In this document: positions 1 to 47,596 of the stretch, piece by piece | Layout of the letters: each line of letters begins with the position of its first letter | Numbering within the stretch: the stretch's first letter is position 1 | Source: an uncultured Bacilli bacterium | Lineage (GTDB): Bacteria; Bacillota_I; Bacilli_A; RF39; UBA660 | Length of the DNA: 47,596 nt | Assembly (NCBI GenBank): GCA_947595045.1 | Contig: CANQEN010000002.1 | Coordinates: 1-47,596 of the forward strand | Direction: 5' to 3' | Made by a program: the position numbers and the translations under genes | Notes under the pieces: model-generated | Seen by the model: only the letters and a program-made list of their open reading frames with translations | Told to the model about the DNA's origin: nothing | The model's database searches: none

Positions 1-894
1 CAAATGGATGGAGCAATTTTAGTTATTGCTGCTACTGATGGACCTATGGCTCAAACTCGTGAACACATCTTATTATCACGTCAAGTTGGAGTACCTCGTA
101 TGGTTGTCTTCATGAATAAGTGTGATATGGTAGATGATCCAGAATTATTAGATTTAGTTGAAATGGAAATTCGTGAATTATTAAGCGAATATGGTTTTGA
201 TGGAGATAACACACCAATTATTCGTGGATCTGCTCTAAAAGCTCTTGAAGGTGATCCTGCTTGGGTAGGAAAGATTAACGAATTAATGGATGCTGTTGAT
301 ACATGGATTGAAACTCCAGAGAGAGATACTGAAAAACCATTCTTAATGCCAATTGAAGACGTTTTTACAATTACAGGACGTGGTACTGTTGTTACAGGAC
401 GTGTTGAAAGAGGTCAATTAAAACTTAATGATGAAGTTGAAATTGTTGGATTAAAAGAAACTAAGAAAACAGTTGTTACAGGAATTGAAATGTTCCGTAA
501 ACAATTAGATTATGCTGAATCAGGAGATAATGCTGGTGTGTTATTACGTGGTATTGCCCGTGAGGAAGTTGAACGTGGTCAAGTATTAGCTAAACCTGGT
601 ACTGTTACACCTCATACTAAGTTTAAAGCACAAGTTTATGTTTTAAGCAAAGAAGAAGGTGGACGTCATACTCCATTCTTCTCAAATTATCGTCCACAAT
701 TCTATTTCAGAACAACTGATGTTACTGGCGTTATTGAATTACCAGAGGGTGTAGATATGGTAATGCCTGGAGATAATGTTGAAATGACTGTAGAATTAAT
801 TGCTCCAATCGCTATTGAAAATGGGACTAAGTTCTCAATTCGTGAAGGTGGTAGAACAGTTGGTTCTGGTAATATTTCTGAAATCATTGAATAA
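1..894 (+). CDS. tuf: Elongation factor Tu, 5'-truncated by the window edge
   Basis: Open from base 1. Translation (Q)[24 protein letters not shown]...GRHTPFF...[13 protein letters not shown] matches the end of the EF-Tu G domain plus domains II and III. Stop TAA at 892-894. Confidence 0.95.
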
Positions 895-908
895 TAATAT
901 TTATATAT

Positions 909-951
909 AAAAAAGAAATTAAAATTTTAACAATTAATTTCTTTTTTTTTT
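909..951. terminator. Bidirectional rho-independent terminator between convergent tuf and fem-like genes
   Basis: Hairpin AGAAATTAA (914-922) / TTAATTTCT (934-942), flanked by an A-run on the left and a T-run on the right. It overlaps the last codons of the minus-strand gene. Confidence 0.6.
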
Positions 952-2160
952 AGTTATAGCATAAATAGTTGGATTAATAATTAATTCAAAATCACCAATA
1001 TACTCTAATCCTTCAGCACCAAAACTTAATTTAGAATGATTTAATCCTTTATCTATATTTTCGTTAGATAGGGGACTTATTAAATTACCTAAGTTAAAAA
1101 CTTTGTAATTTTCTTTAGTATATTTATCTATTAGTTTCCAAATTAATAATGGTCTTGCATTAAACATTTTATATTTATAATCTATACTATCTAAATATAA
1201 ATATACTTGATTTCGATATTTAATTGTAATAGCGCAAGCAATGATTATACCATTAGGATAATCACGAAGTAAATTAGTGGCATATACTAATTGTTTTTTT
1301 AGATTATTCAGTTCATTATCTGCTGCAATTTTCTTAGCAATGAATTTTTCATTGTTTCTTCCTTTTTCACTGAATACATTATCAGTTCTTTTACGACATT
1401 CAACAATTTGTTTTTGATATTTTATTTGAATATGTCTAAGATACAGTGATGGATCTAAATGAGCAAAATGTATATCTAACATATCACTTTGGCTAAAGTA
1501 TTTATATATATTTTCAATATCTTTTTGCTCATAGGAATATTTATACTTTAATTGTTCATACATAAAAGGTATTTGTAATTCGTTTCCTTTATAAATTCTA
1601 ATACCTTTAGCATCACTACTTCTAATTTTAGTACGATAATTTTTGTGTATGTCTACAAAAGAATTTACAATATTGCGATCAATATTTAAAATAGCATCAA
1701 AGGTAGATGTAGAATTAATATGATTATATTTTAAAGATTTTAGTGTTGTAATAATTTTTCCTGCTTGTGGGTTAATATCAGTAATAAGATTGTGACCTTT
1801 AAAGATGTACTTTGCTTGCCAAATTAAAGGAGAAATAGTTAGAGTCACTATCCCTTTTTTCTTTAACCAATTTTTTATTAATTTAGTAAATTCAGTTAAT
1901 AAATTATTATCATTATAATCAATTAAGAACCCTTTTGGAGCATAAGCATACTTTAATTTATTATTTTCCTTAATACAAATTAAAGAAGCAGCTATTATAT
2001 TATTATAATCATTTTTAATACCTATGAAAAATGATGAATTAAATTTATGATTAGTTATTAATCCATATTCTTTTGTTTGGTATATAGAATAGATAGGATA
2101 ATTATTGGTAAATTCACTAAACTCATCATTAGAAAGTTCTACTAATTGCATAATAACCAC
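934..2160 (-). CDS. FemAB/FemX/MurM-family aminoacyl-tRNA-dependent peptidoglycan interpeptide-bridge transferase
   Basis: 408 aa. Two acyltransferase-like halves are separated by a coiled-coil insert (KKIAADNELNNLKKQLVYA), as in the staphylococcal Fem proteins. YAPKGFL and C-terminal FGAEG...IGDFE segments are present. GTG start at 2160; alternative ATG at 2151. Confidence 0.7.
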   Translation of the reverse strand: MVIMQLVELSNDEFSEFTNNYPIYSIYQTKEYGLITNHKFNSSFFIGIKNDYNNIIAASLICIKENNKLKYAYAPKGFLIDYNDNNLLTEFTKLIKNWLKKKGIVTLTISPLIWQAKYIFKGHNLITDINPQAGKIITTLKSLKYNHINSTSTFDAILNIDRNIVNSFVDIHKNYRTKIRSSDAKGIRIYKGNELQIPFMYEQLKYKYSYEQKDIENIYKYFSQSDMLDIHFAHLDPSLYLRHIQIKYQKQIVECRKRTDNVFSEKGRNNEKFIAKKIAADNELNNLKKQLVYATNLLRDYPNGIIIACAITIKYRNQVYLYLDSIDYKYKMFNARPLLIWKLIDKYTKENYKVFNLGNLISPLSNENIDKGLNHSKLSFGAEGLEYIGDFELIINPTIYAITKKKRN

Positions 2161-2220
2161 GCATTCCTTTCATTTTGTTAAAGGCATACAGAGTCATGAA
2201 AATAATTATTTTTCAGACTA
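2161..2220 (-). promoter_or_regulatory. Conserved 60-nt leader module, copy A, directly upstream of the fem-like gene
   Basis: Reverse complement reads TAGTCTGAAAAATAATTATTTTCATGACTCTGTATGCCTTTAACAAAATGAAAGGAATGC then GTGGTTATTATG. It aligns without gaps to 3305-3376 and 23326-23397. Confidence 0.6.
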
Positions 2221-2387
2221 CATCTTTTTTCAATACCAATAAATTATATCATAATTATTATTCTTTTCCCATAATATAGTATTAAATTTATTAAAAAGAT
2301 TATAATTATTTGATTTGGCATTCGCTTTTTATTTTTGACATTATTTTACATAATATTGGTAATATTATTTATTTTATGTGAAAATAT

Positions 2388-2443
2388 GTTAGAAAAGTAA
2401 TTAATTTTGTTATAATGAGTGTAGAGACTAGTATTTTACTAGT
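2388..2443 (+). promoter_or_regulatory. Putative sigA promoter (extended -10) plus 5'-UTR hairpin of the FolD-like gene
   Basis: TGT-TATAAT at 2408-2416 with a weak -35 GTTAGA at 2388-2393. A perfect inverted repeat ACTAGTA-TTT-TACTAGT lies at 2427-2443, between the -10 and the SD (AAAGGAG). Confidence 0.35.
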
Positions 2444-2472
2444 TCATAAACTAAAAAGGAGCGAATTTAATT

Positions 2473-3297
2473 ATGTGTAAGATATTAAGTTGTATTGAAT
2501 TAAATGAGCAGATTCAAGAACGGATTAAGCAGGAATTGAAAACTTGTATGATTAGACCGAGCATTGCTGTTATTAAAGTCGGAGATAATGAGTTAATTGA
2601 TTTTTCAGTTAAGAAAAAAGAACAATTGTGTAGTAATATTGGTATTTATTTTAGATTATTTGAGTTTGAAAATAATACTCCAGAGTTAGCCATAATTAAT
2701 AAGATTAAAGAATTAAATAATGATGAATATGTACATGGCATTATGGTTGAATTACCATTGCCTAATAATTATAATGAACGAAGAATATTAAATTCTATTA
2801 GTAATGTAAAGGATATTGATGGATTAACGGATATAAATGCTGGACGTTTAATGAATGGACGCAGAGCCTTGATTCCTAGTACTGCGCAATCTGTTTTTAA
2901 GATATTAGAAATGTATAATATACCTGTTTTTGATAAAAATATTTTTATTATTGGTGGATTAACTCATATAAATCGTTCATTGACTAGTTTATTTATGGCA
3001 AAAAAAGCTAACGTGATTTGGTGTCAAGATGAAGCTACTAATATCGATGATAAATTATCTTTGGCTGATATAATTATTATTGGTAGTGATATAAGTGATA
3101 TGTTTAATATTAAATGCCTGAAAGATGAATCGATTATTATAGATTTGGGTATTTGGAAAAATCACCAGTTTACATCAATTATAGATGAAACAATTATTAA
3201 AGAATATACTCATGTCTCTATTCCTAATGGTATTAATTTAGTTGCATTATCTATATTATTAGAAAATGTTATGTTATGTTATAAAAATATAAAATAA
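2473..3297 (+). CDS. Divergent FolD-like protein (methylene-THF dehydrogenase/cyclohydrolase fold) with eroded cofactor-binding motifs
   Basis: 274 aa. N-terminal half is FolD-like (PSIAVIKVGDN, VKKKEQLCSNIGI, HGIMVELPLP, KDIDGLTDINAGRL). The Rossmann motif G-x-S-x-x-VG-x-P reads IIGGLTHINRS, and PGGVGPMT reads IPNGINLVA. Confidence 0.6.
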   Translation: MCKILSCIELNEQIQERIKQELKTCMIRPSIAVIKVGDNELIDFSVKKKEQLCSNIGIYFRLFEFENNTPELAIINKIKELNNDEYVHGIMVELPLPNNYNERRILNSISNVKDIDGLTDINAGRLMNGRRALIPSTAQSVFKILEMYNIPVFDKNIFIIGGLTHINRSLTSLFMAKKANVIWCQDEATNIDDKLSLADIIIIGSDISDMFNIKCLKDESIIIDLGIWKNHQFTSIIDETIIKEYTHVSIPNGINLVALSILLENVMLCYKNIK

Positions 3298-3304
3298 TAG
3301 GTTA

Positions 3305-3364
3305 TAGTCTGAAAAATAATTATTTTCATGATTCTGTGTGCCTTTAATAAAGTGAAAGAAATGT
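3305..3364 (+). promoter_or_regulatory. Conserved 60-nt leader module, copy B, directly upstream of the SLT-like gene
   Basis: TAGTCTGAAAAATAATTATTTTCATGATTCTGTGTGCCTTTAATAAAGTGAAAGAAATGT then GTGGTTATAATG. Palindrome at 3310-3328. Confidence 0.6.
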
Positions 3365-4459
3365 GTGGTTATAATGGATAAAATACAAGATAAATATTAT
3401 AGTACTGGATCAACAGATAAACATAATTATAATAGAAATAGAAAATATAAATTAGGGCATTATAATAGTTATCATACTATTGAAAAAGGTAAATGGCCTA
3501 AAATAATAAAAAATGGGGTCTGCTTAGTAGTTGGAAGTATAACAATATTAGTTTTTTCTAATAAGCTAATTGGCAATTATAGTGAACAAAATGTGACTTA
3601 TAATATTGAAAATATATCTAATATTAATGGAACCAACACTATTTATAGTGTTGAAGAAACATCTAATACTACGGTAGAGGAATCTTCTGAATTGACTACT
3701 GTTGATTCTTTTTCACTTGAAAACAGAATCAAAAATATCCCACAGAATAGTCAATTTATGATTGGGACGAAGGTAGATACTAATAAACTGACTGAATTTT
3801 CTGATACAGAGATGGGTAAAATATTTATTAAGTATGCACAACAGTTTGGAATAGACCCATATTTATTAATAGCCCAGGCTATTCAAGAAACACAATTAAA
3901 TCATTGGGATTTTATCTGTGGTGGAAATAAATATAATGGTTATAGTGTGGGTGTTTGTCAATTGGAAAATCCTAGTGGAAATCCCATCACGGCATATGAT
4001 TATAATTGTAATGAGTATATAACTGAATATATTACAATGGATAATGCACAAAATCTAGATACCAATATTAAAATAGCAACTATGCAAATGCAAAATAAAT
4101 TATATGATTATAATGGTAATCCATATTTAGCGTTGCAGTCTTATAATTATGGTACTGGTATGATAGATATAGCTTTAAATCATTATAGTGAAGAAATAGG
4201 ACAATCTGTTGAAAACATAATGCAAGATTATCAAAATTTTGGATGGCTAAAATATATTTATGATATGCATGAAAATCCTAGTAAGTATTTATCAAATTGG
4301 AGTTTTAATACTTATGGTGATGGAGAATATATTAAACATGTTTTGCAATATTTTCCTGGTACTAATACATATTATAATTATGATAATAAATTATATGAAA
4401 TTAATTTAAATAATGGTGAAATTGTAAAAGTGGATATTATTGATAATAAAGTAAAATAA
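3365..4459 (+). CDS. Membrane-anchored lytic transglycosylase (SLT/GH23-like domain)
   Basis: 364 aa with an N-terminal TM (GVCLVVGSITILVF). SLT motifs: LIAQAIQETQLN (catalytic Glu), GVCQL, ALQSYNYGTG. GTG at 3365; alternative ATG at 3374. Confidence 0.7.
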   Translation: MVIMDKIQDKYYSTGSTDKHNYNRNRKYKLGHYNSYHTIEKGKWPKIIKNGVCLVVGSITILVFSNKLIGNYSEQNVTYNIENISNINGTNTIYSVEETSNTTVEESSELTTVDSFSLENRIKNIPQNSQFMIGTKVDTNKLTEFSDTEMGKIFIKYAQQFGIDPYLLIAQAIQETQLNHWDFICGGNKYNGYSVGVCQLENPSGNPITAYDYNCNEYITEYITMDNAQNLDTNIKIATMQMQNKLYDYNGNPYLALQSYNYGTGMIDIALNHYSEEIGQSVENIMQDYQNFGWLKYIYDMHENPSKYLSNWSFNTYGDGEYIKHVLQYFPGTNTYYNYDNKLYEINLNNGEIVKVDIIDNKVK

Positions 4460-4500
4460 ATCTTTTATAACTAAGGGGAAAATTTTTAAATGAAAGAAAA

Positions 4501-4536
4501 ATAGAAATAATAAATACGATTATTTCTATTTTCTTT
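4501..4536 (+). terminator. Rho-independent terminator
   Basis: ATAGAAATAAT (4501-4511) / ATTATTTCTAT (4519-4529), followed by a T-rich tract. Confidence 0.7.
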
Positions 4537-4689
4537 AAATAACTTTATATTATTAATTGTTAGTTTCTTCTTTTATACAATCATTTTGTCTATTATGTTA
4601 TTATTGTTATTGATATGATTGCTGACTATTTGATGGGATATATTGTATTCTACAATTTATAAAAGATAATCCTTTTTATCCACATATAC

Positions 4690-4718
4690 TTCACAAACTA
4701 CTAATGCTATGTTAAAAT
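4690..4718 (+). promoter_or_regulatory. Putative sigA promoter
   Basis: TTCACA (4690-4695), 17-nt spacer ending in TGT, TAAAAT (4713-4718). SD AGGAGG lies before the ATG at 4740. Confidence 0.45.
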
Positions 4719-4739
4719 AATTATATAGTAGGAGGCTGT

Positions 4740-6329
4740 ATGAATAGATTTGATAAAGGAAAAATTCAAATGCTGTTAATAAAGGGATTATTAACTTTAT
4801 CGATTATCCTTATCATTTTATATGTTCCTAATATTTTGTCTTTTTTTACAGGTAGTTATTTTACTAAAGATGAAGAGAATATTATTTTAACGGCAGCTAA
4901 ACAATATATTAACGATTATAAAGAAATTAGTAATTATACCGAATACTGTTTATCATTTAATACTTTAGAAGATAGTAGCCTATTAAGTAGTGAATCATTT
5001 GTTGATAGTAAACTATTAGATAATTATGTAGTAAAGTATTCTAAAGATACTGATAATTATCAAATTACTAAGATAAATTATTGCCATAATATAAAATCAC
5101 CTAATAAGTTATTGAGTAATATTGTTTTAAATAATAATCAGTGCCTTTTAGCCAAAAAAGATAATATTTATTATTTGGCAGGTAGTAAAAATGAATGTAA
5201 TAATAATTATTTATGGTATTCTGGTAAGTTATGGCGAGTCATATCTTATAATACTGATAATAAGTTAATTCAGCTTATAATGGATAATTCAGCTACTGTT
5301 TTACAGTTTGGAAATAATGCAATTTATGATGGCAGTTATATTGATCAGTGGTTGACTCAAGAATTTTTACCAACATTAGTTAATTATAATCAATATTTAT
5401 CTATGTTTAAATTTGGTACAGTTGATAGATATGTTGGGTTATTAAATAGTACAGAATATAATAGTATTTGTTCAAATAAAAATTGTTATTTATTAGATAA
5501 TACTATTAATAAATCATTTTGGTTTATAGATTCTATTGGCAATAATAAAATTAATAGTATTTATACAAGCACTAAAGCTGTTATGCCTACTTTGCAAGGA
5601 TTAGGGGTTAGACCAGTTATTTATATGCATGGTGATATTGTTATTAATGATGGTGTAGGTAGTATTGATAATCCCTATAGAATAGAGAATAATAATAATG
5701 AATTATTAAATGAACATACTAGTGGAGAATATGTAGAGTTTGATAATGCATTATTTAGAATTGTTGCTATTGAAGATGGTATGACTAAGATAACGTCTGT
5801 ATCAATTCCTGATACTTTACAAAATAAACAGTTTGATAGCTATAGTAGCAATAATTATAGAAGTGCATCTATTAATTATTATTTAAATAATAACTATTAT
5901 AATAGTATTAGTGATAATTATAAAGCTATGATTGTACCTAATACTACTTGGTATATTGGTTCATCTAATGGTAATGTATTTAATTATAAATTGAATATAT
6001 GTGCTTATTTAGATAATAATACTTCTGTTAAAGATTGTATAAAGACAACTAACGTTGCTACTGCAACTATTGGTATGCCTAGATATGGAGAATTATTTAC
6101 TACTCAATTAGATCGTTCAACTTCTAAAACATTTTGGACACTATCTCCATATTATACAACTAGTCTTAGAGGTATTAATGATCAAGGGTGGTTATTTACA
6201 AATATTGATGTCTTTCCTAATTTATTTCTAAATATTAGACCTTCATTTTATTTAGATCCAAAAGTTAAAGTTAGTTGTAATTATGATTATTGTGGTACTT
6301 ATGAGCATCCTTATGATTTAGTATTATAA
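4740..6329 (+). CDS. Membrane-anchored surface protein: pilin-like N-terminal region plus two copies of a WR(V/I)I...RP...PY module; paralog of 39032-40258
   Basis: 529 aa with an N-terminal TM. AAKQYINDY...YCLSFNTLEDSSLL resembles AGAKEYITDN...YCLTVAELVDMGYV of the prepilin at 39032. Two modules are present: KLWRVISYN...GVRPVIYMH...NPYRI and ALFRIVAIE...NIRPSFYLD...HPYDLVL. Confidence 0.5.
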   Translation: MNRFDKGKIQMLLIKGLLTLSIILIILYVPNILSFFTGSYFTKDEENIILTAAKQYINDYKEISNYTEYCLSFNTLEDSSLLSSESFVDSKLLDNYVVKYSKDTDNYQITKINYCHNIKSPNKLLSNIVLNNNQCLLAKKDNIYYLAGSKNECNNNYLWYSGKLWRVISYNTDNKLIQLIMDNSATVLQFGNNAIYDGSYIDQWLTQEFLPTLVNYNQYLSMFKFGTVDRYVGLLNSTEYNSICSNKNCYLLDNTINKSFWFIDSIGNNKINSIYTSTKAVMPTLQGLGVRPVIYMHGDIVINDGVGSIDNPYRIENNNNELLNEHTSGEYVEFDNALFRIVAIEDGMTKITSVSIPDTLQNKQFDSYSSNNYRSASINYYLNNNYYNSISDNYKAMIVPNTTWYIGSSNGNVFNYKLNICAYLDNNTSVKDCIKTTNVATATIGMPRYGELFTTQLDRSTSKTFWTLSPYYTTSLRGINDQGWLFTNIDVFPNLFLNIRPSFYLDPKVKVSCNYDYCGTYEHPYDLVL

Positions 6330-6356
6330 AAGGTGCCTATTTAGTTATGGCACCTT
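6329..6356. terminator. Bidirectional terminator between convergent genes
   Basis: AAGGTGCC (6329-6336) / GGCACCTT (6349-6356), followed by TTTATTTT. It overlaps the 3' end of the sspI-like gene. Confidence 0.65.
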
Positions 6357-6546
6357 TTATTTTATTTATAATGTTGTTTTGTTCATCATCAGAACTTTGT
6401 TTCCATAATAATTCAAAAAATACACCAAGGCCTGGTAATGTAATTTCATCATTTTCAGATATGGCATCATTTATAGCTTTAGTAATTTCTTGTTCATTAG
6501 AGTCTTTAAAATTATTATAAATACTTTTTCTTATATCGATATTCAT
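6337..6546 (-). CDS. sspI: Small acid-soluble spore protein SspI-like
   Basis: About 69 aa. The LPGLGVFFELLW core and overall size/layout match my recollection of Bacillus SspI (LPGLGVLFE). SD AAAGGA favours the second ATG at 6546 over 6552. Confidence 0.6.
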   Translation of the reverse strand: MNIDIRKSIYNNFKDSNEQEITKAINDAISENDEITLPGLGVFFELLWKQSSDDEQNNIINKIKGAITK

Positions 6547-6590
6547 AATCATCGTCCTTTCTACCTCTAGTATTACCTATGATTTGTATT

Positions 6591-6884
6591 TTATAACATA
6601 TAATAGTTAGAATCGGTATATTTATTATTGTAAGTAGTAGTATTTTTATTTTCTAATTGACTGACACGATTTTCTAGTGAATTAATTTGTTGTTGCATAG
6701 TATTTAATTGTTGCTCAATAGTATTAGAAGTTGTTGCATAAGGGCTCATGTCCATATTATTAGTGGTACTTATATTAGGCATTGGTGGCATCATATTTGG
6801 AACACCTGGTAATACGCCAGGCACAGGGCCCATCATACCATATACAGGATAGGTATTCATTCCACAGTTACGATCTTTTTTCAT
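6591..6884 (-). CDS. Hypothetical small protein, Pro/Met/Gly-rich N-terminus and Q/N-rich coiled-coil C-terminus (spore coat-like composition)
   Basis: 97 aa. Strong SD (AGGAGGT) precedes the ATG at 6884. Repeats PGVLPGVPNMMPPMP, then QQLNTMQQQINSLENRVSQLE. Confidence 0.5.
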   Translation of the reverse strand: MKKDRNCGMNTYPVYGMMGPVPGVLPGVPNMMPPMPNISTTNNMDMSPYATTSNTIEQQLNTMQQQINSLENRVSQLENKNTTTYNNKYTDSNYYML

Positions 6885-6910
6885 ATACTTATTTACCTCC
6901 TAGTCTAGTA

Positions 6911-6939
6911 AATTATATGTTTTAGTTGTTTAAGATGTG
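6911..6939 (-). promoter_or_regulatory. Candidate mother-cell (sigE/sigK-type) promoter
   Basis: Minus strand reads CACATCTT-N12-CATATAAT, i.e. AC-N17-CATA. The layout is almost identical to the element at 15481-15507. Confidence 0.3.
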
Positions 6940-6967
6940 CTAATAAACTACATAAATAGCTATTTAC

Positions 6968-6996
6968 TTGTGTTAGGATTATAAATACGATATAAT
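6968..6996 (+). promoter_or_regulatory. Putative sigA promoter of trmB
   Basis: TTGTGT (6968-6973), 17-nt spacer, TATAAT (6991-6996). Confidence 0.5.
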
Positions 6997-7012
6997 AAGT
7001 GTGGTGATAAAC

Positions 7013-7642
7013 ATGAGGCTTAGAAATGTAAAAGGAGCATCTCAATTGATTAAGAATTCTCCTTATGTATTTAATGATTATGCCAATATGAGGGGTAAAT
7101 GGTCATCAGTTTTTGGTAATAGTAATCCTATTCATGTAGAAATAGGTATGGGGAAAGGGAAATTTATTATTGAAAGTGCTAGAAAAAATCCTGATATTAA
7201 TTATATTGGTATAGAACGCTTTGATAGTGTTTTAGTGCGTGCTATACAGAAACTTGATAGGGAAAATTTAGCAAATTTGCGTATTTTAAAAGTAGATGCT
7301 GAATGTATAGATCAATTATTTGTTAATGAGATTACTGAGTTATACCTTAATTTCTCTGATCCTTGGCCTAAAAAAAAGCATGAAAAAAGAAGATTAACTA
7401 GTACTTACTTTTTAAATAAATATGAAAATATTTTTAAAGATGAACAAAGGATTGTTATGAAAACAGACAATCGTCATTTGTTTGAATTTTCAATTATATC
7501 AATGGTTAATTTTGGTTATCACATAGAAGAATTAATTTTGAATTTATATGATGAAGATATAACATTGAATATAGCAACAGAGTATGAACAAAAATTTAGT
7601 GAGCAAGGATATCCAATATATAAAGTAGTAGTAAGTAAATAA
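7013..7642 (+). CDS. trmB: tRNA (guanine46-N7)-methyltransferase
   Basis: MRLRNVKGA..., EIGMGKGKFI (SAM motif), NYIGIE, YLNFSDPWPKKKHEKRRLT. The ATG at 7013 is preferred over the upstream GTG at 7001, which lies at or before the predicted TSS. Confidence 0.85.
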   Translation: MRLRNVKGASQLIKNSPYVFNDYANMRGKWSSVFGNSNPIHVEIGMGKGKFIIESARKNPDINYIGIERFDSVLVRAIQKLDRENLANLRILKVDAECIDQLFVNEITELYLNFSDPWPKKKHEKRRLTSTYFLNKYENIFKDEQRIVMKTDNRHLFEFSIISMVNFGYHIEELILNLYDEDITLNIATEYEQKFSEQGYPIYKVVVSK

Positions 7643-7732
7643 TCGACATAGATTTTACATATTGAAATTATCACATGAAAAATAATAGTAATAATGATTT
7701 TTTTTTGATATAATAAAATAAAGAGGTGAGGT

Positions 7733-8341
7733 ATGAAAAAAATAATGACATTCATACTGATACTATTTTTATGTGGTTGTACGGTTGTTAGAATTAATAC
7801 TAATGAGATAGATACTATTGTAAATGTAGTGTTATCAAAGAATAATACGTTATATAATAGAGTTGGTAAAGGGTATAAGTATTATGTGCCTAGGGGGGTT
7901 ACTTACATTGATACGGATAGTTTAAATGATAAATTATATTCTAATGGTGTCTATTATTATTTATATATTGATGCAGTTAGTTATTATAATAAGCGTAAAA
8001 TAGATTATAAAGAAAATAAAAATGCCTATTATTCAAAGAAAATATCAGTTGATGATGGTTTTGAATATGATGGTTATTTAGAAATTAATAAACAAGATAA
8101 TTTATATTATATTGAGTTTGTGTATAATTATGCTAGAATAGAGGCTATGGTTACAGCACAAAATTTAAATTCATCAGTATTAAATGCGACTTATATTTTG
8201 TCAACTATTCAGTTTAATTACGATGTTATAGAGTTAATGCTTAATGATGAATATTTTACGAATAAAGAGGAAAAGTATACCGTATTTACTCCTCGAGAAG
8301 AGTCTGAGAATTTTGAATTGAAATATGAAGATAGTGAATAA
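7733..8341 (+). CDS. Lipoprotein, function unknown
   Basis: Signal peptide with lipobox (ILFLCGC). SD GAGGTGAGG precedes the ATG. Confidence 0.6.
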   Translation: MKKIMTFILILFLCGCTVVRINTNEIDTIVNVVLSKNNTLYNRVGKGYKYYVPRGVTYIDTDSLNDKLYSNGVYYYLYIDAVSYYNKRKIDYKENKNAYYSKKISVDDGFEYDGYLEINKQDNLYYIEFVYNYARIEAMVTAQNLNSSVLNATYILSTIQFNYDVIELMLNDEYFTNKEEKYTVFTPREESENFELKYEDSE

Positions 8342-8354
8342 GGAAAGGTGACTT

Positions 8355-9221
8355 ATGGGATTATTAGATAAAGTAAAAAATATTTTTACTGAAGAAGTAG
8401 AAGATGATGATGTTAAAGTTGAACAAATACAAAAAGAAGTTACACATGTGTCTATAGAATCGCCAGCTGTTAATCGGAATACACGTCAAGATTCGCTTTT
8501 AGATGACAATTTAGTTACTAGAGATGATAATCGTGTAATATTTAGTGAATTAGATGAGGTAGAAGCAAAGACTAAAAAACCAGTCTTATTTGATGATCAT
8601 GCTTTTGATGATTTAGGTAAGATAGAAAAGAAAGAAAATAATATGAGTCATAAAGTAAGAACGGAAAGTAGGCATAATTATAATGGAGGCTATGATAAAA
8701 ATTATAGTTTTAAGTCATATGGTGGTAATACTGCTAAGTCAGAGGTAAAAAAGGTATTTACACCTACTCCCATTATATCTCCTATTTATGGAATTCTAGA
8801 TAAAAATTATCATAAAGAGGATATTGTTGAAAAGCGAAATGGTACAGCCGATGGCCTTAGTGTTGACTCTATTCGAAATAAAGCGTATGGAAAAGTAGAT
8901 TCGAAAGTGGAAGAAGATATATTTAAAAATTCTATTTTGTTCAATGATCCTGATAAGGAAGTCGATAATGATGTGCTTAGTGGCTTAGCAAGTGATAAAG
9001 AAGATGTTTTAAGTCAAGATACAGAACAAAATATTCGAGATTTAGAGGAAATTACTATGGATTTAACTAAAGAGTTAGATAATTTATTATCTAAAAAGGA
9101 TGCTTTAAGTAAGAAAGAAAGACAAGCTAACGAAAATGATAATGATGCATTAGAAGAAAATGATTTATTTGATTTAATTGATTCTATGTATGAAGAAGGT
9201 GATGATAAAAATGATGATTGA
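8355..9221 (+). CDS. Hypothetical acidic protein with an N-terminal amphipathic segment
   Basis: 288 aa. MGLLDKVKNIFTEEVEDDD resembles SepF-type membrane-targeting N-termini, but no SepF core is present. Central PIISPIYGIL motif and an acidic coiled-coil tail. Confidence 0.45.
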   Translation: MGLLDKVKNIFTEEVEDDDVKVEQIQKEVTHVSIESPAVNRNTRQDSLLDDNLVTRDDNRVIFSELDEVEAKTKKPVLFDDHAFDDLGKIEKKENNMSHKVRTESRHNYNGGYDKNYSFKSYGGNTAKSEVKKVFTPTPIISPIYGILDKNYHKEDIVEKRNGTADGLSVDSIRNKAYGKVDSKVEEDIFKNSILFNDPDKEVDNDVLSGLASDKEDVLSQDTEQNIRDLEEITMDLTKELDNLLSKKDALSKKERQANENDNDALEENDLFDLIDSMYEEGDDKNDD

Positions 9222-9498
9222 TTTAGAGATAGTACTTCCTGTTATTTTATATTTAGTTTTAATTGTCTTAGTCATATTTTGTATTGCTTTTATCATAAAA
9301 TTAATGAATACTCTAAAGAAGGTAGATATTATTTTGAATGATATTAGTATTAAAATGAATAAAGTAGATGGTGTATTCGATTTAATTGATCAAACTACAG
9401 AGTATGCTGCTAGTTTAAGTGATCGTATAATTAATAGTATTTCTAATTTTGTGAATCGTATTTTAAGAAAAAAGAAGAAAGGTGATATTGATGAGTAA
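9211..9498 (+). CDS. DUF948/YoxC-like membrane-anchored coiled-coil protein
   Basis: SD AAGGTGA precedes the ATG at 9211, which overlaps the upstream stop. One TM, then a helical region (LKKVDIILNDISIKMNKVDGVFDLID). Confidence 0.55.
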   Translation: MMIDLEIVLPVILYLVLIVLVIFCIAFIIKLMNTLKKVDIILNDISIKMNKVDGVFDLIDQTTEYAASLSDRIINSISNFVNRILRKKKKGDIDE

Positions 9499-9898
9499 AA
9501 AAAAGAAAGGTTTAGCTAAGTTTTTAACTGGAGTGGCTGTTGGTACTGGGTTAGGAATTTTATTCGCACCTAAAAAGGGGAGTGAAACTAGGGAGCAATT
9601 GAAATCTAAATTGGATGAATTATTAGTTAAGGCTAAATCGTTAAAAAAAGAAGACGTGGCTTTAAGTATTGAAAATAAAATTGAAGAAATAAAATTAGAG
9701 TTAGATGATTTAGATAAAGAAAAAGTTTTAAAAATTGCTAAAGAGAAGGCTAGAAAAGTTCAAGATATGGCTGAAGAGTTAGTTCAATACGTAATTGATA
9801 AAGGAACTCCAGTGATGGAGAAAACGGCTAATACTGTTAGAGAGAAAGCCATTACTGTTACTAAAGAAATATTAAATAAATTAGAGAAAGAAGCATGA
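9491..9898 (+). CDS. YtxH-like protein
   Basis: MSKKKKGLAKFLTGVAVGTGLGILFAPKKGSETREQLK is the typical YtxH N-terminus. The rest is helical. Stop TGA. Confidence 0.65.
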   Translation: MSKKKKGLAKFLTGVAVGTGLGILFAPKKGSETREQLKSKLDELLVKAKSLKKEDVALSIENKIEEIKLELDDLDKEKVLKIAKEKARKVQDMAEELVQYVIDKGTPVMEKTANTVREKAITVTKEILNKLEKEA

Positions 9899-9911
9899 AT
9901 CTTCTTTTTTT
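9887..9911 (+). terminator. Rho-independent terminator overlapping the stop codon
   Basis: AAAGAAG (9887-9893) / CTTCTTT (9901-9907), followed by a T-run. Confidence 0.6.
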
Positions 9912-10008
9912 CTTTATAGAAAATGTAAACGAATTGACTGTATTCTGAGTAATATAATTTACTAAAAACATAAATTATAGTATAATGAATATGTATTAGA
10001 GGTGACTT

Positions 10009-10476
10009 ATGAATAATTTAATAGTAGTATTGAAGAAAAATAAATTTAAAGCTATTGTAGTAGGTGTAGTTATGTTAGCACTCATTTTAATGATAATAGC
10101 TATTATGGTTATGTTTTCCTTTAAAGGTAGTGTTTATGGTGATCGATGTGATGAGATAAAAAATGTACCAATTACGGATAATCGTAAAAAAGAAATCAAA
10201 GAAATAGTTGGTGGTTATGAAAATATTGAGGTAACTGATATTAATGTTAAATGCCGTTTGTTAGATATTACTGTTAATTTAAAGAGCGATATGGATTTTG
10301 CTATAGTTGATGAAATGAGTAAAGCTATATTGGGAGTTTTATCAGAAGAAGAATTAGAATTATATGATATCGAATTAATGGTAACTAGTAGTAATAAAGA
10401 AAATACTGAATATCCTAAGATGGGTACTCGACATAAAGTAATTAATGATGAAGCTAATGACCATTTTGTGTGGTAG
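10009..10476 (+). CDS. Hypothetical membrane-anchored protein
   Basis: 155 aa, one N-terminal TM. SD GAGGTGA precedes the ATG. No recognisable domain. Confidence 0.45.
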   Translation: MNNLIVVLKKNKFKAIVVGVVMLALILMIIAIMVMFSFKGSVYGDRCDEIKNVPITDNRKKEIKEIVGGYENIEVTDINVKCRLLDITVNLKSDMDFAIVDEMSKAILGVLSEEELELYDIELMVTSSNKENTEYPKMGTRHKVINDEANDHFVW

Positions 10477-10488
10477 CAAGGAGCATAT

Positions 10489-12528
10489 ATGAAAAAAAAA
10501 ATAATTATAGGGTTAATCGGAATATTAGTTATAGCAGGAATACTAATTGGCATTTATAAATTAAATATAATAGATAATGGTGTTTCTTTTTCTGTATCAG
10601 AGCAACAGTGGCTATCAAATAATAAAAATAATATTATTGATATATATGTTCCAAGTGACATATCTATTTTTTCAAATATGGGTAAAGGTGTTGTTTTTGA
10701 CTTAATTAATGATTTTAGTAATGATAATAAGATAAAAATAAATGCTACTGCTTATGAATTGCAAAATAATTTGACTGATATAAGTTATGCCATCGAATTA
10801 GTAGATAAAGTTGGTAAAGATCAAATATTACTTTATAAAGATAGTTATGCATTAGTAGTTAAAGATGATAAAAAATATAATAATATATCAAATATTAGTA
10901 ATTTGAAATTGGGAGTATTAAATCAAGATTTAGATTTAGCTAATTCTTATTTCGGTGATAATAATGAAATAAGTGGTTTTGCTAATTTGGAGGAGTTAAA
11001 TAGTAAGTTTATCTCGGGAGATGAATCATTAGATGGAGTTATTGTATTACGTAGTCTATATTTGCAAGAAATATTGGAACATAATTATCATATAGCTTAT
11101 CATATATCAGAAATGACTAAGAACTTTGTTATTACTACTAAGGGAGATAAAATCTTAAATAATATTTTTCAAAAGTATACTAAAAATTGGCTTAAAGAAA
11201 ATATAGAGAGTTCTTATAATGCACATTTATTAGATGAATATTTTACTATTAAAGGAATTACAGATAAAGAAAAGAATTCTTTGCAAGAAAAGACTTATAC
11301 ATATGGTTATATAAATAATGGTATTTATGATTTTACTAGTGGTAATGATTTATATGGAATTAATTATTATATAATAAAAGCATTCGCTAAATTAGCAAAT
11401 ATTGATATGGATTATCATAAGCCATATAAGACAGCTAAAGAATTAAATAATGCATTAGAACAAAAAAAGATTGATTTTTATTTTAATGATATAGGTACAA
11501 AATGTACCAACCAATGTTTTTCAACTATAGATGCAATTAATAGTGATATTGTGTTTTTAACTAATGTTAACAATGATTTTATTATTAATTCATTAGCTAG
11601 CCTTCAAAATCAAAAAATTAATGTTGTGAAAAACTCGATGATTGCTAAATATTTAAAGGAAAATAAAATTAAAGTTAAAGAATATGATAATATAAATAAA
11701 TTGTTATCAAATGTTAAGAAAACTGATATATTAGCACTTGATCTCAAGAGTTACGAGTATTATAGTGATGAACTGCTTAGATTATATAAAATACAATATA
11801 TAGATCAGTTTAAATTAAATTATGGATATATAATTAATGAAGATAATAAAACATTTATGAATTTATTTAATTTTTACTTAGAATATACACCAATACATAG
11901 TATTGTTAATCGTAGCTATGGTGACATATACGTTAAAAATTATAATCAACTTATTATGTTCGTTGTTATTTGTATATTATCATTAATAGTTATATTTTTC
12001 TTAATTCGTGATTTAAGAAAATTTATTAAAATAATTAAGAAAAGAAAACATAAGACTTTATCAAAACAAGAAAAATTAAAATATATAGATCAATTAACTT
12101 CTTTAAAAAATAGAGCCTATTTAAATGACAATATTGAATTATGGGATGCTTCATTAATTTATCCTCAGGCAATAGCTGTGATTGATTTGAACAATATTGC
12201 CTATATAAATGATAACTTTGGTCATGAGGAAGGTGATAAAGTCATTGCTGAAGCTGCTAACATTTTAATTAGGACACAATTACCAAGAACGGAAATTATT
12301 AGAACTGATGGTAATGAATTCTTAGTATATATGATAGAATATAATGAAAAGCAAATAGTATCTTATTTAAAGAAAATAACAAAGGAATTTAAAGAATTAA
12401 CTCATGGTTATGGAGCTGCTATGGGATATAGTATTATTAATGATGAAATAAAAACAATTGATGATGCTGTTAATGAAGCAACTATTGCTATGAAAGAACA
12501 TAAACAAAGTATGATGTCTGATGAATAG
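10489..12528 (+). CDS. Membrane receptor with two extracytoplasmic solute-binding-like regions and a degenerate cytoplasmic GGDEF domain
   Basis: 679 aa. N-terminal TM, long extracytoplasmic part, second TM (MFVVICILSLIVIFFLI), then a GGDEF fold: DQLTSLKNRAYL, NDNFGHEEGDKVI, with DGNEF in place of GGDEF. Confidence 0.75.
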   Translation: MKKKIIIGLIGILVIAGILIGIYKLNIIDNGVSFSVSEQQWLSNNKNNIIDIYVPSDISIFSNMGKGVVFDLINDFSNDNKIKINATAYELQNNLTDISYAIELVDKVGKDQILLYKDSYALVVKDDKKYNNISNISNLKLGVLNQDLDLANSYFGDNNEISGFANLEELNSKFISGDESLDGVIVLRSLYLQEILEHNYHIAYHISEMTKNFVITTKGDKILNNIFQKYTKNWLKENIESSYNAHLLDEYFTIKGITDKEKNSLQEKTYTYGYINNGIYDFTSGNDLYGINYYIIKAFAKLANIDMDYHKPYKTAKELNNALEQKKIDFYFNDIGTKCTNQCFSTIDAINSDIVFLTNVNNDFIINSLASLQNQKINVVKNSMIAKYLKENKIKVKEYDNINKLLSNVKKTDILALDLKSYEYYSDELLRLYKIQYIDQFKLNYGYIINEDNKTFMNLFNFYLEYTPIHSIVNRSYGDIYVKNYNQLIMFVVICILSLIVIFFLIRDLRKFIKIIKKRKHKTLSKQEKLKYIDQLTSLKNRAYLNDNIELWDASLIYPQAIAVIDLNNIAYINDNFGHEEGDKVIAEAANILIRTQLPRTEIIRTDGNEFLVYMIEYNEKQIVSYLKKITKEFKELTHGYGAAMGYSIINDEIKTIDDAVNEATIAMKEHKQSMMSDE

Positions 12529-12535
12529 ATGAAAA

Positions 12536-12572
12536 GTAAGTATTCTTTAGCTAAAAAATACTTGCTTTTTTT
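12536..12572 (+). terminator. Rho-independent terminator
   Basis: GTAAGTATT (12536-12544) / AATACTTGC (12557-12565), followed by a T7 run. Confidence 0.7.
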
Positions 12573-12641
12573 GATACTAATAAAATATTAATATTTAGAA
12601 AAAGTAACGTTATTAGGCGATAAATTAGTTTTTTCTTTTTC

Positions 12642-12670
12642 TTGACATACAAACAATTGTTTGGTATTAT
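12642..12670 (+). promoter_or_regulatory. Near-consensus sigA promoter of recX
   Basis: TTGACA (12642-12647), 17-nt spacer, TATTAT (12665-12670). The ORF-track TTG start is this -35 hexamer. Confidence 0.7.
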
Positions 12671-12686
12671 TTATTTAGGTGATAAC

Positions 12687-13451
12687 ATGAAAATAGAGCA
12701 TATAAAAAAGTTAGATAACGGTAAATACAAATTAACAATAGATGGTAAAGATATTATTACTTATGATGATATTCTTATAAAATATAATATATTATATAAG
12801 AATGACATTACTCCAGAACTTTATTTTAAAATCCAAAAAGATAATAATTATTATGAAATATATAATAAAGTAGTTAGTTTTATTATAAAAAAAAGGAAAA
12901 GTAAAAAAGAAATAGAGAATTATTTAAATACATTTTCTTTAGATAGTGAAGATATTAATAGTATTATAAAAAAATTACAAGATATAGGTCTTATTAATGA
13001 TAGAGAATATACTAGGGCATATATATCAGATAGATTATATTTAAGTAATGATGGTCCTAATAAAATTAGGTGTTATTTAATAAATCAAGATATAGATTTA
13101 AGTATTATTGATGATGAACTTTCTAAAATAGATAGTCAAGAAATAATGAATAAATTAGAAAAGTTAGTATCTAAAAAAATTAAAAGTAATCATCATTATT
13201 CTAGTTATAAATTAAAAATAAAAATAAAGTATGATTTAAGTAATTTAGGATATGATGTAGAAGATATTAATAGTATTTTAAATAATTATTATTGTAATAA
13301 TGAAGAAATAATAAAGAAAGAATATCATAAATATTATCAAAGGTTAATGAGAAAATATAGTGGTGAAGAATTAATTAAACAATTAAAGGTTAAATTATTA
13401 GCTAAAGGATTTAGTGCGAATGAAATAGATAGTGTAATTAATAATGAATAG
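12687..13451 (+). CDS. recX: RecA regulator RecX
   Basis: SD TAGGTGAT precedes the ATG at 12687. Firmicute RecX layout: N-terminal beta region (KLDNGKYKLTIDGKDIITYDD), then repeated three-helix modules (KSKKEIENYL..., LINDREYTRAYISDRL, GPNKIRCYL, KGFSANEID). Confidence 0.75.
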   Translation: MKIEHIKKLDNGKYKLTIDGKDIITYDDILIKYNILYKNDITPELYFKIQKDNNYYEIYNKVVSFIIKKRKSKKEIENYLNTFSLDSEDINSIIKKLQDIGLINDREYTRAYISDRLYLSNDGPNKIRCYLINQDIDLSIIDDELSKIDSQEIMNKLEKLVSKKIKSNHHYSSYKLKIKIKYDLSNLGYDVEDINSILNNYYCNNEEIIKKEYHKYYQRLMRKYSGEELIKQLKVKLLAKGFSANEIDSVINNE

Positions 13452-13475
13452 GCAATATTAGTATTGCTTTTTATT
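13452..13475 (+). terminator. Rho-independent terminator
   Basis: GCAATA-TTAG-TATTGC (13452-13467), followed by TTTTTATTT. Confidence 0.65.
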
Positions 13476-13555
13476 TCATAAAGTTGTAACTACTACATAT
13501 AATTTAATATAAATATAACTATCGTTATTTATATAATAGTATAGGAGTGTGAACT

Positions 13556-14332
13556 ATGAAAAAATTTTTAAGCCTAAGTTTAGTTTGTATTTTATTGCTC
13601 TTTATGGTAATTTCACCAGTAAAAGCATTAACTGTGTGGAATTATAATGATTGGCAAGATGGTAAGGATTATGGATCAAAAACTAGAATTTCGTCTAATA
13701 TAACTAATCTTAAAGGAGAAAAAGAAGAACAGAAAGGAATGAAGGTAGGACCTTTTAATAAAGCAAGTAAAGCAAAATTAAGCGATGGAATTACAGAAGA
13801 AGTTTATGTAGGACTTAATCTAAATGATTATCAAAATTCAGAATTATTTGAGTTATCTATAGCTTTAAATCAACAACAAAAGGGCGAAGATGCTAAATAT
13901 TTAACAGAAGCTGTTGTTATGACGCAAAAAAGTGAAGGTAAATTTGTTTTAACTTCAGGTTGGGCAAAAGATAAAAATCCAATAGCTACAATAGACTCAG
14001 ATGGCGTATATACATATAGATGGGAATTTAAAAAGGACAATGATAATAAAATTCAGGTGCGATTTACAGTATTAAATTATGGAAAGGAATTAGGCACAAC
14101 AGGTTTTGTAAAACTAGAAGTAGAAAATTTTGATAAAGCTACTGATGTTAGATATCTATGGGCATGTAATATTAAAGCTAACTATGGTGTAGATATATAT
14201 ACAACATTACCAGAGAATTCAGTAGAAAATCCAGATACTTCTGATATTAATTTATTTTTATTCATTGTATTAATTATTGTCAGTGGCTTTGGTTTAATTT
14301 ATATTAAAAAAGAAAGTTTAATTCATAATTAA
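13556..14332 (+). CDS. Secreted protein with a C-terminal membrane anchor, function unknown
   Basis: Signal peptide (LLLFMVISPVKA|L), about 200-aa ectodomain, C-terminal TM (LFLFIVLIIVSGFGLIYI) followed by KKE. Confidence 0.5.
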   Translation: MKKFLSLSLVCILLLFMVISPVKALTVWNYNDWQDGKDYGSKTRISSNITNLKGEKEEQKGMKVGPFNKASKAKLSDGITEEVYVGLNLNDYQNSELFELSIALNQQQKGEDAKYLTEAVVMTQKSEGKFVLTSGWAKDKNPIATIDSDGVYTYRWEFKKDNDNKIQVRFTVLNYGKELGTTGFVKLEVENFDKATDVRYLWACNIKANYGVDIYTTLPENSVENPDTSDINLFLFIVLIIVSGFGLIYIKKESLIHN

Positions 14333-14338
14333 ATAGAT

Positions 14339-14373
14339 AAAAAAAACACCTCTACTAGGAGATGCTTTTTTTT
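14339..14373. terminator. Probable bidirectional terminator between convergent genes
   Basis: A-run, imperfect hairpin CACCTC-TACTAG-GAGATG, then a T8 run. Confidence 0.45.
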
Positions 14374-14387
14374 ATTCCATATTTATT

Positions 14388-15395
14388 TTATTCTTCCTCG
14401 TCATCAGTAGTAGTATCATCAGAGTTTAAAGAATTAATAAAATCTTTATATTTTTGTTTTAAATTTGAATCATTAATTGTAAATTTATATTTTTCTCTTA
14501 ACTCATGTAGAGCAGTAGATTGTAATAATGTATCACTACTCATTTCTTGTTCTGCCATTTTAATGCGAATATCATCAGTAGCATCTTTTAATGAATCCTT
14601 ATCAGCTGAACTAACTTTTAATATTACATGATAACCGTATTCTGTCTTTACTGGCTCTGAAACAACTTGACCATTTTTTAACTTAGCAGAGGCATCCCAA
14701 AATTCTTCTACGACATCACCTTTCATGAAGTTTTCTATTAATCCACCATTTTCATAAGAACTATCAGCAGAATAATTAAGTGCTAGCTCATCAAATTTTT
14801 CATTTAATTTATCATTATCTTTAATATCTTTTAATTGATCAATTAAGTCAGTAGCAGTATCATATGCTTCATCAGTGTCATCTTCTTGATCTTCATCAAA
14901 TTCGATTAAAATATGTTTTACCGTTAATTTTTCAGAATAATTATCATTATAATAATCTTCAATTTCTTTATCAGTATATTTAGTTCCTATTTGTTTAGCA
15001 GCTGCAATAGCGATCTTACGATCATTTACTGCATAATCAAATAGTTGATCTTCTGTAGTAACTCCATTAAGACCTACATAGTTAGTCATAAATTGTTCAA
15101 AATCTACACCATATTGAGTAGCATATTGTTTATAATATTCTACAATTTGATTAGCATAATCTTCAATTTCCTTTGTTGTTTTAACTTCCTTATTGGCAAT
15201 ATAAGCATTAATCTTATTCATTAAAGCTTCGTATCCATAACTTCCTTTTAATTCTTTGTATAGCTCATCTGCTGAAACTTCGTATCCTTTCACTGATGCT
15301 ACAACCTCTTCACCATTCTTTAGTTTAGCTGAACCACATGCAGTTGTCATAAGTAATATCCCACATAGTGATAAAGCAATTAATTTCTTTTTCAT
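14388..15395 (-). CDS. prsA: Foldase lipoprotein PrsA (parvulin-type PPIase)
   Basis: SD AAAGGAGA precedes the ATG at 15395. MKKKLIALSLCGILLMTTAC lipoprotein signal. Parvulin domain: VKHILIEF...GGLIENFMKGDVVEEFWDA...EYGYHVILKV. Confidence 0.8.
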   Translation of the reverse strand: MKKKLIALSLCGILLMTTACGSAKLKNGEEVVASVKGYEVSADELYKELKGSYGYEALMNKINAYIANKEVKTTKEIEDYANQIVEYYKQYATQYGVDFEQFMTNYVGLNGVTTEDQLFDYAVNDRKIAIAAAKQIGTKYTDKEIEDYYNDNYSEKLTVKHILIEFDEDQEDDTDEAYDTATDLIDQLKDIKDNDKLNEKFDELALNYSADSSYENGGLIENFMKGDVVEEFWDASAKLKNGQVVSEPVKTEYGYHVILKVSSADKDSLKDATDDIRIKMAEQEMSSDTLLQSTALHELREKYKFTINDSNLKQKYKDFINSLNSDDTTTDDEEE

Positions 15396-15480
15396 AAAAT
15401 CTCCTTTCACTTCTTTATGACTCATCATCATACACTTAATATAATAACAAATATTACTATAAAATTCAATATTTGTAATC

Positions 15481-15507
15481 ACATCTTCACAAAAAATTCA
15501 TAGAATA
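15481..15507 (+). promoter_or_regulatory. Candidate mother-cell (sigK/sigE-type) promoter
   Basis: AC (15481-15482), 16-nt spacer, CATAGAATA (15499-15507), matching the sigK pattern AC-N16/17-CATAnnnTA. It sits about 35 nt upstream of the YjcZ-like gene. Confidence 0.35.
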
Positions 15508-15540
15508 ACTGTGAAAAGACAAAAAAGGAGGAATGATTTT

Positions 15541-15627
15541 ATGTGTGGTAATACAGGAATATCATCAGCTGCTATTGTATTAGTATTATTCATTTTATTA
15601 ATAATCATACTTGGAGCTTATATTTAA
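15541..15627 (+). CDS. YjcZ-like tiny transmembrane (sporulation-associated) protein
   Basis: 28 aa, MCGNTGISSAAIVLVLFILLIIILGAYI. Strong SD AAGGAGGAA. It resembles the 'tiny TM' YjcZ family (Gly/Cys-rich N-terminus plus the VLFILLII core). Confidence 0.6.
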   Translation: MCGNTGISSAAIVLVLFILLIIILGAYI

Positions 15628-15639
15628 GGAGGGGATTTT

Positions 15640-15798
15640 ATGGCTTGTAGTGGTGCATGCGGAAATCAGACAACAACCAATAACTGTACTCAAAATAATG
15701 TAACTTGTAGTAATAATAGCAATAGTTTTTCTTATATCATTATAATAGTTCTTTATATTTTACTAGCTATTATTATTGGCTCTTGTCTATTCTATTAA
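15640..15798 (+). CDS. YjcZ-like tiny TM protein with an extended Cys/Asn/Thr-rich N-terminus
   Basis: 52 aa, MACSGACGNQTTTNNCTQNNVTCSNNSNSFSYIIIIVLYILLAIIIGSCLFY. SD AAGGAGGGG. Confidence 0.5.
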   Translation: MACSGACGNQTTTNNCTQNNVTCSNNSNSFSYIIIIVLYILLAIIIGSCLFY

Positions 15799-15822
15799 AA
15801 AGAGGAATGCCTCTTTTTTTTA
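15797..15822 (+). terminator. Rho-independent terminator
   Basis: AGAGG (15801-15805) AATG CCTCT (15810-15814), followed by a T8 run. Confidence 0.75.
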
Positions 15823-15990
15823 TATGTTATAGTAGTATTTTTTACTAGGAATAAATTTTCTTAGTTTTTTTATTTTGAAAAAGGAAATATTGATATAATC
15901 AATAATAATATAGTAGGAGGTGATAAAACGAAAAAATATCCATTTGTTAAACAAGAAGAATTTAAAGACTGTGGAGCTGCTAGTTTATCT

Positions 15991-18018
15991 ATGATAATTA
16001 GATATTATAATGGATATATTGGTTATGAGGAGTTAAAAGAGTTAACCAAAATTACAAAAGACGGGACAACAGCTTTTCATTTAATCGAAGCAGCTAAACA
16101 AATTGGTTTTAAAGCTATGGGTGTTCAATGTACATTAGATAATATTAATAGCGAGAATATAGTACTACCTTGTATTGCTAATGTTATTATGAATAATTCA
16201 TATCGACATTTTGTTGTCATTTATGAAATCAATTATAAAAAAGGATATTTAGTAATAGGTGATCCATCTAATAAAGTCATAAAAATGTCTTTTGATATTT
16301 TTAAATCAATATTTAGTGGTGTCTTAATTATTCTTTATCCAGAACAAGTCTTACCTATAAAGGGAGAAAATAAAATATCTATTTTAATGCTTTGGAATAT
16401 ATTGAAATTACACACACCTTTATTATTTCAAATCATAATTATGTCATCATTGGTAGCCATTTTCTCTATTGTTTCATCTTTTTATGTTGAGACGATGATT
16501 AATGGTATTAATGAAACTAATTCAATAAGTTATTTGTTTTTTCTTTTTCTAATTTTTACTGTTATTTATTTGATGAAAATTATTAGTAATTTTCTTCGAG
16601 ATAAAATATTAGTACTCCTTACTCAGAAATTAGATTTAATTTTAACTATGGATACTTTTAAGAAAGTTTTATTGCTTCCTTATAATTATTATCGAAATCG
16701 TACTACTGGTGATATTATTTCGAGGATACAAGATTTAACATCTATTAAAGGTATTATAGGGCAATTTTTAGTTACAATAGCTGTAGATTTACCATTATCA
16801 TTGATTGCTTTTGCTGTGTTATATATTATTAATAATCAATTATGTGGGATTGTAATAATTATGGCAGGTCTTTATTTTCTTATTATGATCATATTTCAAT
16901 CTATGTTTGAACACTGTATAAATAAAGAACAACAATCAAGAGCTAATACTAATTCTTATATGGTAGAAGCCATTAGTGGCTTTGAATCTGTGAAGGGATT
17001 AAAGATGGAATCTAAAATATTGGATAATTTTGAAAAAAAATATGTTAAATACCTAAAATTGACATCTCATCATCAAGAATTGTATATTACGCAGTCAATG
17101 TTAAAAGAATTGGTATATTATTTGGGATTTTTAGTAATTACTTTAATTGGTTCTTGGTATGTTATTGATAATAAGATGTCTTTAGGCAGTTTACTTACTT
17201 TCCATAGTTTATTGTTTTACTTTTTAGATCCAATTCAGAGTATGATTAATTTAAATCATGAATGGAAAGAAGTTAAAAATGCGTTGAGAAGAGTTTTAGA
17301 GATGCAAATAAAAAATAATAATTCTACTGGTTTTTTGGATATATCAATGACTGGTGATATTGAATTTAGGAATGTTAATTATTCTTTTAATGACCGTGAT
17401 AAAGTATTAAATAATATTTCATTTACTATTAAACAAAATGAAAAATTAATGATTGTTGGAAGAAGTGGAGGAGGAAAAAGTACTTTATTAAAATTATTAA
17501 TGAAATACTATGCTGTTCCTAGAGATAATATTTTTATTAATAATATTGATATAAATGATTATTTAGATTCTAAGAATGTTTATTATATTAATCAACAAGA
17601 GACTTTATTTACAGGAAGTATTTTACAAAATATTGTTGGTAATAGTGATGTAGATAATGAAACGGTATTGGGAATTGCTAAAATATGTGCAGTAAATGAT
17701 ATAGTAAAAAATAGTTCTTTAGGATTTAATGAATTAGTAGAAGAAAATGGCTTTAATTTTTCAGGTGGTGAAAGACAAAGAATTATCCTAGCTAGGGCAT
17801 TAATTAATCCATTTAATATTTTAATTATTGATGAAGGAACTAATCAGATCGATATTGATTTGGAACGAAAAATTTTAAAAGCTATTTTTAAAAAATTCCA
17901 TGATAAAACGATAATAGTTATATCACATCGTTTGGATAACTTAGATTTATTTAATCATATGATTGAAATTGAAAATGGTAAATTAGTAAAGGATGTTAAA
18001 TATAATGAAAAAAATTGA
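15991..18018 (+). CDS. Bacteriocin-type ABC exporter with N-terminal C39 peptidase domain (coordinates from the first ATG; homology extends upstream to about 15931)
   Basis: Walker A GRSGGGKST, signature FSGGERQR, Walker B ILIIDEGT, H-loop ISHR, six-TM core. The C39 motif KQEEFKDCGAASLSMII is encoded in-frame at 15949-15999, so the catalytic Cys codon (15970-15972) precedes the first ATG. Confidence 0.85.
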   Translation: MIIRYYNGYIGYEELKELTKITKDGTTAFHLIEAAKQIGFKAMGVQCTLDNINSENIVLPCIANVIMNNSYRHFVVIYEINYKKGYLVIGDPSNKVIKMSFDIFKSIFSGVLIILYPEQVLPIKGENKISILMLWNILKLHTPLLFQIIIMSSLVAIFSIVSSFYVETMINGINETNSISYLFFLFLIFTVIYLMKIISNFLRDKILVLLTQKLDLILTMDTFKKVLLLPYNYYRNRTTGDIISRIQDLTSIKGIIGQFLVTIAVDLPLSLIAFAVLYIINNQLCGIVIIMAGLYFLIMIIFQSMFEHCINKEQQSRANTNSYMVEAISGFESVKGLKMESKILDNFEKKYVKYLKLTSHHQELYITQSMLKELVYYLGFLVITLIGSWYVIDNKMSLGSLLTFHSLLFYFLDPIQSMINLNHEWKEVKNALRRVLEMQIKNNNSTGFLDISMTGDIEFRNVNYSFNDRDKVLNNISFTIKQNEKLMIVGRSGGGKSTLLKLLMKYYAVPRDNIFINNIDINDYLDSKNVYYINQQETLFTGSILQNIVGNSDVDNETVLGIAKICAVNDIVKNSSLGFNELVEENGFNFSGGERQRIILARALINPFNILIIDEGTNQIDIDLERKILKAIFKKFHDKTIIVISHRLDNLDLFNHMIEIENGKLVKDVKYNEKN

Positions 18019-18460
18019 TATTTTTAATAATTCGGCTATTATTTTATTAAAAAGAACACCTAATAAAATATTAAATAGTATGTATATTATTATTTTGTTC
18101 GTAATAGTTGTTATAATGTTTAGTTTGTTATACAAATATCCTAAGTATAGTTATTACCAAGCTATAGTAGAAAAAGATAATAATGATTATGTAATTAGTA
18201 TAGTATTAAAAGAAGCTGAATTGCCTTTTAATAAAGGTAATAGTATTGTTATTGATAATAAGAAAGTTAAAATTAAAAATATAGAAGTATCAGATGTAAA
18301 TTATGATAATATGGGTAATCAATATCGTATTATTAAATTGAAAGTTAATATAGATGATAAGATTAAAATAAATCATAATATTGTAGATGTTCATATTTAT
18401 AAAGGTGATACAACTATATTTAAAGAGTTATGGAAAAAAGTAAAGAAAGGATTGATGTAA
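18005..18460 (+). CDS. Short membrane-anchored protein in the position of a bacteriocin-export accessory (HlyD/LcnD-like) protein
   Basis: MKKIDIFNNSAIILLKRTPNKILNSMYIIILFVIVVIMFSLL resembles the N-terminus and TM of accessory proteins. At about 151 aa it is roughly one third of the usual length. It overlaps the ABC gene's 3' end. Confidence 0.4.
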   Translation: MKKIDIFNNSAIILLKRTPNKILNSMYIIILFVIVVIMFSLLYKYPKYSYYQAIVEKDNNDYVISIVLKEAELPFNKGNSIVIDNKKVKIKNIEVSDVNYDNMGNQYRIIKLKVNIDDKIKINHNIVDVHIYKGDTTIFKELWKKVKKGLM

Positions 18461-18600
18461 TGAATATACTTACTGATAATGAATTAATGGATGTAAAAGG
18501 TGGAGGAATTTCTTTAGGAGCAGCTGCATTGATTGTTCTTGGGGTAACTTTCCTCATTGGAGTAATAGATGGTTATATTAGGCCATTCTCATGTAATTAG
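18460..18600 (+). CDS. Double-glycine-leader (class II bacteriocin-like) precursor peptide 1
   Basis: 46 aa, MNILTDNELMDVKGG|GISLGAAALIVLGVTFLIGVIDGYIRPFSCN. The ATG overlaps the upstream stop (TAATG). Not in the ORF track because it is too short. Confidence 0.7.
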   Translation: MNILTDNELMDVKGGGISLGAAALIVLGVTFLIGVIDGYIRPFSCN

Positions 18601-18610
18601 GAGGTGAAAT

Positions 18611-18778
18611 ATGAAAGAATTACAAGCTAATGAATTATTAGATGTCAAAGGTGGTGCTGGACTTAATGCTACATTTTTAGCTGCTTTAGTTAGAGGTGTT
18701 AATTCCTTTTTGGACGTAGGTCGGAGTTTAGGATCAGCTATTAGAAGAACAATAGAAGGCAACGTATGCCCACTATAA
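18611..18778 (+). CDS. Double-glycine-leader precursor peptide 2
   Basis: 55 aa, MKELQANELLDVKGG|AGLNATFLAALVRGVNSFLDVGRSLGSAIRRTIEGNVCPL. SD GGAGGTGA. Confidence 0.7.
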   Translation: MKELQANELLDVKGGAGLNATFLAALVRGVNSFLDVGRSLGSAIRRTIEGNVCPL

Positions 18779-18933
18779 GTAGTAAAAATATTTTAAAATA
18801 TATATTAATTATCAGCTTGATTATAGCATGTATTCCTTTTATGGGAATCCTATTTGATATAGTATTAAATATGGGTAGATACGTTGGTTCTTTTGCTAGA
18901 ACGATTGGTGAAGGTCAAATATGCCATTTTTAA
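18766..18933 (+). CDS. Small TM peptide without a GG leader whose C-terminal tail resembles peptide 2 (immunity protein or leaderless partner?)
   Basis: 55 aa, MPTISSKNILKYILIISLIIACIPFMGILFDIVLNMGRYVGSFARTIGEGQICHF. The ATG lies inside the last codons of peptide 2 (13-nt overlap). Confidence 0.45.
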   Translation: MPTISSKNILKYILIISLIIACIPFMGILFDIVLNMGRYVGSFARTIGEGQICHF

Positions 18934-18956
18934 GAGAGTTTTCTCTCTTTTTATTT
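18933..18956 (+). terminator. Rho-independent terminator closing the bacteriocin-like locus
   Basis: AGAGAG (18933-18938) TTTT CTCTCT (18943-18948), followed by a T-rich tract. Confidence 0.7.
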
Positions 18957-18987
18957 TGAATTTTTATTAAAAAAGTGTCCCATTTTG

Positions 18988-19016
18988 TTGAAAGAACAAA
19001 GGAAAAGTGTTATAAT
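18988..19016 (+). promoter_or_regulatory. sigA promoter of rpsU
   Basis: TTGAAA (18988-18993), 17-nt spacer ending in TGT, TATAAT (19011-19016). Confidence 0.65.
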
Positions 19017-19046
19017 ACAATTAGTTTTATGAAAGGAGGGATATCG

Positions 19047-19244
19047 ATGTCAACCGTGGCAAAAGTTAAAGATGGCAATGTTGAAAGTGCTATAAGAGCA
19101 TTAAAGCAAAAAAACGCTAGAGATGGCCTCCTAAAAAAAGTGCGTGAGCGTCAAAACGGATATAAAAAACCAGGCGTTCGTAAAAGAGAAAAGAAAGAAG
19201 AAGGTATTAAAAACACAAGGAAAAGAGAGAGAAATAATCGTTAG
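19047..19244 (+). CDS. rpsU: 30S ribosomal protein S21
   Basis: SD AAAGGAGGG precedes the ATG at 19047. MSTVAKVKDGNVESAIRALKQKNARDGLLKKVRERQ...KPGVRKREKK. Confidence 0.9.
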   Translation: MSTVAKVKDGNVESAIRALKQKNARDGLLKKVRERQNGYKKPGVRKREKKEEGIKNTRKRERNNR

Positions 19245-19287
19245 AGTGGTTTAGCTCTCTTTATTTGTTGAAAGAAAGGAGTTTTAT

Positions 19288-19731
19288 ATGCGAGATAAAA
19301 TTTTAAATGATATTATAGCAGCAATGAAGAGTCAAGATAAAGATAGATTAGCTGTTTTGAGAATGGTAAAAGGAGCTATTCAGTTAGAAGAAATAAGTAA
19401 AAAAAGTGAATTAAAGGATGAAGATGTAATTAGTGTATTATCAAAACAAATTAAAACACGCCGTGAGTCTATCGTTGATTTTGAAAAGGGTGGTAGAACT
19501 GATTTAATAGAAAAAACTAATGCTGAAATTGAAATTTTAAATGAATATATGCCAGAACAAATGACAAAGGAAGAGCTTATTCAAACGATAGAAGAAGTAT
19601 TTAAAAAAGTTATACCAACATCGTCTTCTGATATGGGAAAGATTATGAAAGAGTTAACGCCTTTAGTAAAAGGAAAGGCTGATATGGCACAAGTTAGTAA
19701 AATAGTTAAAGAAAAAATTAATAATCTATAG
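19288..19731 (+). CDS. yqeY: GatB/YqeY domain protein
   Basis: 147 aa. DIIAAMKSQDKDRLAVLRMVKGAIQ...ILNEYMPEQMTKEEL. The rpsU-yqeY pairing is conserved, as in Bacillus. Confidence 0.85.
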   Translation: MRDKILNDIIAAMKSQDKDRLAVLRMVKGAIQLEEISKKSELKDEDVISVLSKQIKTRRESIVDFEKGGRTDLIEKTNAEIEILNEYMPEQMTKEELIQTIEEVFKKVIPTSSSDMGKIMKELTPLVKGKADMAQVSKIVKEKINNL

Positions 19732-19742
19732 GTGTAAAAGTC

Positions 19743-19841
19743 TTGTATAATATAAGTTTTTATGATACAATTTTAATTGTGTAATCCGCTGACGTTTTCT
19801 TGGTTAAGATTATATTAGTAATAAAAGAGGAGAGTGAAATT
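19743..19841 (+). promoter_or_regulatory. sigA promoter plus ~64-nt leader of rplS (possible L19 autoregulatory leader)
   Basis: TTGTAT (19743-19748), 17-nt spacer with TG, TACAAT (19766-19771). The leader has an unusually G/C-containing block (TAATCCGCTGACG...GGTTAAGATTA) with TAATC/GATTA pairing. The leader class was not verified. Confidence 0.35.
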
Positions 19842-20198
19842 GTGAACATAATCGATAAGATTACTAAAAGTCAAATAAGGACTGATATTCCTGAATTCCA
19901 AGTAGGAGATACAGTAAGAGTTGACTTGAAAATTGAAGAAAAAGATGCTAAGGGTAATATTAAATCTTCTAGGATCCAAGCTTTTGAAGGTTTAGTTATG
20001 TCTATCCAAGGATCTGGAATTAGTAAAACATTTACGGTTAGAAAAAAATCAGGAAATGTTGGTGTAGAAAAAATATTTCCAGTAAATTCACCTAAAATTG
20101 CTAATCTTACTGTTATTCGAAAAGGAAAAGTTAGAAGAGCAAAATTAGGTTATATTCGTAATGCTAAAAAGACACCAAAAATTAAAGAAAGAGCATAA
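19842..20198 (+). CDS. rplS: 50S ribosomal protein L19
   Basis: SD GAGGAGAG, 7 nt, then GTG at 19842. [13 protein letters not shown]...RIQAFEGLV...FTVRK...[12 protein letters not shown]...GKVRRAKL. Confidence 0.9.
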
Positions 20199-20217
20199 GG
20201 CGTAAAGCCTTATTTTG
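20197..20217 (+). terminator. Rho-independent terminator
   Basis: AAGGC GTAAA GCCTT, followed by ATTTTG. Confidence 0.6.
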
Positions 20218-20310
20218 CTATAGTTAGAAAATAACATAAAATAATTGATAAAAGGTTCAATATTCTAATTATATGAATGTTTTGAATTTGTGAAAGGAAT
20301 GTGACTGAGT

Positions 20311-20838
20311 ATGGAAATAAAAGCATCACAAAAAATATGGGGAAAACTTAAAGGTTTTGTGCCCTACATTATTATTGTTATTGTAGTTGTACTTATTAGA
20401 ACTTTTATTATGACACCAGTTAAAGTTAATGGTGCTTCTATGAATAATACTTTAAAAGATGGTGATATTTTAATTTTAAATAAATTAGATAAGAAATTTG
20501 AACGGTTTGATATTGTGGTTATTAATTTAGGAAATACTAAAATTGTTAAGAGAATTATTGGCTTGCCAGGAGAAAGTGTATCTTATGAAAATGATATTTT
20601 ATATATCGATGGGCAACCACTTACTGATGTGTCTGAAGATATTACTGATGATTTTTCATTAGAATCTTTATATGGATATACTTATTTACCAGATGATTAT
20701 TATTTTGTTATGGGTGATAATCGTAATAATTCATCTGATAGTCGTGATTATCGAATTGGTATTATACCTAAGTCTAAAATAGAGGGAACAACATCAATAC
20801 GTATTTTTCCTTTTACTAAAATAGGTAGTTTTAAATAA
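20311..20838 (+). CDS. lepB: Signal peptidase I
   Basis: TM, then GASMNNTLKDGD (catalytic Ser), VKRIIGLPGE (catalytic Lys box), GDNRNNSSDSRD. Confidence 0.85.
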   Translation: MEIKASQKIWGKLKGFVPYIIIVIVVVLIRTFIMTPVKVNGASMNNTLKDGDILILNKLDKKFERFDIVVINLGNTKIVKRIIGLPGESVSYENDILYIDGQPLTDVSEDITDDFSLESLYGYTYLPDDYYFVMGDNRNNSSDSRDYRIGIIPKSKIEGTTSIRIFPFTKIGSFK

Positions 20839-20849
20839 TTGTGAGATAG

Positions 20850-22433
20850 GTGATAGCTTTGAACGGAAATAGAGGAGCTAAGGGATCGATAAATGACCGT
20901 TTAATTAGTATGATGTATCGTAATCGATATAAGAAGTGGAAATTACAGCATGATAGTTATAGAGCTAATCCATTTAAGATATATAATGAAAAAACAATTG
21001 ATTATTTAAAGACAATTAGAACTTTTGATTATGAAAGTAATCAGGATGTAAGTAATTTAAATTTAGTAGATTCATTAGTAGTAGAAGATGCTTTCACACC
21101 TATTAAGCAAGTAACCGAAGATATACCTTTAATGGTGGATAAGAAAAATGAAATTAGTAATGTTGTGGAACAATCTACTAATTTAGAACAGAAAGAGCAA
21201 TTTAGTAATAATGATGCTAAAAATATGCATGATTTAAGTGAGAAAATAATAGAATTTGATCCTAAAACAGAGGATTATGATTTTAAACATTATGATTATT
21301 ATGAAGTCATATTAAATAATACTAAGGTTGGAACTATTGAAGAGAGTGAAATAATTGAACCGGAAAAAGAACTTAATATTCATGATAATGAGATTGTAGT
21401 TGTTGATGAATTAACTGAATTTATAGATGATAGTAAAGAACAATTGATAGAAATTAAGAAAGAAATTACCGAAATTAAAGAATTGATTAATATAGCAGAA
21501 ACACAAGATGAAATAGAAGCTATAGAATTTCGAATGAATCGGTTACAAAAAGAAATAGCTATATTAAAAGCAAAATACGAAAAGATAAAAGATCATTATG
21601 ATTTGAGTGAGTTTATAATATTAGATAGCATAACTTATATGGATGCTATTGGTGAATTAAAGGATGAGGCTAGTATTGAACAATTAGAAATAATGGTTGA
21701 TATTTGTAAAAATGAGATAGAAGAATTAGATGATATAGTAGAAGAGAATAAAAGAGGTGTTGAGGCAAAAGAAGAATTTACTTCTAAGCAACAAGAAATA
21801 GAAAATAGAGATAAGGCATTTATTAAGCATACTGATAGGGTTATGGAAGTTGATAAAGATTATCAGCAAATAATTAATGATACTAAATCACAGATGGAAT
21901 TATTAAAGCATATTAGAGAACATCTTTATGATTTTGAGATAGAAGTTATTAAAACAACTAAGATAGTTAATAGAACGCAGAGTTTATTTGGTTCTTTTCT
22001 AAGGATAGCTACTGGTATCTTAACGCGTCCTTTTACTGGTATTAATTTATTTGGTATTGCTTTGGGTACTAACTTAATTAATCGAGGTTTACGTGGACTT
22101 AGAGAATATCTTAACCCAGAGATAGAAGTTATTGAGGAAAATAGAAAAAAATATTGTGATATGGAAGAGGAAATATTAAAAGGTAAAAATTTAGTTAATA
22201 ATACTAAAATGCTCTTATCTGATTCTTTATGGCAATTGACACAACTAGAACAGGAATTTCAAACTACATTTGCTAATTATACAAATGTTATTCCAGAGTA
22301 TAAACAGGTATTAGACCAAATGCATACTTTAAAAAATGGTTTAATTGAAAAAGAAAGACAATTAGAATTACAAAATCATGATTTAGATAGACAATACGAA
22401 GCCAATAAAATAAAATTAAAAAAAGCTAGTTAG
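20850..22433 (+). CDS. Hypothetical large coiled-coil protein with a hydrophobic/Gly-rich segment near residue 390
   Basis: 527 aa, long acidic heptad-rich stretches. SLFGSFLRIATGILTRPFTGINLFGIALGTNLI is a possible re-entrant or TM hairpin. Start is uncertain (GTG 20850 or TTG 20859 after AGGTGAT). Confidence 0.45.
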   Translation: MIALNGNRGAKGSINDRLISMMYRNRYKKWKLQHDSYRANPFKIYNEKTIDYLKTIRTFDYESNQDVSNLNLVDSLVVEDAFTPIKQVTEDIPLMVDKKNEISNVVEQSTNLEQKEQFSNNDAKNMHDLSEKIIEFDPKTEDYDFKHYDYYEVILNNTKVGTIEESEIIEPEKELNIHDNEIVVVDELTEFIDDSKEQLIEIKKEITEIKELINIAETQDEIEAIEFRMNRLQKEIAILKAKYEKIKDHYDLSEFIILDSITYMDAIGELKDEASIEQLEIMVDICKNEIEELDDIVEENKRGVEAKEEFTSKQQEIENRDKAFIKHTDRVMEVDKDYQQIINDTKSQMELLKHIREHLYDFEIEVIKTTKIVNRTQSLFGSFLRIATGILTRPFTGINLFGIALGTNLINRGLRGLREYLNPEIEVIEENRKKYCDMEEEILKGKNLVNNTKMLLSDSLWQLTQLEQEFQTTFANYTNVIPEYKQVLDQMHTLKNGLIEKERQLELQNHDLDRQYEANKIKLKKAS

Positions 22434-22473
22434 TAATAAGTAAATTTTATTAAAAAATTAATATATAATTATA

Positions 22474-22510
22474 AAAAGAATAAATCATATAATGCGATTT
22501 ATTTTTTTAT
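22474..22510 (+). terminator. Rho-independent terminator
   Basis: GAATAAATC (22478-22486) / GATTTATTT (22496-22504), followed by a T-run. The ORF-track start at 22492 lies inside this hairpin. Confidence 0.7.
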
Positions 22511-22538
22511 TGACAACTATGTATGTAATAAATATATA
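22510..22538 (+). promoter_or_regulatory. sigA promoter
   Basis: TTGACA (22510-22515), 17-nt spacer, TATATA (22533-22538). Confidence 0.6.
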
Positions 22539-22554
22539 CACAGAGAGGTTAATT

Positions 22555-23064
22555 ATGGAAATAATAATAAGTAATTCACATTATACATCAAAAGGGTTAT
22601 TTAATTTATTTGGTTTTGATATAATTTATTATTTTAAAGAATATATTGATGTTAATACCTATGTAACACCAGATTTAACAATGAATCATACATTAGGGTC
22701 TAAATTGGATAGTGTCAGGACGCAATTTCCATTTTTAGCTTATGATACTATGGAATCCATAATGAAAATAAGTGATTATAATGAAGTAGAAAAGTTTTAT
22801 GGAATACAAGAATATTCTTTAGATAATGATGAATATATTATTGTTGCAGACTTTAAATCAATGGTTCATGTTAGAAATATAGCTTTAGAAAATAATGAGG
22901 TAATTCATTCTATATTTGGAATAATATTTGCAGTTAAAGTATTAGAGGTATTTGGTAATGAACAATTACTACCATCAATTATTGCAACAGCTATATTTAT
23001 TGTTATTATATATGGTGGATATTTTATGATTACCTATTACTGTAGTAAAAACATAATTAAATAA
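22555..23064 (+). CDS. Hypothetical protein with two C-terminal TM helices (possibly a remnant of an FtsX/BceB-type permease)
   Basis: SD AGAGAGGT precedes the ATG at 22555. Soluble N-terminal part, then IHSIFGIIFAVKVLEVFG and LLPSIIATAIFIVIIYGGYFMITYY. The permease resemblance is an impression only. Confidence 0.35.
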   Translation: MEIIISNSHYTSKGLFNLFGFDIIYYFKEYIDVNTYVTPDLTMNHTLGSKLDSVRTQFPFLAYDTMESIMKISDYNEVEKFYGIQEYSLDNDEYIIVADFKSMVHVRNIALENNEVIHSIFGIIFAVKVLEVFGNEQLLPSIIATAIFIVIIYGGYFMITYYCSKNIIK

Positions 23065-23066
23065 CT

Positions 23067-23099
23067 ACCAGATAGTAAATATTTGCTATCTGGTTTTTA
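23067..23099 (+). terminator. Rho-independent terminator
   Basis: ACCAGATAG (23067-23075) / CTATCTGGT (23086-23094), followed by TTTTT. Confidence 0.7.
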
Positions 23100-23171
23100 T
23101 ACTAATAAAAATTATTTGATAAAATATTTATAAATTAAATAGGTCATAACTAGTACGATAATTACTTTTAG

Positions 23172-23229
23172 ATTTTAATCAACTTTTTTCATCATGATTG
23201 ATTTTTGATATACACCAATATAATCAATA
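23172..23229 (-). repeat. Decayed duplicate of the ftsW/spoVE 3' end and its downstream flank (direct repeat of 24440-24508)
   Basis: ATTTTAATCAACTTTTTTCATCATGATTGATTTTT...TACACCAATATAATCAAT compared with ATTTTAATCAGCTTTTTTATCATGATTGATTTTT(+15 nt)TACACCAATACTAATCATT. Confidence 0.55.
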
Positions 23230-23325
23230 GGGGCAGTTTTGAATATATCTATATGCATTGATTATCTCTATTATTGATTGACATTTCCAATATTGTTTCA
23301 TATAATATGGTTATATTTTGAACAT

Positions 23326-23385
23326 TAGTTTGAAAAATAATTATTTTCATGACTCTGTGTGCCTTGAACAAAGGGAAAGGGATGT
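23326..23385 (+). promoter_or_regulatory. Conserved 60-nt leader module, copy C, directly upstream of the SGNH-like gene
   Basis: TAGTTTGAAAAATAATTATTTTCATGACTCTGTGTGCCTTGAACAAAGGGAAAGGGATGT then GTGGTTATTGTG. Confidence 0.6.
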
Positions 23386-24342
23386 GTGGTTATTGTGAAT
23401 ATTATCACCGAAGTTACTAAAAAATATTCAATACTCTCTAAAGATGAAGCTATATCTAGAATTATTGATAATAGTGACTTATTTTTTAAGAATTTAGAAG
23501 AATATTTAAAATTGATGAAAATAGAAAAAGTTAATTTTGTTGGTATTGGTAATTCATTAAGTGCAGGTTGGTCTGCTATTGATCAAGACGTTAGACCGTT
23601 TATCTTAAAATTACAAGAAATAATGAAAGATCAAATTATAAAAAAAGGGTTTGATATAAGCTTTTATAATTATGCACTTGCTGCTAATAATTCTAATGAG
23701 AAGATATTGAATTTTTTACAGGGAAATCCAACCGAAAAAGATGTAAAGCATCATTTTATAAATGATGTCAATCAATGGAAAAAAAAGTTTGATAATACTC
23801 TTTTAGAAAACTATATTGATTTAAATAAAGCTTTAGACTTTTATCCAAATTCCAATACTGCTTTTAAAAATGTTTATTGTGATAATATATTAACGTTTAC
23901 TCTTTTAAATAGTTGTACTGGTGGTTTTTTAGAATCATTAAAGAAAAAGAAACTAAAAGATATGAAAGATTCTTTTAAAAAAGACAAAGAATATTTAGTT
24001 AGTATAATTGATTATTTAAAACAGTTAAAAAAAGAAAATATCAATTTAATTTCAGTGGGTAATTTTCCATATATATCAACTTCATCAGGGGTATTAATCA
24101 ATAAATTAATTGATTATCTCATAAATGATGATATTCAAAAAATTTGCTTAAATAATAACGTAACTTATTTTAATAAAAATCAAATTGCTTTATTTCAAAA
24201 ATACAAAAATCCTCATACTATAGCATATGGTATAAAGGTTGATAATCATCCTCGAATGGATGAACAGTATACAGTATTATATTATTATTTTAATAGTGTA
24301 ACTGAAATGTTGGAAACTAAAAAAAAGTTATTAATTAGATAG
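23386..24342 (+). CDS. SGNH/GDSL-family hydrolase-like protein (possible peptidoglycan or lipid esterase)
   Basis: 318 aa. Block I FVGIGNSLSAGWS (GDS(L)-like, Ser nucleophile) and C-terminal VDNHPRMDE (D-x-x-H). No signal peptide is evident. Confidence 0.6.
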   Translation: MVIVNIITEVTKKYSILSKDEAISRIIDNSDLFFKNLEEYLKLMKIEKVNFVGIGNSLSAGWSAIDQDVRPFILKLQEIMKDQIIKKGFDISFYNYALAANNSNEKILNFLQGNPTEKDVKHHFINDVNQWKKKFDNTLLENYIDLNKALDFYPNSNTAFKNVYCDNILTFTLLNSCTGGFLESLKKKKLKDMKDSFKKDKEYLVSIIDYLKQLKKENINLISVGNFPYISTSSGVLINKLIDYLINDDIQKICLNNNVTYFNKNQIALFQKYKNPHTIAYGIKVDNHPRMDEQYTVLYYYFNSVTEMLETKKKLLIR

Positions 24343-24366
24343 TTATACAATTAATAACTTTTTTTG
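24325..24366 (+). terminator. Rho-independent terminator
   Basis: 12-bp stem AAGTTATTAATT (24325-24336) / AATTAATAACTT (24349-24360), followed by a T-run. The first arm lies inside the last codons. Confidence 0.75.
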
Positions 24367-24458
24367 AAAATTACCAAAAGTTTTAAACATTATTTTTTTC
24401 TTATCATTTTCCTAAAAATGCATTAGATATTTTGGTATTATTTTAATCAGCTTTTTTA

Positions 24459-25517
24459 TCATGATTGATTTTTAGCAATGTTTAAAATTACACCAATACT
24501 AATCATTGTAATTAGTAGACTAGATCCACCGTAAGATAAAAAGGGAAGAGTAACTCCAGTTACGGGCAGTACTCCAATAACAACCATTAAATTTAATAGA
24601 GTTTGAAAAGAAAAACTAAAGAGAATACCAAAAGATAAATATTTAGAGAAATGATCTTTTGTATTAATAGCTATTTTAAATTCTGTAATAATGATAGATA
24701 TAAATAAAGTAGCAATAATTAATACTCCCAAAAAACCAAATTCTTCACTAATAATAGAAAAAATAAAATCAGTTTGAGGTTCAGGTAAATAAAAATGTTT
24801 TTGTATTGAATTACCTAATCCCATTCCAAATAAACCACCAGGCCCTATAGCATACAATGATTGGATAATTTGAAATCCACTACCTAAGGGATCACTCCAA
24901 GGATCTAGAAAGGATAAAATACGTTGTAGTCGGTAAGGAGCAATTAAAATTAAGATAACAATACCTATAACACCAATTAAACCTAATTTTAATAAAAAAC
25001 GAATATCCATTCCACCAATAAATAAGATCCCTAAAATAGATACTACTAAAACAAATCCTGTACCAAAATCTGGTTGTAGCATAATAATACCAAAAATAAG
25101 TAGAGTAAATAAAAGAATAGGTAATATTTTTTTATGATTAGTTAAATATTTTGATACAAAAATCATTAATCCTAATTTAGTGAATTCACTAGGTTGAATT
25201 CCGAAAGAACCAATACCAAACCAACTACGACTACCATTTCTAACACTTCCAATACCGGGTATTAAAACTAATATTAATAATATAATACAAACAATAATAA
25301 TTTTACTAGCATTTTTATAATACCAATGATAATCTATTTTACTAACCATATACATAAGAAATAAACCTATAATAAAGAAAATAGTCTGATTTTTTAAATA
25401 TTTAAAAGCATCATTATATTTATATTCAGCCCAAATATATGATGATGAGTAAATCATTAAAATACCGAATAAACAAATACATATGACACTAGTAATAAGG
25501 ATAATTCTATTTTTCAT
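24459..25517 (-). CDS. ftsW: SEDS-family peptidoglycan glycosyltransferase (FtsW/SpoVE/RodA)
   Basis: 10-TM SEDS pattern: GSRSWFGIGSFGIQPSEFTKL, PDFGT, LPEPQTDFIFS, LPFLSYGGSS. The ATG at 25517 overlaps the mraY stop (ATGA), indicating translational coupling. Confidence 0.85.
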   Translation of the reverse strand: MKNRIILITSVICICLFGILMIYSSSYIWAEYKYNDAFKYLKNQTIFFIIGLFLMYMVSKIDYHWYYKNASKIIIVCIILLILVLIPGIGSVRNGSRSWFGIGSFGIQPSEFTKLGLMIFVSKYLTNHKKILPILLFTLLIFGIIMLQPDFGTGFVLVVSILGILFIGGMDIRFLLKLGLIGVIGIVILILIAPYRLQRILSFLDPWSDPLGSGFQIIQSLYAIGPGGLFGMGLGNSIQKHFYLPEPQTDFIFSIISEEFGFLGVLIIATLFISIIITEFKIAINTKDHFSKYLSFGILFSFSFQTLLNLMVVIGVLPVTGVTLPFLSYGGSSLLITMISIGVILNIAKNQS

Positions 25518-26503
25518 AACCACACTCCAAATAATAATGCTGCCATACTAGCTATTAGACCAATTATCCAAAAAATACGTACTACTTCTAATTCATTCAT
25601 ATATCGTTCAAAAGTGTGATGAATAGGAGTAATAGGAAAAATTCGTTTGTGAGTTAATTTATAGTAAAAACGTTGAATAACACAACTTAATGTTTCTAAA
25701 ACAAATACAATTCCTACTACTATTAATAATAATTCGTGTCTTGTTAAGATAGAAACCATTCCTAAAGTAGCTCCTAAAGATAAAGAACCAGTATCTCCCA
25801 TAAATATTTTAGCTGGATTTGCATTAAAACATAAAAAACCAATTAAAGAGCCAATTAAGGCAAATAGAAACATACTAATTTCAATATAACCATTAAGCCA
25901 ACCAGTATTTAAGGTAATAATACCAAAAGTAAAGAAAGCGATAATAGATAGACCAGTAGCTAGACCATCTAAACCGTCTGTAATATTAACGGCGTTACTA
26001 CTACTAATTAAAACAAGTAGGATAAAAAAACCATAATAAAATCCTATATTTGTTTTAATACCTAAAGTATGTATCCATATAAGAGGCTCATTACCTGCTT
26101 TTAGGAATAAGTAAAAGGTAATAATAGCTAATATGATCTGTAAGCATAATTTCATTGATTCCGATAATCCTTTATTGTTGTTACGTTTAATAATTAAAAA
26201 ATCATCTACAAAACCGATTAAGCTATAAGTAATAAAGACAAATAAAATAATTATTAAATTATAAGTAACAGTGATTTTATTTAATAATATAAGAACTATC
26301 ATAATAAAGAGAGGAGGTATAATAAAGATAATACCACCCATTGTAGGTACATTTTTTTTATTAGCATGTTTGTCACTTAAATAAATACTTAATCGTTGAT
26401 TAGCTTTTTTTCTTTTTAGAAATGGTAACAAAAAGAAAGATAGAAAAATAGATAATAATAATCCAAGCATCATTGATATAATTATTTTAGTGAATATTAG
26501 CAT
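25514..26503 (-). CDS. mraY: Phospho-N-acetylmuramoyl-pentapeptide transferase
   Basis: 329 aa. KKNVPTMGG, VGFVDDFLII, NAVNITDGLDGLA, MGDTGSLSLG, PIHHTFE. Confidence 0.9.
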   Translation of the reverse strand: MLIFTKIIISMMLGLLLSIFLSFFLLPFLKRKKANQRLSIYLSDKHANKKNVPTMGGIIFIIPPLFIMIVLILLNKITVTYNLIIILFVFITYSLIGFVDDFLIIKRNNNKGLSESMKLCLQIILAIITFYLFLKAGNEPLIWIHTLGIKTNIGFYYGFFILLVLISSSNAVNITDGLDGLATGLSIIAFFTFGIITLNTGWLNGYIEISMFLFALIGSLIGFLCFNANPAKIFMGDTGSLSLGATLGMVSILTRHELLLIVVGIVFVLETLSCVIQRFYYKLTHKRIFPITPIHHTFERYMNELEVVRIFWIIGLIASMAALLFGVWL

Positions 26504-26596
26504 AAATTCCTCCTACTAGAGTTTATGCTTGTCTAGTTTTTTATATTCAAGCTTATATAAAATATGATAAAATAAAATATAATATGGAGGTAAGTA

Positions 26597-27280
26597 ATGA
26601 AATATATTGGTAAAATATTTAATATATTATCTACTTTATTTAGTATTTTAGCCATTATGTTATTATATATTTTTTATGAAGTAGTAAGTGGTGGATATTT
26701 TAATGGTTATACTGTTTTAATAGTACTATGTATGTTTTTAAATCCAATTAGAAATATTTGTAGAGTATATAAAAGATATATTAATAATCCTATATATCAT
26801 ATTTTAGTAACTATTTTGTGTACATATATCATATATATATCTTTTAACTCTTTATGTATATATAAAATGTATTATAATGATGACAGTGATTTAATTAATA
26901 AGGCTATTAATTATTTTGGAGAGAGGTTTATTCTTATATTTATATTAACATTACTATTATTAATAATATCATTATTATTTAAAAAGAAAGTAAAAGTGAG
27001 TGAAAGAAATAATGCTTCAGTGATGTTAATGATAATTACTATTACTTCATTAATGACAGTTAAATGGGGAATGTCATTAATAGTATTATCTTTTTCACTT
27101 GTAACGTTTATTTTCTCTATAATTGTATTATTTAAAATTAAAGGAACAATAGGTATAGGTAATGTGCAGTTAATGTATATGCTATTATTTTTGTTATGTC
27201 TATTATCAGCTAATTCGATTGGAGTAGTTTTATCAGTTTATATGTTTATCCAAGCTAATATTTTTGAATTAAACATATAA
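26597..27280 (+). CDS. Hypothetical polytopic membrane protein
   Basis: 227 aa, about 6 TM segments. SD GGAGGTAAG. Opposite strand to the flanking dcw genes. Confidence 0.45.
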   Translation: MKYIGKIFNILSTLFSILAIMLLYIFYEVVSGGYFNGYTVLIVLCMFLNPIRNICRVYKRYINNPIYHILVTILCTYIIYISFNSLCIYKMYYNDDSDLINKAINYFGERFILIFILTLLLLIISLLFKKKVKVSERNNASVMLMIITITSLMTVKWGMSLIVLSFSLVTFIFSIIVLFKIKGTIGIGNVQLMYMLLFLLCLLSANSIGVVLSVYMFIQANIFELNI

Positions 27281-27285
27281 CTAAA

Positions 27286-29190
27286 TTATTCCGATAAATA
27301 AATTCTAACTGTTTCACCCTCTGCTATTTTAGTACCAGCTTTTGGTGATTGATAGGCTATAGTGCCATTACCAACTACTTCCACTTTAAATGGTTTTAAT
27401 TCCTTCATAGCATCTTTAAGTTCTAAATTGACAACATTAGGTACATCATAATAAACTTTGTCTATATAATTATATTCTTTTGGTATTTCATCTTCTCGTT
27501 GTTCAATTCCTAATACATTGATGGCATCAGTTAAAAATTGTTTAGCAATAGGGGCAGCTACTGTTCCACCATATTGGGTAATACCTTTAGCGTTATCAAT
27601 AGCTACATAAATGACAATTTGTGGATCATCAGCTGGCATAAATCCAATAAATGAAGTAATGTAATTACCAGATAAATATGAACCATTTTCAGCTTTCTGA
27701 GCAGTACCTGTTTTCCCCCCAACACGATATCCTGGTATATAAGCATTATGGCCTGTACCTCTAGCTACAACACTTTCTAATGCATATCTAACTTTTTCAC
27801 TTGTACTTTCACTAATTACTTTACGGACAACAGTAGGTTTATTTTCTACTACTACTTGATTAGTAGTTGGTTCATTAATACTTTTTACAATATATGGTTT
27901 ATATAATATACCACCATTAATAGCTGCACTAACTGCCGTTATTTGTTGTATAGCAGTAACGGCTACTCCTTGACCAAAGGCTGTAGTTGCTACTTCTAAG
28001 TCACTAATTTTATCTGTATCGAAAATAATACCACTTGATTCACCAGATAATTCGATACCTGTTTTATTACCAAAACCAAAGTCATCGATATAGCTAAACA
28101 ATTTATCTTTACCTAGTCTTAATCCTAGAGAAACAAATCCTGTATTACATGAATTTTCAACAACTTCTAAGAATGTTTCTTGTCCATGCCCACCGTGTTT
28201 CCAACAGTGTAAGGTAGCACCACCAACGCTAACAGCACCACTATCAAAAAATGATTCATTTTCTAAGTCAACTAAGTTTTCTTCTAAACTTGCAGCTAGA
28301 GTAATAATTTTGAATGTGGAACCCGGTTCATAGGTCATCCAAACAGGTAGGTTACGATTTATTTCTTCAGTTGTATAATTTTGATAATTACTTGGGGAGA
28401 AAGTAGGGCGTGAAGCAATAGCTAAAATTTCTCCCGTATTAGGATTCATGGCAATACCAAAAGCTTGGTCTGGGCTATACATACTAGTGGCATTATCTAA
28501 TTCTCGCTCTAATATTTCTTGTAATTCATAATTAATAGTTAATGTCATATTCATACCATCTTGTGGTTGCTCATATACTTGAGCCATATCTAGTGATTTA
28601 CCTTTAGCATCACTAAAATATTTAATAGCACCATAACTACCTGTTAAATATTTATCATAAGTTAATTCTAATCCACTAAGACCTTGATTATCAATTCCAA
28701 CAAATCCTAAAGTATGGGCTAGAGATGTATCATATGGATAATTTCTTTTAGCTTCTTTAACTAGATATACTCCTGGTAATTTTAAATCTGCAATTTTATC
28801 AGCAATTTCGTTATTAAGTCGTCTTCCTTCTGGATGTACACGTTCAATAGATGTTTTCTTACTTACATGACCTAGCATATCTTCATAATCAACATTTAAA
28901 ATATTTGCTAAAGAGGTAGCTGTTTTCTCTTTATCTTTTATTTGATTAGGAATTAAAACTAATGATATAGTGGTAATATTACCGGCTAATACGGTACCAT
29001 TACTATCATAAATAATTCCTCGATTAGCTTCAAGTGGTAGATTACGACTCCATAGACTAGTAGCATAATTATTTAATTTACTATAACTAAATACTTGAAT
29101 ATAAAAAACACGTCCAATAATGACTATAAAACCTAAAATAATACATATTAATACTATTTTCATTCGCATATGAATTCTTTTAAAAAACAT
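27286..29190 (-). CDS. Class B penicillin-binding protein (PBP2B/SpoVD-like) with a C-terminal PASTA domain
   Basis: N-terminal TM, dimerisation domain, transpeptidase motifs STFK, SCN, KTGTA. One PASTA-like domain at the C-terminus (VPNVVNLELKDAMKEL...GETVRIYL). Confidence 0.85.
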   Translation of the reverse strand: MFFKRIHMRMKIVLICIILGFIVIIGRVFYIQVFSYSKLNNYATSLWSRNLPLEANRGIIYDSNGTVLAGNITTISLVLIPNQIKDKEKTATSLANILNVDYEDMLGHVSKKTSIERVHPEGRRLNNEIADKIADLKLPGVYLVKEAKRNYPYDTSLAHTLGFVGIDNQGLSGLELTYDKYLTGSYGAIKYFSDAKGKSLDMAQVYEQPQDGMNMTLTINYELQEILERELDNATSMYSPDQAFGIAMNPNTGEILAIASRPTFSPSNYQNYTTEEINRNLPVWMTYEPGSTFKIITLAASLEENLVDLENESFFDSGAVSVGGATLHCWKHGGHGQETFLEVVENSCNTGFVSLGLRLGKDKLFSYIDDFGFGNKTGIELSGESSGIIFDTDKISDLEVATTAFGQGVAVTAIQQITAVSAAINGGILYKPYIVKSINEPTTNQVVVENKPTVVRKVISESTSEKVRYALESVVARGTGHNAYIPGYRVGGKTGTAQKAENGSYLSGNYITSFIGFMPADDPQIVIYVAIDNAKGITQYGGTVAAPIAKQFLTDAINVLGIEQREDEIPKEYNYIDKVYYDVPNVVNLELKDAMKELKPFKVEVVGNGTIAYQSPKAGTKIAEGETVRIYLSE

Positions 29191-29379
29191 ATTATCACCA
29201 CTATAATATATATGACAAAAAAAAACTCATTTTCATATTAACAATTTTATATTCATGAGTTTTATACAACTATTAAGAAATATATCTACTATCAAAAAAT
29301 TATTTTTAATCAATGAAAATTTCTTCTAAATAAATAGTGAAATAGTAATTTTAAATATAGATTTTATCTATAATAAAAA

Positions 29380-29405
29380 AGATTAAATTATTGTTGATTT
29401 AATCT
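29380..29405 (-). terminator. Rho-independent terminator of the 30575-29405 operon
   Basis: Minus strand: AGATTAAA-loop-TTTAATCT, followed by a T6 run. It overlaps the stop codon. Confidence 0.6.
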
Positions 29406-29698
29406 TAGTCATTGCTATTTACATCGTTGTTAATCCAATTATTTAATAAGAAAGCTTTTATTTCTTCATCAGCACTTTGATAATAAAGAATTGATAGCCA
29501 ATTTTTACAATTTTCAGATAAATTTTGTTCATTCAATTTTTTATTTGTATTAATAAAAAAATCTTTAGTTGAATCAGCTGCTAACATAGCTAAATCTTTT
29601 AGAAAGTTACTTGGTAAATTATTAATGAATTTATCATCTAAATATGCTAAAATGGTTAATAATTCTTTAGCTATATCATTATCTAAAACTTTTTTCAT
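29405..29698 (-). CDS. Hypothetical small helical protein, partner of the upstream overlapping gene
   Basis: 97 aa, overlaps the upstream ORF by 20 nt. Predicted all-helical with an acidic C-terminus. No recognisable motif. Confidence 0.45.
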   Translation of the reverse strand: MKKVLDNDIAKELLTILAYLDDKFINNLPSNFLKDLAMLAADSTKDFFINTNKKLNEQNLSENCKNWLSILYYQSADEEIKAFLLNNWINNDVNSND

Positions 29699-30575
29699 TA
29701 TCTTTTTCTTCCTTTTGTATAAAATAATTTTGAACTTTATAAATAAATTTTCTTATTTCTGAAAGTAATCTTTTACTTGCCATTTCTTGAATTTCATGTG
29801 TTGTAAATTTTGGATTATTGTCAGCTTCCTTTTTATAAACCTCTGGTTTAATTTTTATAGCTCCACAATCATCAATATAATAAGCTTTCTTGCTAAGATC
29901 ACGAAGACCTAAAACAGCTATTTGATTATTATTTATTATTTGTTTAACAAAGCTAATTTTATCTTCAGGAACGCAAATGCAACTGATGTATTTTAAAGGA
30001 AAATGGTTCATAACGCCTATTTCTGATATATCCGAGTGAATAGAAATTATTTCTCTTCTAGCTAAGTTAGTTTCGTTAATACCAATAACAATACTAAAAG
30101 ATAGTTGAGAGTTTTTGTTAGTTGATAGTGTAGAATAACCCTCAGCAATATCTAAAACATCTGTAAAACTAATAAAATTTCTTTTTTGATACAATTGAGT
30201 TGACCTTTCACCAGTTAATATAGGTATCCCTTTTTCCTCTAAAGTAGCATAAGAATTTATTCCGTATTTTAAGATATTAGGAAGGGCATTAGCATTAGTT
30301 CCATGAAAAATATTAATATTATTTTCAACTAAAAAATTAAATGTTTCAGGATTAGTTAAAAGTACACTAGATAAGGATATACGCCTGCTTATTTCTATCA
30401 TTGGATTATTCCGACATTGAAATTGCGATTTAAGGCTATAATTATCTATTTTACCATTATATAAAATTTTTTGTAATTTATATTGAGTTTCTTTGTTTCG
30501 AGCTAAACTAAAGAAAGTGTCACATATTTTATTATAATTACCAGATTTCATTAATTGCTCTAAAGAAAAACTCAT
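29679..30575 (-). CDS. Hypothetical protein with a weak ADP-ribosyltransferase-fold (Tpt1/KptA- or PARP-like) motif pattern
   Basis: The ATG at 30575 is preferred (GAGGT, 8 nt, ATG) over the GTG at 30599. IFHGTNANALPNILKYGI, then NFISFTDVLDIAEGYS, then a later SEIGV, recalls H-G-T ... (V/F)-H/S-L/F-S/T ... E of NAD-utilising ART folds. Confidence 0.4.
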   Translation of the reverse strand: MSFSLEQLMKSGNYNKICDTFFSLARNKETQYKLQKILYNGKIDNYSLKSQFQCRNNPMIEISRRISLSSVLLTNPETFNFLVENNINIFHGTNANALPNILKYGINSYATLEEKGIPILTGERSTQLYQKRNFISFTDVLDIAEGYSTLSTNKNSQLSFSIVIGINETNLARREIISIHSDISEIGVMNHFPLKYISCICVPEDKISFVKQIINNNQIAVLGLRDLSKKAYYIDDCGAIKIKPEVYKKEADNNPKFTTHEIQEMASKRLLSEIRKFIYKVQNYFIQKEEKDNEKSFR

Positions 30576-30780
30576 ATTATCTAACCTCATTAACTTCACT
30601 ATTAATATTATTATATCTTATATTTAAATCAGCTGAAATAAAAAAATAATTCTTACAAAATGTTTCACATAAACTTTATAAGTAAATTTATCTTAATATT
30701 TTTCTATATCACAAAATAAAAATAGAGTTAATACATAAAAACTCATTATTGTGTAAAGAAGCTTTTGAGGTCAAATTAAG

Positions 30781-30808
30781 AAAAACAAATGACTAAAGGT
30801 CATCTTTG
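30781..30808 (-). terminator. Probable terminator of pgsA
   Basis: Minus strand: AGATGAC-CTTTA-GTCATTT, followed by GTTTTT. Confidence 0.5.
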
Positions 30809-30852
30809 TAAATACTTATTTAAAAACATAACATTACTTAATTTATATTTTG

Positions 30853-31560
30853 CTATAATTTTGAATTTGATAGTTGTTGATTTTTAGAATAGTTATCAGC
30901 TTTATTTTTATCTATGTTATTATCATCTATAGGAGACGTTAATTTCTCTTTAGTGATAATTTCAATTAGTTGATTATTTTTCTTTTTGTGGATATGATAA
31001 TAAGCTACAGTAGTAACTAATTGTAGTGCGATTGTTTGAGCTAATATATAATAGATAAGTGAACTTGAAATTGTTAAATAAAATGAGGCAAATACAGATA
31101 TTAATAGTACTGATAGGGAAGCTGTTTTAAATTTACCTACAATAATTGTTTTAGGATTATGTCCCTTAATTTTCTCAATAGCATTAATACCACCAATTAT
31201 TAATTCTAATCCTAAATTAATTAATAATATAGGTGCAAAAAAACTTAAAGCAAGTAGAATAGTACCTGCAAATATTTTATCAGTAATGGCATCTAAGTCA
31301 CGACCAAACTCACTAGTAGCATGCCATTTCCTAGCTAGCATGCCATCTAAGCCATCAGTGGCTGCAAATAAAATAGTTGAAATTAAAGCTAATTTCAAAT
31401 GGCCAGTAAAAGCAAATGGTAGTATAAATATAGGAGCACAAAGTCTAGAGGCAGTTAATAGATTTGGTATTTGTTGCCTTCTAGTTTTTTTATTTTTTAG
31501 TTTTTTAATCATAATTTTAAATTGTTCAATATATCTATTATATATTTCCTTAACACGCAT
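30853..31560 (-). CDS. pgsA: CDP-alcohol phosphatidyltransferase (phosphatidylglycerophosphate synthase-like)
   Basis: PNLLTASRL, DGLDGMLARKWHATSEFGRDLDAITDK (D-G-x2-A-R-x8-G-x3-D-x3-D), multiple TMs, and a non-conserved C-terminal tail. Confidence 0.8.
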   Translation of the reverse strand: MRVKEIYNRYIEQFKIMIKKLKNKKTRRQQIPNLLTASRLCAPIFILPFAFTGHLKLALISTILFAATDGLDGMLARKWHATSEFGRDLDAITDKIFAGTILLALSFFAPILLINLGLELIIGGINAIEKIKGHNPKTIIVGKFKTASLSVLLISVFASFYLTISSSLIYYILAQTIALQLVTTVAYYHIHKKKNNQLIEIITKEKLTSPIDDNNIDKNKADNYSKNQQLSNSKL

Positions 31561-31613
31561 ATAATCATCCTTTACGAGTTTTTATTCTATAATTAAATAT
31601 AATAAAAGTCAAA

Positions 31614-31931
31614 TTATGGAATAAATTTAAGCTTATCACCCACTTGGTAATTATTACTATTAGATGGCAATTCATAAGTATAATATACATTTCTTTTTGG
31701 TAAAATGACTTTATTAGGTGTAAAATTATTATATATATACAAAATAATATTATTTTTATCAGTCATTATAATATCAATAGCGCTTTTCATAAAAAAAGTA
31801 TGAATACTATTACATTTAGGGAAACACAAACAATTACAGATATTTTTTTTGCCCATATTACCTCTAAGCCGTTTAAAAAAAGTATTCATTATTTCAAGAT
31901 CAATAACTTGATTTTGTAATTTTAATTTCAT
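31614..31931 (-). CDS. DUF192-family protein
   Basis: 105 aa. RLRGNMGKK...FPKCNSIHTFFMKSAIDIIMTDKNNII...YELPSN...VGDKL matches the DUF192 pattern (GLMGR...hMxxMxxPlDiifld...). Confidence 0.55.
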   Translation of the reverse strand: MKLKLQNQVIDLEIMNTFFKRLRGNMGKKNICNCLCFPKCNSIHTFFMKSAIDIIMTDKNNIILYIYNNFTPNKVILPKRNVYYTYELPSNSNNYQVGDKLKFIP

Positions 31932-31997
31932 AATCTACCTCAATATAATCATAGCAAAGATTTGGTTATAAGTCTATAAGTGTCGCTATCTGTCTGT

Positions 31998-32026
31998 TGA
32001 CAAACAATATAAAAGATGATATATTG
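31998..32026 (+). promoter_or_regulatory. Near-consensus sigA promoter
   Basis: TTGACA (31998-32003), 17-nt spacer, TATATT (32021-32026). Confidence 0.7.
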
Positions 32027-32032
32027 TAGGTG

Positions 32033-32227
32033 CTAGAAGGTAAGGTTTGTCTTTATTGAAAAACCTACTAAATTAACGAATTGGGAATCTGATTTTTATG
32101 GATCGTGTTGAATGCTTTAGTGTTCTAGAGAATCCTGATATCTATAATAAGATACCCACCTGGTAGAACAGGTTTTAATCGTTAAGTGACGCCTGCCTTT
32201 TGGCTTTTTTATTATGTTGGAGGTTGT
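32033..32227 (+). ncRNA. Unclassified ~195-nt leader or small RNA between the promoter and the exonuclease gene
   Basis: No credible long ORF. Several alternative pairings: GTAGGT / ACCTAC, GGTAAGGTTT / AAACCTAC, CTAGAA / TTCTAG. Weak GCC-TTTT-GGC plus T6 at 32203-32218, just before the SD GGAGG. Confidence 0.3.
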
Positions 32228-32821
32228 ATGAATTTACATGATAATAGTTATGTTGTATTCGATTTAGAAACAACAGGTTTAGATCCTAATAAGGGGTGCT
32301 CTATTATTGAAATAGGAGCTGTTAAATTAGTTCATGGAAAAATCGTAGATAGATATGACAGGTTTGTTAATCCTAAAGTTGCTATTGATGATGACATTAT
32401 TAGGATAACTGGAATAACTAATGAGATGGTGGAAAATGCTGATAGTGAAGAAACGGTAGTAAAGGATTTTATAAATTGGTGTAGTGGTAATATATTAGTT
32501 GCACACAATGCTAAATTTGATTTATCTTTTATAAAAATGGCATATTTAAAATATCGATTAGGGCGTTTTAATTTTGATGTTATTGATACATTAGGTCTAT
32601 CTAAATTTTTAGCTCCATATGAGAGATATCATAATTTAACTTGTTTAATGGAACGATATAATATAACGTGGGATGAAGATAAACATCATAGAGCTGATTA
32701 TGATTCTGAGGGAACGGCCTTAGTATTTATGGCTATGATTAGTGAATTATCTAAAAGAAGTATCACCACATTTGATGAATTAGAAAGATATCCTAAAATT
32801 ATTTTAAATGAAAAAATATAA
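32228..32821 (+). CDS. DnaQ/PolC-type 3'-5' exonuclease domain protein
   Basis: SD GGAGG precedes the ATG at 32228. Exo I VVFDLETTG, Exo II LVAHNAKFDLSF, Exo III HRADYDSE. Confidence 0.8.
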   Translation: MNLHDNSYVVFDLETTGLDPNKGCSIIEIGAVKLVHGKIVDRYDRFVNPKVAIDDDIIRITGITNEMVENADSEETVVKDFINWCSGNILVAHNAKFDLSFIKMAYLKYRLGRFNFDVIDTLGLSKFLAPYERYHNLTCLMERYNITWDEDKHHRADYDSEGTALVFMAMISELSKRSITTFDELERYPKIILNEKI

Positions 32822-33232
32822 ATGGAGTTGAGAATAGTGGAAGAAAAGAATAGAGTGTTGGAGATATTAGCGATTGCAATTATTTCTTTTTTATTAATTT
32901 TAATAATTATTATCATTTATACTAATAAAAGAATGGATAATGAGCGACAAGAGTTTGCTGATAAAGTTAATAGTATTTCTGAATTAGCTATACAGTATTA
33001 TAAAAATCATAATAATGGATTAGTTGGTCATTATGAGTTAATAGATAATAAATTAATAAATAAAAATAATAATCAATTTATTCATAGTGATGATTTTTGG
33101 CAAGATTTATCAGGTGATATTGTTATTCAATTGGTAGATGATAAATTACAAATCAATATAGAAATTACTGATCAACAATGGATGGCTACGAATAAAGATA
33201 ATAGTAATGATTTAATTATAACTAAAAATTAA
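32822..33232 (+). CDS. Small membrane-anchored pilin-like protein (degenerate prepilin N-terminus)
   Basis: 136 aa. RVLEILAIAIISFLLILIII resembles a decayed FTLIELL...hydrophobic prepilin helix. It is followed by SELAIQYYKNHN, as in the other pilin-like paralogs. Alternative GTG start at 32837 after GGAG. Confidence 0.4.
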   Translation: MELRIVEEKNRVLEILAIAIISFLLILIIIIIYTNKRMDNERQEFADKVNSISELAIQYYKNHNNGLVGHYELIDNKLINKNNNQFIHSDDFWQDLSGDIVIQLVDDKLQINIEITDQQWMATNKDNSNDLIITKN

Positions 33233-33252
33233 AGTGTTAAACACTTTTTTTG
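33231..33252 (+). terminator. Rho-independent terminator
   Basis: AAAGTG-TTAAA-CACTTT, followed by a T-run. Confidence 0.65.
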
Positions 33253-33281
33253 TATAAAAAATCCTTTTATTTATCATTATA
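33252..33281 (+). promoter_or_regulatory. Forespore (sigF/sigG-type) promoter of sigG
   Basis: GTATA (33252-33256), 18-nt spacer, CATTATA (33275-33281). This fits the Bacillus sigG consensus GHATR-N18-CATXHTA. Confidence 0.55.
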
Positions 33282-33300
33282 TGAATGAAAGGAGATTATT

Positions 33301-34077
33301 ATGGCACGTCATAAAGTAGAAATTTGTGGCGTGAATACTGCGAATATTAAAGTATTAACTAATGAGGAGATGATTACTTTATTTAAAAAGATGCAAGCAG
33401 GTGACTTGCAAGCAAAAGAAGAATTAATAAATGGCAATTTAAAATTAGTATTATCAATTCTTCGTAAATATAATAACAGAACTGATAATATGGATGATTT
33501 ATTCCAGGTAGGTTGTATTGGACTTATTAAAGCAATAGATAATTTTGATTTAGGTCATGGAGTTAAATTTTCAACATATGCTGTACCTATGATTGTGGGA
33601 GAAGTAAAAAGATACATTAGAGATAATAATAGTGTTAGAATTGCAAGAGGAATAAAAGATACAGCCTATCGGATTATTCGATTACGTGAAGAATTGACTA
33701 ATAAAAATGGTATAGAGCCTAGTGTTCAAACAATATGTCAACAGTTAAATATAGATGAATATGATTATGCGTTAGCACTAGATTCTCAAAAAGATAGTAT
33801 TAGTATGTTTGAACCTATTTATAGTGATGGAGGAGATGTAATCTACCTGTCTGATCAATTAGAAGATAAAACGGACACCTTATACAGTTTAGAATATAAA
33901 ATTAGTTTATATGATGCTTTAGATAAATTAAAAGAGAAAGAAAAATATATTATAAATTCTAGATATTTATATGGAAAAACGCAAATGGAATTGAGTGAAG
34001 AATTAGGGATTAGTCAAGCCCAAATTTCCCGATTAGAAAAAAGTGGTTTAGATAATATTAGAAAAATGATTAATTAG
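33301..34077 (+). CDS. sigG: Sporulation sigma factor SigG
   Basis: MARHKVEICGVNT..., DLFQVGCIGLIKAIDNFDLGHGVKFSTYAVPMIVGEVKRYIRDNNSVRIARGIKD, FEPIYSDGGDVIYLSDQ, GKTQMELSEELGISQAQISRLEK. The match to B. subtilis SigG is close along the whole length, and closer than to SigF. Confidence 0.9.
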   Translation: MARHKVEICGVNTANIKVLTNEEMITLFKKMQAGDLQAKEELINGNLKLVLSILRKYNNRTDNMDDLFQVGCIGLIKAIDNFDLGHGVKFSTYAVPMIVGEVKRYIRDNNSVRIARGIKDTAYRIIRLREELTNKNGIEPSVQTICQQLNIDEYDYALALDSQKDSISMFEPIYSDGGDVIYLSDQLEDKTDTLYSLEYKISLYDALDKLKEKEKYIINSRYLYGKTQMELSEELGISQAQISRLEKSGLDNIRKMIN

Positions 34078-34122
34078 TCATTTTTTTTCTTAATATGACA
34101 TAAATTAACATGAGGAGGCAGT

Positions 34123-34347
34123 ATGAAGTTATCTGAATTACAGGAAAAAGTAGTTGTTAATATTGATGATGGTCAAAAGATTGGAAATATTATAGATGTT
34201 CATATAAATAAAGATGGTCAAACAATAGGATTAATGGTTGAAAGAACACGTTTTTTGTTATCCTTGTTTACTAATAATGTTATTGAGGTAAAATGGGGAC
34301 AAATAAAAAAAATAGGTAAAGATGTTATTTTAGTGCATTTAGATTAA
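34123..34347 (+). CDS. ylmC: YlmC/YmxH-family sporulation protein (PRC-barrel)
   Basis: 74 aa. LSELQEKVVVNIDDGQKIGNIIDV...WGQIKKIGKDVILV. Confidence 0.85.
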   Translation: MKLSELQEKVVVNIDDGQKIGNIIDVHINKDGQTIGLMVERTRFLLSLFTNNVIEVKWGQIKKIGKDVILVHLD

Positions 34348-34349
34348 TA

Positions 34350-34372
34350 AAACCTCATACTAGATGAAGTTT
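34350..34372. terminator. Possible bidirectional terminator between convergent ylmC and rnhC
   Basis: AAACCTCAT-ACTAG-ATGAAGTTT with one mismatch. Confidence 0.4.
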
Positions 34373-35312
34373 ATTGATTTAAAATTTTGTTAGTATTTTT
34401 AAAATTATATTTGGCTATATCAAGTAATATATCTTTTCCATATTTATTTACTAATTTTTTTCCTACTTCATCGACAATAGGACCTGATCCTTTAGGTAGG
34501 AAACAATCTACTTTTTCACTTAATTTATCAAATTCTTTAATAAAGATGAAACGACTAATTAAAGAAGCACAAGCTACTGATAAGCATTTATCTTCAGCTT
34601 TAGTTAAGAAAGTAATGTTACGATATACATTAGATGTTTCTTTTAAGTAGTTAAAATAGGAGTAAGGTTTAGCAAATTGATCTACTACAACATAATCAGT
34701 TGAATATCCTTTATCATTTAATGAACATAAAACTTTATTATGTAAAATAGCCTTTAATTTATTCATATTCATATTGTCATTATAACGTTCATTATATTCT
34801 TTATTAGATAAAATAATACTTTGATAGGGAATTTTCTTTATAATTTTAGGGACTATTTCCATTATTTTATCGTCAGTTAATTTTTTAGAGTCTTTTACAC
34901 CAATCTCCTCTAACCAAGCTATATTATTTTTACTAACATAAGCACTAGTAACAACAATAGGGCCAAAATAATCACCTGTACCTACTTCATCAGAACCAAT
35001 ACTATTGGCATAATATATTTTTTTGTCGATAACACTATTTTTAGTTAGTTCTTTTTTTTTATTATCGCTATTTTTAACATTAACTGCTTTATTGGGATTC
35101 AAGGCCTTTTCACGTTCTATCCATAAATTAGCTGATATATCAGCACTTATCCCCTGAAATACGGCTTTACCTGATTCATATACTGTTACAACGCAGTCAG
35201 CATCATCAGCTTGAAATACAGCATATGGTGGTGTTTTTTCTCTCTTAGATTCTTCAAAAAAAGTTTCCATTTCTTTTTTAGTATTATCACTAATATTTAC
35301 CGTTATTGTCAT
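34371..35312 (-). CDS. rnhC: Ribonuclease HIII
   Basis: 313 aa. N-terminal TBP-like domain (PPYAVFQADDADCVVTVYESGKAVFQG), then an RNase H fold (GSDEVGTGDYFGP, VKDSKKL, VVDQF). Confidence 0.85.
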   Translation of the reverse strand: MTITVNISDNTKKEMETFFEESKREKTPPYAVFQADDADCVVTVYESGKAVFQGISADISANLWIEREKALNPNKAVNVKNSDNKKKELTKNSVIDKKIYYANSIGSDEVGTGDYFGPIVVTSAYVSKNNIAWLEEIGVKDSKKLTDDKIMEIVPKIIKKIPYQSIILSNKEYNERYNDNMNMNKLKAILHNKVLCSLNDKGYSTDYVVVDQFAKPYSYFNYLKETSNVYRNITFLTKAEDKCLSVACASLISRFIFIKEFDKLSEKVDCFLPKGSGPIVDEVGKKLVNKYGKDILLDIAKYNFKNTNKILNQ

Positions 35313-35393
35313 AATATCACATCCTGTTATTATTTTATCATATAACTTTCTTTTTTTACTAGAAAAATGATATAATAAAAAAGAGGTGTAGTT

Positions 35394-36059
35394 ATGAATA
35401 TTATGAGTATCATTATTATAGGCGTGATTTTATTCGGGGCAATGGTTGGAGCAAGCCGTGGCTTTACTAAACAATTAGTAACTTTTGTAGGTTGGATTAT
35501 TATCATTATTTTATCATTCTTATTAAAAGATATTTTAGCTAATATATTATTATCCGTATGTCATTTCTTCAATTTTTCTGGTTTATCAGCTCTCAATATT
35601 TTACTATATGAAGGAATATCATTTTTAGTTTTAGTAGCTCTTTTTTCTATTATATTAGGTATATTAATGCGTATTAGTACTATGTTTGAAAAATTATTGA
35701 AGATGACTATTATTTTAGGAATACCATCAAAAATATTAGGGGCAATAGTAGGCGCTATTGAATATACATGTATAATATTTGTAATATTATATGTTATTAG
35801 TTCACCGTTATTTTCTTTTAAAATAGTTCAAAATTCTAAACTAGCTAATACTATATTAGGCAAAACACCTGTTTTATCTAATATAAGTCATAAAACAGTA
35901 GAAGTATTTACTGAAATTAAAGATTTAAAAGAGCAATATGATAAAAAGGAAGATAAGCTAAAATTGAATAATGAGATAATTGATGTTATGGTTACTAATA
36001 ATATTATTACTAGTGAAAAAGTTGATGAATTAGTAAATAATCATAAGATAGTTAGGTAA
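35394..36059 (+). CDS. cvpA: CvpA-family membrane protein
   Basis: IIGVILFGAMVGASRGFTKQLVTFVGWIIIIILSFLL, four TMs. rnhC-cvpA synteny as in Bacillus. Confidence 0.7.
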   Translation: MNIMSIIIIGVILFGAMVGASRGFTKQLVTFVGWIIIIILSFLLKDILANILLSVCHFFNFSGLSALNILLYEGISFLVLVALFSIILGILMRISTMFEKLLKMTIILGIPSKILGAIVGAIEYTCIIFVILYVISSPLFSFKIVQNSKLANTILGKTPVLSNISHKTVEVFTEIKDLKEQYDKKEDKLKLNNEIIDVMVTNNIITSEKVDELVNNHKIVR

Positions 36060-36064
36060 GAGTT

Positions 36065-36784
36065 ATGCAACGTTATTTTTCATCTAAATTAGAAAATAAT
36101 TATCTAAAATTAAATAATGATGATTTATATCATATTCAAACAGTAATGCGTATGAAAGTAAATGATTTAATTGAAGTAGTTTATAATAATGAGGTATATG
36201 AGTGTAAATTGTCCTTGGTTAATTCTAGATATATGGCTGAAATTGTATCAAAATTAGATATAAAGAAATCAAATATACCGAATGTTAATTTAATTATTCC
36301 TTTTTTAAAAGAACAGAAAATGGATTATATTTTACAAAAAGCTACTGAATTAGGAGCTAGTATGATTACCTTTGTCTCTTTTGAAAGGTCAATGATTAAA
36401 TTATCACCAGATAAACTAAGTAACAGGAAAGAAAGATGGATTCGTATATGTAAAGAGGCTAGTGAACAGTCTAAACGTGTTACTATTCCTAATATAATAG
36501 TACTTAATTCTTTAAATGAATTATCTAATATACAAGGTGTAAAGTTAGTGTGTAGTACTAACGAAAAACAAAATTATTTGCAAAAATTTTTGAAAAAGCA
36601 TAACACATGTGGTACAATTAATTTAGTGATAGGTCCCGAGGGAGGAATAACTGATAAAGAAGAAATTTTACTAGAGAAAATGGGCTTTTGTAAGATTACT
36701 TTAGGGAATTTTATATTAAGAGTTGAAACAGTTCCTTTATATTTAATGAGTGTTATTCAATATGAATATGGGACATATATATAA
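36065..36784 (+). CDS. rsmE: 16S rRNA (uracil1498-N3)-methyltransferase
   Basis: MQRYF..., PUA-like N-terminus, KMDYILQKATELGAS, VIGPEGGITDKE, LRVETVPL. Confidence 0.85.
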   Translation: MQRYFSSKLENNYLKLNNDDLYHIQTVMRMKVNDLIEVVYNNEVYECKLSLVNSRYMAEIVSKLDIKKSNIPNVNLIIPFLKEQKMDYILQKATELGASMITFVSFERSMIKLSPDKLSNRKERWIRICKEASEQSKRVTIPNIIVLNSLNELSNIQGVKLVCSTNEKQNYLQKFLKKHNTCGTINLVIGPEGGITDKEEILLEKMGFCKITLGNFILRVETVPLYLMSVIQYEYGTYI

Positions 36785-36802
36785 AACATTGGAGTGGTGC
36801 AT

Positions 36803-37666
36803 ATGATGAATATTTTAGATATAATAACGGGAAATATTTTCCTTTTTATAATAGTTATAGTTTCTTTAATAACTTTGCTAATTGTTTTAATATATTTTAT
36901 TAAGAAAACAAGTATTCAAATACCTATATATGAAGAAGATTTAGATAAAGATGAACTTGCTAATATTAGAGATGATAAAATTGACGTTTATGAAGAAGAT
37001 TTAGAAAATATAACTGATGAAGAATTGATAGAGAGAGTTAAACAAGAAAATTTGATAGATGAACAAGAAGTTATAGCTAATTCTTCAATTAGTGATATTG
37101 AATCGATATTATCGCATATGCATGAAGATCAAGAGACTAAACCAGAAGAAGTAGTAGCTAAGTTTGAACAAGAACAAGAAGAAAACTCTATTATTAGTTA
37201 TCAGGAATTAGTCGAAATGGTCAAAAATAATCAGAATACAATATATGATGATGAAGTTGCTGAATTACCCACTACTAGTTCAGTTATGAGTAATTATAAT
37301 ATTATTGAAGAAAAAGAAGAAGCATCTAAAACTAGTAAATCAGAAGATTTATTAGCTATGATAAAACAAGTAGTTAATAATTCTAAATTAGATAAAGTTG
37401 AAAATATTGAAGAAAATGTAATAGATAATAGTGATAATAATATTAAAACTAGTAGTAAATTTAAACCTGATGATTTTATTTCCCCTGTATTTGGTAGAAT
37501 GTCATCTAATATTCAATATACTACTATTCCTAAAATAGATAATAGTTCTAATAAATATAATCTAGAGTTAGGAGAACGTACTTTAGACTTAGAAAAATTA
37601 GATTTAGAAATAAAACGTAATGAAGAATTTTTACAGGCTTTAAAAGATTTTAGAAATAGCTTATAA
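36803..37666 (+). CDS. Hypothetical membrane-anchored acidic protein inserted between rsmE and mtaB
   Basis: N-terminal TM (FLFIIVIVSLITLLIVLIYFI), long acidic region, then the DFISPVFGRM motif and a C-terminal amphipathic helix. It shares the ISP(I/V)(Y/F)G motif with the ORF at 8355-9221. Confidence 0.45.
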   Translation: MMNILDIITGNIFLFIIVIVSLITLLIVLIYFIKKTSIQIPIYEEDLDKDELANIRDDKIDVYEEDLENITDEELIERVKQENLIDEQEVIANSSISDIESILSHMHEDQETKPEEVVAKFEQEQEENSIISYQELVEMVKNNQNTIYDDEVAELPTTSSVMSNYNIIEEKEEASKTSKSEDLLAMIKQVVNNSKLDKVENIEENVIDNSDNNIKTSSKFKPDDFISPVFGRMSSNIQYTTIPKIDNSSNKYNLELGERTLDLEKLDLEIKRNEEFLQALKDFRNSL

Positions 37667-37698
37667 TATATATAAGTTATTTTTTTGTAGGAGGTTTT

Positions 37699-38973
37699 AT
37701 GAAGTTTTGGATATATACATTGGGATGCAAAGTTAATACCTATGAGTCTAATGTTATACGGGATCAATTATTAAATAAAGGTTATAAAGAGGATATAGAT
37801 GCTGATATATATATTATTAATACATGTACAGTTACTAATACTAGCGATAGTAAATCATTAAAGATGATTAGACAAGTAAAAAGAAAAAATAAAGATGCTA
37901 TTATAGTTGTTTGTGGGTGTATGGCTCAAGTTAATTTAGATAAACTAGATAAGGAAGATATAGCTATTATTTTAGGAAACAAATATAAAAGTAACATAGT
38001 TGACTTGATTGAAGAATACTTAAAAACTAAAAAACCAATAGTAAAAATAGATAATATTATGACAACTAATTTTGAACCAATGATACTTAATAATTTTAAT
38101 AGAACAAGAGCTTTTGTTAAAATAGAAGATGGATGTGAAAACTATTGTACTTATTGCATTATACCTTATGCTAGAGGAAAAGTAAGAAGTAAAGATCCAA
38201 ATATGGTAATATCAGAAATAACTAAATTAGTTTGTGATGGACATAAAGAAATAGTATTAACAGGGATACATACAGGTCATTATGGAGCTGATTTAGATAA
38301 TTATAGTTTTGCTAAATTATTATCGAATATAATTACTATTAAAGGATTAGAAAGATTACGGATATCATCAATAGAAATTACTGAATTAGATAATGATGTT
38401 TTACAAGTATTAGCTAATTCTAATATAATTGTAAATCACTTACATATACCATTACAAAGTGGTTCAGATACAATATTAAAATTGATGAATCGTAAATATG
38501 ATAAAGCTTATTTTATAAATAAAATTAAAGAAATTAGACAAATTAGACCAGATATATCTATTACTACTGATGTTATAGTTGGTTTCCCAGGTGAGACTGA
38601 TACACTATTTAAAGAGACAATAGATACTATAAAAAAAATTAATTTTTCTAAAATCCATGTTTTTCCTTTTTCTTTAAGAAAAGGGACTAAAGCAGAAGAA
38701 TTACCTGACCATATAGATGATAAAACTAAAAAAGAAAGAGTAAAAGTTTTATTAAACATAAGTAAAGAATTAGAATTAAAATATATGAATAAATTTTTGC
38801 ATAAACAAGTAACTTTTATTCCAGAAAAATATCAGGATGGTTATTTAATAGGTCACACTGGTAATTATTTATTAGTTAAAGCTTTAGGTGATAGTAATAA
38901 CTTACATCAAACTATTACTACGGTTATAACTAATATTGATTATCCATATTGTATAGGAAATAATATTAAATAA
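37699..38973 (+). CDS. mtaB: tRNA t6A37 methylthiotransferase MtaB (radical SAM MTTase)
   Basis: UPF0004 N-domain (TLGCKVNTYES), radical SAM CENYCTYC, TRAM-like C-terminus. The rsmE-mtaB (yqeU-yqeV) context favours MtaB over MiaB or RimO. Confidence 0.8.
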   Translation: MKFWIYTLGCKVNTYESNVIRDQLLNKGYKEDIDADIYIINTCTVTNTSDSKSLKMIRQVKRKNKDAIIVVCGCMAQVNLDKLDKEDIAIILGNKYKSNIVDLIEEYLKTKKPIVKIDNIMTTNFEPMILNNFNRTRAFVKIEDGCENYCTYCIIPYARGKVRSKDPNMVISEITKLVCDGHKEIVLTGIHTGHYGADLDNYSFAKLLSNIITIKGLERLRISSIEITELDNDVLQVLANSNIIVNHLHIPLQSGSDTILKLMNRKYDKAYFINKIKEIRQIRPDISITTDVIVGFPGETDTLFKETIDTIKKINFSKIHVFPFSLRKGTKAEELPDHIDDKTKKERVKVLLNISKELELKYMNKFLHKQVTFIPEKYQDGYLIGHTGNYLLVKALGDSNNLHQTITTVITNIDYPYCIGNNIK

Positions 38974-39031
38974 TAATTGAACATATATTTTACCTATGAT
39001 ATAATAATTATGATAATACTGGGAGGTCTAT

Positions 39032-40258
39032 ATGAAAAAAAAAGGATTTACTTTAATTGAATTATTAGGTGTAATAGTTATATTAGGAATAATAGCTACT
39101 TTTATCTTACCAAGTGTGTTAGATGTTTTTACTAAAAGTGAATCTGATATAACTGAAGCTGAAAAGAAGATGGTAATAGCAGGTGCTAAAGAATATATTA
39201 CTGATAATAGCGATGATTATCCAAGTAATAATGGTAGAACATATTGCTTAACTGTAGCTGAATTAGTTGATATGGGATATGTTCAAGTATCTAGGGATAA
39301 TTTATTAAATAATTATGTTAACGTCAGTTATAATGGTGATAAGTTTACATACGAAGTTAGTGATAAATGTAAAGGACCAGTATATTTAATTAATCAAGTA
39401 AAATCGCTAGTAAATACTTCAAATGAAAATTGGATATTTAAAGATGATTATGGCAATATAAGATATAGAGGAGCAAATCCAAATAACTATGTAACATTTA
39501 ATGATGAGACATGGCGTATTATTGGTATAGTTGATGGATACGTAAAAGTAATAAGAAATGAATCAATAGGAAACTTAGCATGGGGGCACGGTGGTGGTTG
39601 GAAAAATTCTTGGTTAATTAGACTATTAAATCCGATTGAAGACATTGATGAGTATGATAATAGCGATGATATTACGTATAAGAATAGTTTATATTGGAAT
39701 AGTGAAAAGGGTATATGTCGTGGTAATGAACAAAATGATATTGGTTTTAAGCAAATAGATTGTGATTTTGTTAATAATGGTTTGTTTAATGTTATTAATA
39801 TGATTCAAAAGATGAAATGGTATTTTGGTAAATCAAATATGTATATGACATCGAAACAAACTTACGAGAGTGAAAGAGGAATAGATGTATTTGGTGATTA
39901 TACAGATATTGAAAACGAATGGCAAGGCCATGTAGGATTAATGTCTCCGAGTGATTATGGGTATGCATCATCATCTAGTTGTTCATCTAATAATAAATTT
40001 GTTGATTATCATGAAACAGGGTGTGCTAATATCGACTGGTTGTATATAGGTTTTGAAGGATTACAGCAATGGTTAATAACATCTCATGATAATGGCTATG
40101 TGGATTTTATTGGACCATTTGGTATAATGGCAGAAAATAGATTTGCATCTATTTCAGAAATTGTACGTCCAGTTGTCCATCTAAAGAAAAGTGTAATTAT
40201 ATCTAATCCAGATACAGCAGATGGCTCAAAAGACCATCCTTATGAGATATCGTTATAA
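39032..40258 (+). CDS. Prepilin-type (type IV pilin-like) protein with a large C-terminal WRII...RP...PY module
   Basis: MKKKG|FTLIELLGVIVILGIIA is a canonical class III signal with Glu+5. The C-terminal module (ETWRIIGIVDG...VRPVVHLK...HPYEISL) is paralogous to 4740-6329. Confidence 0.7.
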   Translation: MKKKGFTLIELLGVIVILGIIATFILPSVLDVFTKSESDITEAEKKMVIAGAKEYITDNSDDYPSNNGRTYCLTVAELVDMGYVQVSRDNLLNNYVNVSYNGDKFTYEVSDKCKGPVYLINQVKSLVNTSNENWIFKDDYGNIRYRGANPNNYVTFNDETWRIIGIVDGYVKVIRNESIGNLAWGHGGGWKNSWLIRLLNPIEDIDEYDNSDDITYKNSLYWNSEKGICRGNEQNDIGFKQIDCDFVNNGLFNVINMIQKMKWYFGKSNMYMTSKQTYESERGIDVFGDYTDIENEWQGHVGLMSPSDYGYASSSSCSSNNKFVDYHETGCANIDWLYIGFEGLQQWLITSHDNGYVDFIGPFGIMAENRFASISEIVRPVVHLKKSVIISNPDTADGSKDHPYEISL

Positions 40259-40267
40259 AAGTAAATA

Positions 40268-40306
40268 AAGGAACAAAGGAATATTTGTATTAATTTGTTC
40301 CTTTTA
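40268..40306 (+). terminator. Rho-independent terminator
   Basis: 10-bp stem AAGGAACAAA (40268-40277) / TTTGTTCCTT (40294-40303), followed by TT. Confidence 0.7.
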
Positions 40307-40336
40307 GAATAAGTAGTAAAAGAATAGAGGGATATT

Positions 40337-41428
40337 ATGAATAATGATATAGTTATACCATATATAGATTATAAAATGGATATTATAGAAAAATATACTG
40401 ATATTTTATTAAAATATTCATTAAAGAAGAATGTATCTCTGAATAAGACAATTAAATTGATATTAGATGAGTATTATTCCTTATATTTATCAAAAAGTAA
40501 TTATGATATTCCTAATGAATTTAATATTAGTAGTGAAGATGAATTATATAATATTATGAGTGCTATTATTAAGTGCTATGATAAACATAATATTAAATAT
40601 AATAGTTATAATATGCGAAATAAGATGCTTTTTTTAGCTAAATTAATTAATATGGCTATTATTTTAGAGAAAGAGACTAGATTACCTAGTGATGATATTG
40701 ATTATAAAGGTATAATTAATAGAATAATTAATAATCCATTAATTATAAAAAATAGTAGGATAGAGCTTAGTAGTGAATTAGATAATATTATAAAAAAAGA
40801 TATCAATACAGAAAAAAAATTTTGGAAATTAATAGATCAAGATAGTTTTGTTTTATCATTAAAAAAAATTAACCAAAAACAGTTTTTAGTTAATGGCAAT
40901 TATCAATTAAAAATACTTAGTCGTTATGCAAATAAAGATATAAATGTAATAGCTAAGCAAAAAGATATTAGTGATACATTAATATCAATATATTTAGAAC
41001 AAATACAAATAATAATATTAAAAAGTATTTTATTAGGGTTTGATTATACTTTTTATTTATCAATTACTAATGAATATTTAAGTAAGAAAAAAAATATAAC
41101 TAATTTAGAGAATATTATTAGTCATGATGAGATAAAAAAACATTTGGTTTTAGTATTATCATTTAAAGATTTTAAAATTACAGAAGATATTATTAGAATG
41201 CAAGATATGGGATTTAGGTTAGCTTTAAATAATTTAGATGATGTAATATTAAATGATATAGAATTACTTGGTAATATAAAAATATTAATAGCATCTAAAA
41301 GTTTTTTAAGCAATAATCGATTATATTTAGATAAATGGCGTAAAAAGAAAGTTAGATTTATTGATCCTAGTAAAGAATTTATTGAGGTAGACATAGAAGA
41401 GATATTGAAAGGAATTAGAAATGAATGA
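40337..41428 (+). CDS. Hypothetical protein (first gene of an overlapping pair)
   Basis: 363 aa. SD AGAGGGA. No confident domain. The C-terminal stretch MGFRLALNNLDD...IKILIASKSFL loosely recalls the EAL-domain core strands but lacks the catalytic residues. Confidence 0.45.
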   Translation: MNNDIVIPYIDYKMDIIEKYTDILLKYSLKKNVSLNKTIKLILDEYYSLYLSKSNYDIPNEFNISSEDELYNIMSAIIKCYDKHNIKYNSYNMRNKMLFLAKLINMAIILEKETRLPSDDIDYKGIINRIINNPLIIKNSRIELSSELDNIIKKDINTEKKFWKLIDQDSFVLSLKKINQKQFLVNGNYQLKILSRYANKDINVIAKQKDISDTLISIYLEQIQIIILKSILLGFDYTFYLSITNEYLSKKKNITNLENIISHDEIKKHLVLVLSFKDFKITEDIIRMQDMGFRLALNNLDDVILNDIELLGNIKILIASKSFLSNNRLYLDKWRKKKVRFIDPSKEFIEVDIEEILKGIRNE

Positions 41429-42404
41429 AGAATTTTTAAAAGTATTATTAGGTATTGATCAAAATTTAATGGATAAGTTTTTAACTAATACAGAAGATAA
41501 TTTACAAATATTATTAGATGAAGAACAATTATTCGTTGATTATACTTGGCTAGATTATATTGAAGAGTGTATACCTTTTTTAGATAGTATTATTAGGAGT
41601 CCTAAAGTGATTAATGAACAACAAGAACTATTTTATATGGAAAAAGTTAAGGAGACACGTAATTTATACGAAAATCGTTTTATTAAGACATTAGTATCTA
41701 AGTTATATGAGTTTTTACAACTACAAATTATAAATATGCCAAATGAAATAAAAATGGATCAAAATATTAAAATTAAATATGATAGCAATAGTATAATAGA
41801 TAATCAAGCTATACAGTTTAAATTAACTATTGATAAGCAAAAATTAGATAGTTATGACACATTAATTAAAACAAAGACAGATATTGAAGAACGGATAAAA
41901 AGAGTATATATGATAGTTAGTGGGTTTTATTTAAGTCCCTTTATGCAATCATTAGAAAGAGCTAAGTTAATTAATGGTGATATTGAAAAAACTGAGGTTA
42001 TGACTACAGAAATTAATTATAAAAAAATGTATGAGTTATGGCAATATTTATACAATTATCCCAAGAATAGTAAAGAAGAGAAAGTTTTTTATCAACATAA
42101 AAAGAAACAAGTATTAGAAAGACAATTAGCTATTACTACTTATTTAGTTAATGAAATGGCTAATAATTATCAAGTTATAGATAAAGATAGTGATTTTTGG
42201 AAGAATTATATTAATAAAGTTATTGAGTATATTGTTTATGAAAGTAATATGGATGAGAAGACTTTTAAAAGAATTGTTAATAATCGATTTAATGAGGTTA
42301 AAGAGAAAAAAAATAATCGAGATAAAAATATTATAAATGGATTTAATAAGGTATTTGATAGTTATAATAAGCAGATGAAAGATGCTATTAGATTGTTAAA
42401 GTAA
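41421..42404 (+). CDS. Hypothetical helical protein (second gene of an overlapping pair)
   Basis: 327 aa. The ATG overlaps the upstream stop region by 8 nt. No recognisable motif. Confidence 0.45.
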   Translation: MNEEFLKVLLGIDQNLMDKFLTNTEDNLQILLDEEQLFVDYTWLDYIEECIPFLDSIIRSPKVINEQQELFYMEKVKETRNLYENRFIKTLVSKLYEFLQLQIINMPNEIKMDQNIKIKYDSNSIIDNQAIQFKLTIDKQKLDSYDTLIKTKTDIEERIKRVYMIVSGFYLSPFMQSLERAKLINGDIEKTEVMTTEINYKKMYELWQYLYNYPKNSKEEKVFYQHKKKQVLERQLAITTYLVNEMANNYQVIDKDSDFWKNYINKVIEYIVYESNMDEKTFKRIVNNRFNEVKEKKNNRDKNIINGFNKVFDSYNKQMKDAIRLLK

Positions 42405-42412
42405 AATTAGTT

Positions 42413-42441
42413 TTGACTAATTTTTTTTTGTTTGTTACAAT
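42413..42441 (+). promoter_or_regulatory. sigA promoter of priA
   Basis: TTGACT (42413-42418), 17-nt spacer, TACAAT (42436-42441). The ORF-track TTG start is the -35 hexamer. Confidence 0.65.
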
Positions 42442-42460
42442 AACTTTAGGATGTGATATA

Positions 42461-44626
42461 GTGATAGCACAAGTCTTAGTTGAGCTTAAAACTAAAGGCA
42501 TTGATCAAACGTTCTCTTATCATTTTAATGATACTTTAATAGATAAAGATTTAGTAGGTAGGAGAGTCTTAGTACCATTTGGCAATCGTAAGTTAGAGGG
42601 GTTTGTTTTAAAAGTAGATAATGATTATGATACTGGTTATAATTTAAAAGAGATTATATCAGTTATTGATATTAAACCCGTCTTAAATAAGGAATTGTTA
42701 GATTTAGGTATATATATTAGTAAAAAGACTTTAACACCTTTAATTTATTGCTATCAAGCTATGTTACCTAGTGCCCTTAAAGCTAAACAAGGTTTTTATG
42801 TAAATAAAAAGTATATTACTTATTTAAAATTAGTTGATAATAATTATATACCTAGAAGTGAAGCTCAAAAAAAAGTTATATCACTATTAAAAAATCATGA
42901 TTATACTAAAAGTGAATTACAAAAGATATCCATATCAGCTATTAAAACACTATTAGATAAACAAGTAATTGTAGAATATGAAGAAGAATTATATCGTATA
43001 AGTAATAATAGTGAAATAGTTAAAGCAAATATAAAATTAACTGAGGAACAACAAATAGTTATTGAAAAAGTTAGTAATTCATCTGGCTTTAAACCATATT
43101 TATTATTTGGGGTAACTGGTAGTGGTAAGACGGAAGTATATATGCAATTAATTGATGATGTTTTAAATAAGGGTAAAGAAGCTATTGTTTTAGTGCCTGA
43201 GATTAGTTTAACTCCCCAGGTTGTTGACATATTTAGAAAGAGATTTGGTAATAAAATAGCTATTTTACATTCACGGCTTAGTGATGGGGAAAAGTATGAT
43301 GAATGGCGTAAAATTGAAAGAGAAGAGGTATCAATTGCGATAGGGGCTCGTAGTGCAATATTTGCTCCCTTTACTAATTTAGGTATTATCGTAGTAGATG
43401 AAGAACATACTATGACTTATAAACAAGAAAATAATCCTAAGTATCATGCGATTGATATTGCATTAGTGCGTGCTAAATATCATAATTGTCCATTAGTATT
43501 AGGAAGTGCAACACCATCTATTGAAAGCTATACAAGAGCTAAGTTAAGCATTTATGAGTTACTTACTTTAACCCATAGAGTAAATGATAATTTACCTAAA
43601 GTAGAGTTAGTTGATATGAAAGAGGAACTTAGAAAAGGTAATAATATTTTATCTAGTAAGTTAAAACATTATTTAAGTGAGTGTTTAGAAAAAAAAGAAC
43701 AAGCTATTATTTTATTAAATAGAAGAGGATATAGTACAACTGTTGTATGTCATGATTGTGGTTATAAAGTAATATGTCCTAATTGTGAAATAGCCCTTAC
43801 ATACCATAAAAAGACTAATACCATGAAATGCCATTACTGTAATTATATAACTTATAAACCTCATACTTGTCCTGAATGTCATAGTAAGCATATTGATGAA
43901 TTTGGACTAGGAACCGAAAAGTTAGTGGAAGAGATAAAAAAACAATTTCCAGATAGTAGAGTAGTTAGAATGGATATTGATACTACTACTCGAAAAGGTA
44001 GTCATGAACGGATTATTACGGCATTTCAAAATCATGAATATGATATTTTAGTAGGAACACAAATGATTTCTAAAGGATTAGATTTTGATAATGTAACTTT
44101 AGTAGGTGTTATTCAATCTGATGCTAGTTTAAATATTCCTGATTTTAGAAGTGCTGAGAGAACCTTTAATTTATTAAGTCAAGTAGCAGGTAGAGCCGGC
44201 AGAGCAAGTAAAGAGGGATTAGTTATCTTTCAAGGTTTTAATTTAGATCACTATAGTATTAAATGTGCTAGTAAGCATGATTATGAAGTATTCTATAATT
44301 ATGAGATGAATATTAGAAAAAAACTAGATTATCCTCCTTACTGTAATTTAACAAGTATTAAAATAGTAGGTAGTAATTTAGATGAATGTATGAATGAAGG
44401 TGAAAAAATAACTAATTTTGTTCATAATAATATTAAAAATAATATTACTATTTTAGGACCTAGTATGGCAGTATTACCTAAAATTAATAATAAATATTAT
44501 GTACAAATAGTATTAAAATATAAGAAAGAACAAGAACTTTATCACATATTAATAAATATTGTTAATAAATATAGAAATAATAAAAAGGTATATGTTGACC
44601 TAGATATGGCACCATTAAAATTATAA
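42461..44626 (+). CDS. priA: Primosomal replication-restart helicase PriA
   Basis: GTG at 42461 after AGGA. VIAQVLVE...FSYHF (3'-DNA-binding domain), Walker A GVTGSGKTEV, DEEH, Zn-binding CxxC clusters (CHDCGYKVICPNCEIALTYH...CHYCNY...CPEC), GTQMISKGLDF. Confidence 0.9.
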   Translation: MIAQVLVELKTKGIDQTFSYHFNDTLIDKDLVGRRVLVPFGNRKLEGFVLKVDNDYDTGYNLKEIISVIDIKPVLNKELLDLGIYISKKTLTPLIYCYQAMLPSALKAKQGFYVNKKYITYLKLVDNNYIPRSEAQKKVISLLKNHDYTKSELQKISISAIKTLLDKQVIVEYEEELYRISNNSEIVKANIKLTEEQQIVIEKVSNSSGFKPYLLFGVTGSGKTEVYMQLIDDVLNKGKEAIVLVPEISLTPQVVDIFRKRFGNKIAILHSRLSDGEKYDEWRKIEREEVSIAIGARSAIFAPFTNLGIIVVDEEHTMTYKQENNPKYHAIDIALVRAKYHNCPLVLGSATPSIESYTRAKLSIYELLTLTHRVNDNLPKVELVDMKEELRKGNNILSSKLKHYLSECLEKKEQAIILLNRRGYSTTVVCHDCGYKVICPNCEIALTYHKKTNTMKCHYCNYITYKPHTCPECHSKHIDEFGLGTEKLVEEIKKQFPDSRVVRMDIDTTTRKGSHERIITAFQNHEYDILVGTQMISKGLDFDNVTLVGVIQSDASLNIPDFRSAERTFNLLSQVAGRAGRASKEGLVIFQGFNLDHYSIKCASKHDYEVFYNYEMNIRKKLDYPPYCNLTSIKIVGSNLDECMNEGEKITNFVHNNIKNNITILGPSMAVLPKINNKYYVQIVLKYKKEQELYHILINIVNKYRNNKKVYVDLDMAPLKL

Positions 44627-45089
44627 TATAAAAATAATTAAAAAATTTAAAACATATAATTGATGCTATGAAAATGCCAAATATAAAAGTTATTACTGGT
44701 ATTAAGGTCAGTAGAAAATAACAATTACTTAATATCTTTATAGATTATATCAAAGAAAATGATAATAACTATAATATTATCTATACAGATTATAATCTTG
44801 ATAAATTTAACTATTTAAACAGTGTAAAAAATTAATAAAATATGTTTCTAAAAAATAATATTGCTACACTTACTTTATATAGAAGTGTTAGTGATACATT
44901 AAATATTAATAATCATAAATAAACACGACAATTATCAATATGAGGAAATTCAAATTATAGATATATTAAGTTGGTTATTTGAAGTAAATAAGGAATTTAA
45001 GAAAACTAAAATAAAGGTAAAATAAATTTAGAAATTGTTGAATACTAACTATAATATATATTATAACAATAAAAAAGTTGGAAAAAACA

Positions 45090-45118
45090 TTGGTATTTTT
45101 AACAATTTATGTTATAAT
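45090..45118 (+). promoter_or_regulatory. Putative sigA promoter (extended -10)
   Basis: TTGGTA (45090-45095), 17-nt spacer ending in TGT, TATAAT (45113-45118). Confidence 0.5.
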
Positions 45119-45167
45119 GAACATGTTATAGATAAGGGTACTAAAAAGAATAGAGGGAGATGTTACA

Positions 45168-46328
45168 GTGAATAAAGAAATAAGCGAACAATTGGATGCA
45201 TTAGAGCAAAAGATTAATGGTGAACAAAAAACAGAAACAGTAAATAGTGAAGACGATTTCTTCTATCCAGAAGAAAATAATACTTTTTTATCAGAACCAG
45301 TAAAATATGTTGATATGGATCAAATAGAAGCTATGGATACAGTTAATACTATGACTAATAAAGAAAACAATAATGAAAATATTGATGAAACTTTACCTGA
45401 ACCATCTGATATTATTGTGCCAATAGATAATACTATTCCTGAACAAGTTGCTAAGAATGTTTCTTTTGATACAATGTTTGATAGTTTATATACTGATGTA
45501 GCTGGTGCTAATAGTTTTATTACTGATTTATTAGGTCAGAGAAAGGCTTTAGAGGATGCTAATAATAGTTTAGAAGAAGCTAAGAGACAATTTGAAAGAG
45601 AAAAAGAAGACTTTGAAAAATATGTTAAAGTACAAAAAGAAAGTTTAGAGTTAGATAAAGCTCAATGTGATGAATATATTGAACATCAAAAAGCTAGATT
45701 TGTACAAGAACAACAAGAATTTGAGAAAGAAAAAGAAGTAGAAAGAGATAGTATTAAAATAGAAAGAAACAAGTTAGAACAAGAAAAAACTAATTTTGCT
45801 AAAGATTTAGCTAAGTTAGAAAAACAAAGGACACTAAATGATACTAGAAATGAGAAAACAAAAGAAAAATTAAATAGAGAACGTGAAAGTTTTAATAAAG
45901 AAATTGAAATTGAGCGAGCACGTATTGTTAATGAACAGAATAAATTACAAGATATAAAAGAAAAAAATGAGCAAGAATTAATGACTGATCGTATGGTTTT
46001 CTCAAATGATGTAGTAGCGTTAGCTAAGGAACGTGAAGAATTTGAAAATTATAAAAAAGTAGAAGAAGAGAATATTCAATTAGAAAAAAATAAATTGATT
46101 CGTGAGACTGAAGAATTTGCTAGTTATAAGAAAATAGAGGAAGAACAATTACAAATAGCTAAAGATGAGTTAGATGATCAACGTGAAGAATTTGAGGCTT
46201 ATCGTAAATTAGAGGAAGATAGATTAGAATTAGAGAATAAAGAATTATCTAAGAGTTGTGCTAAATTTAGAGAATTAGTATCACAATTTAATAAAGGTTT
46301 TAAAAGTTTACCAGATAATAATGAATAG
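45168..46328 (+). CDS. Hypothetical protein: acidic N-terminus plus long coiled coil built of ~25-aa E-E-F-x-x-Y-K-K repeats
   Basis: 386 aa. SD GAGGGAGA precedes the GTG. Repeats EREEFENYKKVEEENIQLEKNKL / TEEFASYKKIEEEQLQIAKDEL / REEFEAYRKLEEDRLELENKEL. Confidence 0.5.
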   Translation: MNKEISEQLDALEQKINGEQKTETVNSEDDFFYPEENNTFLSEPVKYVDMDQIEAMDTVNTMTNKENNNENIDETLPEPSDIIVPIDNTIPEQVAKNVSFDTMFDSLYTDVAGANSFITDLLGQRKALEDANNSLEEAKRQFEREKEDFEKYVKVQKESLELDKAQCDEYIEHQKARFVQEQQEFEKEKEVERDSIKIERNKLEQEKTNFAKDLAKLEKQRTLNDTRNEKTKEKLNRERESFNKEIEIERARIVNEQNKLQDIKEKNEQELMTDRMVFSNDVVALAKEREEFENYKKVEEENIQLEKNKLIRETEEFASYKKIEEEQLQIAKDELDDQREEFEAYRKLEEDRLELENKELSKSCAKFRELVSQFNKGFKSLPDNNE

Positions 46329-46339
46329 AGGTTTCAAAT

Positions 46340-47485
46340 ATGAGAAAAAACAAATCTGATGAAAAGGAAAGAATAACAGGTGATGATATGTTAAATGAAT
46401 TATCTGAATTAGATTATGAAGATGATTTACAGTTGTTAGATGATGAAGATATGACTTTTAGTGATATAAATGATAGTGATTATGAGGATGATGATACTAC
46501 ATTTGGTGACTTTTATGATGAAGATTTTGTAAGTGATAATTCTAGTGATGATTTCTCTTTTGATGAAGATTTTGATATTGATCCATTTGAAGGATTAGAA
46601 ATTAGTGATTATTCTGATGAAGAGGTAGCAGATGAGGTAGAAGATGATGTAACTATACCTGATGTAATTGAAGAACCAAAGACTAAGGTTAATGATACTT
46701 CAAATATAGACTCATATCTAAATGGCATTTTAGAAGCAAAAAAAGATTTAGAACAGTCTTATCAACCATTAGAAAGTACTACTTCTATAGAAGAAAAGAC
46801 ACCAGTAGTAGAAACACCAAAAATAGAATCAAGAGAAGATGTTAAAACAAATAATCAAGATTTTCAGCCTTTTGAGTCTTATCAATCAGTCCAAGGTAAT
46901 GGAGAAATAGCTAGTTTAGAACCATCGGATATCAATTTATTATTTGATCGAGTATCTACTAATGTTAAAGAAGCATCATCAATTTTCAGTCGTAATTTAG
47001 AAATGAAGAAAAAAATAGATGAACGTTTTGAAGAACTAAAAAAATTACAATCAGAGCATGAAAAAAATAAAAAGATTGATTATGATGAAATTAATAGTTA
47101 TAAAGATGAGGTATATTTAAAATTAAAAGATAAAAAAGCAGAAGTAGAAAAGAAATTAAATGAATTAAAAGATCTTCAAGCTAAATTTGATCAAGAAAAA
47201 GCTGAATTTGAAAAATATAAGAGTGAAACTTTAATACGGTTAAAGGATGCAGAAAGAGAACAGACATTAGCATATAATGAACGTAAAGAAGAAATTACTA
47301 AATTAGAAGATAAATTAATTAAGAAGAAAGATGCTATTGATGAAGAAAAAAGACAACTAAAATTAGATCGTATTCAATATGAAACAGAGAAAAATACTTT
47401 AGCTACTAATTTAGTTAAGTTTAATGAATTAGTTGGTGATTTTACTGTAGGTATTGATCGTTTTAATAGTAGTAATAATGATTAA
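46340..47485 (+). CDS. Hypothetical protein, tandem paralog of 45168-46328
   Basis: 381 aa. Very acidic N-terminus (DYEDDDTTFGDFYDEDF), coiled coil with EKAEFEKYKSE-type repeats. The C-terminal tail KFNELVGDFTVGIDRFNSSNND parallels KFRELVSQFNKGFKSLPDNNE. Confidence 0.5.
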   Translation: MRKNKSDEKERITGDDMLNELSELDYEDDLQLLDDEDMTFSDINDSDYEDDDTTFGDFYDEDFVSDNSSDDFSFDEDFDIDPFEGLEISDYSDEEVADEVEDDVTIPDVIEEPKTKVNDTSNIDSYLNGILEAKKDLEQSYQPLESTTSIEEKTPVVETPKIESREDVKTNNQDFQPFESYQSVQGNGEIASLEPSDINLLFDRVSTNVKEASSIFSRNLEMKKKIDERFEELKKLQSEHEKNKKIDYDEINSYKDEVYLKLKDKKAEVEKKLNELKDLQAKFDQEKAEFEKYKSETLIRLKDAEREQTLAYNERKEEITKLEDKLIKKKDAIDEEKRQLKLDRIQYETEKNTLATNLVKFNELVGDFTVGIDRFNSSNND

Positions 47486-47546
47486 AAAGTATTCGAATGG
47501 AGCATACCTTTTAATAAACACTAATACAATAAAATGTAATTTAAAA

Positions 47547-47596
47547 AACAAGTATAATTTTCAAAAAAACTACTTGTTTTTTTTTTTTTTTTTTTG
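47547..47596 (+). terminator. Rho-independent terminator
   Basis: AACAAGTA (47547-47554) / TACTTGTT (47571-47578), followed by a long T-run to the window end. Confidence 0.7.

Follow-up and report, generated by a model that had tools for sequence, protein, structure and literature searches.

CIRCE, the inverted repeat in the transcribed leaders of the groESL and dnaK operons, serves as a DNA operator for HrcA and has an effect at the mRNA level as well. A different kind of shared upstream sequence was described by Matus-Garcia, Nijveen and van Passel (2012) as putative mobile promoters (PMPs). According to a commentary on that work (PMC3575422), more than 4000 families of upstream regions with at least 80% identity precede non-homologous genes, the survey having sampled positions -150 to -50. 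Most of these families have no known function in the commentary's account, and its authors raise the question of whether their similarity reflects youth or selection (PMC3575422).

Here we analyse a window of 47,596 nt, the whole stretch of DNA under study, from an uncultured AT-rich gut bacterium in which a near-identical 69-nt untranslated leader heads three non-homologous genes (Table 1). The module resembles PMPs in having at least 80% identity over at least 50 nt (here 86-89% over 72-81 nt) upstream of unrelated genes in one genome and in having no associated IS element, and it raises the same question of youth versus selection that the commentary poses. It differs in that the conserved block occupies -69 to -1 from the start codon rather than -150 to -50, and in that the promoter hexamers are excluded and the ribosome-binding site is included, so that what was copied is a leader and ribosome-binding site, not a promoter. 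As with CIRCE, an inverted repeat lies between transcription start and start codon of several units in one genome, and an action on DNA as well as on RNA is plausible, but the arms of the module are AT-rich, it has no known regulator, and it is conserved up to the start codon and not across taxa. Like the ydaO (c-di-AMP) and glmS riboswitch leaders it lies in the 5' leader of cell-wall metabolism genes, but it is much shorter and has no Rfam match, multi-helix core, covariation or phylogenetic breadth. The Correia, ERIC, RUP and REPIN elements are likewise short intergenic repeats that enclose a palindrome and might change the expression of their neighbours. The module differs from them in lacking terminal inverted repeats and target duplication, in keeping a strict position and orientation relative to genes, and in being present in just three copies in 47.6 kb.

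Table 1. Positions of the three module copies and of the features associated with them, numbered from the first nucleotide of the window.
Feature	Position	Strand	Description	Evidence
Module copy A	2152..2220	-	69 nt, ends at the ATG of the FemAB gene (2151-2149)	alignment; repeat search; nhmmer E=6e-25
Module copy B	3305..3373	+	69 nt, ends at the ATG of the SLT gene (3374)	alignment; repeat search; nhmmer
Module copy C	23326..23394	+	69 nt, ends at the GTG of the SGNH-fold gene (23395)	alignment; repeat search; nhmmer
Exact 22-mer, copy A	2194-2215	-	TGAAAAATAATTATTTTCATGA	
Exact 22-mer, copy B	3310-3331		as in copy A	
Exact 22-mer, copy C	23331-23352		as in copy A	
P1, copy A	2192..2219	-	imperfect 28-nt palindrome/hairpin AGTCTGAAAAATAATTATTTTCATGACT	RNA hairpin, -6.5 kcal/mol
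P1, copy B	3306..3333	+	one G-C pair changed to G-U	-4.2 kcal/mol
P1, copy C	23327..23354	+	one C-G pair changed to U-G	-3.9 kcal/mol
Shine-Dalgarno-like site, copy A	2165-2171	-	GAAAGRR	comparison with about 34 other ribosome-binding sites of the window
Shine-Dalgarno-like site, copy B	3354..3360	+	GAAAGRR	as for copy A
Shine-Dalgarno-like site, copy C	23375-23381		GAAAGRR	as for copy A
Extended -10 box, copy A	2243..2251	-	TGaTATAAT, ends 22 nt 5' of the copy	motif scan
Extended -10 box, copy B	3277..3285	+	TGtTATAAA, within the 3' end of folD, ends 19 nt 5' of the copy	motif scan
Promoter, copy C	23278..23306	+	perfect TTGACA-17-TATAAT (12/12 matches), ends 19 nt 5' of the copy	promoter scan
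FemAB-family aminoacyltransferase gene	934..2151	-	3' of copy A; 405-aa product on record	Pfam PF02388, E=5e-38
SLT-domain lytic transglycosylase-like gene	3374..4459	+	3' of copy B; homologues carry SLT	Pfam PF01464, E=2.7e-8
SGNH/GDSL-fold protein gene (putative)	23395..24342	+	3' of copy C	AlphaFold model

The preliminary description had reported three copies of the repeat at these places and no further one in the window. Alignment, repeat search and 22-mer statistics confirm the three copies, and searches with nhmmer and a covariance model likewise found no fourth copy in the 47.6 kb. In the repeat search the pairwise identities were 86% over 81 nt (A/B), 87% over 76 nt (B/C) and 89% over 72 nt (A/C), and the module was the only strong non-coding repeat family within the window. 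Alignment of the three copies shows that the conserved block runs uninterrupted from TAGTYTG to GGTTAT with sharp limits, the flanks being unrelated. No long stretch apart from the palindromic 22-mer is identical in all three copies; for the 22-mer 0.03 matches were expected, and none of 100 shuffles gave three. All copies are sense-oriented to their own gene and each abuts a start codon. By a hand count on the three-copy alignment, variable sites occupy 2 of 33 positions in the 5' half and 9 of 36 in the 3' half (binomial p ~0.045). By our own count on the same alignment the substitutions are star-like, with 3, 4 and 4 singletons; transitions make up 8 of the 11 and there is no three-state site. 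The copies are therefore unsaturated.

We searched for promoters both outside and inside the module. The 60 nt upstream of each copy contain exactly one strong -10 site, 22, 19 and 19 nt before the module in A, B and C; given 1.75 such sites per kb per strand, the probability that one falls by chance in any chosen 4-nt interval is 0.7% for each copy. A strong sigma-A -10 box at this distance indicates that each copy is transcribed. The -35 and -10 hexamers lie outside the conserved block and are not homologous between the loci, and a scan within the module for promoters of sigma A, E, F, G, H, K and ECF type gave nothing above background. Copy B begins 7 nt past the stop codon of folD; a terminator is lacking between the two, and no terminator-like site was found near A or B. 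In this place copy B would also serve as an intercistronic RNA element.

The preliminary description had all three ORFs begin with MVIM or MVIV, at a GTG. Orthologue N-termini and gene-caller starts point instead to the fourth codon: FemAB orthologues begin MKIKELTNEEF, which aligns to MQLVELSNDEF, and gene callers place the FemAB start at the fourth-codon ATG, while orthologues of the gene behind copy C start exactly at the codon formerly counted as the fourth. We rejected the GTG start, which would also reduce the aligned Shine-Dalgarno spacing to about 2 nt. The shared 'GTG GTT ATW' is, from these alignments, most likely non-coding. The 3' end of the module then falls 0-1 nt before the true start codon in all three copies, and the module is wholly 5' UTR, its ribosome-binding site included. 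The Shine-Dalgarno of the module is unusually distant from the start, with an aligned spacing of about 10-11 nt compared with some 34 other ribosome-binding sites of the window.

The three downstream products are not paralogous, and similarity in the alignment ends after the start codon. All three genes had been called peptidoglycan-acting. The Pfam assignments bear this out for two of them, and the FemAB and SLT products are bona fide cell-wall enzymes; the SLT protein has a hydrophobic N-proximal stretch, as judged by eye. The third has no family match, its protein giving no sequence match in Pfam, NCBIfam or the PDB, and any cell-wall link of it is putative. Its AlphaFold model (pTM 0.82) has an SGNH/GDSL esterase fold, and the best PDB structure matches are all GDSL esterases; no substrate is assigned to it. 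Read by eye, its translated N-terminus has no obvious signal peptide or membrane segment, and the protein is taken to be cytoplasmic.

The nearest relatives with orthologues are distant, at no more than 55% protein identity. Among about 100 related loci (637 kb) neither nhmmer nor a covariance model found the module, and by reading, nhmmer or covariance model it was absent from the femAB orthologue loci (6 loci and a further 80 GTDB loci), from five loci of gene-C orthologues and from one SLT orthologue locus. The preliminary description had taken lack of conservation in relatives as a sign against its interpretation, and as far as these femAB, gene-C and SLT loci reach, lack of conservation is what we see. 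Orthologues of gene C retain a promoter of the TTGACA-17-TATAAT type and behind it have a strong Shine-Dalgarno, AAGGGGG, in a UTR some 25-30 nt long, and the femAB orthologues have AAGGAGGG in place of the module. An exact scan of a genome collection with the 24-mer ATTATTTTCATGAYTCTGTRTGCC gave no matches, the exact 22-mer had a single unrelated match in a metagenome collection, a viral collection held no module and one chance match, and blastn against phages and plasmids returned AT-rich chance matches only, with E of at least 0.2. Other contigs of the species are 99.7-100% identical to the window and carry no informative substitutions. Judged by these searches, the module is found only in this species. 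Since there are only three copies from effectively one strain, their conservation may simply reflect youth.

We propose, with a probability of about 40%, that the module is a lineage-specific transcribed leader and ribosome-binding-site cassette that acts on the mRNA through one trans-acting factor. The cassette would have taken the place of the short native 5' UTR in at least three unrelated genes, femAB, the SLT transglycosylase and the SGNH-fold gene, each of which would retain its own sigma-A promoter while coming under common post-promoter control. It starts about 12-15 nt into the predicted transcript and extends to the start codon. P1 and the conserved single-stranded block might together form the recognition site for one trans-acting protein or small RNA, which could tune translation initiation or mRNA stability of the three messages together, the route being the cassette's own weak, partly CCUUU-paired ribosome-binding site. 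Its origin may lie in a propagated upstream region of the PMP kind, either recently copied or kept uniform by gene conversion. That a good native ribosome-binding site was displaced three times with the same 3' junction argues that the ribosome-binding site of the cassette is probably part of the functional unit. An RNAduplex scan for an antisense or small-RNA partner within the window gave nothing beyond expected extremes.

One point against an RNA cassette is that a defined fold has no thermodynamic or covariation support, P1 reaching only -3.9 to -6.5 kcal/mol. Folding z-scores of -0.91, +0.50 and -0.19 for A, B and C are no better than those of shuffled sequence, and the minimum free energy folds are not alike among the copies. 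Compensatory pairs are absent; there are two changes to G-U in P1 and two broken pairs in P2, the CCUUU/AAAGG pairing, although three near-identical sequences give such counts no statistical power. Both P1 substitutions are C-to-U and keep G-U pairing on the sense strand. P2 forms in copy A and is broken or weakened in B and C, in agreement with the hairpin previously drawn from the sequence. Besides P1 and the purine-rich Shine-Dalgarno, the module contains a conserved block, CUCUGURUGCC. It can be seen that the earlier interpretation of a shared regulatory element defining a cell-wall regulon holds in part: the copies are tied to gene starts, are transcribed and precede cell-wall genes in two of three cases, but neither a structured RNA nor a motif match emerged.

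If the module is a regulatory unit, it would be better called a mobile leader/RBS cassette than a mobile promoter. Several genes would then have been rewired at once by copying a ready-made leader and ribosome-binding site between promoter and start codon, an alternative to evolving separate binding sites, and the module would mark a small co-controlled set of cell-envelope genes in an unculturable gut lineage. The fuller claim, that it is an undescribed regulatory leader (a leader operator, or an RNA to which a protein or small RNA binds) of a cell-wall-remodelling regulon in spore-forming gut Bacilli, spread by precisely replacing native ribosome-binding sites, is in our view doubtful. On present evidence, which gives it no structural or comparative support, the module is another unexplained family of near-identical upstream regions in one species, of limited general significance.

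A possible but unlikely alternative is a DNA operator, in which a dimeric repressor binds the palindrome and so prevents promoter clearance or elongation at the three genes, in the manner of CIRCE/HrcA. Its site would be TGAAAA-N7-TTTTCA around the perfect 14-mer, at about +18 to +36 from the predicted transcription start. The palindromic 22-mer is invariant and lies at a nearly fixed 19-22 nt from the -10 box, a typical repressor position, and its symmetry reaches the centre, a feature for which an RNA loop has no need; the weak RNA fold also speaks for an operator. The perfect 14-nt palindrome that had been pointed out before is real, but it is weak evidence, since the window, at 25% GC, contains 24 such palindromes against 13 expected. 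Conservation moreover reaches as far as the start codon, about 40 nt past the palindrome, and the native Shine-Dalgarno was replaced in three of three cases, which an operator alone does not require.

Nor does any tested operator consensus fit. We compared the module with published consensus sequences for CIRCE, WalR, CodY, Fur/PerR, ARG box, cre, Rex, LexA, CtsR and TnrA and for sigma E, F, G, H, K and ECF, and found no convincing match. For nine motifs (CodY, Fur, PerR, ARG box, WalR, sigma G, sigma H, sigma K and TnrA) the background was set by random 150-nt windows of the same DNA, and the best mismatch counts in the module lay within the random-window distribution. The best match to CIRCE, TTAGCACTC-N9-GAGTGCTAA, had 9 of 18 specified positions mismatched in every copy. 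The only positionally consistent match was to a loose form of the CtsR pattern, on the antisense strand, with 1, 3 and 2 mismatches in A, B and C, and copy A had 4 against the strict consensus. Pfam and NCBIfam scans found no helix-turn-helix regulator or recombinase among the ORFs of the window. Between action on the RNA and a DNA operator, we conclude that action on the RNA is slightly favoured.

Less probable again is that there is no dedicated regulator, the copies being young duplicates or gene-conversion products of a generic 5' UTR and ribosome-binding site kept for adequate expression. The low, unsaturated, transition-dominated and star-like divergence is what this would predict, all relatives are without the module, and no structural or motif signal was detected. 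The 3' part of the module resembles an ordinary ribosome-binding site, sipS having GTGAAAGGAATGTGA, and most PMP families are functionless so far as known, by the commentary's account (PMC3575422). Three independent swaps of a strong native ribosome-binding site for a weaker, oddly spaced one, with identical junctions, are nevertheless not easily accounted for unless selection was at work; at least two of the targets have related functions, and conservation is higher in the 5' half than in the 3' half (p ~0.045).

That the module is a metabolite riboswitch, responding to cell-wall precursors for example, in which P1 is the aptamer and a CCUUU/AAAGG hairpin sequesters the Shine-Dalgarno, is highly improbable. 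It is a transcribed leader adjoining the ribosome-binding site of cell-wall genes, and in copy A base pairing is possible between CCUUU and the AAAGG of the Shine-Dalgarno, but P2 is broken in B and C, and the weak AU-rich fold has no conserved multi-stem architecture or covariation. Its phylogenetic spread is zero, whereas the riboswitch classes known to us are widely conserved. A search of Rfam 15 gave no match to the module, and even at E<=10 the region 2000-3500, which holds copies A and B, returned just snoRNA and STnc420 noise.

We give equally little credence to the idea that a selfish miniature element of MITE, REP or Correia type came to lie in three intergenic regions by chance. The module is short and dispersed with an internal palindrome, and Logan contigs break within it, as they do in repeats, but its ends, TAGTCTGAAA... 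and ...GTGTGGTTAT, show no inverted-repeat relationship and no target-site duplication flanks it. A single orientation, the same start-codon junction and a fixed distance to the -10 box in all three cases also speak against such an element, as does the lack of further copies, genic or intergenic, in the window; the phage, plasmid and viral collections held nothing comparable. Least probable of all is a recombination substrate in which inversion around folD swaps the femAB and SLT promoters as a form of phase variation, for although A and B form 81-nt inverted repeats with 86% complementary arms 1066 nt apart, three separately assembled contigs (the window included) have them in the same orientation, no recombinase is encoded among the window ORFs (Pfam, NCBIfam), copy C is left unexplained and both genes would end with the same leader anyway.

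Three further candidates were tried and rejected. An upstream ORF of 17-23 codons can be read from an ATG in P1 in all copies, but it has no Shine-Dalgarno and by inspection its substitutions are mostly non-synonymous; by our own estimate a stop-free frame of this length has a probability of about 0.2 in this DNA and is unremarkable. No core-site match to an integron attC was seen by eye. Copies B and C, as direct repeats 20 kb apart, could be taken for the attL and attR of an island, but the interval between them carries the housekeeping genes rpsU, rplS, sipS, trmB and recX. Elsewhere in the window, the only gathering-level Rfam match is a 6S RNA at 32027-32210.

The three stretches that the preliminary description had named as homologous were recovered. 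Aligned with MAFFT, the three regions share a conserved block running unbroken from TAGTYTG to GGTTAT between unalignable flanks, a repeat search of the window returned pairwise identities of 87% over 76 nt (B/C), 86% over 81 nt (A/B) and 89% over 72 nt (A/C), and the 22-mer TGAAAAATAATTATTTTCATGA is identical in all three copies (0.03 matches expected). Nothing else in the window ranked as a comparable non-coding repeat family in that search, and nhmmer and a covariance model agreed with the earlier statement that the window holds no fourth copy. Copies A, B and C precede femAB, the SLT gene and an SGNH-fold protein gene (gene C), respectively. The observation of a repeat is confirmed, as is its link to gene starts; its regulatory interpretation is only partly supported.

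It had also been proposed that GTG GTT ATW are the first codons of all three genes. This was not borne out, the start most likely being the next ATG or GTG. FemAB orthologues begin where the next ATG falls (MKIKELTNEEF, against MQLVELSNDEF here), gene callers pick this same ATG in public assemblies, and in 4/4 gene-C orthologues the start coincides exactly with the next GTG. Initiation at the upstream GTG would give an aligned Shine-Dalgarno spacing of ~2 nt, against 4-8 nt for most window genes. On this start-codon evidence the module is a 69-nt non-coding leader ending 0-1 nt 5' of the start codon (Table). Its shared codons appear coding because of an artefact of the mechanical ORF list, in which several window genes were started at a GTG inside the Shine-Dalgarno, with the real ATG 2-4 codons downstream.

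Table. Coordinates of the module, its parts and other features; L-numbers are loci used for comparison.
Feature	Position	Strand	Remarks
Module copy A	2152-2220	-	69-nt non-coding leader
Module copy B	3305-3373	+	69-nt non-coding leader
Module copy C	23326-23394	+	69-nt non-coding leader
-10 element, copy A	ends 22 nt before module		TGaTATAAT
-10 element, copy B	ends 19 nt before module		TGtTATAAA
Promoter, copy C	ends 19 nt before module		perfect TTGACA-17-TATAAT
P1	module positions 2-29		AU-rich imperfect palindrome or hairpin
Conserved block	module part 2		CUCUGURUGCC
P2, CCUUU/AAAGG	module part 3		possible short hairpin
Shine-Dalgarno GAAAGRR	module part 4		purine-rich; ~10-11 aligned nt from start codon
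sipS (signal peptidase) site	20290-20310	+	GTGAAAGGAATGTGActgagtATG; close likeness to module 3' part, long Shine-Dalgarno-to-start spacing
Mis-started ORFs	7001, 9482, 20850		GTG within GGTGA-type Shine-Dalgarno
Mis-started ORFs	25523; 29679-30599	-	GTG within GGTGA-type Shine-Dalgarno
6S (SsrS) RNA	32027-32210	+	Rfam RF00013, 75 bits; directly upstream of RNase T-like exonuclease gene
SigG-like sporulation sigma factor	33301-34077	+
SpoIIIAF-like ORF	13556-14332	+
GGDEF diguanylate-cyclase-like large membrane protein	10489-12528	+
C39-peptidase ABC exporter	15991-18018	+	bacteriocin-export type
Glu/Lys-rich ORF	45168-46328	+	five 75-78-nt tandem coding repeats; coiled-coil-like look; no Pfam match
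Small Cys-rich ORF	L004 9768-9925; L007 9759-9926		just upstream of femAB orthologue
Direct repeats	L093 5985-6012		GCA_947628495.1, rabbit-gut MAG
Tandem boxes	L011 3411-3500	-	BNJU01003164.1, unrelated metagenomic contig

Exactly one strong sigma-A-type -10 element lies within 60 nt upstream of each of the three copies; since such sites occur at 1.75 per kb per strand, this placement is not chance, and the module is therefore transcribed, from ~12-15 nt into each mRNA. The 19-22-nt spacers between -10 box and module lack homology between copies (MAFFT). The start of copy B is 7 nt past the stop codon of folD and no terminator separates the two, so that this copy is probably also an intercistronic element. 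The module's Shine-Dalgarno spacing is long for the genome, although folD and sipS are similar, and the module's 3' part is much like the ribosome-binding site of sipS (GTGAAAGGAATGTGA).

Conservation in relatives had been put forward as a check, and nhmmer and covariance-model searches of ~100 related loci (637 kb) found no module; chance matches were all that turned up when the genome, metagenome and viral collections were scanned by pattern and phage and plasmid sequences by blastn. All other contigs of the source species are 99.7-100% identical. Across the loci and collections covered, the module is thus confined to a single species-level lineage. The femAB orthologues keep synteny with tuf and have ordinary promoters and a strong AAGGAGGG Shine-Dalgarno, with the module absent; the gene-C orthologues (48-55% identity) have a TTGACA/TTGACT-17-TATAAT-type promoter followed by a ~25-30-nt UTR with AAGGGGG, and the nearest SLT relative is placed in a different operon. 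At gene C, the ancestral promoter was retained and the native short leader and strong Shine-Dalgarno were swapped for the cassette. In each of the three genes the cassette meets the start codon at an identical 3' junction; an operator on its own could have gone in upstream of the native Shine-Dalgarno. Since the weaker ribosome-binding site of the cassette is carried along every time, this site is likely to belong to the functional unit, and we therefore lean, at a probability of roughly 40%, towards action at the mRNA level, in which a single factor acting in trans on all three mRNAs would recognise P1 together with the conserved block and adjust their translation or stability.

Shuffled controls fold as stably as the copies (z = -0.9, +0.5 and -0.2). 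P1 alone reaches -6.5, -4.2 and -3.9 kcal/mol in A, B and C, and the MFE structures differ from copy to copy. Among these three near-identical copies, a model combining P1 and P2 shows no both-side pair changes, two P1 pairs becoming G-U and two P2 pairs broken. By analogy with CIRCE/HrcA, the leader could serve as operator for a dimeric repressor, which we consider less likely: the perfect 14-nt palindrome reported previously exists but is less remarkable than at first sight (24 in the window against 13 expected), and none of the operator or alternative-sigma consensus sequences tested rose above the AT-rich background, in keeping with the earlier lack of a clean match to sigma consensus sequences.

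Less likely still is that the copies are under no dedicated regulation and represent a generic leader recently duplicated or gene-converted. Variable positions number 11/69 and form a star pattern (singletons 3, 4 and 4; hand count from the MAFFT alignment); eight of the 11 substitutions are transitions and no site has three states (hand count), which puts the copies far below saturation. Variation falls at 2/33 sites in the 5' half against 9/36 in the 3' half (p ~0.045, hand count). A riboswitch is poorly supported and very improbable; Rfam gave no match to the module, for copies A and B even at E<=10, in keeping with the earlier failure to place it in a known riboswitch or leader class. An equally improbable and poorly supported origin is a MITE. 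The module lies outside every Rfam family, CIRCE and the MITE families. Least probable, and also poorly supported, is an inversion site, since three assemblies share one orientation and family scans of the window ORFs matched no recombinase.

The module belongs with the putative mobile promoters of Matus-Garcia, Nijveen and van Passel (PMC3575422), families whose members share at least 80% identity across 50 nt or more ahead of unrelated genes, mostly with no known function. Both place a near-identical stretch before unrelated genes; in the module, however, the copied piece is leader and ribosome-binding site, not promoter.

The downstream genes had been called a peptidoglycan-acting trio. By their Pfam matches, FemAB (PF02388, E=5e-38) and the SLT product (PF01464, E=2.7e-8) are cell-wall enzymes, whereas for gene C only the SGNH fold stands. 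Its protein has no sequence match in Pfam, NCBIfam or PDB, and its family is very small, with five clusters among 5.8 billion proteins, but the SGNH-hydrolase-like fold was correctly guessed, the AlphaFold model (pTM 0.82) having only GDSL/SGNH esterases as top PDB fold matches. Read by eye, its translated N-terminus has nothing that obviously looks like a signal peptide or a membrane segment. In a second strain of the species (L103, 99.7% identical), the SLT gene has an in-frame deletion of ~22 codons relative to window 4121-4184, giving 339 rather than 361 aa.

The window (G+C 25.5%) carries tuf, femAB, folD, the SLT gene, a dcw-type cluster (ftsW, mraY, PBP2B-like), 6S RNA and a SigG-like sigma factor. 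The latter scores 361 bits against NCBIfam, slightly below the equivalog cut-off of 372, and the SpoIIIAF-like match is weak; judged from its genes, the source organism is probably an endospore former. Its closest relatives are uncultured gut Bacilli MAGs (rabbit, goat, human). In two relatives a small conserved Cys-rich ORF (CxxC motifs, ~52 aa) precedes femAB; the window lacks it. Upstream of the gene-C orthologue in L093, three direct repeats of TTGACACAAAT (period 11-12 bp) overlap the -35 box and resemble a putative response-regulator binding array. The 3-4 tandem TTATTTTCATGAA boxes in L011, possibly an operator array, surfaced only through a chance 22-mer match.
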